Position numbers and translations under genes: made by a program
Origin: an uncultured Gemmatimonadaceae bacterium
GTDB lineage: Bacteria > Gemmatimonadota > Gemmatimonadetes > Gemmatimonadales > Gemmatimonadaceae
NCBI GenBank assembly: GCA_963761305.1
Contig: CAVXGK010000001.1
Span: forward strand, 160,001 to 224,000
DNA: 64,000 bases
Direction of reading: 5' to 3'
The notes under the pieces: generated by a model
The model's database searches: none
What the model saw: the letters and a program-made list of their open reading frames with translations, nothing else
Told to the model about the DNA's origin: nothing
Shown here: positions 1 to 64,000 of the stretch, in pieces
How the letters are laid out: every line of letters begins with the position of its first letter
Position numbering within the stretch: position 1 is the stretch's first letter

Positions 1-12
1 ACGCCGTTCCTC

Positions 13-510
13 GTGTTGAATCCGGCCGACTCCGCGGCGGCCGCCGCGTGGAGCGTCGAATTGATATCTGCAAATACGCAATCCGGCGCTATTTTAAAGC
101 TGCAACAAGACGGCAAGAATGTCCCCACGGAAACCTTCTCGCCGGCGAAGGTGCAGGGTGCGACCTGGTACAAGGTGATCAGCGGCGCGTACGACGGGCG
201 GACGACAGCCGATTCGCTCCTTCGCGCACTGCGGCAACGCAAGGTCCTTGACCGGTCGAGCGGCACCGTCGTGCGACTGCCGTTTGCGTTCTTGATCGAT
301 TCGGGTTTACCACCGGCCGCCGTTCCTGGAATGGTCTCGATGTGGGGGTTCAGGGGGCAGCCGGCGTACGCGCTCAAACAGGAAAACGGCTCGGCGTGGC
401 TGCTGGTGGGCGCGTACGAGTCGGTGAGCCAGTCCGCGTTGGCCGTGTCCTCACTTCGCGCGTCGGGAATCAAGCCGCTCCTCGTCTACCGAAAAGGGAG
501 ATCCTTCTAG
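13..510 (+). CDS. SPOR-like domain protein, C-terminal part (gene probably starts upstream of the window)
   Basis: Two SPOR-like segments (WYKVISGAY..., WLLVGAYES...); its TAG overlaps the smc GTG. Confidence 0.6.
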   Translation: MLNPADSAAAAAWSVELISANTQSGAILKLQQDGKNVPTETFSPAKVQGATWYKVISGAYDGRTTADSLLRALRQRKVLDRSSGTVVRLPFAFLIDSGLPPAAVPGMVSMWGFRGQPAYALKQENGSAWLLVGAYESVSQSALAVSSLRASGIKPLLVYRKGRSF

Positions 511-3500
511 TGCGACTCACCAAACTCGAGTTGCAGGGCTTCAAGTCGTTCGCCGACACGACCGAGATGCAGTTCGATACCGGTGTGACGGCGATCGTCG
601 GGCCGAACGGGTGCGGCAAGTCGAACGTGTCGGACGCGGTACGGTGGGTGCTCGGTGAACAGCGCGCGCGATTGCTGCGCGGCGCGAAGATGGAAGAAGT
701 CATCTTTCAGGGATCGACGGCGCGGCGCGCGGTCAACGTCGCCGAGGTCTCGCTCCACTTCTCGAACGAGGACGGCACGCTGCCGGTCGCGTTCCAGGAA
801 GTGGTGATCACGCGGCGCCTCTCGCGATCGGGCGAGAGTGACTACTTCCTCAATCGCACCCCCTGCCGTCTTCGCGACATCTCGGATCTGCTGCGCGGCA
901 CGGGCCTGGGCGCCGACACCGGCGTCGTCATCGAGAGCAAGATGATCGACGCGCTCTTGTCCGATCGCCCGGACGATCGCCGCGAGCTGTTCGAAGAAGC
1001 GGCGGGCGTCGGGCTCTATCGCGACCGCCGCCGGACCGCCGAGCGCCGGCTCGAGGAGACGACCGTCGACCTGCAGCGGCTCGACGACTTGATCAACGAA
1101 GTCCAGAGCCAGGTCCGTTCGCTCGCCCGCCAACGACGCCGCGCCGAGCGGCACTCGGAGCTGAACGCCCGCCGTTTCACGGTGGAGCTGGCGTTGGCCA
1201 AACGCGAAATGGAAGCGTGGCACGACGAGTTGGCGCGCCTGAGTGAGAGCGTCCAGTCGCTGCGCGCGGGCGCACCCGACGCCGACGCCGCCGTCGAGGC
1301 GGCGGAACAAGCGCGCGACGCGGCGCACGGCAATCGTTCCGCGACCGAGGCGCAGCGCACCGAGCTGCTCCGCCTCGTGTCCAGCCAGCGCGAGCAGGTC
1401 CTCCAGATTCGCGCCGAGATGAAGGTCGCCGAAGAACGGCAGCGCAATTCTCTGGCGCGTCGCCAGCGCGCCGAGACGGAGGCGACCGAAGGCGCCGTGC
1501 ACGGCACTCGGCTCACGTCCGACATCGAGTCGGCGGCGTCGGAGCGCACGCGTCACGAGGAAGTGCTCACCGCCGCGCGCCAAACGCTGTCCGAGCGCCA
1601 ACAGCGCGAGGACGAAGCGCGGCAGTTGGTCGCCCGCAGCCGCGCGACGCTCGAGGACGTCGAGCGCGCGCACCGCGAGCTGCAGGATCGCTCGCGACGT
1701 GTGGACATCGACCGCGAACGCGCGCGGCAGGAAAGCGAAGAGCTCGTGCAGCGCCTCGAGCAATTGTCGGAGGAGCGCTCGCAGCTCGCCGACACGCTGT
1801 CCGGCGTGGCCCGTGAGATCGAAGACGCGTCGGTGGTGCTCGAGGGCGCGCGACGCAACGCCGCCGATGCGGTGACGACGCTGGAGGGCGCGCGCGCCAA
1901 CGATCGCGACGCCCGCCAGCGCGAAGGCGAGGCCCGCGCGGACTTGTTCCGCGCCGACGAGACGCACACGTCCATCCAGGGACGCGTCAACGCGCTCGAC
2001 TCGCTCGAGCGCGAGCGCGTGGGACTGGCGCCGGCGACGGCCCGTCTCCTCCGCGAACGCGAGCGATTCGGCGAAGCGGCGGTGCTCGGCCCGCTGAGCG
2101 ATTTCATCAACGCCGACGAGCCGTCCGCGCTACTGGTCGAGCGCTTCCTCGGCGCCACGGTGCACGCGGTCGTCGTGCGCGACATGGCCGTCGCCGAAGC
2201 CGTGCGCGCGTGGCACGCCACGGCGAACCCGGGTCCGTTGCTCCTCCTTCCGCTCGACGCGATCCCCGACGCGCTCGTCGCCGACGAGCGGCCCGACGCG
2301 CTCTCGCATCGCGTCGATTCCTCGGGTCCCGTGCGCGCGTGGGTGCGCGGACTGCTGGGCCACGCGAGGCCGGTCGACGACGGGGCCGCATTCATCGACA
2401 TGCGCGGAGCCGTGTGGCTCCCCGGATTGGTCGGCGGTCCGGGACCGCTGCGACGCCGCGCCGAGCTCTTCGCGCTGCGCGCCGAGCTCACCGTCACGGA
2501 GAAGGCTCGCGCCGCCGCGATTGTCGCCGCCGACGCGACGCGCGCCGCCGCGCAGGAGTCGGAGAAGGCCGCGATCGAAGCGTCGGCCGCGCTCGAAGCG
2601 GCACAGGTGGAGGCGCGTCGCGCCGCCGAACATCACGGAGAGCTCGAGCGTCGCCGTCAGCGAATCGAACGCGAAGTCGGCGACGCCGACGCGCTGGCGA
2701 TTCGCCTCACGCAGCGACGCGACCAGCTCACCGATCAAGCAGCGCGCTTGGACGCCGAGGCGCTCGCCGTGTCGCGCACGGTGCTCGAGTCGGGCGAGTC
2801 GGGGACGCGGGCGCGCGACGCGCTCGCCGCCGCCGAACACGCGTACGAAGAGAGCCGCGAAGCGCGCACCGCGGCGCAGATCGACGTCGGTCAATGCCAG
2901 GCGCGGCTTCAGGTCGCGCACGACCGAGAACACCGGCTCACGGAAGAACAGCGCACGGCGGCCAGTCGTCTCGCCGCGTTGCGCGCCGAGCTGTCCGAGC
3001 TGGCGCAGTCCGACGCCCATCTCGCCGAACAAATGGCGACGTGGCAGCTCGACCTCGAGACGCGCGACGCGACCCTCGCCGACGGCGAGCGGCGGCTGGT
3101 GCTGGCCGAAGACGGCGTGCACGCGGCCGACGAGGCGCTCACGACGGCGGAACACGCCCTCGACGACGCTCGCCGGCGCGCGCAGACGCACCACGACGAG
3201 ATGCATCAGGCCGAGCTGCGGCACACGGAGCTCGGCGGCCGTCGGACGGCGATTCGCGAGCGGCTCGAGGCCGAGTGGCGTCGTCCGCTCGACGACATGC
3301 TGAACGAGGTCCAACCGCTGGAGACCGACGACGAGACGCTCCGCGCCGAAGCCGAGTCGCTGCGGCAGGAGATCGAGAAGCTGGGACCGGTCAACGTGCT
3401 GGCGATCGAAGAGCATGACGAAACGGTCAAGCGGCAGGACTTCCTCACCAGCCAGCGCACCGATCTCTCCGACGCGAAGGCGGCGCTGCAACAGGCCATT

Positions 3501-4043
3501 CGCGAGATCGACGTGACCGCGCGCGATCTGTTCCTCACCACGTTCGCCGCGGTGCGCGACAACTTCCGGCAGATCTTCATGTCGCTGTTCGGCGGCGGCG
3601 AGTGCGATCTGCGTCTCGAGAATCCGGACGCGCCGCTCGACTGCGACATCGAAATCCACGCGTCGCCGCGCGGCAAGCGCACGCAGCGCATCCACCTGCT
3701 GTCGAGCGGCGAGCGCGCGCTCGTCGCGCTGTCGCTGCTCTTCGGCATCTTCCTCACCAAGCCGAGTCCGTTCTGTCTCCTCGACGAAGTGGACGCGCCG
3801 CTCGACGACGCCAACGTCGGGCGGTTCGTGAAGATGCTCACGCAGTTCAAGTCGCGCACGCAGTTCATCGTCATCACGCACAACCCGCGCACCACGACCG
3901 AAGCCGCCGACGCCGTGTATGGCGTGACGATGCAGGAACCGGGCGTCTCGTCGCTGGTCAGCGTCCGCATGCGCGGCGCGACGTCGGTCGACGAAGTCCT
4001 GGCCCCGCGACCCGCCGACGGCGCCGTGGCCGCGCAGGTGTGA
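510..4043 (+). CDS. smc: Chromosome segregation protein SMC
   Basis: GTG start (RLTKLELQGFKSFAD), Walker A GPNGCGKSN, long coiled coils, signature LSSGE, Walker B LLDEVDAPLD. Confidence 0.97.
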   Translation: MRLTKLELQGFKSFADTTEMQFDTGVTAIVGPNGCGKSNVSDAVRWVLGEQRARLLRGAKMEEVIFQGSTARRAVNVAEVSLHFSNEDGTLPVAFQEVVITRRLSRSGESDYFLNRTPCRLRDISDLLRGTGLGADTGVVIESKMIDALLSDRPDDRRELFEEAAGVGLYRDRRRTAERRLEETTVDLQRLDDLINEVQSQVRSLARQRRRAERHSELNARRFTVELALAKREMEAWHDELARLSESVQSLRAGAPDADAAVEAAEQARDAAHGNRSATEAQRTELLRLVSSQREQVLQIRAEMKVAEERQRNSLARRQRAETEATEGAVHGTRLTSDIESAASERTRHEEVLTAARQTLSERQQREDEARQLVARSRATLEDVERAHRELQDRSRRVDIDRERARQESEELVQRLEQLSEERSQLADTLSGVAREIEDASVVLEGARRNAADAVTTLEGARANDRDARQREGEARADLFRADETHTSIQGRVNALDSLERERVGLAPATARLLRERERFGEAAVLGPLSDFINADEPSALLVERFLGATVHAVVVRDMAVAEAVRAWHATANPGPLLLLPLDAIPDALVADERPDALSHRVDSSGPVRAWVRGLLGHARPVDDGAAFIDMRGAVWLPGLVGGPGPLRRRAELFALRAELTVTEKARAAAIVAADATRAAAQESEKAAIEASAALEAAQVEARRAAEHHGELERRRQRIEREVGDADALAIRLTQRRDQLTDQAARLDAEALAVSRTVLESGESGTRARDALAAAEHAYEESREARTAAQIDVGQCQARLQVAHDREHRLTEEQRTAASRLAALRAELSELAQSDAHLAEQMATWQLDLETRDATLADGERRLVLAEDGVHAADEALTTAEHALDDARRRAQTHHDEMHQAELRHTELGGRRTAIRERLEAEWRRPLDDMLNEVQPLETDDETLRAEAESLRQEIEKLGPVNVLAIEEHDETVKRQDFLTSQRTDLSDAKAALQQAIREIDVTARDLFLTTFAAVRDNFRQIFMSLFGGGECDLRLENPDAPLDCDIEIHASPRGKRTQRIHLLSSGERALVALSLLFGIFLTKPSPFCLLDEVDAPLDDANVGRFVKMLTQFKSRTQFIVITHNPRTTTEAADAVYGVTMQEPGVSSLVSVRMRGATSVDEVLAPRPADGAVAAQV

Positions 4044-4067
4044 CCGACTGCGCGTGATGGACGCGGC

Positions 4068-5096
4068 ATGATGGCACGGCGCCGCTACGCGGCGTTCGCG
4101 CTGGTCGTCGGATTGATGGCGGGCGTGACGAGTCGCGGCATTGCGCAAGCGGTGTCGGTGTCGATCGCCGTCTTCAACGACAGCATCTCGCCGGCACCGC
4201 AGATCCTCGTGCAGGGCACGCCCGGCCCGCCGTCGCTCGGACCCTACAGTATCACGCTCGAGGTCGCGCTCGAGCCGCTGTTCCGTGCGCCGATCGCCGT
4301 CCGCTCGTCGTCGGACCTCAGCGCGTCGTTTCAGGTCGACTCACTGTTGCCCGAGCACGCCATCGTCTTCTTCCGCGGGCGCATCTTCGACCGGCTCGGC
4401 AACGTCCAGCAGCAGGTCGTTTCGTTTCCCGTCCGCAGTTGGCTCAGGCTGATCAGTCCGACGCGGAGCGTGAACGACGTGCTCTTCACGCGCCAACCCA
4501 CCTTCTCGTGGAGCAGCCCGCCGGTCACGCTGCCGCCGGGACCGTGGACCTACCTGATCACCATCACCAACACGGCCAACCTCGAGGCCAGACAATTCAC
4601 GGTGAACGACACGACGTTCGTGCCCCCGACGCCGCTCGAGGCGTGCACGTCGTACCGCTGGAGCGTGCACGCGCAGATGGTGAACGGCCCCGCCGCGGAC
4701 CAGACGACGGCCGGCAGCCCCGGGACGTTCGTCATCCAGACGTCGGAGTGTCCGACGGCGACATTCTTCTATCAGAATTTTCCAAATCCGTTCGGCCACG
4801 GCCTTCAGGCGAACACGTGTTTCTGGTTCGACCTTGCGCATCGATCCAACGTGTCGCTCACCATCTACGACCTGCGCGGCCGGCGCGTGCGCGCGATCGT
4901 GCCCGGCCTCCTGCCGGCGCAGCTCGATTCCGGAGCGTACGGGCGGCAGAGCGGCACCGAAGGGGGATGCGACACCCGCCTCCAATGGGACGCCCGCGAT
5001 GCGAACGGCCGGCCCGTGCCGCCGGGCGCGTACATCGCCGTCTTCACGGCCGACGGCCTCCGGTCGACGATCAAGATTCTGTACCGGGGCCAGTGA
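4068..5096 (+). CDS. Secreted Ig/FN3-like protein with C-terminal FlgD-Ig / T9SS-CTD-like domain
   Basis: Signal peptide; C-terminus YQNFPNPF...VSLTIYDLRGRRVR...WDARDANGRPVPPGAYI. Confidence 0.7.
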   Translation: MMARRRYAAFALVVGLMAGVTSRGIAQAVSVSIAVFNDSISPAPQILVQGTPGPPSLGPYSITLEVALEPLFRAPIAVRSSSDLSASFQVDSLLPEHAIVFFRGRIFDRLGNVQQQVVSFPVRSWLRLISPTRSVNDVLFTRQPTFSWSSPPVTLPPGPWTYLITITNTANLEARQFTVNDTTFVPPTPLEACTSYRWSVHAQMVNGPAADQTTAGSPGTFVIQTSECPTATFFYQNFPNPFGHGLQANTCFWFDLAHRSNVSLTIYDLRGRRVRAIVPGLLPAQLDSGAYGRQSGTEGGCDTRLQWDARDANGRPVPPGAYIAVFTADGLRSTIKILYRGQ

Positions 5097-5097
5097 G

Positions 5098-5865
5098 GTG
5101 CGATTCACCACGCTCGGCACCGGAACCATCTCGCTGTCGCCGGCGCGCAGTTGCGCGGGTTATCTGCTCGAGACGCCCGACGTGCGGCTCCTCGTCGACT
5201 GCGGGTCCGGAATCACTCGGCGACTCGCCGAGCTCGGTGCGTCGTGGCAGACGATCACGCACGTCGCGATCACGCACTTTCACATCGACCATCACGGCGA
5301 CCTGCCGTCGCTGATCTTCGCCTGGAAGTACGGCTTTCTGCCGCCGCGCTCCGCGCCGGTGGACATCATCGGACCGGTGGGAACGGCCGACCTGTTCGCG
5401 CGGCTCGCCGCGGCGTACGGCGACTGGGTGACGGCGCCGGGCTTCCCGCTCACCATTCGAGAGATCGGCGCGGCGGACACGTTCTCGCTCCCCGGCGGCC
5501 TGCGCCTGACGTGCCATCCCGTTCCGCACACGCCGGAGAGCGTGGCATATTCCATGGAGCGCGGGGGGCGGCGGATCGTCTACACGGGCGACACCGGACC
5601 GTCGGAAGCGCTTGGAGTGTGGGCCCGAGGGTGCGATCTGCTCGTCTGTGAATGCTCGTTGCCGACGGGCATGAACATCCCCGAGCATCTCACGCCGGAG
5701 CAATGCGGCGAGCTCGCCGCCGTGGCGGCGCCAAAGCACCTGGCGCTGACGCATTTTTACCCGCCCGTCGAGCAGGTCGACGTTCGCGCGCTCGTCGGCG
5801 CGCGCTTCGCCGGTCCGGTCACGCTCGCGCGCGACGGGTGGTACTTCGACTTCGAGGACGCGTAA
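5098..5865 (+). CDS. MBL-fold metallohydrolase, RNase Z/BN-like
   Basis: GTG start [18 protein letters not shown] motif, YTGDTG, LTHFYP. Confidence 0.9.
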
Positions 5866-6908
5866 TGCTGGTCGTGATGCAGAACCACGCGACGCAGGAT
5901 CAGATCGACCGCGTCGTCAAAACGATCGAGGAGATGGGCTATGCCGCTCGGCCGATGCCGGGCGAGACGCGCATCGCCATCGGACTCGTCGGCAACGACG
6001 GACGCGTCGACAGCTCGCGCGTCGAGGCGCTGCCGGGCGTCGCCGAGATCATTCACGTCAGCAAGCCCTACAAGCAGGTCTCGCGCGAATGGCGCGAGGA
6101 AAACACGCTCGTCACGATCGCGCCCGGCGTCACGTTCGGCGGCAACGACGTGCAGATCATCGCCGGGCCGTGCTCCGTCGAATCCGAGGAACAGATCATC
6201 GCCGCGGCGCATGCAGTGCGCGCGGCCGGCGCCACGGCGCTGCGAGGCGGCGCGTTCAAGCCGCGCAGCTCCCCGTATGCGTTTCAGGGACTCGGCAAAA
6301 AAGGCCTCGAGCTGCTCGCGCTCGCGCGCCGCGAGACCGGGTTGCCGGTCGTGACCGAAGCGCTCGACGAGGAGGGAGCGCACCTCGTGGCCGAGTACGG
6401 AGATTGCATTCAGATCGGTGCGCGGAACATGCAGAACTATTCCCTGCTCCGCGCCGTCGGGCGCATCAACAAACCCGTGCTGCTCAAGCGAGGCATGGCG
6501 GCGACGATCACCGAATTGCTCATGAGTGCTGAGTACATCCTGGCCGAAGGCAACGGTCAGGTGATTCTCTGCGAGCGCGGCATTCGGAGCTTCGATACGA
6601 TGACGCGAAATCTCTTCGACCTCACGGCCGTTCCGCTCGTCCAGCGGCTGTCGCATTTGCCGATGATCGCGGATCCCAGCCACGGAACCGGATTGCGCGA
6701 CAAGGTGATCCCCATGGCGCGCGCGGCGGTAGCGGCCGGTGCCGACGGTGTGATCGTCGAGGTGCATCCGACGCCCGATCGCGCGTTGTCCGACGGCGCG
6801 CAATCGCTGTATCCAGAGCAGTTTGCGCGTTTGGTGACCGAGCTCCGCGCCATCAGCGCGGCCATCGGCCGGGCGGTGGCGGGAACGCCCGTCACGGCGG
6901 ACGTGTAG
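5865..6908 (+). CDS. aroF: DAHP synthase (class I-beta, N-terminal regulatory domain)
   Basis: [42 protein letters not shown] overlap with upstream gene. Confidence 0.95.
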
Positions 6909-6916
6909 GAATCTTC

Positions 6917-7585
6917 ATGCGAATCCCACTCGCCGCAGTAGTCGCCATCGCCCTCGCGGGCGTCACCAGCGCGGCGCGCGCGCAGTCGGTCGACGCAACG
7001 ATCGACCGAGCCGCGGCCGCGTGGTCCAAGATCAAGACCGTGCGCGGCACGTTCGAGCAAACGGTCGCGAACCAGCTCACCGGCTCGACGGCCACGTCGC
7101 GCGGTGAATACGCGCAAGACCGGCCGAATTTGTTGTCGATCCGATTCACGCAGCCGGCGTCCGACGCGATCGTCTCCGACGGCAAGATCGTGTGGGTGTA
7201 CCTCCCGAGCTCGGCGCCGGGACAGGTGATCAAGCGATCGGCGACGGATCGCAGTCAGACGCCGATCGATCTCACCGGCACGTTCCTCGACGCGCCGCGC
7301 ACGAAGTACGACATCAGCGCGGCGGCGGGAAAGACGGTGGACGGACACGCGGCGCACGGGCTGGCGCTCGTGCCGAAGACCGGCGTGAGCGCGCCGTTCA
7401 CCAAGGCGACCGTCTGGGTCGACGACGACGACGCGTACATTCGCGAATTCGACGTGACCGAATCGAGCGGTGTCTCGCGGCACGTGCATCTCACCACGAT
7501 CGCGCCGAACGTACAGCTGCCGAAGACGTTGTTCGAGTTTTCGGTGCCCGCCGGCGCGAAGGTCATCGACCAGACCAAGCCGTAG
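6917..7585 (+). CDS. lolA: Outer-membrane lipoprotein carrier LolA
   Basis: Signal peptide, [31 protein letters not shown]. Confidence 0.85.
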
Positions 7586-7614
7586 AGCGGTGGACCCGTG
7601 GACCGCGCTAGCGG

Positions 7615-8277
7615 CTACGGCGTCGTCGTAAACTCGTCGGGCCACCGTTCGGCAAGCGCGCCGATCACGCGTGCGAACACCTCGCGCTCCGTTCCTCGAG
7701 CGTCGAGTGAGACGATCGGGCCGCACTCGGGGTGATGGCGCTGCCATGCGGCCGATGAGAATTCATCGAATGCTCGCGCGACTCGCTCGTGAAAAGCGAC
7801 GGCGGCGCGCTCCATCCGGTCGTGTCCGCCGCGATCCAGCGCGCGGGCGAGGCCGTCTTCCACGGGCAGCGTCAACAACAGCGTGAAATCGGGCACGAGC
7901 CCGCCGGTCGCAATCGCGTTCGCGGTACGTAGCTCGTCCTCGGGAATGCCGCGCCCACGCCCTTGATAGGCGTACGTCGAGAGAAAGAATCGATCGAGGA
8001 GCACGATCGAGCCGCAGTCGAGCGCCGGCTGAATCGCCCGCTCGACGAGCTCCGCGCGCGACGCCATGAACAGCAGCGCTTCCGCGCGCGGCGTGATGTC
8101 CGAGGCGGGGTCGAGCAGCACGCGACGGATCTCGTCGCCGACGCCCGTGCCGCCCGGCTCACGCATCGTGAGCATGTCGCGGCCGCGCGCGCCCAGCCAA
8201 TCGGCGAGACGCTTGAGTTGCGTGCTCTTGCCCGCGCCCTCCGCCCCCTCGAAAACGATGAGCAGGCCGCGCGGCAT
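7615..8277 (-). CDS. tmk: Thymidylate kinase
   Basis: [31 protein letters not shown]. Confidence 0.96.
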
Positions 8278-8281
8278 GGCG

Positions 8282-8635
8282 TCAGCTGAGCGTGATGATC
8301 GGGCTCGCCGCGCCCTTCTCGAGACCGTCCAGAATCCAATCGTTCACGCGCGCCATCGTCTTGTCGAAATTCTCCTGCGCGACGAGCAGACGCTGATACG
8401 TCTGGCGTCCCTGGATCTGGCCAAGCAGCGTGTCGAGCTCCTTCTCCATCGCCTCCGTCGGGCGCTCGCCGCGCGCCAGCATGCGCTGCGCGTCCACCCG
8501 CAGTTGCTCCATCTTCTGGAGCAGCACGACGGTGTCCTTGTCCTCGTTGAGCGCGTCGCCGGCGCGCTTCACTTCCTTATACTCGTTGCTCTGCCCGATC
8601 AACCGGCCGAGGTCCTTGGCTTTGTCTTCGATCAT
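8282..8635 (-). CDS. YlbF/YmcA-family helical regulator
   Basis: ATG at 8635 (MIEDKAKDLGRLIGQSNEYKEVK...), 117 aa helical protein typical of the family. Confidence 0.7.
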   Translation of the reverse strand: MIEDKAKDLGRLIGQSNEYKEVKRAGDALNEDKDTVVLLQKMEQLRVDAQRMLARGERPTEAMEKELDTLLGQIQGRQTYQRLLVAQENFDKTMARVNDWILDGLEKGAASPIITLS

Positions 8636-8664
8636 CGGTCCCTCGGAGGGGTGGGGGTCGGAGG

Positions 8665-9549
8665 TTAGTCGATTCGCCGCGCGAGCACGAATCGCTCGCG
8701 ACCGGCGAGATCCAGTTCTACTCGAACGTCGTGGAATCGCCGCTCGTTGGCGACGAGCTCGGCGGCGAGCGACGCGCGCCGCGCGTCGACTTCGACGGCG
8801 AACAAGCCATCCGGCTCGAGCACCGCCGCCGCCTGGCGCACAAGCCGCGCCGTGGTGGACAACCCGTCGGCGCCGCTGAACAATGCCGCCGCCGGTTCCC
8901 AGCTTCGTACGCTCGCCGGCAGCGACTCCGCGTCGCCGAGCGCGATGTAGGGCGGATTCGACACGACCACGCGGCAGCGCACGTCGAGCAACGGCGCGAG
9001 TAACGAGCCGTGCACAAGATCGATATGAGCGCGCAGTGACGCGCGGGCCGCGGCTACGTTCTTGCGCGCCACCGCGAGTGCGTCGAGCGAGATGTCGGTC
9101 CCGTAGACGCGCGAGAGACGCGACTCGGTGGCGAGCGCGAGCGCGATGCATCCGGAGCCGGTGCCCGCGTCGATCGCCACGCCGCCGCGCTCGTCGCCGA
9201 GCTCCTCGAGCACGAGATCCACGAGGTGTTCGGTCTCCGGACGCGGAATGAGCACGCGCTCGTCGACGTCCAGCGTGAGGTGCCTGAAGTTCGCCCGGCC
9301 GACGGCGTAGGCGAACGGTGCGCCCTGTGCGCGCCGTTCGACGGCGAGCTTGGCCCGGGCGCGAATCTCGTCGTTCACTTCGACGTGGCCGTTGGTGAGC
9401 GACCAGAACCGCGGCACGTCGAACAGCGCCGCGACGATTTCGCGCGATTCCGACACGGGCTCGGCGATCCCGCACTCGTCGAGGACTCGCGCGAGCTCGT
9501 CGGCGAGCCGCGCCACCGTGCGCGCCTTGGTGAGCCCGTCGGTGGTCAC
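8665..9549 (-). CDS. prmC: Release factor glutamine methyltransferase
   Basis: [24 protein letters not shown]; directly downstream of prfA. Confidence 0.95.
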
Positions 9550-10610
9550 GCGTGATTTCCGTCGCCGTCGCCGCCGAGCTGTTCTTCGACGTCGGCCAGC
9601 TTGAGTGCTTCGATCACCGGCGCGATCTCGCCGTCCATGAATCGCTGCAGATCGTGCGTCGTCCACCCGATGCGGTGGTCGGTCACGCGGCTCTGCGGAA
9701 AGTTGTACGTCCGAATCTTGGCCGAGCGGTCGCCGGTGCCGACTTGCGTGCGGCGCATGCGAGCGCGCTCGGCCTCCTGCTGCGCCACGCGCAGATCGAG
9801 CAACCGCGCGCGCAGCACTTCCATCGCCTTGAGCTTGTTCTGTAGCTGCGACTTTTGGTCCTGCTGGCTGACTACGAGGCCGCTCGGCAGATGGGTGATG
9901 CGGACCGCCGAGTCCGTCGTGTTCACGCTCTGGCCGCCGGGGCCGGACGCTCGGAAGACGTCGATGCGGATGTCCTTGTCTTCGATCTTGACGTCCACTT
10001 CCTCGGCTTCGGGCAGCACCGCGACGGTCGCCGCCGAGGTGTGAATGCGTCCCTGGTTTTCGGTCGCCGGAACGCGCTGCACGCGGTGCACGCCGGACTC
10101 CCGCCGCATCGAGCCGTAGGGCGAGTCCCCAGACACCTTGAATACGACTTCTTTGGTGCCGCCGAGCGTGCCGTCGGAGAGCGACATGACCTCGAGCTTC
10201 CAGCCGTGTCTCTCGCAGAAGCGCGTGTACATGCGATAGAGGTCGGCGGCGAAGAGCGCGGCCTCGTCGCCGCCCGTGCCGGCGCGGATTTCGACGATCG
10301 CGTTGCGGTCGTCGAGCGGGTCGCGCGGGAGGAGCTCGCGGGTGAGCGATGTCTCGAGGTCGGCGATGATCGGCTCGAGGCGCCCGATTTCCGCCCGCGC
10401 CTCGGCGGCGAGCTCGGGGTCGTCGAACGAAACGAGCTCGCGCGCCTGCGCGAGCTCGTTTTCGGCGCGTTCGAACCGCGCGCCCATCTCGACGATCGGT
10501 GTCAGCCGCCGATGTTCACGCCCCAGCTCGGCAAACTGGCTGGGGTTCAGCGCTCCCGGGTTGGCGAGCGCATTCTCGACCTCTTTCGCGCGGGCGAGAG
10601 CGGCCGCCAA
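9546..10610 (-). CDS. prfA: Peptide chain release factor 1 (start may be a few codons upstream)
   Basis: [17 protein letters not shown] (PxT), GGQ motif, [16 protein letters not shown]. Confidence 0.97.
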
Positions 10611-10640
10611 CCGATCGCGGAGGGCCAGACGAACCGAGCC

Positions 10641-10847
10641 TCAGGTCGACTGTTTCGCGAACTTCTGTCGGAAGCGCTCGACGCGTCCGGCCGTGTCGAC
10701 GAGACGCTGCTTGCCCGTGAAAAACGGGTGGCACTGCGAGCAGACGTCGGTATGAATTTCGGCCTGCGTGGATCGCGTGAGAAACGTGTTGCCGCAGGCA
10801 CACTTGACGGTGGCCGTGGCGTATTCAGGATGGATATCGGATTTCAT
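10641..10847 (-). CDS. rpmE: 50S ribosomal protein L31, Zn-binding type
   Basis: MKSDIHPEY...CACGN...[12 protein letters not shown]. Confidence 0.97.
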
Positions 10848-10990
10848 GATACGTCTCGTTCAGTGGAACCTCGATGGCGCCGAAGCGCGGAGCACGGACG
10901 TGCCCGGCAACCTTCGACCGCGAGCAGTTCCGGTATGTCGTAGCCTGATAAATATAAATAAACCAAGGCGTTGCGGGAACCGGCAAAGTA

Positions 10991-11087
10991 GCGCCCTTTG
11001 GCGTTGCGCCGTTGGGCGTCGCGCCGTTTGGGCGTCGCGCCGTTTGGGCGTCGCGCCCTTTGGCCGTCCCGCCGTTTGGCGGTTTGG
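10991..11087. repeat. Intergenic tandem repeat, ~16-bp unit GCGCCGTTTGGGCGTC (8-bp sub-period), ~5-6 degenerate copies
   Basis: Directly visible between the divergent rpmE and crp genes. Confidence 0.85.
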
Positions 11088-11143
11088 AAGTTCGCCCCAT
11101 CCGTACTAACTTCGCCAGAATACCCATTTCTTCCCACGCGAAC

Positions 11144-11824
11144 GTGACCACCACGACCGTAGACTTTCTCGCAACCGTCCAGCTGTTCAACGGGCTCGAT
11201 CGGGCCGAACTCCAGCGGTTCGCCGACCTGACCCGCGAGCGGTTCTATCCGCGCGGCAGCGTGATCCTGTTCGAGAACGACCCGGGCGACTCGTTGTTCG
11301 TCGTGCGCCAGGGACGCGTGAAGGTCGTGCTCATCGGCGAAGACGGGCGTGAAGTGATCCTCGGCGTGCTGGGCGTGGGTGAACATTTCGGCGAGCTGTC
11401 GCTGATCGACGACCGCCCGCGGTCGGCGCACGTGATCGCGATGGACGACGCCCATCTGCTCGTATTGCGGCGCGAGGATTTTCGAAAGCGGGTCGATTCG
11501 TCACCTGCCGTCGCGTGGGCGCTCCTCAGCGAGCTCTCACGCCGGTTGCGCCGCGCCGACGAGAAGATCGGCGGACTCGTGCTGCTGGACGTGCCCGGGC
11601 GCATCGCCCGGCTGCTGCTCGATCTCGCCGAAGAGATGGGGAGCGACACGATCGACAAGCCGTTGACACATCAGACGATCGCGCAGATGATCGGCGCGAG
11701 CCGCGAGACCGTGTCCCGCGCCATGAAGGATTTCCAGGACGCGAACTGGGTGACCGTCGAACACCGCCGCATCACACTGGCGGACCGCCCGGCGCTCGAG
11801 GCTCGCGCACAGGCCAAACTCTAG
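11144..11824 (+). CDS. Crp/Fnr-family transcriptional regulator
   Basis: cNMP-binding FGELSLIDDRPRSA; HTH LTHQTIAQMIGASRETVSR. Confidence 0.93.
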   Translation: MTTTTVDFLATVQLFNGLDRAELQRFADLTRERFYPRGSVILFENDPGDSLFVVRQGRVKVVLIGEDGREVILGVLGVGEHFGELSLIDDRPRSAHVIAMDDAHLLVLRREDFRKRVDSSPAVAWALLSELSRRLRRADEKIGGLVLLDVPGRIARLLLDLAEEMGSDTIDKPLTHQTIAQMIGASRETVSRAMKDFQDANWVTVEHRRITLADRPALEARAQAKL

Positions 11825-11854
11825 CCCCGCTCGCCCGAACGGAGTCGAGCGCCC

Positions 11855-12727
11855 ATGTCGCTGCGTTTGCGGTTCTGGGGCACGCGGGGGTCGGTTCCGA
11901 CGCCAGGACCGCACACCGTGCGCTACGGCGGGAATACGCCGTGCGTCGAAGTCCGTACTTCGACGAACGCCCTCGTCATCCTCGACGCCGGCACCGGCAT
12001 CCGCGAGCTCGGGCAGTCGCTCCTCGACGGCGCGAACGGTTCGCCGATCACCGCCGACATCTTTCTCACGCACGCGCACTGGGATCACATCCAGGGTATT
12101 CCGTTTTTCGCGCCGATCTTCGAGCGCGGCAACCAGTTCACGTTCTGGGGCGCGACCACGCTGCGCGCCAACGTCGGCCGCGTCGTGCGCGACCAGATGT
12201 CGCCGGTGGTGTTTCCGGTGACGTTCGATTCCCTGCTGGCGCGCGTCGAGTTCGCCGAGCTCACCGACGGTCCGCACGTCGGCGACGGGTACTCGATCTC
12301 CGCGTTCGTGCTGCATCACCCGGGCGGCGCGCTGGCGTACCGCGTGACCGACACGTCTCCGGGCGGCAAGTCGTTCGTGCACGTATCGGACAACGAGCTC
12401 GCCCCCCACGCGAGCTACGGCGAAGATCCCGGATGGCGCGACCGACTCGTCGCGTTCGTCCGCGGCGCGACGACGCTGGTGCACGACGCGAGCTACACGC
12501 CGGACGAGTACGAGCACCATCGCGGCTGGGGGCATTCGACGTACGACGACGCCGTGCAGTTGGCGCTCGACAGTGGCGTCGAGGAGCTGGTGCTGTTTCA
12601 TCACAAGCCGGAACGTGACGACGACGATCTGGACGTTCGCTTGGGCGAATGTCGCGCGACGGTGGCGCGGCGCGGTGCGTCGCTCCGCGTGACCGCGTCG
12701 GCCGAAGGAATGACGCTCGCGGTGTAG
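11855..12727 (+). CDS. MBL-fold metallohydrolase (PhnP / cyclic-nucleotide phosphodiesterase-like)
   Basis: FWGTRGSVPTPG...YGGNTPCVE, THAHWDHIQG, GWGHS, FHH. Confidence 0.88.
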   Translation: MSLRLRFWGTRGSVPTPGPHTVRYGGNTPCVEVRTSTNALVILDAGTGIRELGQSLLDGANGSPITADIFLTHAHWDHIQGIPFFAPIFERGNQFTFWGATTLRANVGRVVRDQMSPVVFPVTFDSLLARVEFAELTDGPHVGDGYSISAFVLHHPGGALAYRVTDTSPGGKSFVHVSDNELAPHASYGEDPGWRDRLVAFVRGATTLVHDASYTPDEYEHHRGWGHSTYDDAVQLALDSGVEELVLFHHKPERDDDDLDVRLGECRATVARRGASLRVTASAEGMTLAV

Positions 12728-12728
12728 C

Positions 12729-13436
12729 GTGCGCTTCGCGCCGCTGGGCGACCGCGCCGTCATGATCACGCTCGGCGCGACGATCGACGAAACCACGCAC
12801 CGTCTGGTTCGCAGCGCGTCGGCGCGGATCGATCGCAACCCGCCGGCCGGATTCGTCGACCAGGTGCCGGCGTTCACGAGCATCGCCGTGCACTACGATC
12901 CGGTCGTCGCCGCGCACGGCGCGCGAACGTCGCCGTATGCGCGCGTCGTCGACGAGCTCACGGCGGCGCTCGACGGGCTCACCGCGGAACAGCTTCCGCC
13001 GGCGAGGGTCGTCGAGATTCCCGTGTGCTACGGCGGCACGTTCGGCCCCGACCTCGACGACGTCGCGCAAGCGCACGAGATCGCGAGCGACGAAGTGGTG
13101 CGGCTGCACACCGGCGGCAACTACCTCGTCTACATGGTCGGTTTCATGCCGGGCTTCGCGTACCTCGGCGGATTGCCGACGACGCTCGCCACGCCGCGGC
13201 GCAAGACGCCGCGCACCGTCGTACCGGCGGGGACCGTCGGCATCGGCGGCAGCCAGACCGGCGTCTACCCGCTCGACTCACCCGGCGGGTGGAACCTGAT
13301 CGGCAAGACGCCGCTCGCCGTCTTTGACATCGCGCGGCCGGAGCCCGCGCTTCTGGCGACTGGCGACCGCGTGCGCTTTCGCGCGATCACCGAAGCACAG
13401 TTTCGAAATTGGTCTCCAGACCCAACACCGTCGTGA
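12729..13436 (+). CDS. pxpB: 5-oxoprolinase subunit B
   Basis: VEIPVCYGG, GFMPGFAYLGG, YPLDSPGGWNLIGKT. Confidence 0.92.
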   Translation: MRFAPLGDRAVMITLGATIDETTHRLVRSASARIDRNPPAGFVDQVPAFTSIAVHYDPVVAAHGARTSPYARVVDELTAALDGLTAEQLPPARVVEIPVCYGGTFGPDLDDVAQAHEIASDEVVRLHTGGNYLVYMVGFMPGFAYLGGLPTTLATPRRKTPRTVVPAGTVGIGGSQTGVYPLDSPGGWNLIGKTPLAVFDIARPEPALLATGDRVRFRAITEAQFRNWSPDPTPS

Positions 13437-14443
13437 GCGCCCGCGTCGTGAGCGGCGGGCTCCAGACGACTGTCCAGGATCTCGGGAGACCGCGAACGCA
13501 GCGCCACGCCGTGCCAGTGTGTGGCGCGATGGACACGATGGCGCTCCGCATCGCGAACCTGCTGGTGGGAAACGACGAGGGCGCCGCCGCGCTCGAAACG
13601 ACGTTGATCGGGCCCGCGCTCGAGTTCGACGCGCCGACGCTGATCTCGATCGCCGGCGCCGATCTCAGCGCGACCATCGACTCGGTGCCGATCGGCAGGT
13701 GGCGTGCGGCGCTCGCCCCGGCCGGATCGACGCTTCGATTCGGGCGCCCCGAGGCGGGATGTCGCGCGTACGTCGCGATCGGCGGCGGCATCGACGTGCC
13801 CGCCGTGTTCGACAGCCGTTCGACGTATCTGCGCGCGTCGTTCGGCGGCGTCGACGGCCGCGCGCTGCGCGATGGCGACGAGCTTCATTTCGGCGCGCCG
13901 TCGCCGCTGTCGCGACACATCGCCGATTCGCTGCACGTCGAAGGCGGCGTGCCGGCCGTGGCACACTGGTTCGCGGGCGTCACGCTGCGTCCCGCCTACA
14001 CGACCGAGCCGATCGTTCGCCTGATTCCCGGCGCCCACACCGACGCACTCGACGCCGTGTCGCGCACGGCGTTGTTTAGCGACCGATTTCGCGTGTCGGC
14101 AAGCTCGGATCGCATGGGCTATCGCATCGAGGGTCCGCAGCTGCAGTTGCACGAGCGAATCGAGATCCTCTCCGAAGGCGTGACGTTCGGCACGGTGCAA
14201 CTTCCGCCCGGCGGCGCGCCGATCATCCTCATGGCCGACGGGCAGACAACGGGCGGTTATCCGCGCATTGGCGAAGTCGCGTCGGTCGACTTGCCGCTCA
14301 TCGCGCAGCTCAAGCCGGGCGACCACGTGCGATTCACGCAGGTCTCGCTCGACGACGCGCAGGAGCTGTACCTTGAGCGCGAGAACGAGCTGACCCAGAT
14401 GAAGGTCGGGTTGGCGTTTCGCTTTTCACGGAGCGGGCGATGA
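13433..14443 (+). CDS. pxpC: 5-oxoprolinase subunit C
   Basis: TTVQDLGR, SDRMGYR, ADGQTTGGYPRIG; GTGA overlap with pxpB stop. Confidence 0.92.
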   Translation: MSARVVSGGLQTTVQDLGRPRTQRHAVPVCGAMDTMALRIANLLVGNDEGAAALETTLIGPALEFDAPTLISIAGADLSATIDSVPIGRWRAALAPAGSTLRFGRPEAGCRAYVAIGGGIDVPAVFDSRSTYLRASFGGVDGRALRDGDELHFGAPSPLSRHIADSLHVEGGVPAVAHWFAGVTLRPAYTTEPIVRLIPGAHTDALDAVSRTALFSDRFRVSASSDRMGYRIEGPQLQLHERIEILSEGVTFGTVQLPPGGAPIILMADGQTTGGYPRIGEVASVDLPLIAQLKPGDHVRFTQVSLDDAQELYLERENELTQMKVGLAFRFSRSGR

Positions 14444-15219
14444 CGCTGCAGGTCGATCTGAACTGCGACATGGGCGAGAGCTTCGGCGCGTACACCATCG
14501 GGGCCGACGACGCCGTGTTTCCGTTCATCACGTCGGCGAACGTCGCCTGCGGCTACCACGGCGGCGACCCGTCGGTGATGCGCGCGACCATCGCGCACGC
14601 CAAGGAGCGCGGCGTCGCCGTCGGTGCGCACCCGGGCTTTCAGGATCTCATCGGCTTCGGCCGCCGCCCGATGGACGTCACGCCCTCGGAGGCGTACGAC
14701 CTCGTCGTGTATCAAGTCGGCGCGCTGATGGGCTTCGCCCGCGCCGCGCAGATCGAGTTGCAGCACGTGAAGGCGCACGGCGCGCTGTACAACATGGCGG
14801 CGGTGAATCGCGACCTCGCGTCGGCGATCGCGCGCGCGACGGCCGACGTCGACCGCGGCCTCGTGTTGTTCGGTCTTCCCGGCAGCCACCTGGTGAGCGA
14901 AGGCGAGAAGGCGGGCCTCCGCACGGCGTCGGAGGCGTTCGCCGATCGCAACTACATGCCCGACGGTTCGCTCGTGTCGCGACGTCGCCCGGACGCGCAC
15001 GTCCACGACGCGGACGAAGCCGTGCGCCGGGCGATTCGAATGGTCAAGGAAGGTCGCGTGCGCGCGGCGGACGGAACCGACGTGGCACTCCGCGCCGACA
15101 CGATCTGCATTCACGGCGACGGGCCGCATGCGGCGGAATTCGCGCGCCGGTTGCGGTCGGACTTCGAGGCCGAAGGGATCGCCGTTCGCCCGCCGGGGCG
15201 CACACTGAGGAACGGGTGA
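14440..15219 (+). CDS. pxpA: 5-oxoprolinase subunit A (LamB/YcsF)
   Basis: DLNCDMGESFG, HVKAHGALYN, EAFADRNY, TICIHGD. Confidence 0.95.
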   Translation: MTLQVDLNCDMGESFGAYTIGADDAVFPFITSANVACGYHGGDPSVMRATIAHAKERGVAVGAHPGFQDLIGFGRRPMDVTPSEAYDLVVYQVGALMGFARAAQIELQHVKAHGALYNMAAVNRDLASAIARATADVDRGLVLFGLPGSHLVSEGEKAGLRTASEAFADRNYMPDGSLVSRRRPDAHVHDADEAVRRAIRMVKEGRVRAADGTDVALRADTICIHGDGPHAAEFARRLRSDFEAEGIAVRPPGRTLRNG

Positions 15220-15332
15220 GGAGGCGGAGTGCGGTGACGTGGTTATGAGTGAGGAGGCGGAGTCCGGTGATCTCCGCACACCGCCCCCGCTCTCGTCCCA
15301 GGTCTCCGCACACCGTCTCCGTACTCCTCTCA
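15218..15332. repeat. Intergenic direct/inverted repeat cluster between convergent genes
   Basis: GAGGAGGCGGAGTSCGGTGA x2 and TCTCCGCACACCG x2, partly complementary to each other. Confidence 0.6.
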
Positions 15333-16337
15333 CTAGAAGCGAAACTCCTTCCCTTCGTCGGCCGCCTTGTAAATCGCTTCCACGATCTTGTGGAGCACGA
15401 CCTGATCCGTCGGCGGGTCGAACGCCGTCTCACCGGCCACCACCGCAACGAAGTGCGCCAGCTCGGCGCGATACGATTGAATGAACGCGTTCTCGCGGCT
15501 CGCCGCACCGCTCGGCGACACATCCGTCGCGCGGCCGTTGAGCTCTTTCACCACACGCAGCGGGGCGAGCCGCGCGCTGCCGCGCGTGCCGAGTACCTCG
15601 AACCACCAGCGTTCCTCGTCGCCCACGTACGCCGACGAGACATCGAACAGGAAAGCGACGCCCGGCGCGCACTCGAGCTGCGCCAACAGCGCGTCTTCGA
15701 CCGTCGTCGCGCCTCGCGCGCGATCCATGTGCGCGGTGACGCGCACCGGATCCGGGTAATCGGCCAGCCATAGCGCGAGATCGAGCAGCGGCACGCCGTG
15801 CTCGAGGAACGCACCGCCGCCCGCTTCGGCCCGGCGAAACCGCCAGCCATCGGCCGGTCGCTTGCCGCGAAACGCTCCCGCGCGAACGCCGACGATCCGT
15901 CCAAGCTCACCGCCTTGGATGAATCGCGCGAGCGTCTGCACGTCGGTGCGATAGCGATGGTTGTTCGCGACCGCCACGACGCGCTGCGCGCGCGATGCCG
16001 CCACGAGAATTCGTTCGACGCCGCGCGAGTGGAGCGCCAGCGGACGTTCGCACAGCACGTGCTTCCCCGAGGCGAGCGCGCTCAGCGTGTGCGGCTCGTG
16101 CAAGTGGTTGGGCGTCGCGATGACGACCGCGTCGAGCGCGTCTTGCTCGAGCAGATCCTCGATGTCCGTATAGACGTCGGGCACGCCGAAGCGATCGGCC
16201 AGCGCGCGCGCCTTGGGGCGATCGTTGTCGCAGAGCGCGACCAGCTGCGCGCCGCGCATTTTCGCGAGTACGGGCAGGTGCGCGAGCTGGGCGATCGCGC
16301 CCGCGCCGACGACGCCGATTCGAACAGGCTCTTTCAT
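15333..16337 (-). CDS. Gfo/Idh/MocA-family oxidoreductase
   Basis: RIGVVGAGAIA, VIATPNHLH, HVLCERP, AGGGAFLEHGVP. Confidence 0.9.
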   Translation of the reverse strand: MKEPVRIGVVGAGAIAQLAHLPVLAKMRGAQLVALCDNDRPKARALADRFGVPDVYTDIEDLLEQDALDAVVIATPNHLHEPHTLSALASGKHVLCERPLALHSRGVERILVAASRAQRVVAVANNHRYRTDVQTLARFIQGGELGRIVGVRAGAFRGKRPADGWRFRRAEAGGGAFLEHGVPLLDLALWLADYPDPVRVTAHMDRARGATTVEDALLAQLECAPGVAFLFDVSSAYVGDEERWWFEVLGTRGSARLAPLRVVKELNGRATDVSPSGAASRENAFIQSYRAELAHFVAVVAGETAFDPPTDQVVLHKIVEAIYKAADEGKEFRF

Positions 16338-16354
16338 CGTGCCTCGTGTGGCCG

Positions 16355-16984
16355 CTACATGCCGCGGATGCGACCAAAGTAATAGGTCGCACCGGCGCGA
16401 GCCTGGACCGACCGCAGCCCTCCCACGAGATCGGCGCGCACGCTGCCTTCGATGCCGACCGATCGCGTGAAGCGCAAGGCAAGTCCGGCGACCCCGTACA
16501 CGCCGAACGAGATGTCGTCGAGCGATCGCTCGATGAAGGTGCCCTTGATCAGCTTGCCCTCGGCGTTGATCACGTGCGCCGCGCCGCCGGCTCCGAGGAA
16601 TGGCTTGAGGATCCCCACGCTTCCCAGCACCGGCGTGTAGCGCGCGTCGCCGCCGAATGTCACGTCGAAGACATTGATGCGTGACGGAACGAGTCGCGCC
16701 GACGTGTCGCTGAGACTCTTGTCGAGCGAGTCGACGAACGTCTGCACTACCTGGTCGCGAAAACGCGATTGCCAGTAGCTGACCGAAAACGAGATGCGCC
16801 ACCGCTGGCCGATCGGACCATAGTCGGCTTGCGTGGAGAACAGCGTCGCGGGCAGCACCGCCTCCGGCAAGATGCGGCCGACCGACGCTCCGAGCGAGAT
16901 GATTTGCAGGCGATCGAGGCTGATCAGCGAGCCGCTGGGCTGGGCGCGCGCCGCTCGCGGAGCCGCGAACAGCGCCACGCCCAA
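16355..16984 (-). CDS. Hypothetical exported protein, probable outer-membrane beta-barrel (start uncertain)
   Basis: Signal-like AxA cleavage site; amphipathic strands (PFLGAGGAAH; AGATYYF near C-terminus). Confidence 0.6.
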   Translation of the reverse strand: MGVALFAAPRAARAQPSGSLISLDRLQIISLGASVGRILPEAVLPATLFSTQADYGPIGQRWRISFSVSYWQSRFRDQVVQTFVDSLDKSLSDTSARLVPSRINVFDVTFGGDARYTPVLGSVGILKPFLGAGGAAHVINAEGKLIKGTFIERSLDDISFGVYGVAGLALRFTRSVGIEGSVRADLVGGLRSVQARAGATYYFGRIRGM

Positions 16985-17030
16985 CGCGGCGCTCCACCCG
17001 ACGCGCAGCGCGGCGCAGGCGAGGCGAACG

Positions 17031-18269
17031 CTACGGCGCGGAGCCGATCGTCGTGCCGGGATAATACGCTTCGAGAATCGCGCGGAAGTCCTGGCCCGCA
17101 CGCGCGCGGCCGATTGCGCCCCACTGACACATCCCGACTCCATGCCCATAGCCCATCCCGTGGAGTGTGAGACGCGCGAGCGAGCCGTCGGGCGCCGGCG
17201 CCGTTGCGACGGAAAAATAGGTGCTCTCGAGAATCTCGCTACCGGGCTTGCGCAGCACGAACCGAATGTCGTTGCCGCGCAGCGTGAAGTTGCCGCGATC
17301 GGTGGTGATGGTGAGCGTGCCGACGCGCCCCGACGGCGTGTGCGACGCGACCGTCACCGCGGTTACGACGCCCGGCCGCTTGCCCGGCACGTTGGCATAG
17401 TTGGCGAGATAGGCCGCCACGGCGGCGTTCAGCATCGCGGCGTCGAACGTGTGCGTCCATGCGAACCTCGGCGCCCCGTCACAATAGAAGCGCTCGGTTC
17501 CCGGAATGCGATCGCTCACCGGGCGGAGATACGGCTCGTCGCCCGTGCGCCACACCTCCGACGCCGCCGCCGTGGACCCGCCGCAGGCCGAATGGTACGG
17601 CGCGTTCACGACGCGCCCGGCGTACGTGAGCACGAGCCACCGCGTCGACTCCACAGCTTGCGACCCGACGCCCGTCTCGGCCGCAACGCCGCCGTAGATC
17701 TGATCGAGCACGCCGCCCGTGACGTCGAACGACCGCCCGGGCGCCAGATGGATGTACGCGTAGCTCCGCGCAGTCACCGCCTGCGCCTGGACGGCGGCGG
17801 AATCGGCCGGCGGACGGTCGCCCATCTCGAGCGGCACCACGCCGCGCACGTAGTCCTCGATTGAGAGCGAGTTGATCTCGACGAGTCCGGTGTCGGAACC
17901 GGCGAACGTCAGCTCGCCGCGATAGGGCGACCCATTCAGCGAAAGCAGCGCGGTTCCGATCGCTTGGGCGCGGATCGCGCGCTCCGACCACACGGTGGGG
18001 ACACCGTCCGGCCGAACGGCGCGCACCCGTGTGCCGTCGTGTTCGATGCGCCAGCCGGCACCCGGCGCGCTGCGCGCCATCAGGCTTCCGCCGTCGGTGA
18101 GCAGGTTGAATCCGGACGGCGACGACAGCCTCGCCGTCGGCGTGTTTCCCGATAGGAGAACGCGAATGAGCGTCTCCGACCGTTGATGGACCGGTGGCGG
18201 CGCATCGCGGCCGGCGCCCCCGAACGACAGCGCGACGACGGCGGCCGCGATCGCCGGCCGAACGTTCAT
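17031..18269 (-). CDS. SpoIID/LytB-domain lytic transglycosylase
   Basis: [43 protein letters not shown]. Confidence 0.93.
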
Positions 18270-19540
18270 GCCACGGCGGCCATGGCGCCGTCGAGGCGGT
18301 CGAGCGTGTCATCCACGACGGCGTCGGTGTGCGCGGACGACATGAACGCCGCTTCGAACGCCGACGGCGCGAGATAGACGCCGCGCTCCAGCGCCTCGTG
18401 AAAAAAGCGCCGGAATCGTTCGACGTCCGACGTCTTGGCGTCGGCGAACGAACGCACAGGCTCCTCGCGAAAGAAGAACCCCCACATCGACCCCGCGTTG
18501 TCCGCGGTGAACGGAACGCCGTGGCGCGCCGCGCTGGCGCGCAAACCGAGCACCAAGCGCTCGGTGCAGCGCGCGATCTCGTCGTGTACGTCTTCGGTGA
18601 GAAGTCCGAGCGTCGCGATGCCGGCCGCCATCGCGACCGGATTGCCCGACAACGTCCCGGCCTGATAGACAGGACCGTCCGGCGCGATCTGCCGCATGAG
18701 ATCCCGACGGCCGCCGTACGCGGCCACTGGAAATCCGCCGCCGATCACCTTGCCGAGCGTGGTGAGATCGGCGGTGATCCCGAATCGTTCGCGCGCGCCG
18801 CCCGGCGCGATTCGAAAACCCGTCATCACTTCGTCGAAGACGAGCAACGCGCCGTGCGCGTCAGCGAGCGCGCGCAGTCCAGGCAGAAACGCCGGATCGG
18901 GCGGAATGAACCCGGCGTTTCCCACCACCGGCTCGACGACGATCGCCGCCACCGAGTGATGCGCGAGGAGCGCCTCGACCGCCGGGAGGTCGTTGAACGG
19001 CGCGACGATCGTGAGCGACGCCAACGCCTCGGGCACTCCGGGCGAATTGGGAAGGCCAAGCGTCGCCACGCCCGAGCCGGCGCGCACGAGAAACGAGTCG
19101 GCGTGCCCGTGATAGCAGCCGTCGAACTTGAGAATCACGTCGCGCCCCGTCGCCGCGCGAGCGAGCCGAATGGCGCTCATCGTCGCCTCGGTCCCGCTCG
19201 ACACGAAGCGCAGCATCTCGACGTTCGGCATTCGGTGCGTCACCAACTCGGCCAGCTCGACCTCCACTTCCGTCGGGATGCCGAAGCTCGTGCCGCGTTT
19301 CATCACTCGGCTCACCGCATCGAGCACCAACGGCGGCGCGTGGCCGAGCACCAGCGGGCCCCAGGACAACACGTAGTCGATGTACTCCTTGCCGTCGACG
19401 TCCCAGATGCGCGCCCCTTCGCCGCGCTCGACGACGAACGGTTCGCCGCCCACGCCGCGGAACGCGCGGACCGGCGAACTGACACCGCCGGGAAACAGTT
19501 CGCGCGCCCGCTTCAGGATGCCGCGCGAGCCGCCGCTCAC
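18266..19540 (-). CDS. hemL: Glutamate-1-semialdehyde 2,1-aminomutase
   Basis: [46 protein letters not shown]. Confidence 0.97.
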
Positions 19541-20931
19541 CGCCCGTAGCTTCCGATCGAGCCGAGCGTAGGGAGCGCCCGCACGCGTCGCGCGCGAGCC
19601 GGCGGCGCCGACACGACGCTCACGAGCGACGCCGCGAAATCGACGTCGTCGACCACTTCGTTCAGCTCGACGTCGACGAACGAGCCCGGCGCGACCTTCT
19701 TGGCACCCGAGAGTCGCGTGACGCCGTCAATGTCGTCGGCCTGCCACACGACGCGCGCCTGCACCTCGTCGTCCTCCACGCGGTCCACGATCGCGCGCAC
19801 GGTGCCCCCGGCGCCGATTCGCTGCTCGTACCGATCGGCGGTGATCAGACGCTGCATTTCGTTCAGCCGCTCGAGGCGTTCGCGTTTCACCGACTCCGGG
19901 ACGTCGTCGTCCATCGCCGCGGCGCGCGTTCCCTCTTGGGCCGAATACGTGAATGCGCCGACGCGGTCGAACTGCATTTCCTCGAGGAACTCGAGCAGCG
20001 TCTCGTAGTCTTCTTCCGTTTCTCCCGGAAAGCCGACGATGCACGTCGTGCGGATCGCGATGTCCGGCACGGTGGCGCGAATCGCCGCGACGCGCGCGCG
20101 CACCGTGCGCTGCCGCTCGGGTCGTCGCATGCGCGCCAGCACCGCGTCCGACCCGTGTTGGATCGGCATGTCGAGGTACGGCACGATGCGCGATTCAGTC
20201 GCCATCAGCTCCAGCACCGCCGGCGTGAGACCGGCCGAGTACACGTAGAGCATGCGGATCCACGGAATCGACGTCTCGCGCACCAACGCCGTGAGCACGT
20301 CGGCCAGGCCGAGCTTCTTGTCGCGCAGGTCGCGGCCATAATGCGCGAGATCCTGGGCGACGAGGTTGATCTCGCGCGCGCCCTGCGCCTCGAGCAGCTG
20401 CGCCTCGCGCACGATGTCGTCGAGTGCGAACGAGCGATGCTTGCCACGCATCAACGGAATCGCGCAGAACGCGCACCCGTGGTCGCACCCTTCGCTGATC
20501 TTGAGATAGCGAACGTGCGGGAGCCCGGTCACGAACTGGCGGACGCCCGGGTGTGGAACGGGCACGTCGTCCGGAGCAAGGAGGCCGCGCTCCTCGAGCT
20601 CGGGGATCAACCGGTCCATCTCCGCCGCGCCGAGAAAGAGATCGACTTCGGGGAGCGCGGCGAGCAGTTCGTCCTTGTGGCGTTGCACCATGCAGCCGAC
20701 GCCGACGACCGCCTTACACGATCCGTGTTCCTTGAGTCGCCCCGCTTCGACCATCGCGTCGATGGACTCTTTTTTCGCCGCGTCGATGAAGCCGCAGGTG
20801 TTCACCAGCACGACGTCGGCCTCGTCGAGATCGCGCGTGTAGGTCGCGCCGTGGTCGGCGAGCTGCGCGGCGTAGCGCTCGCTGTCGACGGTGTTCTTGT
20901 CGCACCCGAGCGTGATGATGCCAACCTTCAC
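19537..20931 (-). CDS. rimO: Ribosomal protein S12 methylthiotransferase
   Basis: [17 protein letters not shown], radical [15 protein letters not shown]-like C-terminus. Confidence 0.94.
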
Positions 20932-21063
20932 GGGGCGCGGCGACGGGTAAACGGAGCGGTTTGGACGGGGCGGGCGGCAACGGGCATGGGCGTAAAGTTA
21001 GCCGTGGTGGGGGGATCGCGGCCGAGCTTGCGCGATTCTACTTTGCGTTGTAAAGTACTCCGC

Positions 21064-22716
21064 ATGAACAGTGCACTTTATGGCGAACCAAGCGAACCAT
21101 CGGATCGGGCCGTTCGCCGCCCCTCCATGACCGCGCCCGGCAGCCCGCGCGCGCTCACACCGGGTGTCGCCCGTCGCGTGCTGACCACCGCCGTCCTGCT
21201 CGGCTTCGCCGGCGACGCACTGCTCGGCGACCCGCCGGTCGGATTTGCCTTCGGCTGCTGGGTCGCGTTCGTCGCCATCAATACAGTCGCCCTCGCGTCG
21301 CAGGCCGACCGCCGCCCCAGCCTCGAATCCAGAATCTGGCTTGCCGCGGCGGTCGTGTTCGCCTTCGGCCTCGCCCTCCGCGACGCCGGAATGATTCAGG
21401 CGCTCGACGTGCTCGCGGCCCTCGGCGCGCTCGTGCTCGCCGCCGTGTGCATTCGCGATCCTCGCCTGGGCGTGCGCGCGACGCGGATCCGCGAGACGAT
21501 CCAAGCCGCGCTCAGAGTCGGCGTGGGGATGGCCGTGGGTGCCCTGCCGCTCGCTTTCCGCGAGGTCAAAACCGATTCGCTCGGCAAATCCGCTGCGCCT
21601 CGGATCGTCGCATGGGCGAAGACCGTGGCGCTCGTTCTCGTCACCGTGGTGCTCTTCGGCGCCCTCCTTCGGAGCGCCGATCCGGTGTTCGCGAGCATCG
21701 CACGGCTGCCGTCGCTCGACCTCTCCGATGCGTTCCGCCACGTGTTCATCGCCGGGCTCTTCGCCTGGCCGCTCGCCGGTGCCGCACGAGCCGCGCTGCG
21801 CGAGCATCCCGCGACCGACGACGACTTCCTCCCCGTTCCTTCAGTCGGCGCGATCGACGGCAAGGCCGTGTTGATCGTCCTCAACCTGCTCTTCGCCGCG
21901 TTCGTCGCCACCCAGTTCGTCGCCCTCGTCGGCGGCGAGTCGTTCGTGCGACGCACGGCCGGCCTCACATTGGCCGACTACGCGCGGCACGGGTTCTTCC
22001 AGATTCTCTTCGTCGCGGCGCTGGTCGTGCCGGTGCTGATCTTGACGCGCAACGCCGTCGCGGCGGGATCATCCTCCGCGCGATGGCACACGCGGCTGTC
22101 CGTGCCGATCATCGCGCTGATCGTGGGAATGATCGTCGCCGCGGTGTGGCGATTCGCGATCTACGTGCGCTTCTTCGGCTGGACGACCGAGCGCCTGTAC
22201 CCGCTGGTGTTCATGGGATGGTTGGCGGTCGTTCTCGTCTGGCTCGCGCTCACGGTACTCCGCGGATGGCCGCGTCCGTTCTTCATCGGCGCCGCCGCGA
22301 CGGGGCTCGCAACGCTCGCCGCGGTCAACGTCGCCAACATCGACGGCCGGATCGCGCGGGCGAACGTCGCGCGGGCGAACGTCGCGTTCGCCGACACCGA
22401 TCGCGGAGCGACGGAGCTCGACGTCGTCTACCTCGCCGGCATGAGCGCGGCGGCCGTACCGACGGCCGTCGAGGCGATCCTCGATCCGCGCCACTCGACG
22501 TTGCCGGCCAATCAGCGCTGTCTGGCGGCGACGCGTCTCCTCGACCGCTGGGGATCCACCTCGTCAGAGCGGAAGCGACGCAACACCTCGGGCGCGTGGC
22601 GCTTCTGGAATGCCGACGTCTCGCCGGCGCTACTCACCGTGGCCGCCAACGAGGCGCAACTGGCGGCGATCCGTACGGCGACCTGCCCGCCGCCGAAGAC
22701 GACGCCTCAGCGATAG
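21064..22716 (+). CDS. DUF4153/DUF4173-type polytopic membrane protein
   Basis: Many TM helices; LLRSADPVF, YARHGFFQ, GWTTERLY, LDVVYLAGMSAAAVP. Confidence 0.8.
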   Translation: MNSALYGEPSEPSDRAVRRPSMTAPGSPRALTPGVARRVLTTAVLLGFAGDALLGDPPVGFAFGCWVAFVAINTVALASQADRRPSLESRIWLAAAVVFAFGLALRDAGMIQALDVLAALGALVLAAVCIRDPRLGVRATRIRETIQAALRVGVGMAVGALPLAFREVKTDSLGKSAAPRIVAWAKTVALVLVTVVLFGALLRSADPVFASIARLPSLDLSDAFRHVFIAGLFAWPLAGAARAALREHPATDDDFLPVPSVGAIDGKAVLIVLNLLFAAFVATQFVALVGGESFVRRTAGLTLADYARHGFFQILFVAALVVPVLILTRNAVAAGSSSARWHTRLSVPIIALIVGMIVAAVWRFAIYVRFFGWTTERLYPLVFMGWLAVVLVWLALTVLRGWPRPFFIGAAATGLATLAAVNVANIDGRIARANVARANVAFADTDRGATELDVVYLAGMSAAAVPTAVEAILDPRHSTLPANQRCLAATRLLDRWGSTSSERKRRNTSGAWRFWNADVSPALLTVAANEAQLAAIRTATCPPPKTTPQR

Positions 22717-23207
22717 TTGCCGAACTTGAGCTCGACGCCGAAGTCCTTGGAGCGGAGCAACGCCATGGCGGTTTGCAGCTCGTCCTTCGACGGCGACGTG
22801 ACGCGCACCTGATCGCCCTGGATCGAGGCCTGGACCTTCTTGAGCTTCGCGTCCTTGATCGCGCCGGCGACTTTCTTCGCCGTTTCACCGTCGAGCGCGG
22901 TCTTGAGCTTGATCTCGCGACGCACCGTGTCGCCGCCAGCCGGCTTCACTTCGCCGACATCGAGATTCTTCACCGGCACGCCGCGCTTGACGAGCTTGGT
23001 CTGCACGATGTCGAACAGCGCGCGCATCTGAAAGTCGCTGTCGGCCACCAGCTCGAGCATCGCCTCGGCGCGCTTGAACTCGATCGCCGCCTTGGAGCCT
23101 TTGAAGTCGTAGCGCTGCGCGACTTCCTTTTGGGCCTGGTTGACGGCGTTGTCGACTTCCTGGAGATCGACGCCGGTTGTGACGTCGAACGATGATGATT
23201 GGGGCAT
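22707..23207 (-). CDS. yajQ: YajQ-family nucleotide/c-di-GMP-binding protein
   Basis: SFDVTTGVDLQEVDNAVNQ, RYDFKGS, KVQASIQGDQVRV, FGNYR. Confidence 0.95.
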   Translation of the reverse strand: MPQSSSFDVTTGVDLQEVDNAVNQAQKEVAQRYDFKGSKAAIEFKRAEAMLELVADSDFQMRALFDIVQTKLVKRGVPVKNLDVGEVKPAGGDTVRREIKLKTALDGETAKKVAGAIKDAKLKKVQASIQGDQVRVTSPSKDELQTAMALLRSKDFGVELKFGNYR

Positions 23208-23219
23208 ATCGTTCGAAGC

Positions 23220-24677
23220 CTACGGCGCGCCGTCCGCCGAGACCAGTCGCCCGCCGAAAATGATCTGCCTGGCGCCGCGCACGGCGAATGGAACCGGACC
23301 GGCGAAGGGCGTGCGCGCCGCAACGACGCCCCCCCCCGTCTCGCGCAGCTGCTCACCGAGCAGTGCGTCGCCGAGGGTCGTGGTGGGCTGGTTGGCGAGG
23401 ATCGTTCGGCGCGTCAGGTAGCCGAGGCTGAACGCGGCGGCGTCCGATTTCGTCACCGACTGTGCGGAGCCGCAGCCGTAGCCACCCATGATGGTCGTCC
23501 ACGCGCACGTGTGGTGAAAGCCCAACGCGTGCAGCAGCTCGTGCTTCATCAGGCTGCGACTCGCCAGCGCGGAGTTCACCGTCACCCGCGTCTTCGCGGC
23601 GAGCATGTTGAGGTTGCTGTCCCAGATCCAGTTGGTGTATCCGGCGAACCCCGAGAGTGTGCTGTCGACCCACACAAGCACCGCCTTCGACGAAAAACCG
23701 TTCACGTCCGGAGTCGCCAGCGACGACAGGGTGGCGGGCACGAACAGCTGTCGCCCCACTTCGGTCTGCATCTCACCGATGATGGTCCACAGGGCCGTCG
23801 AGTCGGCGGCGCTGATCGGCGACGTCGTCGCACCCGTGTTGAACGCCAGCCGCACCGGCAGATCGGCGTCGTTCCAGAGAATCACCGACGATTTCCAGAT
23901 CTGCGGGAAGAAGCTGTTGCAGTTGGCGTTGGTGTCGTCGGTACACACGCGCTGAAAGGCCTGCACGAGGCTCACGTCCACCGACGACGACGGATACGCC
24001 GGCGTCGAGAAGACGGACGTCTTCGGCACGAGCATCGGCCGCAGCGCGCCGGCGACGACGCGCGTCGACGGCGCCACGCCAAGGATCGGATGGAAGTGAC
24101 GCGTACCGCTGGCCACGTCCACCACCACTTTCATCGAATCGGTGGAACCGAACGTGAGCGGTGCGCCGAGCGAAAACGCGCCGTTGCCGTCGAGCGGCGA
24201 CACGAAGTCTTGAGCGTTCGCCCCCGCGCCGCTCTCCACGCCGGCGACGAGACCAGCGACCGAACCGCCGTCGACGGGGACCACGCGGCCCGTGATCGTC
24301 GTCGGCGCGGCGACCGTCGCTTGGGTCGCCCCGGACGCGTCGCCGGCGGTCGCCTTGATCGTCGTCACGCCGGCGCGCACGCCGGTCACGACGCCGTTCG
24401 CATTCACCGTGGCGATCGTCGCGTCGGACGATTGAAACGCCGGCGCGGGTCCGCTCGCCTGAGCGCCCGCCGAGTCCACTACATGGGCGGCGATCTGCGC
24501 CGAGCCCCCGACCGCGACGAGCATCGGCGAGGGCGTGACGACGACGTGATTCGCGCCGGTGTTTCCTTGCGTGGAGCGTGTGTCCGTCGTCGAGCCGCCG
24601 CAGGCGGCGAGTCCCGCGACCAGCGCCGCGCAGGCAGCGCGGCGCGCTTCTCTACCCGAGGTAGGACTCCAACGCAC
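23220..24677 (-). CDS. Lipoprotein with Big_2 Ig-like domain and zincin metallopeptidase domain
   Basis: Lipobox LAAC; SSDATIATVNANGVVTG; HELLHALGFHH. Confidence 0.75.
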   Translation of the reverse strand: MRWSPTSGREARRAACAALVAGLAACGGSTTDTRSTQGNTGANHVVVTPSPMLVAVGGSAQIAAHVVDSAGAQASGPAPAFQSSDATIATVNANGVVTGVRAGVTTIKATAGDASGATQATVAAPTTITGRVVPVDGGSVAGLVAGVESGAGANAQDFVSPLDGNGAFSLGAPLTFGSTDSMKVVVDVASGTRHFHPILGVAPSTRVVAGALRPMLVPKTSVFSTPAYPSSSVDVSLVQAFQRVCTDDTNANCNSFFPQIWKSSVILWNDADLPVRLAFNTGATTSPISAADSTALWTIIGEMQTEVGRQLFVPATLSSLATPDVNGFSSKAVLVWVDSTLSGFAGYTNWIWDSNLNMLAAKTRVTVNSALASRSLMKHELLHALGFHHTCAWTTIMGGYGCGSAQSVTKSDAAAFSLGYLTRRTILANQPTTTLGDALLGEQLRETGGGVVAARTPFAGPVPFAVRGARQIIFGGRLVSADGAP

Positions 24678-25509
24678 GCGCGCGGCTCACGTGTCGCAGA
24701 CGCGACAGCGCTTTCTCCTTGATCTGCCGCACGCGCTCGCGCGTGATGCCGAGGAGCGCGCCGATCTCTTCGAGCGTCATCGGCTCGCTGCCATCGAGAC
24801 CGAAGTAGAGACGCAGGATCTTCGACTCGCGCTCCTTCAGATGCGACAGCGCTTCCTCGATCGACTCGGTGAGCGCCTTTTCGAACGTCTGTTCGTCGGG
24901 CGTCGGGTTGAGCGTGTCGGGGAGATAGTCGAGCAGCTTGTTGTCTTCACCGGGCGTGAGCGGCGCATCGAGCGAGAGGTGCGTCTGCGAGATCGCCATC
25001 GTCTTGGCGACCTCTTCCTCGGTGATGTCCATGCCGTGCGCGATCTCTTCGTGCGTCGGATCGCGGCCCAGCTCCTGAAGCAGCGCGTTGGCGCGCTTGC
25101 CGATGCGGTGCAGCGTGCCGGCGCGGTTCAACGGCACGCGCACGATGCGCGACTGTTCGGCCAGCGCCTGGAGGATCGCCTGCCGGATCCACCATACCGC
25201 ATACGAGATGAACTTGATGCCCTTCGTCTCGTCGAATTTGTGCGCCGCCCGAATCAGCCCGAGGTTGCCCTCGTTGATCAGATCGGACAGCGACACGCCC
25301 TGATTCTGATATTTCTTGGCGACCGACACGACGAAACGCAGGTTGGATCGAACGAGCTTGTCGAGCGACTCCTGGCTGCCGTCGCGAATGCTCTGCGCAA
25401 GCCGCACTTCCTCATCGCGATTGATCAGCGGATAGACGCTGATGTCGCGAAGATATTGGTCGAGCGAGCCTTCCTCGTACGACGATTTCTTGTGGCCGGT
25501 AGCAGGCAT
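24652..25509 (-). CDS. RpoD/SigA-family sigma factor lacking region 1.1
   Basis: LDQYLRDI, NLRFVVSVAKKY, KFISYAVWWIRQAI, TLEEIG...TRERVRQIKEKAL. Confidence 0.95.
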   Translation of the reverse strand: MPATGHKKSSYEEGSLDQYLRDISVYPLINRDEEVRLAQSIRDGSQESLDKLVRSNLRFVVSVAKKYQNQGVSLSDLINEGNLGLIRAAHKFDETKGIKFISYAVWWIRQAILQALAEQSRIVRVPLNRAGTLHRIGKRANALLQELGRDPTHEEIAHGMDITEEEVAKTMAISQTHLSLDAPLTPGEDNKLLDYLPDTLNPTPDEQTFEKALTESIEEALSHLKERESKILRLYFGLDGSEPMTLEEIGALLGITRERVRQIKEKALSRLRHVSRARALESYLG

Positions 25510-25525
25510 GCGTTGTCGAGGCAAT

Positions 25526-26368
25526 CTATCGGATCCGCTCACCGAGCCGCGACCAGCGGATGCGCGTGAGCCAAGCCAAGCTGTGTTCGGAGGAGTCGGG
25601 CGCATAACTGTAGTAAATCACAAACGGTCGGCCCTTGATCAGCGAGTCCGCGACCCAGCCCCAGTACCGGCTGTCGAACGAGTTGTCTCGGTTGTCGCCG
25701 AGCGCCAGGTAGTTCCCTTTTGGGACGACCAACGGACCCCAATTGTTTCGCGACGGGTGATATGCCACGCCCGCAGCCGCGGCCGTTTTCACAAGGTAAT
25801 CGCGCTGCCAGCGAAAGTCCTCGGCCGAAGGGTCCATATCCGGCTCGGTGTGTTCCACATAGTGCTCGACGAGCGCCGTGCCGTTGCGAATAAGTGTTCC
25901 ATCTCGCATCTCCACGGTGTCGCCCGGCACACCTTCGAGCCGCTTCACGAAATACTTCGTGGGATCCTCGGGATACTCGAACACGATCACGTCGCCGCGC
26001 TGCGGATCCCGGATACGGGGCAGGCGCTTGTGCGTGAACGGCACCTCGGCGCCGTAGACCAGCTTGTTCACGAGCAGGAAATCGCCGATCTGCAGCGTGT
26101 TCTCCATGCTCCCGCTCGGGATCTTGAACGCTTCGACGAAGAACGTTCTGATCACGACGAACAGCATCACCGATACGAGGAAGATCTTCGCCCACTCGCC
26201 GAGGAAGTCCACGCCGGAGCGCTTGCGGTTCACGTCGCGCAACGCGTCGGACTTCTGCTGCTCGGAAATCGAGCGCGGTGTGGCGGACGCAGCCATTCCA
26301 CCCATCGGATCCCCGGCGGGTTGAGGGTCTGGCTCGTTCTGCGACGACGACTGCTCGTTGACACTCAT
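25526..26368 (-). CDS. lepB: Signal peptidase I
   Basis: IPSGSMENTL, FVKRL, GDNRDNSFDSRYWG. Confidence 0.95.
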   Translation of the reverse strand: MSVNEQSSSQNEPDPQPAGDPMGGMAASATPRSISEQQKSDALRDVNRKRSGVDFLGEWAKIFLVSVMLFVVIRTFFVEAFKIPSGSMENTLQIGDFLLVNKLVYGAEVPFTHKRLPRIRDPQRGDVIVFEYPEDPTKYFVKRLEGVPGDTVEMRDGTLIRNGTALVEHYVEHTEPDMDPSAEDFRWQRDYLVKTAAAAGVAYHPSRNNWGPLVVPKGNYLALGDNRDNSFDSRYWGWVADSLIKGRPFVIYYSYAPDSSEHSLAWLTRIRWSRLGERIR

Positions 26369-26448
26369 CCAATGCTCACTGCACTCGCTGCCGGGGTGCG
26401 GGTGTGAGATAACGCCCAACAACGGACTCGGCTAGGGCGCCCGGTCGA

Positions 26449-27948
26449 TCAGTCCGGCGTTCCGAGATAGTTGTCGATCTGCGCACGTTGCAACGCACCC
26501 GAGAAATCCAGATAACCGACCTTTGTTTCCGAGAAGAACTCGTACACTTCCCATCCGCCTTCGCGGTGGCCATTCCCCGTTTGTTTTACGCCGCCGAAGG
26601 GGAGATGTGCCTCGGCCCCGATCGTCGGCGCGTTGATGTACGTGATTCCCGTATCCAGCTCGTTCATCGCGCGCATCGCGACGTTCACGTCTCGCGTGTA
26701 CACGGACGACGACAAGCCGTACCGGACGTCATTGTTGACCGTGAACGCCTCGTCGGGCGTGCGAACGCGAATCACCGAGAGGACCGGTCCAAAAATTTCC
26801 TCTTGCTCGAGACGCATGCCGGCGCGCACTCGGGCGAAGATCGTCGGCTCGAAAAAGTAGCCGTGATCGAGGCCTGATCCGGTCGCGCGGCGACCGCCGC
26901 ACAACAAGTCGGCGCCTTCCTTCTGGCCGATGTCGATGTACCGCTCGACCTTGGCGACCGAATCCTGATTGATGAGCGGACCGATGTCGGTGCCGTTCTT
27001 TCGCCCGTCGCCGAGCTTGAGCTCGCGCGCGCGATGGACGAGCGTGCTCACGAACTCGTCGTGAATTCCGTCCTGCACGATGAGCCGGCTCGTCGCCGTG
27101 CAGCGCTGTCCGGTGGTGCCGAACGCACCCCAGAGCACGCCGTCGAGCGCGAGATCGGTGTCGGCGTCGTCGAGCACGATCATCGCGTTCTTGCCGCCCA
27201 TCTCGAGCGACAACCGCTTGTGCATGCGGCCGCAGACTTCGCCCACGACTCGGCCCGTGTCGGTCGATCCGGTGAACGAGATGACCGGGATCGACGGATG
27301 ATTAACGATCGCCGCGCCCGCCGCTTCGCCCACGCCGTGGACGAGCTGGATGACTTCGGGCGGCAGTCCCGCCTCGAGCAGGACCTCGACGAACACGTGG
27401 CCCGTGTGCGGGACGTCTTCGGCGGGCTTGAAGATGCACGCGTTTCCGCAGACGAGCGCCGGAAACATCTTCCACGTCGGAATGGCGAGCGGAAAGTTGA
27501 ACGGCGTCACGATGCCCGCGATGCCGATCGGACGGCGGAAGCTCATCGCCCATTTGTTCCGCAGTTCGCTGGGCACGGTGCGACCGAACAGGCGGCGTCC
27601 TTCGCTCGCCGCGTAGTACGCGGTGTCGATGCCTTCCTGCACGTCGCCCCGCGTTTCGGCGAGCGGCTTCCCCATCTCGCGGGTCATCAGGTCGGCGATG
27701 TCGTCTTTCCGCGCGGTGAGCAAGTCGCCGACGCGTCGCAGGATGTCGCCGCGGGCCGGCGCGGGCGTGCGGCGCCACAGCTCGAAGCCACGCTGTGCCG
27801 ACGCGACCGCCGCCTCCACGTCCGCGGCGCCCGACATCGGGAAACGCCCGATCGTGTCGCGCGCGTCGGCCGGATTCTGATTCGCGAAATACTCACCGCT
27901 CAACGGCGGCGCCCACTTGCCGCCGATGAAGTTGTCGAACGTTTTCAT
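26449..27948 (-). CDS. Aldehyde dehydrogenase family protein
   Basis: TPFNFP, FTGST, LEMGGKN, GQRCTA, EEIFGPV. Confidence 0.95.
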   Translation of the reverse strand: MKTFDNFIGGKWAPPLSGEYFANQNPADARDTIGRFPMSGAADVEAAVASAQRGFELWRRTPAPARGDILRRVGDLLTARKDDIADLMTREMGKPLAETRGDVQEGIDTAYYAASEGRRLFGRTVPSELRNKWAMSFRRPIGIAGIVTPFNFPLAIPTWKMFPALVCGNACIFKPAEDVPHTGHVFVEVLLEAGLPPEVIQLVHGVGEAAGAAIVNHPSIPVISFTGSTDTGRVVGEVCGRMHKRLSLEMGGKNAMIVLDDADTDLALDGVLWGAFGTTGQRCTATSRLIVQDGIHDEFVSTLVHRARELKLGDGRKNGTDIGPLINQDSVAKVERYIDIGQKEGADLLCGGRRATGSGLDHGYFFEPTIFARVRAGMRLEQEEIFGPVLSVIRVRTPDEAFTVNNDVRYGLSSSVYTRDVNVAMRAMNELDTGITYINAPTIGAEAHLPFGGVKQTGNGHREGGWEVYEFFSETKVGYLDFSGALQRAQIDNYLGTPD

Positions 27949-28523
27949 GGTTTGGGAGTTGGAGCCGGAGGTTTTGCTGTGCCCGGAGGCGGTGTCGGGC
28001 TCGTTGGTGTGGGCGCAGGGCTCGGCGTCGCCGGAGGTCGCGCCGGCAAAGCGGCACAGGACCAGGCCGCGGGATGTTTGTCGGTCGGATACGCATAGCC
28101 GATGCGGGGCAGAATCTCCAGAGAGCCGAGGAGCACGCCCCATACCGTGATGGCGAGCGAGACGAGATGCGCGCGACTCGCCCGGTGACGCCACGTCCAG
28201 ATCGAAGCCCACACGCCGCCGGCCGTCATCACGCCGACCGCGCCGAGGTAGCCGATGAGCCCCAATCCACAGCGCGACGGATACGGCCAAAAGGCCATTG
28301 CCACGCCGACGGCGAGGGCCAGCGTGAGTCGCGCGAAAACGCCGAACGACGTCGTCTGTCGCGGCTCGGGTGATGCCGCGGGCGCCGCGCCGCGCCCGCT
28401 CCGCGCTGCCGCCTTCACTTGTTTCTCGGGCGCGACCGGCATGAGCGCCTCGTCCGGGAGCGACGACAACTGCTTGTCGATCTTGGCGAGCTCTTTTTCC
28501 CAGTCGCGGTCGGGGGGGGCCAT
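27945..28523 (-). CDS. Hypothetical membrane protein (3 TM, Pro-rich tail)
   Basis: MAPPDRDWEKELAKID...; overlaps both neighbours at start/stop. Confidence 0.7.
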   Translation of the reverse strand: MAPPDRDWEKELAKIDKQLSSLPDEALMPVAPEKQVKAAARSGRGAAPAASPEPRQTTSFGVFARLTLALAVGVAMAFWPYPSRCGLGLIGYLGAVGVMTAGGVWASIWTWRHRASRAHLVSLAITVWGVLLGSLEILPRIGYAYPTDKHPAAWSCAALPARPPATPSPAPTPTSPTPPPGTAKPPAPTPKP

Positions 28524-29899
28524 CAGGTCACGCTCTCCCGAGTGAGGCCGTAGCGCTCGATCTTCTTGTACAAGTTCGAGCGCGGCATGTCGAGCCCGCG
28601 CGCCGTCTCGGACACGTTCCAGTCGTATTCGCGAAGCTTGGCGAGGAGAAACGCCCGCTCGGCCGCGTGCTTGAAGTCCTCGAACGTCTTGCAATCGAGG
28701 AGCGAGCCCAGGCCCGTCTGATCGGTGTCGTGGCCCCCGCCGAGGCGACTGACGTCGTCGGCCGTCACGCGCGGGCCGGCGGAGAGAATGAGCAATCGCT
28801 CGATCGTGTTGCGCAGCTCGCGCACGTTCCCGGGCCAATCGAGCTTCGCCAGCCGCTCGACCGCGTCCGGCGCGACGGTTCGCGCGGCGACGCCCTCGCG
28901 CTTCGTGAGCACGTTCACGAAATGCGCGACGAGCAGCGGAATGTCCTCTCGCCGCTCGCGCAGCGGCGGCACGTGGATCGGAACCACGTTCAAGCGATAG
29001 AACAGATCTTCGCGAAACCGCTGTTCGGCGATTTCGGCTTCGAGATTCTTGTTCGTCGCGGCGAGCACGCGGACGTCGACCTCGACCTGTTTTGCGCCGC
29101 CGATCCGTGTCACGACGCCGTCCTGCAGCACGCGCAGCACCTTCGCCTGCGCGGCGAGACTCATGTCACCGACTTCGTCGAGAAAGAGCGTGCCGCCGTG
29201 CGCCTGCTCGAACTTGCCGGCGCGATCGGCCACCGCGCCGGTGAACGAGCCTTTCATGTGACCGAACAACTCGCTCTCGATCAACTCGCTCGGGATCGCC
29301 GCGCAGTTGACCTCGACGAACGGCTCCCCGGTGCGCGTCGATTGCGAGTGGATCGCCCGCGCGACGAGCTCCTTGCCCGTGCCGTTCTCGCCCGTGATCA
29401 GCACGCGCGCCGGCGTCTTCGCCACGCGGTCGATCTTGTCGATCACCAGGCGAATGCCGTAGGACCGTCCGACAATCTCGTACCGGGATTGAATGGTCTC
29501 GCGGAGCCGCGCGTTCTCCTCGTGGAGATCGAGGTGCTGGAGCGCGTTCCGCAGCGTGACGAGAATGCGGTCCGTGTCGAGCGGCTTCTCGAGGATGTCG
29601 TACGCCCCGAGCTGCGTCGCCTCGACCGCCGTCTGGATCGTCGCGTGTCCGCTGATCATGACCACGATCGCGCTCGGGTCGAGCTCCTTGATCTTCTTGA
29701 GCGCCTCGATGCCGTCGATGCCCGCCATCTTCACATCGAGGAACACAAGATCCGGACGCTGCTTTTGGTATTCGGCAAGCGCGTCGACCGCGTTGCCGAC
29801 AGCGCGGACCTCGTAGCCCTCGAACTCGAGCAACTGTCCCAGCGTCGCGCGAATCCCCTGCTCGTCGTCGACAATCAGGATGCGCCGGGCAATGCTCAT
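28523..29899 (-). CDS. Sigma-54-dependent response regulator (NtrX/NtrC family)
   Basis: Receiver domain, GENGTGKE, ESELFGHMKGSFTGA, WPGNVREL, Fis HTH. Confidence 0.95.
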   Translation of the reverse strand: MSIARRILIVDDEQGIRATLGQLLEFEGYEVRAVGNAVDALAEYQKQRPDLVFLDVKMAGIDGIEALKKIKELDPSAIVVMISGHATIQTAVEATQLGAYDILEKPLDTDRILVTLRNALQHLDLHEENARLRETIQSRYEIVGRSYGIRLVIDKIDRVAKTPARVLITGENGTGKELVARAIHSQSTRTGEPFVEVNCAAIPSELIESELFGHMKGSFTGAVADRAGKFEQAHGGTLFLDEVGDMSLAAQAKVLRVLQDGVVTRIGGAKQVEVDVRVLAATNKNLEAEIAEQRFREDLFYRLNVVPIHVPPLRERREDIPLLVAHFVNVLTKREGVAARTVAPDAVERLAKLDWPGNVRELRNTIERLLILSAGPRVTADDVSRLGGGHDTDQTGLGSLLDCKTFEDFKHAAERAFLLAKLREYDWNVSETARGLDMPRSNLYKKIERYGLTRESVT

Positions 29900-30546
29900 C
29901 GCACCGTCTTGTACAAGGTGATCTTCCCGTTGGCCACTCGAATGTCACCTATGTAGCGGGGAATCGGCAACGGGAGCGAGTTCGGGTCGGTGCCGGCGGG
30001 GGCCGGAACCGGTTCGAACCGGTCGATCAGCGTCGCGATCATGCCCTTCGGGATAGGCAGCCCGTGAATCCGCGCGTCGGACACGGCGAATTCGGCCATC
30101 CCCGGCTTCAACACGTCGAGCGTGCCCGTGAGCTCGACGCGCTCGCGGTCGTGCACGATCCCGACCGCCTCGGTGAACGCGCTGCCGAGGTTCTTGAGCG
30201 GAACGACGGCGCGCATCGACAGCTTGTCACCGGCGACGATCGCCTCGACGCTGTCGGCGGTGGTCGGCAGGCGCTTTGCTACCTGCCGATAGATGTACGA
30301 CGCGACGGCCGCCGGCGACAACGTCTCGAATACCTGGCCGCGCGGATTGCTCAATCGATCGAGCGCGGCCGCCGCCGAGTCGGCGGCGGCGTCAGAGAGC
30401 TGCTGCCAGTGATCCGGCGGCGCGACGACGACCGGCTCGTTCTGATGTCGCAACACGTGCGGAAGCCACATGTCGCGCGTGAACCAGCCGCCCACTGCCA
30501 ACGCGACGAGCACGAACAAACAGCCGAGTCTCGCGATGCATCCCAT
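29896..30546 (-). CDS. Hypothetical membrane-anchored protein
   Basis: MGCIARLGC plus TM segment; tightly packed between thpR and the regulator. Confidence 0.7.
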   Translation of the reverse strand: MGCIARLGCLFVLVALAVGGWFTRDMWLPHVLRHQNEPVVVAPPDHWQQLSDAAADSAAAALDRLSNPRGQVFETLSPAAVASYIYRQVAKRLPTTADSVEAIVAGDKLSMRAVVPLKNLGSAFTEAVGIVHDRERVELTGTLDVLKPGMAEFAVSDARIHGLPIPKGMIATLIDRFEPVPAPAGTDPNSLPLPIPRYIGDIRVANGKITLYKTVR

Positions 30547-30547
30547 G

Positions 30548-31117
30548 TCAGTCGCTCCCCCTCCGAAGCGGTGCCGACGCAATGGTCGTGTACGTGGAAC
30601 CGCCCGGCCCCAGATCGCTGCGCATGAGATCGAGCGATCGCACAACGACGTCGGTGCTGAAGTCGACGCGCCGCGCCGCGCGAGACAGTGCGCGGGCGCG
30701 CTCCTCGGGCAACCGGTCCTTCACGCGGGCGAGCGTGAGATGCGGGCGAAAGGGGCGCCCCTCGACCTCGAAGCCAAGCGTCTCGCACGCAACCTCGACG
30801 TCGTGATGCAACAGCTCGAGCCGCGGATCCTGTTCCACGCCCATCCATACGACGCGGGCCCGCCGAAAGTTCGGGAACGCGCCCATTCCGGCGAGGCGCA
30901 TCGCGATCTCCCGGTGGCCGCCGGCCACCTTCGCCGTCGCCGCGCCGATCGCGTCGGCCGTCTCCGCCGGCTGGTCGTCGAGAAACTTGAGCGTGAGGTG
31001 CAGCCTCGACTCGTCGACCCACGAGATGTCGGGAGCGCTTTCGCGCATCGACGCCGTCGCAGCCACGATGTCGCGACGCACGTCGGGCGGCAGGTTAATC
31101 GCCAGAAACAACCGCAC
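30548..31117 (-). CDS. thpR: RNA 2',3'-cyclic phosphodiesterase (2H family)
   Basis: MRLFLAI, two HxT motifs (LHLTLKF, FRPHLTLAR). Confidence 0.92.
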   Translation of the reverse strand: MRLFLAINLPPDVRRDIVAATASMRESAPDISWVDESRLHLTLKFLDDQPAETADAIGAATAKVAGGHREIAMRLAGMGAFPNFRRARVVWMGVEQDPRLELLHHDVEVACETLGFEVEGRPFRPHLTLARVKDRLPEERARALSRAARRVDFSTDVVVRSLDLMRSDLGPGGSTYTTIASAPLRRGSD

Positions 31118-31961
31118 TCGCCACGTCCCCCGCCCCGCTCGTGTTGCGCGCGACGGAGACCAGTTCGTTCAGTGAGCCCGAGCGGAATCCCCGCGGATCG
31201 ACCTCGACGCGCTCGTACCCGGCCTCGGCGAGCGCACGCTCGAGCACCGCGCGCCGTTCGCCTTCGCTCCACCGCGCCAATTCGGCCGGAGCGAGCTCGA
31301 CGCGCGCCAGATCGCCCAAGTGGCGCACTCGGAGGTCTCCCGTGATGCCGAGCTCGCGCAGCGCCGACTCGGCGCGCTCGACGCGCTTCAGTCGTCCGAC
31401 CGTGACGGGCGTTCCGTATGGGATTCGCGACGAAAGGCACGGCGACGACGGCTGGTCCGAGGTCGGCAAGCCGAGCGCTCGCGAACGGTCGCGAATCTCG
31501 GCTTTCGTGAAGCCGAACATCGCCAGCGGCGACACGACCCCTCGCTCGCGCGCCGCCTGCGCGCCGGGACGATGGCCGTGGAGATCGTCGGCGTTGGTTC
31601 CGTCGGCGACGATGTCGATTCCTCGCCCACGCGCGGCGGGAACGACGAGCGACCACAACTCCGTCTTGCAGAAATAGCAGCGGTTGGTTGGATTCGCGGC
31701 GTAGTTCAGGTCGTCGAGCTCCGCCGTGTCGATCTCCAGAACATCGAGTCCGATCACACGCGCCGTTTCGCGCGCCGCGATCCACTGGCTCTCCGGATAC
31801 GACGCGCTGCGCCCTGTGACGGCCAGCACGTTGGCCGCGCCAAGCGTGTCGACGGCGACCGCTGCGAGGTACGCCGAGTCGACGCCGCCACTGTAGCCGA
31901 TCGCGATCCGCGCGCCGTCGCACAGCCAATCGCGAAGCTGGGCCTCTTTGTCGGTCGCCAT
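31095..31961 (-). CDS. larE: ATP-dependent sulfur transferase, LarE family
   Basis: PP-loop SGGVDS, RCYFCK, DGTNADD, PCLSSRIPYG, RSGSLN. Confidence 0.9.
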   Translation of the reverse strand: MATDKEAQLRDWLCDGARIAIGYSGGVDSAYLAAVAVDTLGAANVLAVTGRSASYPESQWIAARETARVIGLDVLEIDTAELDDLNYAANPTNRCYFCKTELWSLVVPAARGRGIDIVADGTNADDLHGHRPGAQAARERGVVSPLAMFGFTKAEIRDRSRALGLPTSDQPSSPCLSSRIPYGTPVTVGRLKRVERAESALRELGITGDLRVRHLGDLARVELAPAELARWSEGERRAVLERALAEAGYERVEVDPRGFRSGSLNELVSVARNTSGAGDVASAVVSGD

Positions 31962-31977
31962 GCGGGAAACCTAAGGC

Positions 31978-32020
31978 GGACCGGTGGACCGGTGGACCGG
32001 TGCCGGTGAACCGGTGGACA
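31978..32020. repeat. Octamer tandem repeat (GGACCGGT)n
   Basis: About 5 copies directly upstream of larE. Confidence 0.85.
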
Positions 32021-32186
32021 GCCCCCCTACTTATGTAGTGGCCGCCGGCCCGATTTTGCTACCGCGACACGTGGTGCGAGCGTCATGCGAGCGTCATGAG
32101 AGCGTGGGTGCGCGCCGAGAATCCGTCGCCCTGAGAGGACATTTGGTAGCAAATCGCGGTCGGCGCCCACTTAATAAGTAGAGGGC
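32021..32186. mobile_element. MITE/REPIN-like non-coding element with ~42-bp imperfect terminal inverted repeats
   Basis: Left arm GCCCCCCTACTTATGTAGTGGCCGCCGGCCCGATTTTGCTACC matches the reverse complement of the right arm GCCCTCTACTTATTAAGTGGGCGCCGACCGCGATTTGCTACC. Confidence 0.65.
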
Positions 32187-32331
32187 ACGAGAACCACGGT
32201 GCGACGCCGGGGCCCGTAGCCGCGTCGCTCCCGCGTCGGTTCAGTCGCGAACGACGGAGATGAATTTGCCGGCTCCGCTCACGCCGTGAGTCAGCCGTGA
32301 ATCGAGCCGGCATCGCCCAGGATGAAATCGC

Positions 32332-32925
32332 GTGCACTCGGCGGCGAGTCTTGCGCGCCGCGGACGAAAACGCCCGCGGACCGGTAGGCGCCGGCTGCTC
32401 CCGGGTTTTCGACGCCCGTTCCCCGAAATCACTTTCGGTTCATCCGGACTTCACTTTGCTCGAACGGCGACTCACGCCACTCGGCCCACGCCTCACTTTG
32501 CTCCGTTCGAGATTCACTCTGCTCTCTCGGAAATTCACTTCGTGCGGTACGAGATTCACATGCCTCCGTCCCGAGTGCACCCGGCACGATCCCGCATTCA
32601 GTCTGCTCCGGACCGCGCTCCGTCCGCTCTAGACCGCGTGCCGCTTGCTCCGGACCGAGCTCCGTTTGCTCCGGGCCGAACTTCGTTTGCTCCAGACCGA
32701 ACTCCGTTTGCTCCGGACCGAACTCCGTTCGCTCTAGACCGCGTGAAGTTTGATCCGGACCGAACTCCGTTTACTCCGGACCGAACTCCGTTCGCTCTAG
32801 ACCGCGTGAAGTTTGCTCCGGACCGTGCTCCGTTCGCTCGATCCCGCGTTTGCACTGCGACGGACTGCGTCGCGATCGCCCGCGCCCGCATCGAGACGAC
32901 TGAAGACTCGATGCAACCAAGTTGA
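32332..32925 (+). CDS. Possible heptapeptide-repeat protein (may be non-coding)
   Basis: Frame open across the whole 21-bp array (EIHSALS / PDRTPFA repeats); no clear RBS. Confidence 0.25.
   Translation: MHSAASLARRGRKRPRTGRRRLLPGFRRPFPEITFGSSGLHFARTATHATRPTPHFAPFEIHSALSEIHFVRYEIHMPPSRVHPARSRIQSAPDRAPSALDRVPLAPDRAPFAPGRTSFAPDRTPFAPDRTPFALDRVKFDPDRTPFTPDRTPFALDRVKFAPDRAPFARSRVCTATDCVAIARARIETTEDSMQPS
32449..32847. repeat. Degenerate 21-bp tandem array, 19 units, with a 63-bp higher-order duplication
   Basis: Unit starts every 21 nt without indels; 32701-32763 is nearly identical to 32764-32826. Confidence 0.9.
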
Positions 32926-33150
32926 GACCGGATGTAGTTGACTCTGACCGCCACTTACGCGGTCAAAGCCCGCATCAAGTTGTGAACAGAACGCCTGAAA
33001 TTCACCCCAGCCGTGCTGACGTCGACGTCATCCACGCCCAACGGGACGTAAGACCGTCTTCCGTTCGCTCCACCGCTCGGCGCGTCGCGTCGCACCAAAC
33101 TCGCGCCCGCCACGTACCGTGTCCCGGACGCTCACCCGCGTGTCCCCAGC

Positions 33151-33186
33151 AGAAAAATCCCGGCCGAGGGAAGTCCGGCCGGGATT
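33151..33186 (-). terminator. Rho-independent terminator of the 33209-33745 gene
   Basis: Minus strand AATCCCGGCCG-GACTTCCCT-CGGCCGGGATT followed by a T run. Confidence 0.85.
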
Positions 33187-33208
33187 CAGTCAACGCAGCG
33201 CCGTGTCG

Positions 33209-33745
33209 TCAGCGCTTGATCGAGAGCCTGTTGCTGGACGGATTGAAGCGACACGTGATCGGAACGCCGTCGCGTCCGCGATGGCGCACGGTCATCGTCA
33301 CGTCCCACAGCGTGCCGCGTCGCGTCGCCGGCCCAACGGTGAGCACGTGATACCCGGGTGCCGAATTCACGAAATCCTCACAGCGGCGCTGAGCCCGCTG
33401 GTCCTGCGACTCCACTCGGCCGGCCGCACTGCCCGATCGCTCGAACCCTGGGAGATCGACGAGCCCTCGCGTCCCATCGAAGTGGCACGTGACGTCGACT
33501 TGATCGCTGCCGCGGCGCACGTGCCACGGAAAGGAATAGACAGTTCCGGTGAGCGACTCGCGGTCGCGACGGAGGATCACGTACCCGGCGCGCGCGGCCG
33601 CCGCGTTGCACGCGTCGCGTGCTCGGCCCCACGTCCCGGGTTGTTGCGCCGGCGCGCGGGCGCTCAGCAGCGCGACCGCGGTGAGCGCGGCGAACGAGAC
33701 GATGCCCAAGCGACTCCGCGGCATCGGTCGTGTTTGGTCATGCAT
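33209..33745 (-). CDS. Secreted hypothetical protein with two tandem Cys-pair domains
   Basis: RBS GGAG, signal peptide, repeated ARDAC...GY...VTCHFD / AQRRC...GY...ITCRFN, followed by a terminator. Confidence 0.75.
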   Translation of the reverse strand: MHDQTRPMPRSRLGIVSFAALTAVALLSARAPAQQPGTWGRARDACNAAAARAGYVILRRDRESLTGTVYSFPWHVRRGSDQVDVTCHFDGTRGLVDLPGFERSGSAAGRVESQDQRAQRRCEDFVNSAPGYHVLTVGPATRRGTLWDVTMTVRHRGRDGVPITCRFNPSSNRLSIKR

Positions 33746-33923
33746 GACAACTCCACCTCATCAAAAAGAAATCGTCGAGCGTCCGAGGCGGGGAGAGGGG
33801 GATCGCGTATGTGTTCGTTGGCCTTAAGGGCACGATCCGCGCCGCGCGTCGTGTGATGTACGTCGCAGTCGTGTAGGCGGCGATAGCGAACGGGACATCA
33901 TCAGAAAACGGCTCACGACAGGC

Positions 33924-34316
33924 TGTTCGCGCCACGCGCAACACGCGGTGATAGCCGCGCGCCGAAAGGTTGAGCGTTTCCATGGCCGACGTGACGAGCT
34001 CGCGCGCCGCCGGCGCGATCGCGCCATGCGAAAGCAGCCAGCGCCCCGAGGCGTGCGCGTTGCACCGCACGCCGGGCAAGCGTGCAAACCGGCGGCGCTG
34101 AATCGCTCGGCTCTGCTCGACTCGGGCTCGAATCGTCGTCGACGGCTCGCCGTCACTGGCGCGCTGCATCGCCGAGGGCGCGACCGCGCTCAGCGTGACA
34201 TGCATGTCGATACGGTCGGCAAGCGGACCCGACAGACGGCCGCGATAGCGAACGATCTCGCCTTCGGAACACGTGCACACGCGCGTCGGCTCGCCGGCAT
34301 TGCCGCACGGACAGGG
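33924..34316 (-). pseudogene. comM: Displaced, truncated original 3' end of comM
   Basis: PCPCG...RLSGPLADRIDMHV...LSARGYHRVLRVART; lacks the N-terminus and the last ~35 codons. Confidence 0.9.
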
Positions 34317-34767
34317 TTTCGTTGCCCATCTACGATGGCGGTTAACCGCGCCGAAGCCCATTTCAGGCTACCCGCGCGAGCTCCGGCATGTTGGCGACCA
34401 CCTGCTTAGACGGCGGCTCGACTTGGGTCTTGATCAGAAACAGGCCGCCAAGCGTCTTGGAACGGGAGCCTGGAACCTCCGAAACTGGGAGACCGGCCGG
34501 CATGGTATTCAGCCGTGGTTCTATCCCGCCATCATTGGCTTCCTCGGCTACAATCCGCTTCCGGAGTCCACGACCCGGGGGAACGCCATCCGTCGAGAGC
34601 GCCTGAGTCGCGGCTGGTCGCGAAGCCGCTTAGCGATCGAGGCGGCCGTTGATGAAGGCACGGTACGCCGGCTCGAGGAGGACGCCCTGCGCGTGGCGCG
34701 GCAACCCCTCGGTCGCGTCATCCGGGCACTCCATCTGACGCCCGAGCGTGTGCCCCGGCCCGGTTAG
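34273..34767 (+). CDS. Double XRE-type HTH DNA-binding protein (start uncertain, frame crosses the att site)
   Basis: GDHLLRRRLDLGLDQKQAAKRLG...NWETG and IRRERLSRGWSRSRLAIEAAVDEGTVRRLE. Confidence 0.75.
   Translation: MHTRVGSPALPHGQGFVAHLRWRLTAPKPISGYPRELRHVGDHLLRRRLDLGLDQKQAAKRLGTGAWNLRNWETGRHGIQPWFYPAIIGFLGYNPLPESTTRGNAIRRERLSRGWSRSRLAIEAAVDEGTVRRLEEDALRVARQPLGRVIRALHLTPERVPRPG
34305..34320. repeat. Putative att core, comM-distal junction
   Basis: GCACGGACAGGGTTTC; comM similarity begins exactly here. Confidence 0.75.
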
Positions 34768-34873
34768 TCATCTATCGCTCGAATCACGTCACGGGCGTTT
34801 CATTCGCCTGAACTGGGAAAACTCGATTCCGGCCACGGTAACGAGGCATGCGCTCACGTGTTTCCCCTCAGCG

Positions 34874-36967
34874 TCAAAACGCGGCGTGCAAGCGTATGGC
34901 GTAGATCGAGACCGGTCCTCGGTCCGCGTTGTAGCCGGGGTTCACGACGAACTGATAGTCGAAGCTGAGCGCCAGCCACTTCTTGGCTCCGTACGAGTAG
35001 TAGGCTTCGCTCACCCGTTCTTCGCGGTAATTGAGCCGCCCGTCGCCGATTAAGATTCCCAACCCACCGCCAGCAAAATAGGCGCGGGCCACGGAGGACA
35101 AACCTCCAACCACCCCGCTCACACCGATATTGTCGTTTGGCCGTCGCCACGCAACGCCTTTCAGAGCGCTGCCGAGCGAGAGGCTCTCGCTACAGTCGGT
35201 CCCGCCCAAGATTTCGTCCCGCCCGGGACTCCAACTCGCACGAGAAAACACGCCGAGATCCCGAGTGATTGCCTGCTCGGCGTTGACCACGATGCCGGGA
35301 TTGGTTCGCACCTCGCGCGTCAAGGTGATGTCGGGATAATTGGGCGAAGTGACCGGGAGCGCCACGGCGTCGGCATAGCCGCCCATCGTGCCGTGGTTCA
35401 CCCACCCGAACACGCGGAGTTTGCCCGGCTGCGAGACGAGCGAATACCGCCACTCCCATTCCGCTGCATACTCACCGCGCTCGGGGATGTGAAGGTCAAA
35501 CACGTTGTTGCTGGACACGATGGGCAGGAGGAAATAGCCGACACGGAAAGCCCAGCTCTGCTTGTTAAGCTCCGCCAGAGCGCCATACGTCCAGCTGATT
35601 TGGTCCATGGTCCAGTCGTAGGCGCCTGCGCCGTAGATATTCCAGTTGAGGAAGTTGGTTCGTGGATCATTCGCATAGGTGTTGACATCGAAGTAGTCCG
35701 TGACGGCGAGCCTTCCGGCGGCGACGGTGATCCGTGAGATGTCTTGTGCCCCAGCGAGTTGATTGGGGCCGTCCTCGACTGTTTCTTTGTCACCGCCGAG
35801 ACCAAATGTTTGGCGCAGAATGAGGCGATCGACGACGAACCGCGGCGCCGGAAACTCTGCCTTTTGAGCCTCTCCGTTAGGGAAGGCGGATACCCCATGG
35901 GTCGCATTGAGACCGTATCCCTGGTCGATCTCCGGGTTGAAATACGCCTGACCACCGGTCCACAATTGCACGCCCAGAAATGCGGTCGCGCTCACCGTGT
36001 TTTTCACCTGACTGGCGCCAGACAGGCTGTTCGTTCCCTCGTACGGTGACCGGAAGGCGAAATACCCCTGTTCGATGAACGTTTCTTGGCCGTGGATATT
36101 CCATCGGGCGCTGTCGATGGCTAGGGCATGGCTAGTGTCGCGGACGGGCGCGTACACGCCTGGCCAACTGAGGGATCGACGGAGTCCGAGCCGGAGGCTG
36201 TGCGCGGTCAGTCTTGACTCAAGGCCGGTCCCGGACGGGAAGACGACGCCTCGTTGTCCAAGTCGGTTGAAGAGATACTCGACACGCGCAGCCCAGCTCG
36301 GTGCGATCGCCAGCTCTGCACCTGCCCCGACATCCCAACCCGTGCGCCAGCGCAGCAGTGTGTCGGGATGGCTGCTCGAGACGGGGGTTTCAATAAAGCG
36401 CATTTGCGACGGAGCGAACCCGCCGGTTCCGTAGAACAGCCAGCGATCCGAGACATAGCCGAAGCGGCCGCGCAGCGTTGAGACAAAGTCGAGCTTTTCG
36501 GTGACGGTGCTGCCGTGGGCCGCTGTCCCGGATGCGACCGTTCCATCCTCGAAGAAGTGAGGGAACGAGACGTCGGCCTCGGTGCCGAGAAGAAGCCGCG
36601 AAGACAGCACGCGATTGTATCCGAGGAATGCACCGGCGTCGAGGCTGCCGAACCCATGGCTCGACCACATCGGTCTGGAATCGGAGAGCGTCACGGTGGC
36701 GCTGCCAGGACGGTAGCCGACATGGCCGCCGGCGTACCATCCGCTCCACTCACGGCTGGCGTCGGCGGTCGCATGAACGGGCAGCTGGGCGTCGACGTCG
36801 CCAGCCCGCGTGGCAGCAAGCGCCACGATCGCCGCGGGGACGAGAAGGCCGATCGTCGGATGTCGACGCTTCGTGGTTCGAGACGCCAATGGCGTGGCCC
36901 AAGCAGCGGCGGGCGTGCGGGCGAGCCCCCTGATGCGACCACTTGCGCGAGGAAAATTTCCTTCCAT
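34874..36967 (-). CDS. mnoP: MnoP-like high-affinity Mn2+ porin (Omp25-like N-terminal barrel plus OprB-family porin)
   Basis: WSGWYAGGHVGY N-domain; WNIHGQETFIEQGY...FPNGEAQKA...NPGYNADRGPVSI...RLHAAF; terminal Phe; divergent from mntH. Confidence 0.8.
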   Translation of the reverse strand: MEGNFPRASGRIRGLARTPAAAWATPLASRTTKRRHPTIGLLVPAAIVALAATRAGDVDAQLPVHATADASREWSGWYAGGHVGYRPGSATVTLSDSRPMWSSHGFGSLDAGAFLGYNRVLSSRLLLGTEADVSFPHFFEDGTVASGTAAHGSTVTEKLDFVSTLRGRFGYVSDRWLFYGTGGFAPSQMRFIETPVSSSHPDTLLRWRTGWDVGAGAELAIAPSWAARVEYLFNRLGQRGVVFPSGTGLESRLTAHSLRLGLRRSLSWPGVYAPVRDTSHALAIDSARWNIHGQETFIEQGYFAFRSPYEGTNSLSGASQVKNTVSATAFLGVQLWTGGQAYFNPEIDQGYGLNATHGVSAFPNGEAQKAEFPAPRFVVDRLILRQTFGLGGDKETVEDGPNQLAGAQDISRITVAAGRLAVTDYFDVNTYANDPRTNFLNWNIYGAGAYDWTMDQISWTYGALAELNKQSWAFRVGYFLLPIVSSNNVFDLHIPERGEYAAEWEWRYSLVSQPGKLRVFGWVNHGTMGGYADAVALPVTSPNYPDITLTREVRTNPGIVVNAEQAITRDLGVFSRASWSPGRDEILGGTDCSESLSLGSALKGVAWRRPNDNIGVSGVVGGLSSVARAYFAGGGLGILIGDGRLNYREERVSEAYYSYGAKKWLALSFDYQFVVNPGYNADRGPVSIYAIRLHAAF

Positions 36968-36979
36968 CTCACAACGTAG

Positions 36980-37015
36980 TTAGGTATGCCTAATAAATTG
37001 ACTAGACGAAGCTAG
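36980..37015. promoter_or_regulatory. Tandem DtxR/MntR-type operator boxes
   Basis: Dyad TTAGG-TATG-CCTAA (36980-36993) and CTAGACGAAGCTAG (37002-37015), starts 22 bp apart. Confidence 0.65.
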
Positions 37016-37100
37016 TAACGATCGACCCCGGCGGGCAAGGAGCTCGACGCGGAGCTGCTGATGGACGGCTGGAGGCCAACGGTGGTCCGTTGCTTATTTT

Positions 37101-37114
37101 TTTTATCCACCTAA
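37101..37114. promoter_or_regulatory. Degenerate MntR-type box upstream of mntH
   Basis: Minus strand TTAGGTGGATAAAA shares the TTAGGT half-site. Confidence 0.45.
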
Positions 37115-37165
37115 CTTTGTGGTTACCGTGGCCGCAATTTTATTGCGATCATTTCCGATCGCGAG

Positions 37166-38551
37166 ATGACCAACCCTATCCGCTCGCTCAAAGGCGAGGG
37201 GCCGACTGACGCACCACCGCAACCGGTCGGCAGTCACGACATCGGTTGGCGACGAGCGCGCGCCGCCCCCAGCCTGTCGGAGGTCTACCGGTCAGTTCCG
37301 GTCACGGGCCTGAGATGGTGGCGTCGCGCGCTCGCCTTCGCGGGGCCCGGCTATCTCATTGCTGTCGGTTATATGGACCCGGGTAACTGGGCCACCAGCC
37401 TCGCCGGCGGGTCGGCGTACGGCTACACGCTCTTGAGCGTCATCATGATCTCCAACCTGCTTGCGATCCTGCTCCAGGCGCTGGCGGTCAAGCTGGGGAT
37501 CGCTACGGGGCGTGACCTCGCGCAAGCGGTTCGGGATCACTATTCGCCCAGAGCCGTCATTTTCCATTGGATCATCTGCGAGATCGCGATCGCGGCCTGC
37601 GATCTCGCCGAGGTGATCGGCTCGGCCATCGCGCTCAACTTGCTTTTTCACATCCCGCTGGCATTCGGCGTCCTGCTGACGGGATTGGACGTCCTCATCG
37701 TACTGGCGCTCCAGAGCCGAGGGTTTCGGCTCCTCGAGGCGCTCGTGATCACGCTCATCGCGACCATCTCGGCGTGCTTTCTCTTCGAGCTCATCCTGGC
37801 CCGTCCGGACATCGGGCCGATGCTGCGGGCCTTCGTCCCCGCCACGGAAATCGTCAAGAACCGCCAGATGCTCTATATCGCGATGGGCATCCTCGGCGCG
37901 ACCGTGATGCCTCACAACCTGTATCTGCATTCCTCGATCGTGCAGACGCGCCGGTATGAGGAAACGAGCAGTGGCAAGCGAGAGGCGATTCGCTGGGCGA
38001 TCTTCGACTCCTCGCTCGCGCTGATGCTGGCGCTCTTCATCAATGGCGCGATCCTCGTCATGGCTGCCGCAGTGTTCTACCGCAGTGGGCACCACGACGT
38101 CGCAGAAATCCAGGATGCCTACAAACTCCTCACGCCATTGTTGGGCAGCACGGGGGCGAGCCTCGCCTTTGTGGTCGCGCTCCTCGCGTCCGGGCAGAAC
38201 TCGACCCTGACCGGGACGCTCGCCGGACAGATCACCATGGAGGGATTTCTCAATATCCGACTCCGCCCGTGGCTTCGCCGATTGATCACGCGCGGGCTGG
38301 CCATCACCCCGGCGATCATCGTCACCTTCGTGTACGGAGAGCACGGAACGGCCAAGCTCCTCATCCTGAGTCAGGTCATTCTCAGTATGCAGCTGTCATT
38401 CGCCGTGTTCCCGCTGGTCAAGTTCACCTCGGAGAGGGCGAAGATGGGCGAGTTCGTGAACTCGCGCTGGCTCACGTGGCTGTCGTGGACGGTTGCCTAT
38501 CTCATCGCGGCTTTGAATGTTTGGCTCCTGACGCAACTCTTGCTTACCTGA
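37166..38551 (+). CDS. mntH: Nramp-family Mn2+/H+ symporter
   Basis: [40 protein letters not shown]. Confidence 0.96.
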
Positions 38552-38566
38552 TTGGCCCGCTCCCGC

Positions 38567-39073
38567 ATGTACTCGCGTATTCTCGTCCCTCTCGAACATT
38601 CGCCGGCCGACGCAAGCATCCTCGCGCATGTGCGGAAGCTCGCGCGACACTGCAAAGCGTCGGTCGTCCTCATCCATGTTGCCGACGGCTGGGCGGCGCG
38701 GAACGCGCTCGCCCTCAATCTCCGCGAGTCCGAAGAAATCCGCGACGATCGCGCGTACCTCGAGGAGCGACGCGCCGAGCTCGAGGCGGCCGGGATCGAC
38801 ACGGACGCTGTGCTGGCGCGAGGTGATCCGGCGTCGGAAATCGATCTCGCGGCGCGGCGCGAGGGCGCCGATCTCATCGCCATGGCAACTCATGGACATG
38901 GGTTCTTGAATGACATCGTGCGCGGCACCGTGGCCAACGCGGTTCGGCATCGGTCGCTCGTTCCTGTGCTCCTCGTTCGCTCGATTGGCGTATCGGAACC
39001 AGTACGCGCGCTTGATGCACCGGATCGTACCGCCAAGCTGCCGTCTCCCATCTCATCCGAGGACCATTCGTGA
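38567..39073 (+). CDS. Universal stress protein
   Basis: MYSRILVPL, ADLIAMATHGH...GTVANAVRH...PVLLVR. Confidence 0.9.
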   Translation: MYSRILVPLEHSPADASILAHVRKLARHCKASVVLIHVADGWAARNALALNLRESEEIRDDRAYLEERRAELEAAGIDTDAVLARGDPASEIDLAARREGADLIAMATHGHGFLNDIVRGTVANAVRHRSLVPVLLVRSIGVSEPVRALDAPDRTAKLPSPISSEDHS

Positions 39074-39825
39074 CTCCCGCCCGTTCACGACAAAAACCGG
39101 ACGCGAGAGTGGCGCGGCGCGCGGCAACGCGGCGCGGGCCTTCCCCTGCCGACGTGGGTGATCTCACCGGACCAGTCGAGGACTATCTCAAGGCGATTTA
39201 CCAACGCGAACGCAGCGGCGAGCCAGCGGCCACGAATGATCTCGCGATAGATCTGGGTGTCGCGCCGGCCTCGGTTACGGGAATGGTACGTCGGCTAGCG
39301 GAACAGGGGCTGCTCATATACGAACGCTATCGCGGCGTTCGCCTTACCACGCACGGACGGCTTGGAGCGCTACGCACAATCAGGCGCCATCGCGTGATCG
39401 AGGCATACCTTGTCAAGGCGCTCGGATACCGATGGGATGAGGTACACGATGAGGCCGAGCGCCTGGAACATGCGGCATCCAACGATCTGATCGATCGTAT
39501 GGCCGAGGCGATCGGTGAGCCGACAGTCGACCCGCACGGCGCCCCCATCCCGAGCCGCGAAGGTTCGGTCGCAGAGGCGCAGTACCGAACGCTCAGGGAG
39601 CTCGAGCCAGGAATGAGTGCGGACGTGATGCAAGTGGAAGATGAGGATCCCGAGCTGCTACGGTATCTCGCCGAGCTTACGATCGTGCCCGGCAGCACGG
39701 TGCGAATAGTCGAGCGGGCGCCGTTCGGCGGGCCGATTACCGTTCAGATCGATAAACGATCGCGGCAAATCGGTCCGGCCCTCGCCGAACGCATATTGGT
39801 GCGGCCACGCCGTCCCCGCTCCTGA
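39070..39825 (+). CDS. mntR: DtxR/MntR-family metal-dependent repressor with FeoA-like domain
   Basis: EDYLKAIY, SVTGMVRRL, RRHRVIEAYL, EAERLEH, DPHGAPIP. Confidence 0.9.
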   Translation: MTPARSRQKPDARVARRAATRRGPSPADVGDLTGPVEDYLKAIYQRERSGEPAATNDLAIDLGVAPASVTGMVRRLAEQGLLIYERYRGVRLTTHGRLGALRTIRRHRVIEAYLVKALGYRWDEVHDEAERLEHAASNDLIDRMAEAIGEPTVDPHGAPIPSREGSVAEAQYRTLRELEPGMSADVMQVEDEDPELLRYLAELTIVPGSTVRIVERAPFGGPITVQIDKRSRQIGPALAERILVRPRRPRS

Positions 39826-39878
39826 TCTCTCGGCTTCCGAGCACTCGGACCGAAGCGGATTCGCTGGTTCGGTGAGAA

Positions 39879-41417
39879 CTAGCGCCGCCCGACGATCGAC
39901 AGTCCTGTTGGCGTGGGTCGATAACGTAGCGCCTCACCGAGATGTTCACGACCGACGACATCCGACAGACACAAGTCCGCAATCGTCCGCGCCACGCGAA
40001 TGACGCGGTGGTATCCGCGCGCAGACAAGTGCAGCGACTCGGCGGCGTCCATAAGTAAGCGCCGCGCGCTTGTCTCAATCGCTCCGCGCGCAAGCAGCCA
40101 ACGACCAGTTGCGTCCGCGTTGCACGTGATCCGATCCAGTGCGGCGTATCGCCGCCGCTGAATGGCACGTGCCGCCTCGACGCGTTCCCGAATCGCCGAC
40201 GACGATTCACCGGGCTCACTCGCGTCGAGCGCGGGCAACGAGACAGGAGCGAGTGTGACATACATGTCGATGCGATCCGCCAGTGGGCCCGACAAGCGTG
40301 CGCGGTATTTAGCAATCTCTGATTCTGCGCAAACGCACGGCTTTGTCGGGTGGCCGAGGTACGAGCACGGACAGGGATTCATCGCCGCGATGAGCGAGAA
40401 CCGCGCGGGGAACGCCACACTCAACGCCGCCCGCGCGATCACCACGCGCCCATCCTCGAGCGGCTGACGTAGCGCCTCGAGCGCGCCGCGCGGAAACTCG
40501 AGCAGCTCGTCGAGGAATAGTACGCCGTGATGCGCGAGACTCACTTCGCCCGGCCGCGGAATTCCACCACCGCCGACGAGTCCCGCCGACGAGATCGAGT
40601 GGTGCGGCGCGCGGAACGGCCGCGCGGCGACGAGCGCGCCTGATGCCGGCAGCAGCCCGACGACGGAATGAATCGCCGTGACCTCGAGCGCTTCGTCTTC
40701 GGTGAGCGGCGGGAGAATCGACGGCAGGCGCCGCGCGAGCATCGTCTTCCCGGCGCCCGGTGGGCCTACCAGCAAGCAGGCGTGTCCACCCGCCGCCGCT
40801 ATCTCGAGCGCGCGCTTGGCGCTCTCCTGCCCCGAGACGTCGGCGAAGTCCACGCCCTCGTCGACAGGCGCCGCTTCCATCGTCCGCTCGGCGCGTGCGA
40901 GCGATCCCGATTGCAGCGACTCGACGAGCGACGCGAGCGACTCCGCCGTGAACGTGCAGAGCGATCGCACGAGCGACGCTTCGCCGACGTTCGCCGACGG
41001 GATCACTAGACCGCGCAGCCCGACGGTGCCCGCGAGGTGACGCGCGACCGACAACACACCGCGCACCGGCCGAATCGCGCCGTCGAGGCCGAGCTCGCCG
41101 AGAACGACGAGTCCGTCGACGCTTTCAGTGGGCAGCGCACCGAGCGCGACCAGCAGTCCGATCGCGATCGGCAGGTCGAAGCCCGTTCCGGCTTTTCGCT
41201 GATCGCCCGGCGACAGACTCACGGTCACCCGTCGCGCCGGGACGACGAAACCGGAATTCGCGAGCGCGGCCGTCACCCGTTCTCGGCTCTCCTTCACCTC
41301 CCCCGACGGCAAACCCACGATCGTCCAGTGCGGAAGGCCCTGGGCGACGTCGACCTCGACGCACACATCATACGCGTCGATTCCCACGACGGCGGCGGAG
41401 CGAATGGCGGCGAGCAT
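39879..41417 (-). CDS. comM: YifB/ComM Mg-chelatase-like AAA+ ATPase (chimeric: host 5' part, island 3' part)
   Basis: VKESRERV, FDLPIAIG, GPPGAGKT, PFRAPHH, LFLDELLEF, AAMNPCPC, ARTIADL. Confidence 0.95.
   Translation of the reverse strand: MLAAIRSAAVVGIDAYDVCVEVDVAQGLPHWTIVGLPSGEVKESRERVTAALANSGFVVPARRVTVSLSPGDQRKAGTGFDLPIAIGLLVALGALPTESVDGLVVLGELGLDGAIRPVRGVLSVARHLAGTVGLRGLVIPSANVGEASLVRSLCTFTAESLASLVESLQSGSLARAERTMEAAPVDEGVDFADVSGQESAKRALEIAAAGGHACLLVGPPGAGKTMLARRLPSILPPLTEDEALEVTAIHSVVGLLPASGALVAARPFRAPHHSISSAGLVGGGGIPRPGEVSLAHHGVLFLDELLEFPRGALEALRQPLEDGRVVIARAALSVAFPARFSLIAAMNPCPCSYLGHPTKPCVCAESEIAKYRARLSGPLADRIDMYVTLAPVSLPALDASEPGESSSAIRERVEAARAIQRRRYAALDRITCNADATGRWLLARGAIETSARRLLMDAAESLHLSARGYHRVIRVARTIADLCLSDVVGREHLGEALRYRPTPTGLSIVGRR
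40365..40380. repeat. Putative att core inside the intact comM
   Basis: GCACGGACAGGGATTC, 15/16 identical to 34305-34320. Confidence 0.75.
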
Positions 41418-41499
41418 GCGGCGATGCTAGCCGCACCCGACGGCAAACGCGTCATCATCTCATTGCCAAGCGGCGCACGTTGTCGCATCGTGGAGCAGG

Positions 41500-43479
41500 A
41501 TGATCATGAGCGTTCGCTCGAGAGACTCGCTTCTGGCCCTGGTCGGCGTCGTCACGCTCGCGCGCGCCGGCGGCGCACAGCGCGTGACCGGGGTCGTCCG
41601 CGACAGCGCGTCGCGCGAGCCGGTAGCGAGCGCCGTCGTGCGACTGTTCGACCCGACTGGGCGCGAGTTGGAGCGCACCATCACCGGGCGCGACGGCCGC
41701 TATCGCCTCGACGCGCTGCCGGCCGGCCGCCAGCTTCGGGTCCTTCGCATCGGGTTTCGCCCGCGCACCATTCCGTTCGCGGGAATCGCTCGCGACACGT
41801 CCCTCGACGTTGTGCTGGTCGGTCTGCCGACGCTCCTCGAAGCCGTGAACGTCGACGATCAACCGCAGTGCGGCCGTCGCTCGGATCGCGCCGCGGCGTT
41901 GGCGCTCTGGGAACAGGCGCGTGCGGCGCTCCTGGCGACCGTCGTCGCGCGCGAATCGCGGCCGCCGCTCATCACGGCTATCGCGTTCGACCGCACGCTC
42001 GATCGACGCGGCCGCATCGTCCGGCAGCACGTCCGTCACGATTCGCTGCCGACGAATCGCCCGTTCATCGCCGCGCGCCCCGTCGCCCAGTTTCGCGACC
42101 AAGGGTACACCGACGGCGTGACGAGCCAGCGTACGTACTACGCGCCGGACGCGGACGTCCTGCTCGACCCCGCGTTCGGCGACGGGCACTGCTTCTCGCT
42201 GCGCCAGGACAAGGACAAGCATCCGGGGCAGATCGGCCTCGCGTTCGATCCGGCGCGCGATCGGCCCGGCATCATCGACGTCGGCGGCGTCATGTGGCTC
42301 GACGTGGCGACGCCGGCGCTCCGCACGCTGGAATTTCGCTACACGAACGTCGAGCGCATCGTCGCCGACGCGGACGCCGGCGGGTTCATCTCGTTTCGTA
42401 CCGCGACCAACGGCCTCTCGGTGATCGATCGTTGGAATCTGCATCTCCCGTCGATCGAGACGACCGCGCCGGCTGCGCAAGGCGTTCGCCCGACGAGCGT
42501 GCCCAAGTGCACGGGAGTTTGCGTGGGGAAGGCTTCGGGCGAGGCGCGCTGGCGCGTCGTCGACATGCACGACGTCGGCGCCGTGATCGCGACCGCCACG
42601 TGGCCCGACGGTTCCGAGTGGCACTCGCCGCTTGGAACGTTCCGCGGCCGCGCGGTGCGGCCCGACAGCACGTCGCCCGTTCGCGACGCTCTCGTGTGGC
42701 TCATGGGGAGCGACGACTCGACGCGCACCGCCGCGGACGGATCGTTCGAGTTGAACCTGTTGCTTCCCGGTCCCTATCCGCTGTTCGCGGCGGAAGCGCC
42801 GGCCGATCGCGTTGTGTTCCAGCAGAACGATTCGCTGAGAGTCGAGATCGACTCCGCGGCGATGCCGCCGTTTCGACTCGTCATTGCGGCGATCGACGAT
42901 CGTATCAAGACTTTCTGCAAGGGCGTCGTCGCGGGACCGGGAAAGATTCTCATGCTCGGACGGGTGCTCCTTCCCGATCGGTCACCGGCGCGCGGCGCAG
43001 CTATCGAGGCGTTCTGGGCACAGTCGGCGTCCGATCTGGGGCACGGCTTCCGCGAGCGCGCGCGCACCGACACGTCCGGCGCGTTTCACGTCTGTGGTCT
43101 CACCCCCGACGACACCGTGCAGGTGTCGGCGACGCTCGACAGTCTCGACGCGTACGTGCGAGACCGATTCCGCGCGGACGGCGGCTCGCCGCTCTTCCAG
43201 GCCACACTCCGACTGGTCGCGCCGCCCTTCCGTTCGCGGATCATGCGTGTGGTCGACGAACGCGGCGATCCGATCGCGAACGCGTCGCTACTAGACGACG
43301 AAACGGGCGAGGTGCGCGAGACGACCAACACCAGCGGCGAAGCGAGCCTCGCGTGGCTGCCGCGCGGCAGTACGAGCGTGACGGTCGTCCGACTGGGCTA
43401 CAGTTCGACGAGCACGACCATCAACGTTGCCGCCGACGACTCGACGGTCGTAGTGGTCTCGATGCACCGCGCGCCATAG
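41500..43479 (+). CDS. Secreted protein with multiple carboxypeptidase-regulatory-like (beta-sandwich) domains
   Basis: Signal peptide; recurring VTGVVRDS...P...T..DGRY/F motifs; RIGF/RLGY. Confidence 0.8.
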   Translation: MIMSVRSRDSLLALVGVVTLARAGGAQRVTGVVRDSASREPVASAVVRLFDPTGRELERTITGRDGRYRLDALPAGRQLRVLRIGFRPRTIPFAGIARDTSLDVVLVGLPTLLEAVNVDDQPQCGRRSDRAAALALWEQARAALLATVVARESRPPLITAIAFDRTLDRRGRIVRQHVRHDSLPTNRPFIAARPVAQFRDQGYTDGVTSQRTYYAPDADVLLDPAFGDGHCFSLRQDKDKHPGQIGLAFDPARDRPGIIDVGGVMWLDVATPALRTLEFRYTNVERIVADADAGGFISFRTATNGLSVIDRWNLHLPSIETTAPAAQGVRPTSVPKCTGVCVGKASGEARWRVVDMHDVGAVIATATWPDGSEWHSPLGTFRGRAVRPDSTSPVRDALVWLMGSDDSTRTAADGSFELNLLLPGPYPLFAAEAPADRVVFQQNDSLRVEIDSAAMPPFRLVIAAIDDRIKTFCKGVVAGPGKILMLGRVLLPDRSPARGAAIEAFWAQSASDLGHGFRERARTDTSGAFHVCGLTPDDTVQVSATLDSLDAYVRDRFRADGGSPLFQATLRLVAPPFRSRIMRVVDERGDPIANASLLDDETGEVRETTNTSGEASLAWLPRGSTSVTVVRLGYSSTSTTINVAADDSTVVVVSMHRAP

Positions 43480-43489
43480 GCTCGTATCG

Positions 43490-43593
43490 CCGGTCCACCG
43501 GTCCACCGGTCCACCGGTCCACCGCCCCCCGTCCACCCGTCCACCCGTCCACCCGTCCACCCGTCCACCCGTTCACCTGTCCACCCGCCCACC
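43490..43593. repeat. Octamer tandem repeat (CCGGTCCA / CCCGTCCA)n, ~12 copies
   Basis: Between convergent genes; reverse complement of the 31978 array unit; overlaps the 3' end of the TPR gene. Confidence 0.9.
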
Positions 43594-45417
43594 CGGCGGC
43601 CGATCCGCGTCGACGCACACGACCTTGATCTGCTGCTGGGCGTACGTATCCATCGGATCGAGATTCTCGAGATACGGCTTCGCCATCTGCGCGAACGTGG
43701 AATCGTCGGAGTGGAGTCCGGACCGCGCAATCGGCAGCACGTCGGTCGCCATTCGAACCAGCCGGCAGCTCTCGACCTTGTCGGTGAGCTTCATGGTTTG
43801 CTGCAGCGCCGTCTGCGCGACAGCCAGCGCCGCGGCTCCGACGAGGAAACGCGATTGGCCGGACGTCTGCACTGAATCCGAGAACGCGAGCATCCGAAGC
43901 GCCGTCGCGAAATCGGCGGTCGCCTTGGTCCCACTGGCCGCGGCCTGATAGAGCGTGTTGCCCTTCGCCGCCGCGAACATCGCGACCATCGACGAGTCTT
44001 CGCCGCTCGCCAAGCCCGCATGCAGCGCGACCAGCGCGCTGTCCGGTTGGCCCAGTTCGATCTCGAATTGCGCGATCCGAAGGTGCCCCTGTCCACGCGC
44101 GAGCCCCGAATCCAACGCCACCGCCTGCTTCGCCGCCGCCAGCGCCTCGGCGACTTTCCCGCGGGCGCGCAGCTCCGTGGCGTTGAGCGACAGGAGATCG
44201 GCGTTCTGTGGAAAGAGCGCGAGCCCTCGCGGAAGAACCGTGTCCGCCTCGGCCTTGATGTACTGCGTGTACAACCAGTACAGGCGAGCGTCCTTGGGAA
44301 ACACGCTCACGCCGTGGGCCAGCGTCTCGATGGACTTGATCGGATTGTTCGCCGAGTGATAGGCGAAACCCAGCCGATAAAAGAACAGTGAATCGCGCCG
44401 GCTGACCGAATCCTGCGCGAGGAGCGTCTCGCCGGCGGCGATGGCCAGCGGCCAATGCTTGTTCTCGAACGCCGCGCGCCATTTCTCCAGCACGAAGCGA
44501 ATGTCGTCGGGATGCGCGTTGCTCAGCGCGATGAGGTATGGCTCGGCGCGCGCCGCGTTGCCGCCGTCGAGAAGCGCGTAGCCGACGCGCGCCGCGAGGT
44601 CGAGGTCCGCGGTGTCGGTGGCGGCCAGTCGGAGCCAGTACGTCGCCGCCCGATCGCGACGGCGCAACGAGTCGAGCGACACCGCCGCGGCCTCGAGCCC
44701 ATGCGGGTTGATCGAGTCGATGGCGAGCAGCGTGTCGGCTTCGGCGAGGACCTCCGCCGCCGGCGCGCCGTTCTGACGCAGCGCCCACACGAGGCACGTT
44801 CGGACGATCGCGCCGCGCGGAAAGGCCGCGATTCCCGCACGAGCGGCCTCCACCGCGCGCAGACCACTTCCCTCGCGAAGCGCGTTCTCGCAGCGGCGTT
44901 CCGGTCCAAGCTGCGCGCGGGCGGCGGTCACTGATCGCGCGAATATCTGCGCGGCCGAGTCGAGCTTCGGCGCCGCCGCATCCGGCAACGGCTGACGCAG
45001 CCGATCGTCGCGCATCAGCATGAGCGAACCGGACAGGCGTGGGCCGGACGGTCCGTTGGTCACCGAGGCCAGCACGAACTCGTCGGCGCGGAAATACTTG
45101 CCCATCGATCTGATGTCCCGCAGCTCGAAGGTCGTGTCGGGGTTGAACCCCGCGCGCTCCATGCGGTACGCCACGTCGTCGGCGTCGATGACGTCGACCT
45201 CCTTCCGATCGATGAGGTGCCACACGCGCGACCGCACGGCGTCCGCCGCCTTGCGGCCGAGCTTCATGTCAGCCCCGCCACGCGGGAAGAAGTTGAGGAT
45301 GAGGAGACCTTGTCGCGTGAACTCCTGCTGCGGGGTCTCTTTCTTCGCTCGCTGGGCGCCTGCCGAAAACCCCGCGAGAACGAGCATGCCCGTCGCACCC
45401 GCAACCATGAATCGCAT
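43573..45417 (-). CDS. Secreted TPR-like helical repeat protein (start could be 45462)
   Basis: Signal peptide; Ala/Leu-rich helical repeats (e.g. FYRLGFAYHSANNPIKSIETL). Confidence 0.75.
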   Translation of the reverse strand: MRFMVAGATGMLVLAGFSAGAQRAKKETPQQEFTRQGLLILNFFPRGGADMKLGRKAADAVRSRVWHLIDRKEVDVIDADDVAYRMERAGFNPDTTFELRDIRSMGKYFRADEFVLASVTNGPSGPRLSGSLMLMRDDRLRQPLPDAAAPKLDSAAQIFARSVTAARAQLGPERRCENALREGSGLRAVEAARAGIAAFPRGAIVRTCLVWALRQNGAPAAEVLAEADTLLAIDSINPHGLEAAAVSLDSLRRRDRAATYWLRLAATDTADLDLAARVGYALLDGGNAARAEPYLIALSNAHPDDIRFVLEKWRAAFENKHWPLAIAAGETLLAQDSVSRRDSLFFYRLGFAYHSANNPIKSIETLAHGVSVFPKDARLYWLYTQYIKAEADTVLPRGLALFPQNADLLSLNATELRARGKVAEALAAAKQAVALDSGLARGQGHLRIAQFEIELGQPDSALVALHAGLASGEDSSMVAMFAAAKGNTLYQAAASGTKATADFATALRMLAFSDSVQTSGQSRFLVGAAALAVAQTALQQTMKLTDKVESCRLVRMATDVLPIARSGLHSDDSTFAQMAKPYLENLDPMDTYAQQQIKVVCVDADRPPGGRVDR

Positions 45418-45612
45418 GGTGGCGCACGGAATCATCCGGCGAGTTTGGTCGGAGTTCGGCACGTAGGTGGGGGGCGGGACGCTCTAAATATGGGATTGAC
45501 TGGCGGTCCGCGCTATGACCCTTGCTCGCTCCGCCCTGCATCAAATAACGCCAAACGTACGAGTGGCCCGACATAGGGGCGCTGCGCCTTAGGGGCGCTG
45601 CGCCTGGCGCAT

Positions 45613-46632
45613 TCAGCGGGAAGGATCCGCCGGGCACTGCTCGCTGGTGAGCTTGTCGAAGTCCGGCATGCGCACGCGCCACCCGAACTGCAAGGTCGCG
45701 TGGGCGACGCCCGCGGCAAGCTGGCACTGATAGTCGTGCAGATAGAAATCGAACGGGTCGTGTGAGTCAGCGTCCACCAGATCGAGATCGGAATCGACCA
45801 TCGTCAGCTTGCCGAAGCGGAGCGTGCCGTGCCGAATGGCCAGGAAGTTCGGCGACGCCATCGCCGACGGAACGATCGCCCGCAGCGCCGAATCGCTCAC
45901 CGCGCCGGCCGCGCCGATGCCCAGCCCGACGCCTTGCGCGCAACAGTCGAGCCCAGTGATCGTGCCGTGGATGTGCGGCGGCGGAAGGACGGACAGCACG
46001 TCGATGAAGATCGTGTTTCCTTGCACGCGCAGCTGGCCGTTGGCCGGCACGTTGATCATCGCCGACAGGGGAATGCGCAGCGCGTTGAGCAGGCCGGTCA
46101 CGCCGATCGCGCCGATCTTCACCTCTTTCGTGTCGACGGCGAGGAATCGTCCGTCGCGCACCGAGAGCGTGCCTTCCATCGTGAATGGGATGGTCGCGCC
46201 CTTGGTGAGCGTCCCGTGGATGACGAGGTTCTGTCCGTTCGCCTCGAGCTTCAGGTTGTGGACGTTCGCGTTCGGGAAGGCGAACACGCGGGTGTTCATC
46301 AGCACCTGGACTTGCGCCATCGTCAGCCGGACCGCGGCCCCGCTGACGTCGAGCTCGAAGCTGGACGGGTCGTCGAACGAGACGACGTCCGACGGCGGCA
46401 CCGGACGCATCTGGGCGCGAATGCGATCGATGCCCACGACGAGGTCCTTCGTAAACCTGAATTGCACGTTTCGCATCGTGAGCACCGGCGACACGTTCGG
46501 GTCCGCGGTGGTGTCGGGGCGCCGTGTCGTCGTGTCGGCCACCGCGCCCGCGGCCATGGCCGGCGTGGTCGGCCCCGAACACGCCGCGACGCTCGCCGCC
46601 AACCAGGCGGCGAGAAACGTCGGTGCCAGCAT
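45613..46632 (-). CDS. Hypothetical lipoprotein, beta-rich
   Basis: Lipobox VAAC; host-like codon use; FGKLTMVDSDLDLVDAD..DPFDF. Confidence 0.7.
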   Translation of the reverse strand: MLAPTFLAAWLAASVAACSGPTTPAMAAGAVADTTTRRPDTTADPNVSPVLTMRNVQFRFTKDLVVGIDRIRAQMRPVPPSDVVSFDDPSSFELDVSGAAVRLTMAQVQVLMNTRVFAFPNANVHNLKLEANGQNLVIHGTLTKGATIPFTMEGTLSVRDGRFLAVDTKEVKIGAIGVTGLLNALRIPLSAMINVPANGQLRVQGNTIFIDVLSVLPPPHIHGTITGLDCCAQGVGLGIGAAGAVSDSALRAIVPSAMASPNFLAIRHGTLRFGKLTMVDSDLDLVDADSHDPFDFYLHDYQCQLAAGVAHATLQFGWRVRMPDFDKLTSEQCPADPSR

Positions 46633-46809
46633 CGAGCGACTTGGTCTCACGAAACGAACGCCTCCGGGTGCCTGGGCGGCCGGCCGGCCATCCAAATAGC
46701 CGCCCTGTGGATTATCTACCTCGCAAGGAACGGTCTAACTCGTCGAGCGCCTCGTCGCCACTTGCCAGGCTCACTTAACTTCACACCAGAACGGTTTGGA
46801 GGCGGCCTC

Positions 46810-47478
46810 ATGGGTTACGAGACGAAGTGCCACGTTCGTGTTGTGAACCACGGTGAGACGCGCCAGGCGGACGCGGCCGTCCTGCTCGAGACCGATGAGC
46901 TGGTCGTGCGTGGCGAGGCACGCGTTCGAGTGAAGCGCTCCGACATTCGACGGATAACGCGGCGAGCAGGCGTGGTGACGGTCACGTCGCCGAGCGCCAC
47001 CGTGACGCTCTCGCTCGGCGAGCCGGCCGCCGAACGCTGGGAGAAGAAACTCGGCGAAGCGCCCAAGCCGCTCATCGACAAGCTGGACGTGAAGCCGGAC
47101 GCGGCGGTGCTGCTGATCGGCCATCACGACGACACGCTCGTGTCGCAGCTCGGCGAGCGAACGAGCGACGTCTCGCGGTCGCCGAAGGCCAAGAATCGAG
47201 ACGTCGTGTTCGTCCACGTCGGCGGCGCGGCCGACATGCAGAGGATCGAGCGCGCCAACGCGGCGATCGCCGACGACGGCGCGATCTGGGTCGTGCATCC
47301 CAAGGGCCCCCCGCCGAATGGCGTTGCCGACACGGCGATCTTCGCCAAGGCGAAGGAGCTCGGGCTCACCTACACCAAGGTCGCGCGCGTCTCGGCCACG
47401 CTCACGGCGGAGAAGCTCGTCCGTCCGGTCGCTTCGAGATCATCGCGCGGAGCGCCTAAGTCTCGGCCAGGAAAGTGA
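46810..47478 (+). CDS. Hypothetical protein, DUF3052-like C-terminal domain
   Basis: RBS GGAGG; PLIDKLDVKP...DGAIWVVHPKG...GLTYTKVARVS. Confidence 0.75.
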   Translation: MGYETKCHVRVVNHGETRQADAAVLLETDELVVRGEARVRVKRSDIRRITRRAGVVTVTSPSATVTLSLGEPAAERWEKKLGEAPKPLIDKLDVKPDAAVLLIGHHDDTLVSQLGERTSDVSRSPKAKNRDVVFVHVGGAADMQRIERANAAIADDGAIWVVHPKGPPPNGVADTAIFAKAKELGLTYTKVARVSATLTAEKLVRPVASRSSRGAPKSRPGK

Positions 47479-47897
47479 GCGACAGCGGACCCGCTCCCCT
47501 GCTCCTTTACGACGGGACCTGCGGGTTCTGCGCCGGCACGGTGCAGTTCGTGTTGCGGCACGACGTCCGTGCGAGAACGCTCAAGTTCGCGAGCTTGCAA
47601 GGACCGACGGGTGCCGCGATTCGCGGTCGGCATCCGCGGCTCGCCTCGGCCGACTCGGTCGTGTGGCTCGACGGGCCCGATGACGCCTCGCCGCTCGTCA
47701 GATCGGCCGCGGCGTTGCGCGTGCTCTCTTACCTCGGCGGCGCGTGGGGCGTGCTCGGCGTCGTCGCGCGGATCGCGCCTCGCGCGCTGGGCGACTGGGT
47801 GTACGACCTCGTCGCCAGACATCGCCACCAACTCACACGCGACGGCGCCGCGTGCGTCGTCCCCACGCCGGAAGAGCGCGCGCGCTTCCTCGACTGA
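47475..47897 (+). CDS. DCC1/DUF393 thiol-disulfide oxidoreductase family
   Basis: LLYDGTCGFC, FASLQG, DWVYDLVARHRH. Confidence 0.9.
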   Translation: MSDSGPAPLLLYDGTCGFCAGTVQFVLRHDVRARTLKFASLQGPTGAAIRGRHPRLASADSVVWLDGPDDASPLVRSAAALRVLSYLGGAWGVLGVVARIAPRALGDWVYDLVARHRHQLTRDGAACVVPTPEERARFLD

Positions 47898-47902
47898 GAG
47901 CG

Positions 47903-50323
47903 CTAGTCGACGCCGAGGAAATGGCGCACGGCGGCGAGCACCTGATCGCGGTCGCTGACGAAGACCCAGTGGTGCGCCCCGTGAATCTCGATCACCGTGC
48001 CGTGCTCGACTTCGCGCCTGAACTGCGCGCGTGACAGGCGGTCGACGCGATCCAGACCGCGAATGATGTCCTGCCAGGTCGCCGCGTGCGCGACGTCGGC
48101 CCGCTGCCACGGCTCGAGTTGTGTGATGGTGTCGGTCACCGCGTAGATCGCCAGTGCCGGTTCTTTCACCTTCGAATAGTTCGGGTGCTCCGGCGCGATC
48201 GACTGATAGGCGTTGGTGATCTCCTCGCGCCAGCCGTCGTAAATGAACCGCACGCGAATGTCCGACTCCGGGATGTTGACGCCTCGCACGCGATGCACGA
48301 ACGCGACGTACGCAGCCGGGCTCGCGGTGTCGGCGGCGGTCGGTTCAGGACGTCCCGGCACGTTCGGCGGGATGGGAAAGATCTCCTGCAATCGTGCGTC
48401 GGCCGTCACGCGATCGTACGCCGCGTCGAGGTAGACCAGCTTGTCGACGAGCGCGGGATACGCGCCGGCCAAACGCGTCATCTCTTCGCCGGCGATCGAA
48501 TGGCCGATGATCGTCACTCGGCCGAGGTGCAGCGCGTCAATCGCGGCGCGAATGTCCTCGGCGAGTCGCGGCATGTCGTAGCCAGACTCGGGGTGATCGG
48601 ATTCGCCGAACCCGCGGCGCGTGAGCGCGACGACGTGAAACTTGTCGGTGAGGCGCGGCGCGAAGTCGTCGAACGAATGCGCCGTGTTGCCGAGCCCGGC
48701 GAGGAAGAGAATCGTCGGGCCCGTGCCGCCGAAGTCGAGATAGTGCAGCCGCACGTCGCGCGCGACGCGCACCATGCCGCTCGTGTGGTGCGTCGTGTCG
48801 CGCCACGCGTCGCCACGGGCACCCGGCTGCGCGGTCGCCGGAGCGCGGACGGCACCGAGCGCCAGCGCGCTCAGTGCGGCCGCGACAACTGTGCGATTAG
48901 GGAACGACCTTCCCCCCCCCGACGACATCTCTTTGACGAGACGATAGAGGAATTCCTCGCTGTCGTAGTACGACTTGATCAACACGCGCTCGTCCTTGCC
49001 GTGGGCGCGGTTGTCGTTGGGATCGCCGAACAGACCGGAAACGCCGTATCCCGCGATGCCGACGGCGCGCAGGTATTTGCTGTCCGTCGCGCCGGTGCCC
49101 ATCGTCGGAATCACCAGGACGTCGGGGCCGAACATGTCGCGCGTGACCTTCTCGATCGGACGCATGATCTCGGGCGACAGCGGCGACGGCGCGGCGTGCT
49201 CCATGGCGGGCGCTTTGGAGATCGTCACACCCGTGTCGCCGATCGCTTTCATGAGCGACGCGCGCACGTCTTCCGGATCGTGGCCCGGCGCCATGCGACA
49301 GTTGACGTTCGCGCTCGCGGCCTGCGGCAGCGCGTTGCGCGCGTGGCCGCCGGTGAGCATCGTCGCCACGCACGTCGTACGCAGCATGGATCGATAACGC
49401 GGGTCGCGCGAGAGCGTCGCCGAGGCCTTGGCGTCGTTCGGGTTGGCGACGATGGCGCGCATCGCGGCGCCGACTTCCGGCGTCTCGATCGGCGCCGTGC
49501 GGGTGAAGTACTCGCGCGTCACCTCATTCAACATCACGGGAAACTGAAACGTCGCGATGTGCGTGAGCGCCTGCGCGAGCTGGTAGATCGCGTTGTCGTC
49601 TCGCGGGACGGACGAGTGGCCGCCGCGATTTTCCGTCGACACGGTGAAGTTGGCCGACACCTTCTCCGCGGCGCCGATCGAGTTGATGAACGGCTTGCCG
49701 TCGCGCAGCGCGCCGCCGCCGCCTTCGTTGAGCGCGTACGCCGCGTCGATGAGCTCGCGGTGGTTGGCGATCAGCCATCGCACGCCGTTCGATCCGCCGC
49801 CCTCTTCGTCGGCGGTCAGCGCGAGGATGATGTCGCGGTCGGGAACGTAGTGTTCTTGCTTGAAGCGCAGCAGCGTGGCGATGAAGATCGACGCCATCGC
49901 CTTGTCGTCACCTGAGCCGCGCCCGTAGTAGTAGCCGTCGCGCTCCGTGAAGACGAAGGGATCGAGATCGGCCGACCAGTCCTTTTTGAGTGCCGCCACG
50001 ACGTCGAGGTGTGCGAGCAGCATGAGCGGCTTCCGCCCGCTCGAGCCCGAGCCGTGGTATCGGACGACGATGTTGCCCTTGTCCGGCCTCGGGCCACCGA
50101 GGAAGATGTCGGACTCCGAGAACCCCGCATCGCGCAATCGCTTCGCGACTGCGTTCGCCGCGACAGTCGTGCTGCCGACGGAGTCGACGGTGTTGATCTC
50201 GACCAGCTCTTTGTAGATGTCGTGCGCGAGCTTTTGCTCCGTGCGGAGCGGCGCACCCTGCTGATACTGGGCGGCGAGCGTGGCGGGAAGAGCGAGGGCA
50301 GCGAGCGCGACCGCGAGTCGCAT
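47903..50323 (-). CDS. M20-family metallopeptidase fused in frame to an alpha/beta hydrolase
   Basis: AHLDVV, GRGSGDDK, ADEEGG, NEGG, HGKDER; then HYLDFGG, TRRGFGES, GHSIAG. Confidence 0.85.
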   Translation of the reverse strand: MRLAVALAALALPATLAAQYQQGAPLRTEQKLAHDIYKELVEINTVDSVGSTTVAANAVAKRLRDAGFSESDIFLGGPRPDKGNIVVRYHGSGSSGRKPLMLLAHLDVVAALKKDWSADLDPFVFTERDGYYYGRGSGDDKAMASIFIATLLRFKQEHYVPDRDIILALTADEEGGGSNGVRWLIANHRELIDAAYALNEGGGGALRDGKPFINSIGAAEKVSANFTVSTENRGGHSSVPRDDNAIYQLAQALTHIATFQFPVMLNEVTREYFTRTAPIETPEVGAAMRAIVANPNDAKASATLSRDPRYRSMLRTTCVATMLTGGHARNALPQAASANVNCRMAPGHDPEDVRASLMKAIGDTGVTISKAPAMEHAAPSPLSPEIMRPIEKVTRDMFGPDVLVIPTMGTGATDSKYLRAVGIAGYGVSGLFGDPNDNRAHGKDERVLIKSYYDSEEFLYRLVKEMSSGGGRSFPNRTVVAAALSALALGAVRAPATAQPGARGDAWRDTTHHTSGMVRVARDVRLHYLDFGGTGPTILFLAGLGNTAHSFDDFAPRLTDKFHVVALTRRGFGESDHPESGYDMPRLAEDIRAAIDALHLGRVTIIGHSIAGEEMTRLAGAYPALVDKLVYLDAAYDRVTADARLQEIFPIPPNVPGRPEPTAADTASPAAYVAFVHRVRGVNIPESDIRVRFIYDGWREEITNAYQSIAPEHPNYSKVKEPALAIYAVTDTITQLEPWQRADVAHAATWQDIIRGLDRVDRLSRAQFRREVEHGTVIEIHGAHHWVFVSDRDQVLAAVRHFLGVD

Positions 50324-50380
50324 CGAAGGCTCCGGCGAGGGTGGCCGGAAGTGTACGACGCGAATCGAAAGGCGTGAAGA

Positions 50381-50494
50381 TGTCCGACATCGGACGTCAG
50401 ACCGTTCGTCGTGCGGCGGCGCTCCGGGCGGAAGCGACGCTCACCTCGTCACGCCTGGTCTGACGTCCGATATCTGATGTCGGACGTCCGATTT
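50381..50494. repeat. 7-bp periodic inverted repeat (REP-like)
   Basis: GACATCGGACGTCAGACC ... GGTCTGACGTCCGATATC plus extra heptamer copies. Confidence 0.75.
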
Positions 50495-50554
50495 CGAGAC
50501 CGCAGCCGTACGCCGCCAGGCGAGACAGACCTCAGAGTGGCCGCGATCCCAGCG

Positions 50555-50845
50555 TCAGCCCGCGCCGAGTCGCTTCCGGATGTCTCGCGCCCCTGACGAC
50601 ACGCCGAGCGCGACCGACAACCCGAACAACAACGCTGTCCCTGTCCCGATGAGCGGCAGAATCGCCGCGACGGGCCACGCCACGATCGCCGCGCCGATGC
50701 CGGCGAGCACGGGCACCAGCGCGTTCTGCACCGCGTCCACGTACTGGAGCTTGTTCACGGTAAAGCGACGGGACGCCCAGAAGCCGATCGCGGTGGCCGC
50801 GAGCGTCATGGCGAGTCCGGTGATGGAGCCGAGGAAGTGGAACAC
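50555..50845 (-). CDS. Small membrane protein (~3 TM)
   Basis: GGAGG 5 nt before GTG; hydrophobic helices. Confidence 0.75.
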   Translation of the reverse strand: MFHFLGSITGLAMTLAATAIGFWASRRFTVNKLQYVDAVQNALVPVLAGIGAAIVAWPVAAILPLIGTGTALLFGLSVALGVSSGARDIRKRLGAG

Positions 50846-50885
50846 GAGAGCCTCCAAAGGGCACGCGACGTTTCTCGTGACTCAA

Positions 50886-50911
50886 TACGTGAATGTAGCT
50901 CCGAGGTTTCA
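50886..50911 (-). promoter_or_regulatory. SigW-like ECF promoter
   Basis: TGAAAC-N16-CGTA, 40 bp upstream of the small membrane gene. Confidence 0.6.
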
Positions 50912-51011
50912 GCGGTTTCAGCACGCCGCTAGTCCCGATTGGAGCCGTCCGATAGCTTTGGCTTGGCGGTCCGAGAACGCGTTGCCACCACGCATTACGC
51001 ACGAGAGTTCG

Positions 51012-51316
51012 ATGGTCACGTTGCGCGTCGTCCGGCATGACCGGGATCAGGTGCTCGCGGAGTGTTCGAGCGCGGTCCTCCCGAGTCGCGGCGAAGTGCT
51101 GCAGCTCGACACGCTGGATGATGCGGGCGAAAAGTCCAGACCGAGCACGCTGTGGCGGGTCGTTTCGGTGACGCTGCACGTGCCGTCCCTGGCCTCCTCC
51201 GTGCCCAGCGGTGGCTCGCTCGCCGTCCGAGATGTCGAGGTCGCCGTGCTGCCGGACATCACGCTCGTCCCCGAATTCGCCGCCGCGGCGGAGCGCATCC
51301 TATCCGAGTCGAAGAT

Positions 51317-51320
<4 letters not shown>
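51012..51320 (+). CDS. Hypothetical protein
   Basis: 102-aa ORF whose stop overlaps the kinase GTG start. Confidence 0.65.
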
Positions 51321-53161
<1,841 letters not shown>

Positions 53162-53178
53162 ACGAAGCCGGTGGAACG

Positions 53179-54585
53179 ATGTCGATAGAAAGCGTCAATC
53201 CGGCGACCGGCGAACGGCTCCAGAGCTTCGAGCCGCTGACGTCGTCGGCAATCGAGGAAAAGCTCTCGTGCGCACAGCGCGGCGCGCGCGAGTGGCGGGC
53301 GACGCCGATGGACGACCGAACGCGCGTTCTCCGTCGCGCGGGCGATCTGCTCGACGAGCGTCGCGACGCGTACGGCCGGCTGATGACCAGCGAGATGGGT
53401 AAGACGTTCGCCTCGGCCAAAGACGAAGCGGCCAAATGCGCGACGAGTCTCCGCCTCTACGCCGACCGCGCGCCGGTTTTTCTGGCGAACGAGCCGGTGG
53501 TGGTAGACGGCGAGCGCAGCTACGTCGCCTTCGAGCCGCTCGGCGTCGTGCTCGCGGTGATGCCGTGGAATTTTCCGTTTTGGCAGGTCATCCGGTTCGC
53601 GGGACCGGCGCTCGCGGCGGGAAACGTCGGGCTGCTCAAGCACGCGTCGAACGTGCCCCAGTGCGCGCTGGCGCTCGAGCAACTCTTCCTCGACGCCGGC
53701 GCTCCGGCCGGAGTCTTTCAAACTCTGCTCATCGAGTCGCCGGCCGTGGCGGCGATCATCGGCGACGACCGGGTCGCCGCGGTGACGCTCACCGGGAGCG
53801 AGGCGGCCGGCAGCAGCGTTGGCGCGTCCGCCGGCAAGCACATCAAGAAGACGGTGCTCGAGCTGGGCGGCAGCGATCCGTTCATCGTCATGGAGAGCGC
53901 CGACATCGACGCCGCGGTACGAACCGCCGTCTCCGCGCGCACGATCAACAACGGGCAATCGTGCATCGCGGCGAAGCGCTTCATCGTCGCGCAGCGCATC
54001 GTCGAGGACTTCACGGGGCGCTTCGTCGAGCGCGTGCGCGCGCTCGTCGTCGGAGACCCGATGGATGAGCGCACGAACATCGGACCGTTGGCGACGGCGA
54101 AGATCCGCGACGATCTCCACGCGCAGGTCACGCGATCCGCGAGCGCCGGCGCCAGCCTGCTCGTGGGCGGCACGCCGCGCGCCGGCGAAGGGTTCTACTA
54201 CGAGCCGACCGTCGTTCGCGACGACACGCGGCAGAGCGCGGCGTCGTGCGAAGAGACGTTTGGTCCGGTGGCGGTGATCATCAGCGTTCGGGACACGAGC
54301 GACGCGATCGCCGTCGCCAACGACACGCGCTTCGGCCTCGGCGCCGCCGCGTGGACGCGCGACGAAAAGGAGATCGAGCGGTTCGCCCGCGAGCTGGACG
54401 CGGGCAGTGTCTTCATCAACGGGATGGTCGCGTCCGACGCGCGATTCCCGTTCGGCGGCGTCAAGAAATCCGGTTACGGCCGCGAGCTGGGCGTCTTTGG
54501 CATGCGAGAATTCGTAAACGTGAAAACGGTTCGGATTCGCGACGGCGGGGCACCGGCGGCTGCCGCCAAGGGCGCTACCGAGTAG
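53179..54585 (+). CDS. NAD(P)-dependent succinate-semialdehyde dehydrogenase (GabD1/Sad-like)
   Basis: MPWNFPFWQ, LLKHAS, LELGGSDP, GQSCIAAKR, PFGGVKKSGYGREL. Confidence 0.92.
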   Translation: MSIESVNPATGERLQSFEPLTSSAIEEKLSCAQRGAREWRATPMDDRTRVLRRAGDLLDERRDAYGRLMTSEMGKTFASAKDEAAKCATSLRLYADRAPVFLANEPVVVDGERSYVAFEPLGVVLAVMPWNFPFWQVIRFAGPALAAGNVGLLKHASNVPQCALALEQLFLDAGAPAGVFQTLLIESPAVAAIIGDDRVAAVTLTGSEAAGSSVGASAGKHIKKTVLELGGSDPFIVMESADIDAAVRTAVSARTINNGQSCIAAKRFIVAQRIVEDFTGRFVERVRALVVGDPMDERTNIGPLATAKIRDDLHAQVTRSASAGASLLVGGTPRAGEGFYYEPTVVRDDTRQSAASCEETFGPVAVIISVRDTSDAIAVANDTRFGLGAAAWTRDEKEIERFARELDAGSVFINGMVASDARFPFGGVKKSGYGRELGVFGMREFVNVKTVRIRDGGAPAAAAKGATE

Positions 54586-57500
54586 CTCGGCTCGACGACG
54601 CGTCGGCCGCGCGGAGGGCGATCGTCACCGTGGCGCCGCGACGGCCGTTGGTCGCCCCTTCGACGCTCGGGCTGCGCACCGAGATCGACCCACCCCAACC
54701 TTCGACCAGCTGACGGCTGATCGCCAATCCCAGCCCGCTGCCACTCGTGCGCGTCGAGAAGTGCGGCTCGAAGATGCGCGGCAGGACGTCGGCCGAGATG
54801 CCGTGGCCGTCGTCGCTCACCGTGATCGTGGCGTGGTCGTGGTCGCCACCGCCGTTCGCGTTGTCCACGCGTACGAGGACGCGCAGCGCGCCGGCGAGCC
54901 GCGCGTTTTCGAGAACGTTCAACAGGACTTCCTTGAGCTCGTCGACGCGCGCCATCGCCGTGACGGGGGACTCGTCTCCCTCTTCCACCCAATCGACGTC
55001 GGCGGCCGCGTCGCTGCCGCCCATTCGCTCGAGCGACACCACCTCGCGCACGATCGCCGCGATGTCGACGGCGTCGGGACGCGCGCGCTCGTCGGGCGCG
55101 GCGCCGTAGCGGCTGAACGCGCGCGCGATCTCGTCGAGCCGGTCGATCTCGGTGAGAATCTGATTCACGTTGTGGTCGAGCACGCGGTCGAAGTCCACCC
55201 GCGCGTCGGCGCGGGCACGCCGCAGATGCTGGACGCCGAGCCGGATGGGCGTGAGCGGATTCTTGATCTCGTGCGCGACCTGCCGCGCCATCTCGCCCCA
55301 CGCCAGCACGCGCTGGGCGCGCGCGATCTCGCTCACGTCGTCCACGGTGACGACCGCGCCGCCGCCGCCGCGCCCGAGCCGCGTGAGCGTGCCGCGCAGT
55401 TGTCGCTGGTCCACGCTGATCTCGAAATCGTGCTCGTCGACGTCGCCGCCCAGGAATTCATCCACGCGGTGCGCGAGGTCGGCCGGCGCGATCTCGTCGA
55501 GGCGAAGGCCGGACTTGAGCGCGATGCCCAGCAGTTGTTCCGCGCGCGGATTGGCCAGCGTGATGCGCCGCTCGGCATCGACCGCGACGACGCCGCTGGC
55601 GACGTTTCGGAGCACGGCCGCTGTCCGTCGCTGCGCTTCCTCGAGCGCCGAGCGGCTCGCGTTCAGATCCGACGTCATGCGCCGGAATGCGGCGAACACG
55701 GGAAAGAATTCGACGGTCGGGTCGGGGTCGAGCGGCGGCGTGCGACTGCCGCCGGCGATGGCCAGCGCCGCCTCGCGAAGCTCGCCGATCGGTTTGGCGA
55801 GCTGACGCGCCGCGGCGCCGCTGAGCCAGAACGCCGCCAGCCCGCCGAGCGCGGTGGCGAACAGCACGAGCACGCCGAGGTCGCGCCGTCGTCGTCCGAG
55901 CGGGGCGTCGGTCGCGCGTGCGGGAGCGGCGATCACCGCCGCCGGCGCCGGGATTTCCGTGAGCGAGCGATAGCCGAACAGCGTCGGCGCGTCGCCGATC
56001 GACGTGAGCTCGGTGGCCGACTCCTCGCCGTGCACGGCGAGGGTGAGCTCGAGGTCGGGCGCCAGCAGGCGGCCCGTCGGCGCGAGATCGTCGTAGAGCC
56101 GATCGCTCGTCTGTCGCAATTCCCCGCCGCGATAGACGAAAAGCGGCGTCTCCAGCCGCTCGCTCTCGTCGGCGAGATGCGCCAGCGCCGGAGCCGGCGG
56201 CTCGATGGACCGCAGCGTTTCTCCGACCAGCACCGCCCGCGACTCGAGCGCGTCGGCCGCCAACTGGCCGTATGACCAGATCGCGAATGCCAATCCTGGA
56301 ATGACGAAAAATGCAAACAAGGCGAGCGAGAGCCGCGCCCGATAGCTGCGCCCCAGCGTACGGCGGCGCGCGCGAAGCCAGCGCCCCGCCCCGCCGTCGG
56401 CGATGACCGCGGCCAGCCACACGATGCCCACGACGACCAAATCGAGCAGCACGATGAGGGCGCCTCGCTCGACCAGCGCATCGAGCGGCCGGAGCTCGAC
56501 GTCCACGTGCGCGGGCGTGGCGCCCCGCCCGGTCGCGACGATGCGGTCGCCGTGGAGCTCCGTGCCTTCGCGTCGCCACTTGGTCGGCCCCTTGGTGGTG
56601 TCGGCGCGCGGCAGCAGCGGTCCGCGCAGCCGTACGGCGTACGGCGGCTCGACGTCGCGATCCTCGGAAAGCCCGATGAGCTGCGCGAACGGGTTCAACT
56701 GGAACAGCCGGCTCGGCGGAGCGAGCACGACGCCCGTCGCGCCTCCCGCGGTGGACGGCGCGCCCATCACCAGCTCGACCGCCGTGTCGGTAGCGACCGG
56801 TTGGATGATCACGTTGCCCGTCCTTCGCGCCTGCGCGACGACGCGCGCCACGTCGCCGACGGGATTTGGAATGTCGGCCGTCGCGAACATCGCGACCGCG
56901 CCGGTGTCGGTCGGCCACGCGGAGAGAATGATCGGATTGCCGGCGGCCGCGACGTCCGAGGTGACGTAGTTCTGGAGCAGCGACTCGCGCGACGGCGTCG
57001 CCTCGGTCGAGAGACTCAGTCCAAAGCGCTGGAGCAGCGTCGCGGCGACGGAGTCGACCTGTCCGAGACTCGTGAGATCGTGCTCCGCCGATTCGACGCG
57101 GCCGCGCGCCGTGCGTCCCCAGACGAGCGTCGTCGCGCCGAGCGCGGCGACGGTCGACACGCTCAGCACGACGCGCCGCGAGCGCCGGCTCAACGCCAGC
57201 ATCCCGATGGCGACGATCCACAAAATGGAATACCACCACGGCCAGCGGCCCGGCGCCTGCCACACGACCGGCGCGAGAACGGCCGCCGCCGTTGCGATCA
57301 GCGGCGCCAGCCAGGGCGGCGCACCGCGCCTCGGTCCGAGCACGATCGCTCCCGCCGCCGCGCCGGACAGCAGCACCGAGACCGCGGCCAGAAAGAGCGG
57401 CACTTCCCAGATGAGCCAGAGCGAGGCGTCCACGCCGCGTAGCGGCGTTTGAACGCCGCGCGACAGATCGCGCAACAGGAAGGGTCCGAGCAGCGCCACG

Positions 57501-58642
57501 GCGAGCGTCGTGACCACGGCGGCCCAGCGCGACGTGCGGCGGCGCCCGCGGCGAAACACCGCCAGCACGCCGAGCAAGACGACCGCGCTGGTCATCGCCA
57601 GCGCGGCCGCGTTGCCGGTGAGCGGACCGCCGCGCGACATGAAGTAGACAGCCGGATCGAACAGCCGCCCAAGGTTCGAGTACTGGTTGAGCGGAACGAG
57701 CGCGATGCATGCGAGCCCCACCGCGAGCGCCGCGGCGCGCCGCGACGTGGTTCGCGTCGCGCGCCACACGCCGATCACGAAACACACGAGCGCGACGAGG
57801 AGCGCGACGCCGGCACGCGCGCGCGCCACGTCGGCGATCTGCTGCGTGACTTCGCCTTCGGTGAGCGGCACCGCGCTGACGTCGAAGAGCGGAGTACCGT
57901 TGGCCGGATAGCGCAGCACGTCGGGTCCCGTTGCGCTGTCACTCGGCGGAAGGAATTTGAATTCCTTGAGACCGGAGCGATCGGCGATCGGCTGCGCGAG
58001 CGTCGGCACGAACCGGTCGGCCGGCGGCGCCGCATCGAGCTGCACGGCGACGATCGCGCGGTCGTTGCCACGCCGCTGCGCGAGCTGGAGCGTGAGGTAG
58101 AAGGGCGTAGGGACGATCGTCATGCCGTCGTGGATCTGGTCGATCGGCGCGCGGAAGTCGCCGGCCCACGCGAACGCGCTGTCGCCGCGAAACACGACGA
58201 CGCCGCCGTCATCGAGACCGCGGGCAATCTCGGCGATGTCGCGGAACGCGCGGGTGCGGTCGGACGACACGTCGAGCGCGGCGCGGGCGCGTCGCTCGGC
58301 GTTTTGCGTCGCGTCGTCGAGGTGCCGGCGAAGCGCGCCCAGCCCCCGCGCCGACGCGTCGGCGCGCGACGCATCCCAATCGCGCGTGATCGTGTGCAGC
58401 TCGCGCTGCGCCGCGATCGCGACGATGCCGACGACGACCAGCGCCAGCGAGCACGCGAGCACCCACAGCCGCGAACTTCCCCGCACCGCGAGCGACGTCG
58501 CGACCGTGGCGACGGTGGCGATGAGCAGCAGGATCAGATACTCTACGCTCGGTGCGTGGAGCCATTGGCTCGCGGCAAGCAGCGACAATCCGGCGGCCGC
58601 CGCCCACCACGTCCATCGCGCCGAGGGTCGGCGCTCAGCCAT
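54575..58642 (-). CDS. Large multi-TM sensor histidine kinase (NtrY-like HAMP-PAS-HisKA-HATPase)
   Basis: AWGEMARQVAHEIKNPLTPI, NVLENA, DDGHGI, FEPHFST, GSGLGL. Confidence 0.92.
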   Translation of the reverse strand: MAERRPSARWTWWAAAAGLSLLAASQWLHAPSVEYLILLLIATVATVATSLAVRGSSRLWVLACSLALVVVGIVAIAAQRELHTITRDWDASRADASARGLGALRRHLDDATQNAERRARAALDVSSDRTRAFRDIAEIARGLDDGGVVVFRGDSAFAWAGDFRAPIDQIHDGMTIVPTPFYLTLQLAQRRGNDRAIVAVQLDAAPPADRFVPTLAQPIADRSGLKEFKFLPPSDSATGPDVLRYPANGTPLFDVSAVPLTEGEVTQQIADVARARAGVALLVALVCFVIGVWRATRTTSRRAAALAVGLACIALVPLNQYSNLGRLFDPAVYFMSRGGPLTGNAAALAMTSAVVLLGVLAVFRRGRRRTSRWAAVVTTLAVALLGPFLLRDLSRGVQTPLRGVDASLWLIWEVPLFLAAVSVLLSGAAAGAIVLGPRRGAPPWLAPLIATAAAVLAPVVWQAPGRWPWWYSILWIVAIGMLALSRRSRRVVLSVSTVAALGATTLVWGRTARGRVESAEHDLTSLGQVDSVAATLLQRFGLSLSTEATPSRESLLQNYVTSDVAAAGNPIILSAWPTDTGAVAMFATADIPNPVGDVARVVAQARRTGNVIIQPVATDTAVELVMGAPSTAGGATGVVLAPPSRLFQLNPFAQLIGLSEDRDVEPPYAVRLRGPLLPRADTTKGPTKWRREGTELHGDRIVATGRGATPAHVDVELRPLDALVERGALIVLLDLVVVGIVWLAAVIADGGAGRWLRARRRTLGRSYRARLSLALFAFFVIPGLAFAIWSYGQLAADALESRAVLVGETLRSIEPPAPALAHLADESERLETPLFVYRGGELRQTSDRLYDDLAPTGRLLAPDLELTLAVHGEESATELTSIGDAPTLFGYRSLTEIPAPAAVIAAPARATDAPLGRRRRDLGVLVLFATALGGLAAFWLSGAAARQLAKPIGELREAALAIAGGSRTPPLDPDPTVEFFPVFAAFRRMTSDLNASRSALEEAQRRTAAVLRNVASGVVAVDAERRITLANPRAEQLLGIALKSGLRLDEIAPADLAHRVDEFLGGDVDEHDFEISVDQRQLRGTLTRLGRGGGGAVVTVDDVSEIARAQRVLAWGEMARQVAHEIKNPLTPIRLGVQHLRRARADARVDFDRVLDHNVNQILTEIDRLDEIARAFSRYGAAPDERARPDAVDIAAIVREVVSLERMGGSDAAADVDWVEEGDESPVTAMARVDELKEVLLNVLENARLAGALRVLVRVDNANGGGDHDHATITVSDDGHGISADVLPRIFEPHFSTRTSGSGLGLAISRQLVEGWGGSISVRSPSVEGATNGRRGATVTIALRAADASSSRATR

Positions 58643-58694
58643 CTCGGCGACCTCGACTGCTTGCCTGGACCACGGACCTGAACGACCGGACGAA

Positions 58695-59444
58695 ATGAGT
58701 CAGTTGCCCGCCGTCGACGGTGTGACGTCGCCTCGCCGCCTCAAGCTCATGCACCCGAGCGACGTCGCCGAGGCGATCCAGCTCGATCCGCGGCTGATCG
58801 TCCCCGTCGGCACCTGCGAGCAGCACGGACCGCACATGCCGCTGGGCGCCGATTCGATCATCGTCGAGCGTCTCGCGGACGACCTGTCGATCGAGTCCGG
58901 CGTGCTCGTGGCGCCGACGGTCGAATACGGCGTGAACGTCATCACCGAGCGCGGATACGCCGGCAACGCGTCGCTCAGGAAGAAGACGCTTCACCGCGTT
59001 CTCAACGACCTCATCGACACCTGGGAATCGACCGGGATTCGCGAGTTCATTCTGCTCACCTCGCATGAGCACGATCCGCATCTGGAGGCGCTCTCGACGG
59101 TAATCACTTCCGGGGCGCGCGTGCGAGTCGTCGACGTGTTGAGCGTGGATTTCAGCGACCTGTTGGAGGGGCAGGATGAGCCGATGCACGGCGACGAGGT
59201 CGACACGTCCCTTCTGCTGTATGTCGCCCCGGAGCTCGTCGACCAGAGCCGCGCGCAGGATTATATGATGTCCGAGAACGAGGTGCGACGTTACAGACGC
59301 GGTTGGCTGCGCGTCCCGCGAGCGAGTCCGGGGTCGATCGGTCGCCCGTCGCTGGCGTCCGCGGAGAAGGGTCGAGCGATCTACCAAAGGATTTATACCC
59401 GGATTCGCGACCGGATATTCGTGGCGCCGAAGGTCGAGGCGTGA
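58695..59444 (+). CDS. Creatininase-family amidohydrolase
   Basis: PVGTCEQHGPHMPLGAD, HGDEVDTS, ASAEKG. Confidence 0.88.
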   Translation: MSQLPAVDGVTSPRRLKLMHPSDVAEAIQLDPRLIVPVGTCEQHGPHMPLGADSIIVERLADDLSIESGVLVAPTVEYGVNVITERGYAGNASLRKKTLHRVLNDLIDTWESTGIREFILLTSHEHDPHLEALSTVITSGARVRVVDVLSVDFSDLLEGQDEPMHGDEVDTSLLLYVAPELVDQSRAQDYMMSENEVRRYRRGWLRVPRASPGSIGRPSLASAEKGRAIYQRIYTRIRDRIFVAPKVEA

Positions 59445-59476
59445 ACCAGACGATCTCAGCCGGGTAGGTAACCTCG

Positions 59477-60205
59477 ATGACACACGTCCGTTCCATCGCG
59501 ATTGCGACGTGTCTGACCGCGCTCGTCGTGGCCGCGGGCGCCGGCCGGTTGGCATACGGCGCCGGCGCCACCGCCGCGACCACCCAAGGCATCGTGGTCG
59601 ACGACGGGGCGTTCCGGATCTCGCGCCCCGGCGACACCGCGCCCGAGATCGAGAGCTTCCGGATCCAACGGGGAGACAACGGGCAGCTCGTGGCGACCAG
59701 CCAATTGCGGGCGGGCAGCCACCGGATCAGCTCCCGGCTCATCGCCGACACGATGGGCACGCCGATCTCATACCAGCTCGAGGTCTACGACAACGGCACG
59801 AAGACCTCGGTGGTTCATGCCGACGCCGGGTCGGGGCGCCTGTCGACAGCCGTGTCGAACCAGCGAGGCGACGAATCACAGCGCGACTACCCCATGGGGC
59901 GCGAGCACTCGGTGATTCTCGACGACGACTTGGTGCACCAGATGTATTTTTTAAGGCTGGCCAGCCGAACGGGGTTGGTTCGCGTAATCAGTCCACATGC
60001 GGCCAGCGCGGCCACATTTGTGATCGCTGCCCACGGGTTGGAGCCGATTGACGTCGGCGGCCAGTCGGTGACGGCGACGCACTTCTCGCTGACCAACGGT
60101 GCGGACCGACGCGACGTCTGGCTCGACGCAGAGGGCCGAGTCCTGCGGGTGGAAACGTCCGCCGGGCTCAAGGCCGTTCGCGACGAGCTGCCGTTCAAGC
60201 GTTGA
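59477..60205 (+). CDS. Secreted hypothetical protein (DUF3108/DUF6134-like beta protein)
   Basis: Signal peptide; RDVWLDAEGRVLRVE. Confidence 0.7.
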   Translation: MTHVRSIAIATCLTALVVAAGAGRLAYGAGATAATTQGIVVDDGAFRISRPGDTAPEIESFRIQRGDNGQLVATSQLRAGSHRISSRLIADTMGTPISYQLEVYDNGTKTSVVHADAGSGRLSTAVSNQRGDESQRDYPMGREHSVILDDDLVHQMYFLRLASRTGLVRVISPHAASAATFVIAAHGLEPIDVGGQSVTATHFSLTNGADRRDVWLDAEGRVLRVETSAGLKAVRDELPFKR

Positions 60206-60313
60206 AGCAGGGCCGTCCGGGGGCGGCGCACCAACCACCGGCCCGTCGAGCGGGTCAAAGGTCAAGGAAAGGCGTCTCGACGGAGAACCAGCTCCTTTCG
60301 GGGCGAAACGGGC

Positions 60314-60340
60314 TGAAACTCGTTTCGTCGGACGTCCGTA
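60314..60340 (+). promoter_or_regulatory. SigW-like ECF promoter
   Basis: TGAAAC-N17-CGTA, 35 bp upstream of the TolC-family ATG. Confidence 0.55.
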
Positions 60341-60375
60341 CTCCCCCCAGAACCCACCAAACAGGATTGCCGACA

Positions 60376-61839
60376 ATGCGTTCGTTGCGGTTCGTCGCGG
60401 CACTGGCGATCTCCGCGCAGTCGATGATTGCGCAGCAGCCGATCAACAAGTCCCTCACGCTCGACGACGCGATCACTACCGCGCGCCGAAATAATCCGAA
60501 CTATCTGATAGTCGCGAACAACGTCCGTTCGCAGACGGCGACGCTCCGAGAGACCTATTCGGCGCTGCTCCCGAACGTCTCGTCGAGGCTAAGCGTCGGC
60601 TATCAACAGGCAGGAACCCAGTTCGTTTCCGGGGTCGCGCTCGGCGCGAATGGGGACACCTACCAATCGAGCTACAGCCTCGGCGTCGGATATGGTATCA
60701 GCGGTGCCGCGTTGTTCGCGCCGCGCCAGGCGCGGGCAAATCGCGACGCGGCCGAGGCGGACGTTACCAGTCAAGCCGAGGCCACGCGCGCGCAGGTCAC
60801 CAATCAGTACATCGCGGCGCTCAAATCGCAGGCTCAGGCGAACCTCGCCGATTCGCTCGTAGCCTCAGCCACAGGCCAACTGGACCTTGCGCAGGCCAAA
60901 ATGGAAGTCGGCGCGGCAACGATCGTCGACATCCGCACGGCGGAGGTCGCAGTGGGCCAGGCCCAGGTCAACCAGGTGACGACGCACAACCAGGCCGTCA
61001 TCGACAAGATCCGACTCTTCCAGTACATGGGCGTTCCTGCCGACACCAGCGTGCAGCTTACGACGAAGTTCGCCATCTCAGAACCGCCGTTTACGCTCGA
61101 TTCGGTGCTCTCGCTCGCGAAGCGATTGAATCCCGACGTTGCGGCCGATGAGTCTCGGCGCTTCGCCGCGCAGATGGGCGTGCGGTCGGCGCAGATGAGC
61201 TACTTCCCAAGCCTCTCGCTCAGCACGGGATGGGGCGGGAACGCATTTTCGTACGCCGATCCGAATTACCTGGTTGGCCTAGCGTCCGGACAAGCGGCGT
61301 CGAGCTTTGCGTCCTGCATGACCCTCGACTCGATCCGCACGCGGTCAGGACTGGGCGGGGTTACGTGCCAATCGGGCACCCTTACCCCGCAACAAATCGC
61401 GAATGTGCGAGCCGGCAACAACGCGTTCCCGTTCAACTTTACAAAAAACCCGCTCGGCGTCAGCGCCGCGTTGTCACTTCCGATCTTCAACAACTACCAG
61501 CGCGAAGCGCAGGTCGAGCAAGCTCGGGTCCAGCGCGACAACGCGGACTACACGCTCAAGGCGCGCAATCTCCAGCTCACGACCGACGTGACGAACGCGT
61601 ATCTCACCCTGATCGCGGCGGCCAAGACGGTGCATCTGCAGGAGCAGACCGCCGAGAAGGCTTCGGAGGATCTCGCGGCCGTCACGGAGAAGTACAAGGT
61701 TGGCGCGGCGACCTATCTCGACGTCATCACCGCGCGCGGGCTCTACGAAACGGCCGAGATCGGCCGGGTCAATTCGATCTACGACTATCACACGGCGTTC
61801 GCCAATCTCGAGAGTGCAGTTGGGCGCCCACTCCGCTGA
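60376..61839 (+). CDS. TolC-family outer membrane efflux protein
   Basis: LTLDDAITTARRNNP, YFPSLSL, LSLPIFN, YKVGAATYLDV, LESAVG. Confidence 0.92.
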   Translation: MRSLRFVAALAISAQSMIAQQPINKSLTLDDAITTARRNNPNYLIVANNVRSQTATLRETYSALLPNVSSRLSVGYQQAGTQFVSGVALGANGDTYQSSYSLGVGYGISGAALFAPRQARANRDAAEADVTSQAEATRAQVTNQYIAALKSQAQANLADSLVASATGQLDLAQAKMEVGAATIVDIRTAEVAVGQAQVNQVTTHNQAVIDKIRLFQYMGVPADTSVQLTTKFAISEPPFTLDSVLSLAKRLNPDVAADESRRFAAQMGVRSAQMSYFPSLSLSTGWGGNAFSYADPNYLVGLASGQAASSFASCMTLDSIRTRSGLGGVTCQSGTLTPQQIANVRAGNNAFPFNFTKNPLGVSAALSLPIFNNYQREAQVEQARVQRDNADYTLKARNLQLTTDVTNAYLTLIAAAKTVHLQEQTAEKASEDLAAVTEKYKVGAATYLDVITARGLYETAEIGRVNSIYDYHTAFANLESAVGRPLR

Positions 61840-61854
61840 GGACTGCTGACCATC

Positions 61855-63153
61855 ATGGGTAAGAAATCGAAGCTGGCGATTGGAATCCTTGCTCTGGGGG
61901 GCCTGGGATTCGTCGTCGGGCTGAGTGCCTTCAAAAAGAGCAACAAGGCCGTCGAGGTCCGCATCGAGGCCGTCCAACGCCGCGATCTGATCGCGTCGGT
62001 GACGGCGAGCGGACAAGTGCGGCCCCAGACGAAGGTCGACGTTGCCTCCGACGTCAGCGGCAAGATCACCAAGCTCGCCGTGAAAGAAGGCCAGATGGTG
62101 AAACAGGGCGACCTCCTGCTGCAGATCGATCCGACGCAGGCGCAGGCGGCCGTCCAGCACGCCGAGGCGGCGCTGGCCACGAGCCGCGCTCAGTTGACCC
62201 AGGCGCAGGCGAACCTGGACGGAGCCCAGAAGAGCTTCAACCGTTCGGCGGCGATCAAGAAGGCGAATCCGCTGCTCATTTCCGACGAGCAGATCGAGCA
62301 GCTCAAGACCGCGGTGGACGTGAACGCGGCGCTCGTCGACGCAGCCAAACACGACGTCGACCAGTCGGTCGCGTCGGTAAACGACGCCCAGAGCTCGCTC
62401 GACAAGACGACGATCTTCGCGCCGATGTCCGGGCGGATCACCCGTCTCGACGTCGAGCAGGGCGAGACCGCGGTCCCGGGCACGTTCAACAAGGACGCGG
62501 CAACGCTGCTCACGATCAGCGACATGACGGTGCTCGAGACGCGCGTGAAGGTCGACGAGACCGACGTGGCGCGTATTTCGGTCGGCGATTCCGCGCAGGT
62601 TCAGCTCGACGCGTTCCCCGACACGACGTTCGTCGGCCGCGTCACGCGAATCGCGAACAGCTCGGTGAACGGCTCGACCACGGCGGCGGCAACGGCGACG
62701 ACCGATCAGGCGGTAGACTACGAAGTCACCATCCAGCTCCTGAACGCACCCAAGGACACGCGGCCGGACTTCTCGGCCACGGCCAAGGTGATCACCGACA
62801 AGAAGCTCAACGTCCTGTCGGTGCCGATCATCGCCCTGACGGTGCGCGAGAACCAGGCGATTCAGCTGGGCGACACGGCGGTCGGGTTGGGTAAAGCCAA
62901 GCCGGCCAAAGAGGTGGGCAAGAAGGACGTGGAGGGGGTTTTCGTGGTCGGAACGGACAACAAAGTGACCTTCCGGGCCGTAAAAGTGGGTATAGCCGGC
63001 GAGAAGGACTTTGAGATCGTCGACGGTGTCAAAGAGGGTGAGCGGATCGTCGCCGGTACGTACCAGGCGATTCGCGACCTCAAGGACGGCGCCGTCGTGC
63101 GAGAGACCAAGCCGGACCCAAAGAAAGCCGCCACCCCAGGGACCAAGTCGTGA
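61855..63153 (+). CDS. Efflux periplasmic adaptor (MacA/HlyD-like)
   Basis: [35 protein letters not shown]. Confidence 0.92.
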
Positions 63154-63950
63154 ACCCACCAACCGTAGAAGCACCGCTCAGCGAAACGGCCGAGCGGCAG
63201 GCGATCGTCGGAAAGCCCGGCGCCGCGCCCGACTCGAAATGGATCATCGTGACGCGCGGCGTGAAGCGCGAATACGACATGGGCGGTGAAATCGTGCGCG
63301 CGCTGCGCGGCATCGATCTCGCCATCGGCCGCAACGAGTACGTTGCCATCATGGGACCGTCGGGCTCCGGTAAGTCGACGCTCATGAACGTCATCGGCTG
63401 CCTCGATACGCCGAACGCCGGCGAGTACTGGCTCAACGGCCAGATGGTGTCGAAGATGAGCGACGACGCGTTGGCCCGCGTGCGCAACAAGGAGATCGGG
63501 TTCGTCTTCCAGACGTTCAACCTGCTCCCGCGCGCGACGGCCCTGCACAACGTCGAGCTGCCGCTCGTGTACGCCGGCGTGAAGGCAGACGAGCGTCGCC
63601 GCCGCGCGATCGAGGCGCTGGGCAAGGTGCAGTTGCAGGACCGCATGGACCACCGGCCGAACGAGCTCTCGGGCGGTCAGCGACAGCGCGTCGCCATCGC
63701 GCGAGCGCTGGTCAACGAGCCGTCCATGCTCCTCGCCGACGAGCCGACCGGTAACCTCGACTCGCAGACGTCGGAAGAGATCATGAGAGTGTTCGAGTCG
63801 CTTGCCGAAGCCGGACAAACGGTCGTCATGGTGACGCACGAGCCGGACATCGCGGCGCACGCGCGACGCGTCGTCGTGTTGCGCGACGGTCTCATTTCGA
63901 CCGACGAGCGGCGCGAGCAGTTCGCCGCCCGGCTAGGCACCAACACGTAA
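63150..63950 (+). CDS. ABC transporter ATP-binding protein (MacB/LolD-like)
   Basis: [41 protein letters not shown]. Confidence 0.95.
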
Positions 63951-64000
63951 CTTCGACGAGGGTTCCCTCGTAACAACGGGAGACGTCCGAGGGCACTCCG

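Follow-up and report, generated by a model that had tools for sequence, protein, structure and literature searches.

The 64,000-nt stretch of DNA analysed here (the window) contains a 6060-bp unit without a recombinase gene that has exchanged the final third of comM, with a TG dinucleotide as the crossover point, and that is likely a cis-mobilised passenger of a comM-targeting large serine recombinase (LSR) element (we put the probability of this reading at roughly 0.55). The intact comM gene is a chimera, in which a foreign 3′ third is joined at the core to the host 5′ part with the full-length frame kept. The island thus leaves comM undisrupted. On our reading, the unit would have arrived joined to a helper element that was later excised.

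A chimeric comM and its displaced native end

The intact comM/yifB gene (39879–41417, minus strand) is a 512-codon open frame whose whole protein scores above the TIGR00368 cut-off. An earlier note on this DNA had described the comM C-terminus as occurring twice, homologous from a 16-bp repeat that encodes (N)PCPC on the minus strand, with CPCS in the intact gene and CPCG in the displaced copy; direct reading of the sequence bears out all of this. The repeat copies, at 34305–34320 and 40365–40380, agree in 15 of 16 bases. The two 3′ copies align without gaps when offset by 6060 nt, with 33–43 identical nucleotides per 60-nt block over 33921–34340 (the first block straddles the core) and 13–18 per 60 outside. 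They are approximately 62% identical, with 76 residues common to 127 matched codons.

The host 5′ part (40374–41417, minus strand; codons 1–348) ends in AAMNP and contributes the B half of attB. The adjoining right crossover dinucleotide TG (40372–40373, minus strand), located by junction comparison and a drop in identity, supplies positions 1 and 2 of the codon that specifies the first Cys of the zinc finger. Next to it lies the replacement third, of the ‘CPCSYLGHP’ type (39879–40371, minus strand; codons 349–512). Alignment to PDB 8RXD places in this tail the zinc finger, the DNA-contact helix, the DRID and SARGY motifs and the C-terminal chelatase domain. The displaced native third, of the ‘CPCGNAGEP’ type, occupies 33870–34311 on the minus strand, the left limit being approximate. 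Its frame is intact to about 33924 and decayed beyond; compared with the relatives G005, G017 and G019, it has a 19-nt gap and smaller changes, and has lost its stop codon.

The GC3 break that the earlier note proposed to look for is present at the repeat. GC3 falls from 0.82 in the 5′ part (283/346) to 0.66 in the intact 3′ part (104/158; Fisher p = 1.6e-4), while the displaced 3′ part has 0.80 (98/123; p = 0.59 against the 5′ part). At the amino acid level, the displaced copy is 82–85% identical to the 3′ ends of G005, G017 and the distal G019 copy, and the in-frame copy reaches 64% in the comparison with island-free relatives. Moreover, the genes downstream of the displaced copy are those found downstream in G005, G017 and G019. 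Separate trees place the 5′ part with G005, G017 and G015 (support 100/100) and the in-frame and displaced tails in different clades, and an AU test rejects a grouping of the in-frame tail with native ends (p = 3e-6). In line with this, comM identity to G005 and G017 drops from 0.83–0.85 upstream of the right TG to 0.62 downstream. The trees, GC3 and the relatives’ 3′ ends thus support the proposal, made in that note, of a diverged 3′ third completing a chimeric frame. Sequence comparison of the replacement tail with five island-type tails yields dN/dS values of 0.16–0.19, showing that tails of this type evolve under purifying selection.

Crossover sites and cargo of the island

At its left end the island has an attR-type junction, and at its right end a rebuilt attB without a P′ arm. 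At the left crossover dinucleotide TG (34312–34313, minus strand), a P arm is joined to the native comM 3′ half, as seen from junction comparison and from an independent 229-bp contig that bridges the junction with no mismatches. The island holds no attL junction with a P′ arm, so no inverted-repeat attP is reconstituted. The LSR family that targets comM crosses over at a TG dinucleotide, and its true attPs are inverted repeats centred on TG/CA, four of which have 14–17 matches out of 24 in the dyad; the junction reconstructed from the window has 5 of 24 when centred on TG. This junction, taken in the earlier note for a genuine attP, consists of P and a comM half (attR-type) and not of a P–P′ inverted repeat. 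The dyad ACGA-N14-TCGT pointed out there does exist, but its centre lies one base off the TG crossover and scores 10/24, the best of five centres tried. We therefore rejected it as an attP signature.

The P arm (about 34314–34335) adjoins an XRE/HTH frame, the two together spanning 34314–34767 on the plus strand. The assignment draws on a Pfam HTH match, the P-arm alignment and in-frame LSR fusions, and the frame, a split-off HTH tail of this LSR family, has its homologue in the C-terminal portion of LSR-HTH fusions whose genes extend across attP. A frameshifted start of this HTH frame was considered and dropped, since one fused LSR, P0056, continues into this same frame (VAHL). Genes for an outer-membrane beta-barrel protein and an OprB-family porin follow (34874–36967, minus strand; PF13505 and PF04966), present as a single copy in the genome. 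The remaining cargo is an operon of mntH, usp and a DtxR/MntR-family regulator (37166–39825, plus strand; 37166–38551, 38552–39073 and 39070–39825, respectively; Pfam and NCBIfam), and the island cargo is predicted to comprise manganese-uptake genes. The operon is a second copy; a tblastn search of the same genome finds the host’s other copy 64–72% identical. Between the divergent porin and mntH genes lies a palindrome, TTAGG-N4-CCTAA (36980–36993), which from its resemblance we take to be a candidate DtxR-family operator. A promoter and terminator scan gave results close to shuffle levels.

No integrase or transfer genes are encoded in the island according to Pfam and NCBIfam. Neither a PF07508 search of the window’s genome (93% complete) nor tblastn of that genome with five LSR queries gave a match. 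Two PF00589 genes are present elsewhere in the genome.

Related units and the comM-targeting LSR family

Recombinase-less units of this kind are found in Gemmatimonadota and Acidobacteriota, some single, some stacked and some outside comM. The window has a single unit, and stacks of extra comM tails are found in G015 (three), G019 (two) and G280 (two). The interval from the HTH end to the intact comM is free of LSR genes in G000, G015, G019, G388, G240, G280, G074, L048, G479, L111 or L123. A non-native tail motif is present in 14 of 28 comM genes of the same genus. Tails of the SYLGHP and CCYLGHP types cluster into clades of their own, which extend over several genomes; their GC3 is mostly below that of the adjoining 5′ halves, and native downstream genes are not directly next to them in the genomes whose flank was read. 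Within each of G280, G240, G388 and G462, the extra tails are 83–97% identical, a closeness that suggests repeated local origin.

In G280 C1, a unit of P arm, HTH frame, cargo and comM tail is inserted outside comM, and both of its joints are at TG. Similar ectopic tails occur in G586 and in G462 C7, the latter joined at TG to non-comM DNA. Homology to the comM 5′ part is thus not needed. A search of 61 family genomes gave no uninterrupted version of the ectopic target in G280. An alignment-based HTH scan of genome contigs returned 7 loci, compared with nothing for a single-sequence scan, and a viral pattern scan with 18 loci had the HTH junction in none of the 15 loci listed.

Two relatives, G228 and G462, have the canonical disrupting form, in which comM breaks off after AAMNP and the LSR end follows. 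In G462, an LSR element of roughly 50 kb with coupling-protein genes lies in comM beside two tails, the distal one without a P arm; a complete composite with two intact P arms and an LSR was not found. Among the 120 best homologues of the LSR, 68 of 71 short proteins have a C-terminal motif compatible with antisense comM, and an ALPFC-type tail follows in 44 of the 49 long ones; the in-frame LSR-HTH fusion proteins span attP. A close LSR was found in only 1 of 401 genomes of the phylum. In five unit-bearing genomes, PF07508 had one match, in G019, where tblastn with the family LSR gave no hit. The family LSR had no match among plasmids at 1e-60 and only 28% identical Bacillus integrases among phages. 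A search of longer proteins with the HTH of the window revealed no close LSR fusion, the best fused hits reaching 41–44%.

Origin of the unit and comparison with known systems

We favour a cycle in which a helper, organised as HTH end, cargo and LSR end, would land in an intact chimeric comM beside a passenger unit. Excision between the helper’s attL and the far attR would release helper and passenger as one circle with a true P–P′ attP. This circle would integrate into the comM of a new host and disrupt it, and a second excision, between attL and the inner attR, would remove the helper and join the host 5′ part to the passenger’s comM tail. Each step would be a pairing normally allowed for serine integrases; according to published characterisations, these enzymes leave other combinations of sites alone (PMC3783163). 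The tail carried along would have two roles, supplying the B′ half of the site at which the helper lands and keeping ComM complete; repetition of the cycle would produce stacked units. Accretion and cis-mobilisation are documented for cis-mobilisable elements (CIMEs; PMC5704250). Against this reading, no LSR of the family was found in the window’s genome, and neither a directionality factor nor a transfer route was found for the unit. The missing complete composite, the single phylum genome with a close LSR, the closeness of extra tails within genomes and the failure to find the G280 ectopic target uninterrupted also count against it. It also leaves the formation of the first unit without explanation, and direct recombination would account for the ectopic units just as well.

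Such direct recombination is the model of the earlier note, with the integrase taken to be an LSR acting in trans: a unit circle with a P-plus-comM-tail junction, inserted into attB, would restore its target in one step as tRNA-targeting elements do. Units at comM and at ectopic sites show no trace of a helper. Moreover, the P arm in the window’s lineage resembles the B arm (10 of 13 bases alike next to the core), which could relax site selectivity, and SYLGHP-type tails have a weak off-centre dyad (10–11/24). However, the other tail types have none, the centred dyad is lacking, and the required attR × attB pairing is one that characterised serine integrases are described as not performing (PMC3783163). 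The island encodes no integrase to go with the target-repair attP of that note, and where the LSR is present, in G228 and G462, comM is disrupted. We thus regard direct integration as unlikely; repair of comM from a recombinase-less passenger with the B′ half of the landing site is more likely. Quite improbable, too, is that each unit was made afresh. A host whose comM held an LSR element would have taken up attR DNA of a relative, attL × attR recombination would have rebuilt comM with the donor tail, and an illegitimate second joint would have deleted the LSR end, leaving the island as a repair scar and not a travelling unit. This would explain the precision at TG together with the constant loss of the LSR, and it agrees with the closeness of tails within genomes and with cargo that resembles relatives’ chromosomal genes, such as the mntH operon. 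On the other hand, the SYLGHP and CCYLGHP clades, with their GC3 and flanks, suggest lasting element-borne lineages, and whole units at ectopic sites are harder to account for.

Ordinary homologous or homology-facilitated recombination with a relative’s intact gene could also have repaired a disrupted comM, with no site-specific right junction. The conserved 5′ part could hide a crossover within about 30–60 nt upstream of the core, and one 25-codon block of the 5′ part (codons 276–300) has low GC3. This block is ordinary in its identity to G005 and G017, which differs from that of the adjacent blocks by only a few points, and in the swapped pairs examined identity to the 5′ sisters is high up to TG and lower just after. 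As the joints to non-comM DNA in G280 and G462 also lie at TG, homologous repair is already largely refuted and very improbable. A local duplication, or the assembly artefact named in the earlier note as a possible refuter, is scarcely credible: although none of the sparse independent contigs bridges the right junction, the left one is bridged, the copies are too diverged and fall into different clades, and the same architecture recurs in many genomes.

As a target, comM is well known: Mg-chelatase-like comM/yifB homologues are the target of 12.4% of predicted site-specific LSRs (Durrant et al., PMC10083194), and Wolbachia sr1WO is described as an LSR element in a gene of this type (PMC9203015). 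The island shares with such elements, of which those in G228 and G462 are canonical members, the target gene, a hybrid junction with dinucleotide crossover and an HTH gene at one end. However, these elements encode an LSR and split the gene, whereas the island lacks the LSR and the P′ arm and comM is a full-length chimera. CIMEs, as described, likewise lack integrase and transfer genes; they keep recombination sites and stack in tandem at one target (PMC5704250), and Dehalococcoides ssrA islands are also reported without integration modules (PMC3146451). Tandem accretion is seen in the relatives G015, G019 and G280, and of a unit next to a helper only the partial composite in G462 was seen. 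Described CIMEs are decayed elements with attL and attR, the helper landing in attR at a gene end (PMC5704250); the island instead has an attR-type site and, in place of attL, a restored attB, lies within the gene, and carries 164 target codons.

The island can also be compared with tRNA- and icd-targeting elements. In icd, e14 and phage 21 replace the 3′ end of the gene, with their own tyrosine integrase and a true attP. Like them, the island brings an alternative 3′ end and so re-establishes the reading frame of its target; the outcome is a full-length chimera, with the native fragment displaced. E. coli icd is the target reported for both (PMC12540744); the replacement in comM is about 490 bp long and about 60% identical in amino acids, and it comes without an integrase of its own that would recombine a true attP in a single step. 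No description of comM 3′ replacement or of an LSR-HTH fusion was found in a literature search of titles and abstract starts.

Disruption of comM by mobile elements is usually taken as sabotage of natural transformation (PMC12378983). The resolved cases in the island’s lineages mostly end with comM whole and with a foreign C-terminal third. If our reading is correct, a site of conflict would become a site of cassette accretion and a route of domain shuffling for a core recombination helicase. Recombinase-less units of this kind would escape island finders that anchor on integrases, and whole-gene comM trees would mislead. Since the displaced native end has decayed, an exact excision of the island would probably impair ComM, which would lock the cargo in. 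More tentatively, and as a possibility that we rate below even odds, these units may form a widespread class of recombinase-less cassettes for which the comM 3′ third is a movable landing site. They would be carried by comM-targeting LSR elements, leave the host’s transformation helicase intact, build up arrays and shuffle the zinc finger and C-terminal module of ComM between lineages. The helper gene would span attP in this wider proposal, and integration, by cutting a two-HTH domain off the recombinase, may act as a directionality switch. The LSR-HTH fusion across attP provides a testable lead on recombinase directionality.

The chimeric comM and its native end

The 3′ third of comM occurs twice in the window, as the earlier note had claimed, and our search revealed no further comM match in the window's genome. 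The intact gene (comM/yifB; 39879-41417, minus strand, 512 codons) scores above the TIGR00368 cut-off, and its one PDB match is ComM 8RXD. The copies lie in ungapped register at an offset of 6060 bases. Their homology starts from the 16-bp repeat (34305 and 40365) and extends to about 33924; beyond this point, 19 nt and the stop codon are missing from the displaced copy. The proposed GC3 break at the repeat was likewise observed, with 283/346 in the comM 5′ part vs 104/158 in the in-frame 3′ part (p 1.6e-4); the displaced 3′ part has 98/123 (p 0.59). Aligned to 8RXD, the cut point coincides with the first cysteine of the zinc finger, and the swap thus takes in the zinc finger, a DNA-contact helix and the C-terminal domain (8RXD alignment; passages in PMC11612176).

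Comparison with relatives supports the displaced copy as the native end. In genomes G005 and G017 comM is uninterrupted, and the two genes behind it are those that lie downstream of the displaced copy; the comM 3′ ends of these genomes share 82–85% amino acid identity with this copy vs 64% with the in-frame one. DNA identity of the window's intact gene to both drops across the core, from 0.83–0.85 upstream to 0.62 downstream; for the displaced copy it is 0.27 upstream and 0.77–0.81 downstream. Separate trees (26 5′ rows and 41 3′ rows, leaving out frameshifted copies, which the motif search missed) place the window's 5′ part and in-frame tail in different groupings. The 5′ part falls with G005, G017 and G015 (100/100); G005 and G017, together with the distal copy of G019, are also the partners of the displaced tail (94/90), and the in-frame tail sits inside a separate SYLGHP clade (95/91).

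The left end and its recombinase family

Many genomes show the HTH frame of the island's left end adjoining comM tails back-to-back, as do 88 of the 138 loci selected by pattern (120 metagenomic and 18 viral). In locus L051, a large serine recombinase (LSR; PF00239 and PF07508) has the same HTH as its C-terminus, in frame; L050 shows the same join, but out of frame. The join forms an inverted repeat with CA/TG at its centre. Among the best 120 LSR homologues, 49 are long, 44 of them continuing into an ALPFC-type tail, and 71 are short, 68 of which end in a motif fitting antisense comM. G228 and G462 hold the integrated, disrupting form, in which comM is cut after AAMNP and the LSR end is joined at TG. 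L051 comes from an unpublished genome (G463); the same points are backed by L050, G228, G462 and the LSR homologue proteins, all found with L051 as the query. No claim depends on the junction row from G104, also unpublished. In L108 (2426-3940), a family LSR runs directly into the comM 3′ half at a TG junction, the reverse of the arrangement in G228 and G462.

The recombinase gene spans attP (L051:8447-10270, P0006-P0056, L091), so integration splits the protein, a possible directionality switch; the joined form has two HTH domains and about 645 aa, the integrated form about 506 aa. Four true or rebuilt attPs show 16, 15, 17 and 14 of 24 centred dyad matches. The window's P arm (left end) plus replacement tail, which had been put forward as a reconstructed attP, yields 5/24, and the range for five G015 and G019 junctions is 3–7 of 24. 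This low score marks the supposed attP as an attR-type site and, judged from sequence, the left junction as attR and the right one as attB.

Restored genes and swapped tails

In the Gemmatimonadota set of 401 genomes, the HTH occurs in 17 and a close LSR in one. Six of the 17 (G000, G019, G388, G240, G280 and G074) combine a full comM, intact or broken by sequence error, with a displaced tail, and none of them has an LSR between the two. G063 has an intact comM and a mere trace of tail, G228 the disrupting form, and in G099 most of comM is gone; the remaining eight fall outside these classes, some being located away from comM. Extra tails are stacked in G015 (three), G019 (two) and G280 (two). 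More than one tail match was found in 9 of 251 Acidobacteriota genomes. G479 has a restored comM with stacked tails, and in G462 an LSR element of roughly 50 kb with coupling-protein genes sits in comM, adjoining two tails, of which the distal lacks a P arm. The 120 metagenome loci are for the most part too short to be resolved; on the far side, two carry an intact comM, and no LSR turned up within 10 kb in any of them.

AU tests on 18 tails, covering four 5′-tree groupings named after the first 3′ tree had been viewed, rejected the window's grouping (p 3e-6), G003+G025 (p 4e-4), G018+G014 (p 6e-5) and G009+G006+G020 (p 8e-3). Read at the junction, same-genus comM genes divide evenly: of 28, 14 carry the native CPCGN-type motif, one of them in an error-rich form, and the others carry different motifs, in a count that includes non-independent kin and reaches beyond the four AU-tested groupings. 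Island-type tails show dN/dS of 0.12–0.24 vs 0.05–0.13 for native pairs, dS being near saturation in distant pairs. In L042 (G024), L005, L008, L011 and L007, comM has an island-type tail and no displaced native copy or HTH was seen nearby, which suggests that swapped tails become fixed once the unit decays. G009 keeps just a small fragment.

Contig C1 of G280 holds a whole P-HTH-cargo-tail unit outside comM; each of its two joints has TG, and the flanks join to an open frame. No uninterrupted homologue of this target was found in 61 family genomes. In G586 (L253/L254), P arms with HTH frames lie at non-comM sites, nested beside a comM attR junction.

Origin and contents of the island

Serine integrases recombine attP with attB and, with a factor, attL with attR, other pairings not being recombined (sections of PMC3783163). 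Among the allowed reactions, the one that could fuse a host comM 5′ half at TG with a foreign tail is recombination of attL with a foreign attR. Its simplest setting would be a composite of helper and passenger, with the helper lost after integration, and we put the probability that the island is such a passenger at roughly 0.55. The process resembles CIME accretion as outlined in parts of PMC5704250. Against it count the close likeness of tails within several genomes (83–97%), the lack of a helper in the window's genome, and the fact that we found neither a complete composite nor a directionality factor. The earlier note instead had a circle of P arm plus tail inserting directly; its joint would be the attR-type site scoring 5/24, and we consider this route doubtful. 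Fresh repair by incoming attR DNA appears slightly less probable still, and could also be a route by which first units arise. Plain homologous repair of comM seems very unlikely, and an artefact scarcely credible.

Replacement of a 3′ end is known at icd. Passages in published work already document comM targeting by LSRs (PMC10083194; PMC9203015), disruption of comM (PMC12378983) and CIMEs (PMC5704250). Our literature search, of incomplete coverage, revealed no description of LSR targeting of comM combined with comM 3′ replacement and a CIME-like passenger.

Besides the XRE/HTH frame at its left end, the island encodes an OprB-family porin, mntH, usp and a DtxR/MntR-family regulator. We found no recombinase in it, and no PF07508 match or LSR homologue in the window's genome (93% complete). 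A second mntH-usp-regulator operon lies elsewhere in the host genome (64–72% identity). The porin, we assume, could be an MnoP-like manganese porin. The gap separating its gene from mntH contains a perfect palindrome (36980-36993, TTAGG-N4-CCTAA), which we take to resemble a DtxR-family operator.

Downstream of the island's left flank, an array of 21-nt tandem units (32550-32906) sits in two frames that overlap each other, 197 and 118 codons long, the longer having no Pfam match. Intergenic, REP-like runs of the 8-nt unit GTCCACC(G/C) occur in opposite orientations at 31975-32019 and 43479-43604, and a 41-nt inverted repeat (32023-32063 / 32145-32185; 78% complementary, 81 nt between arms) lies upstream of a larE-like gene.
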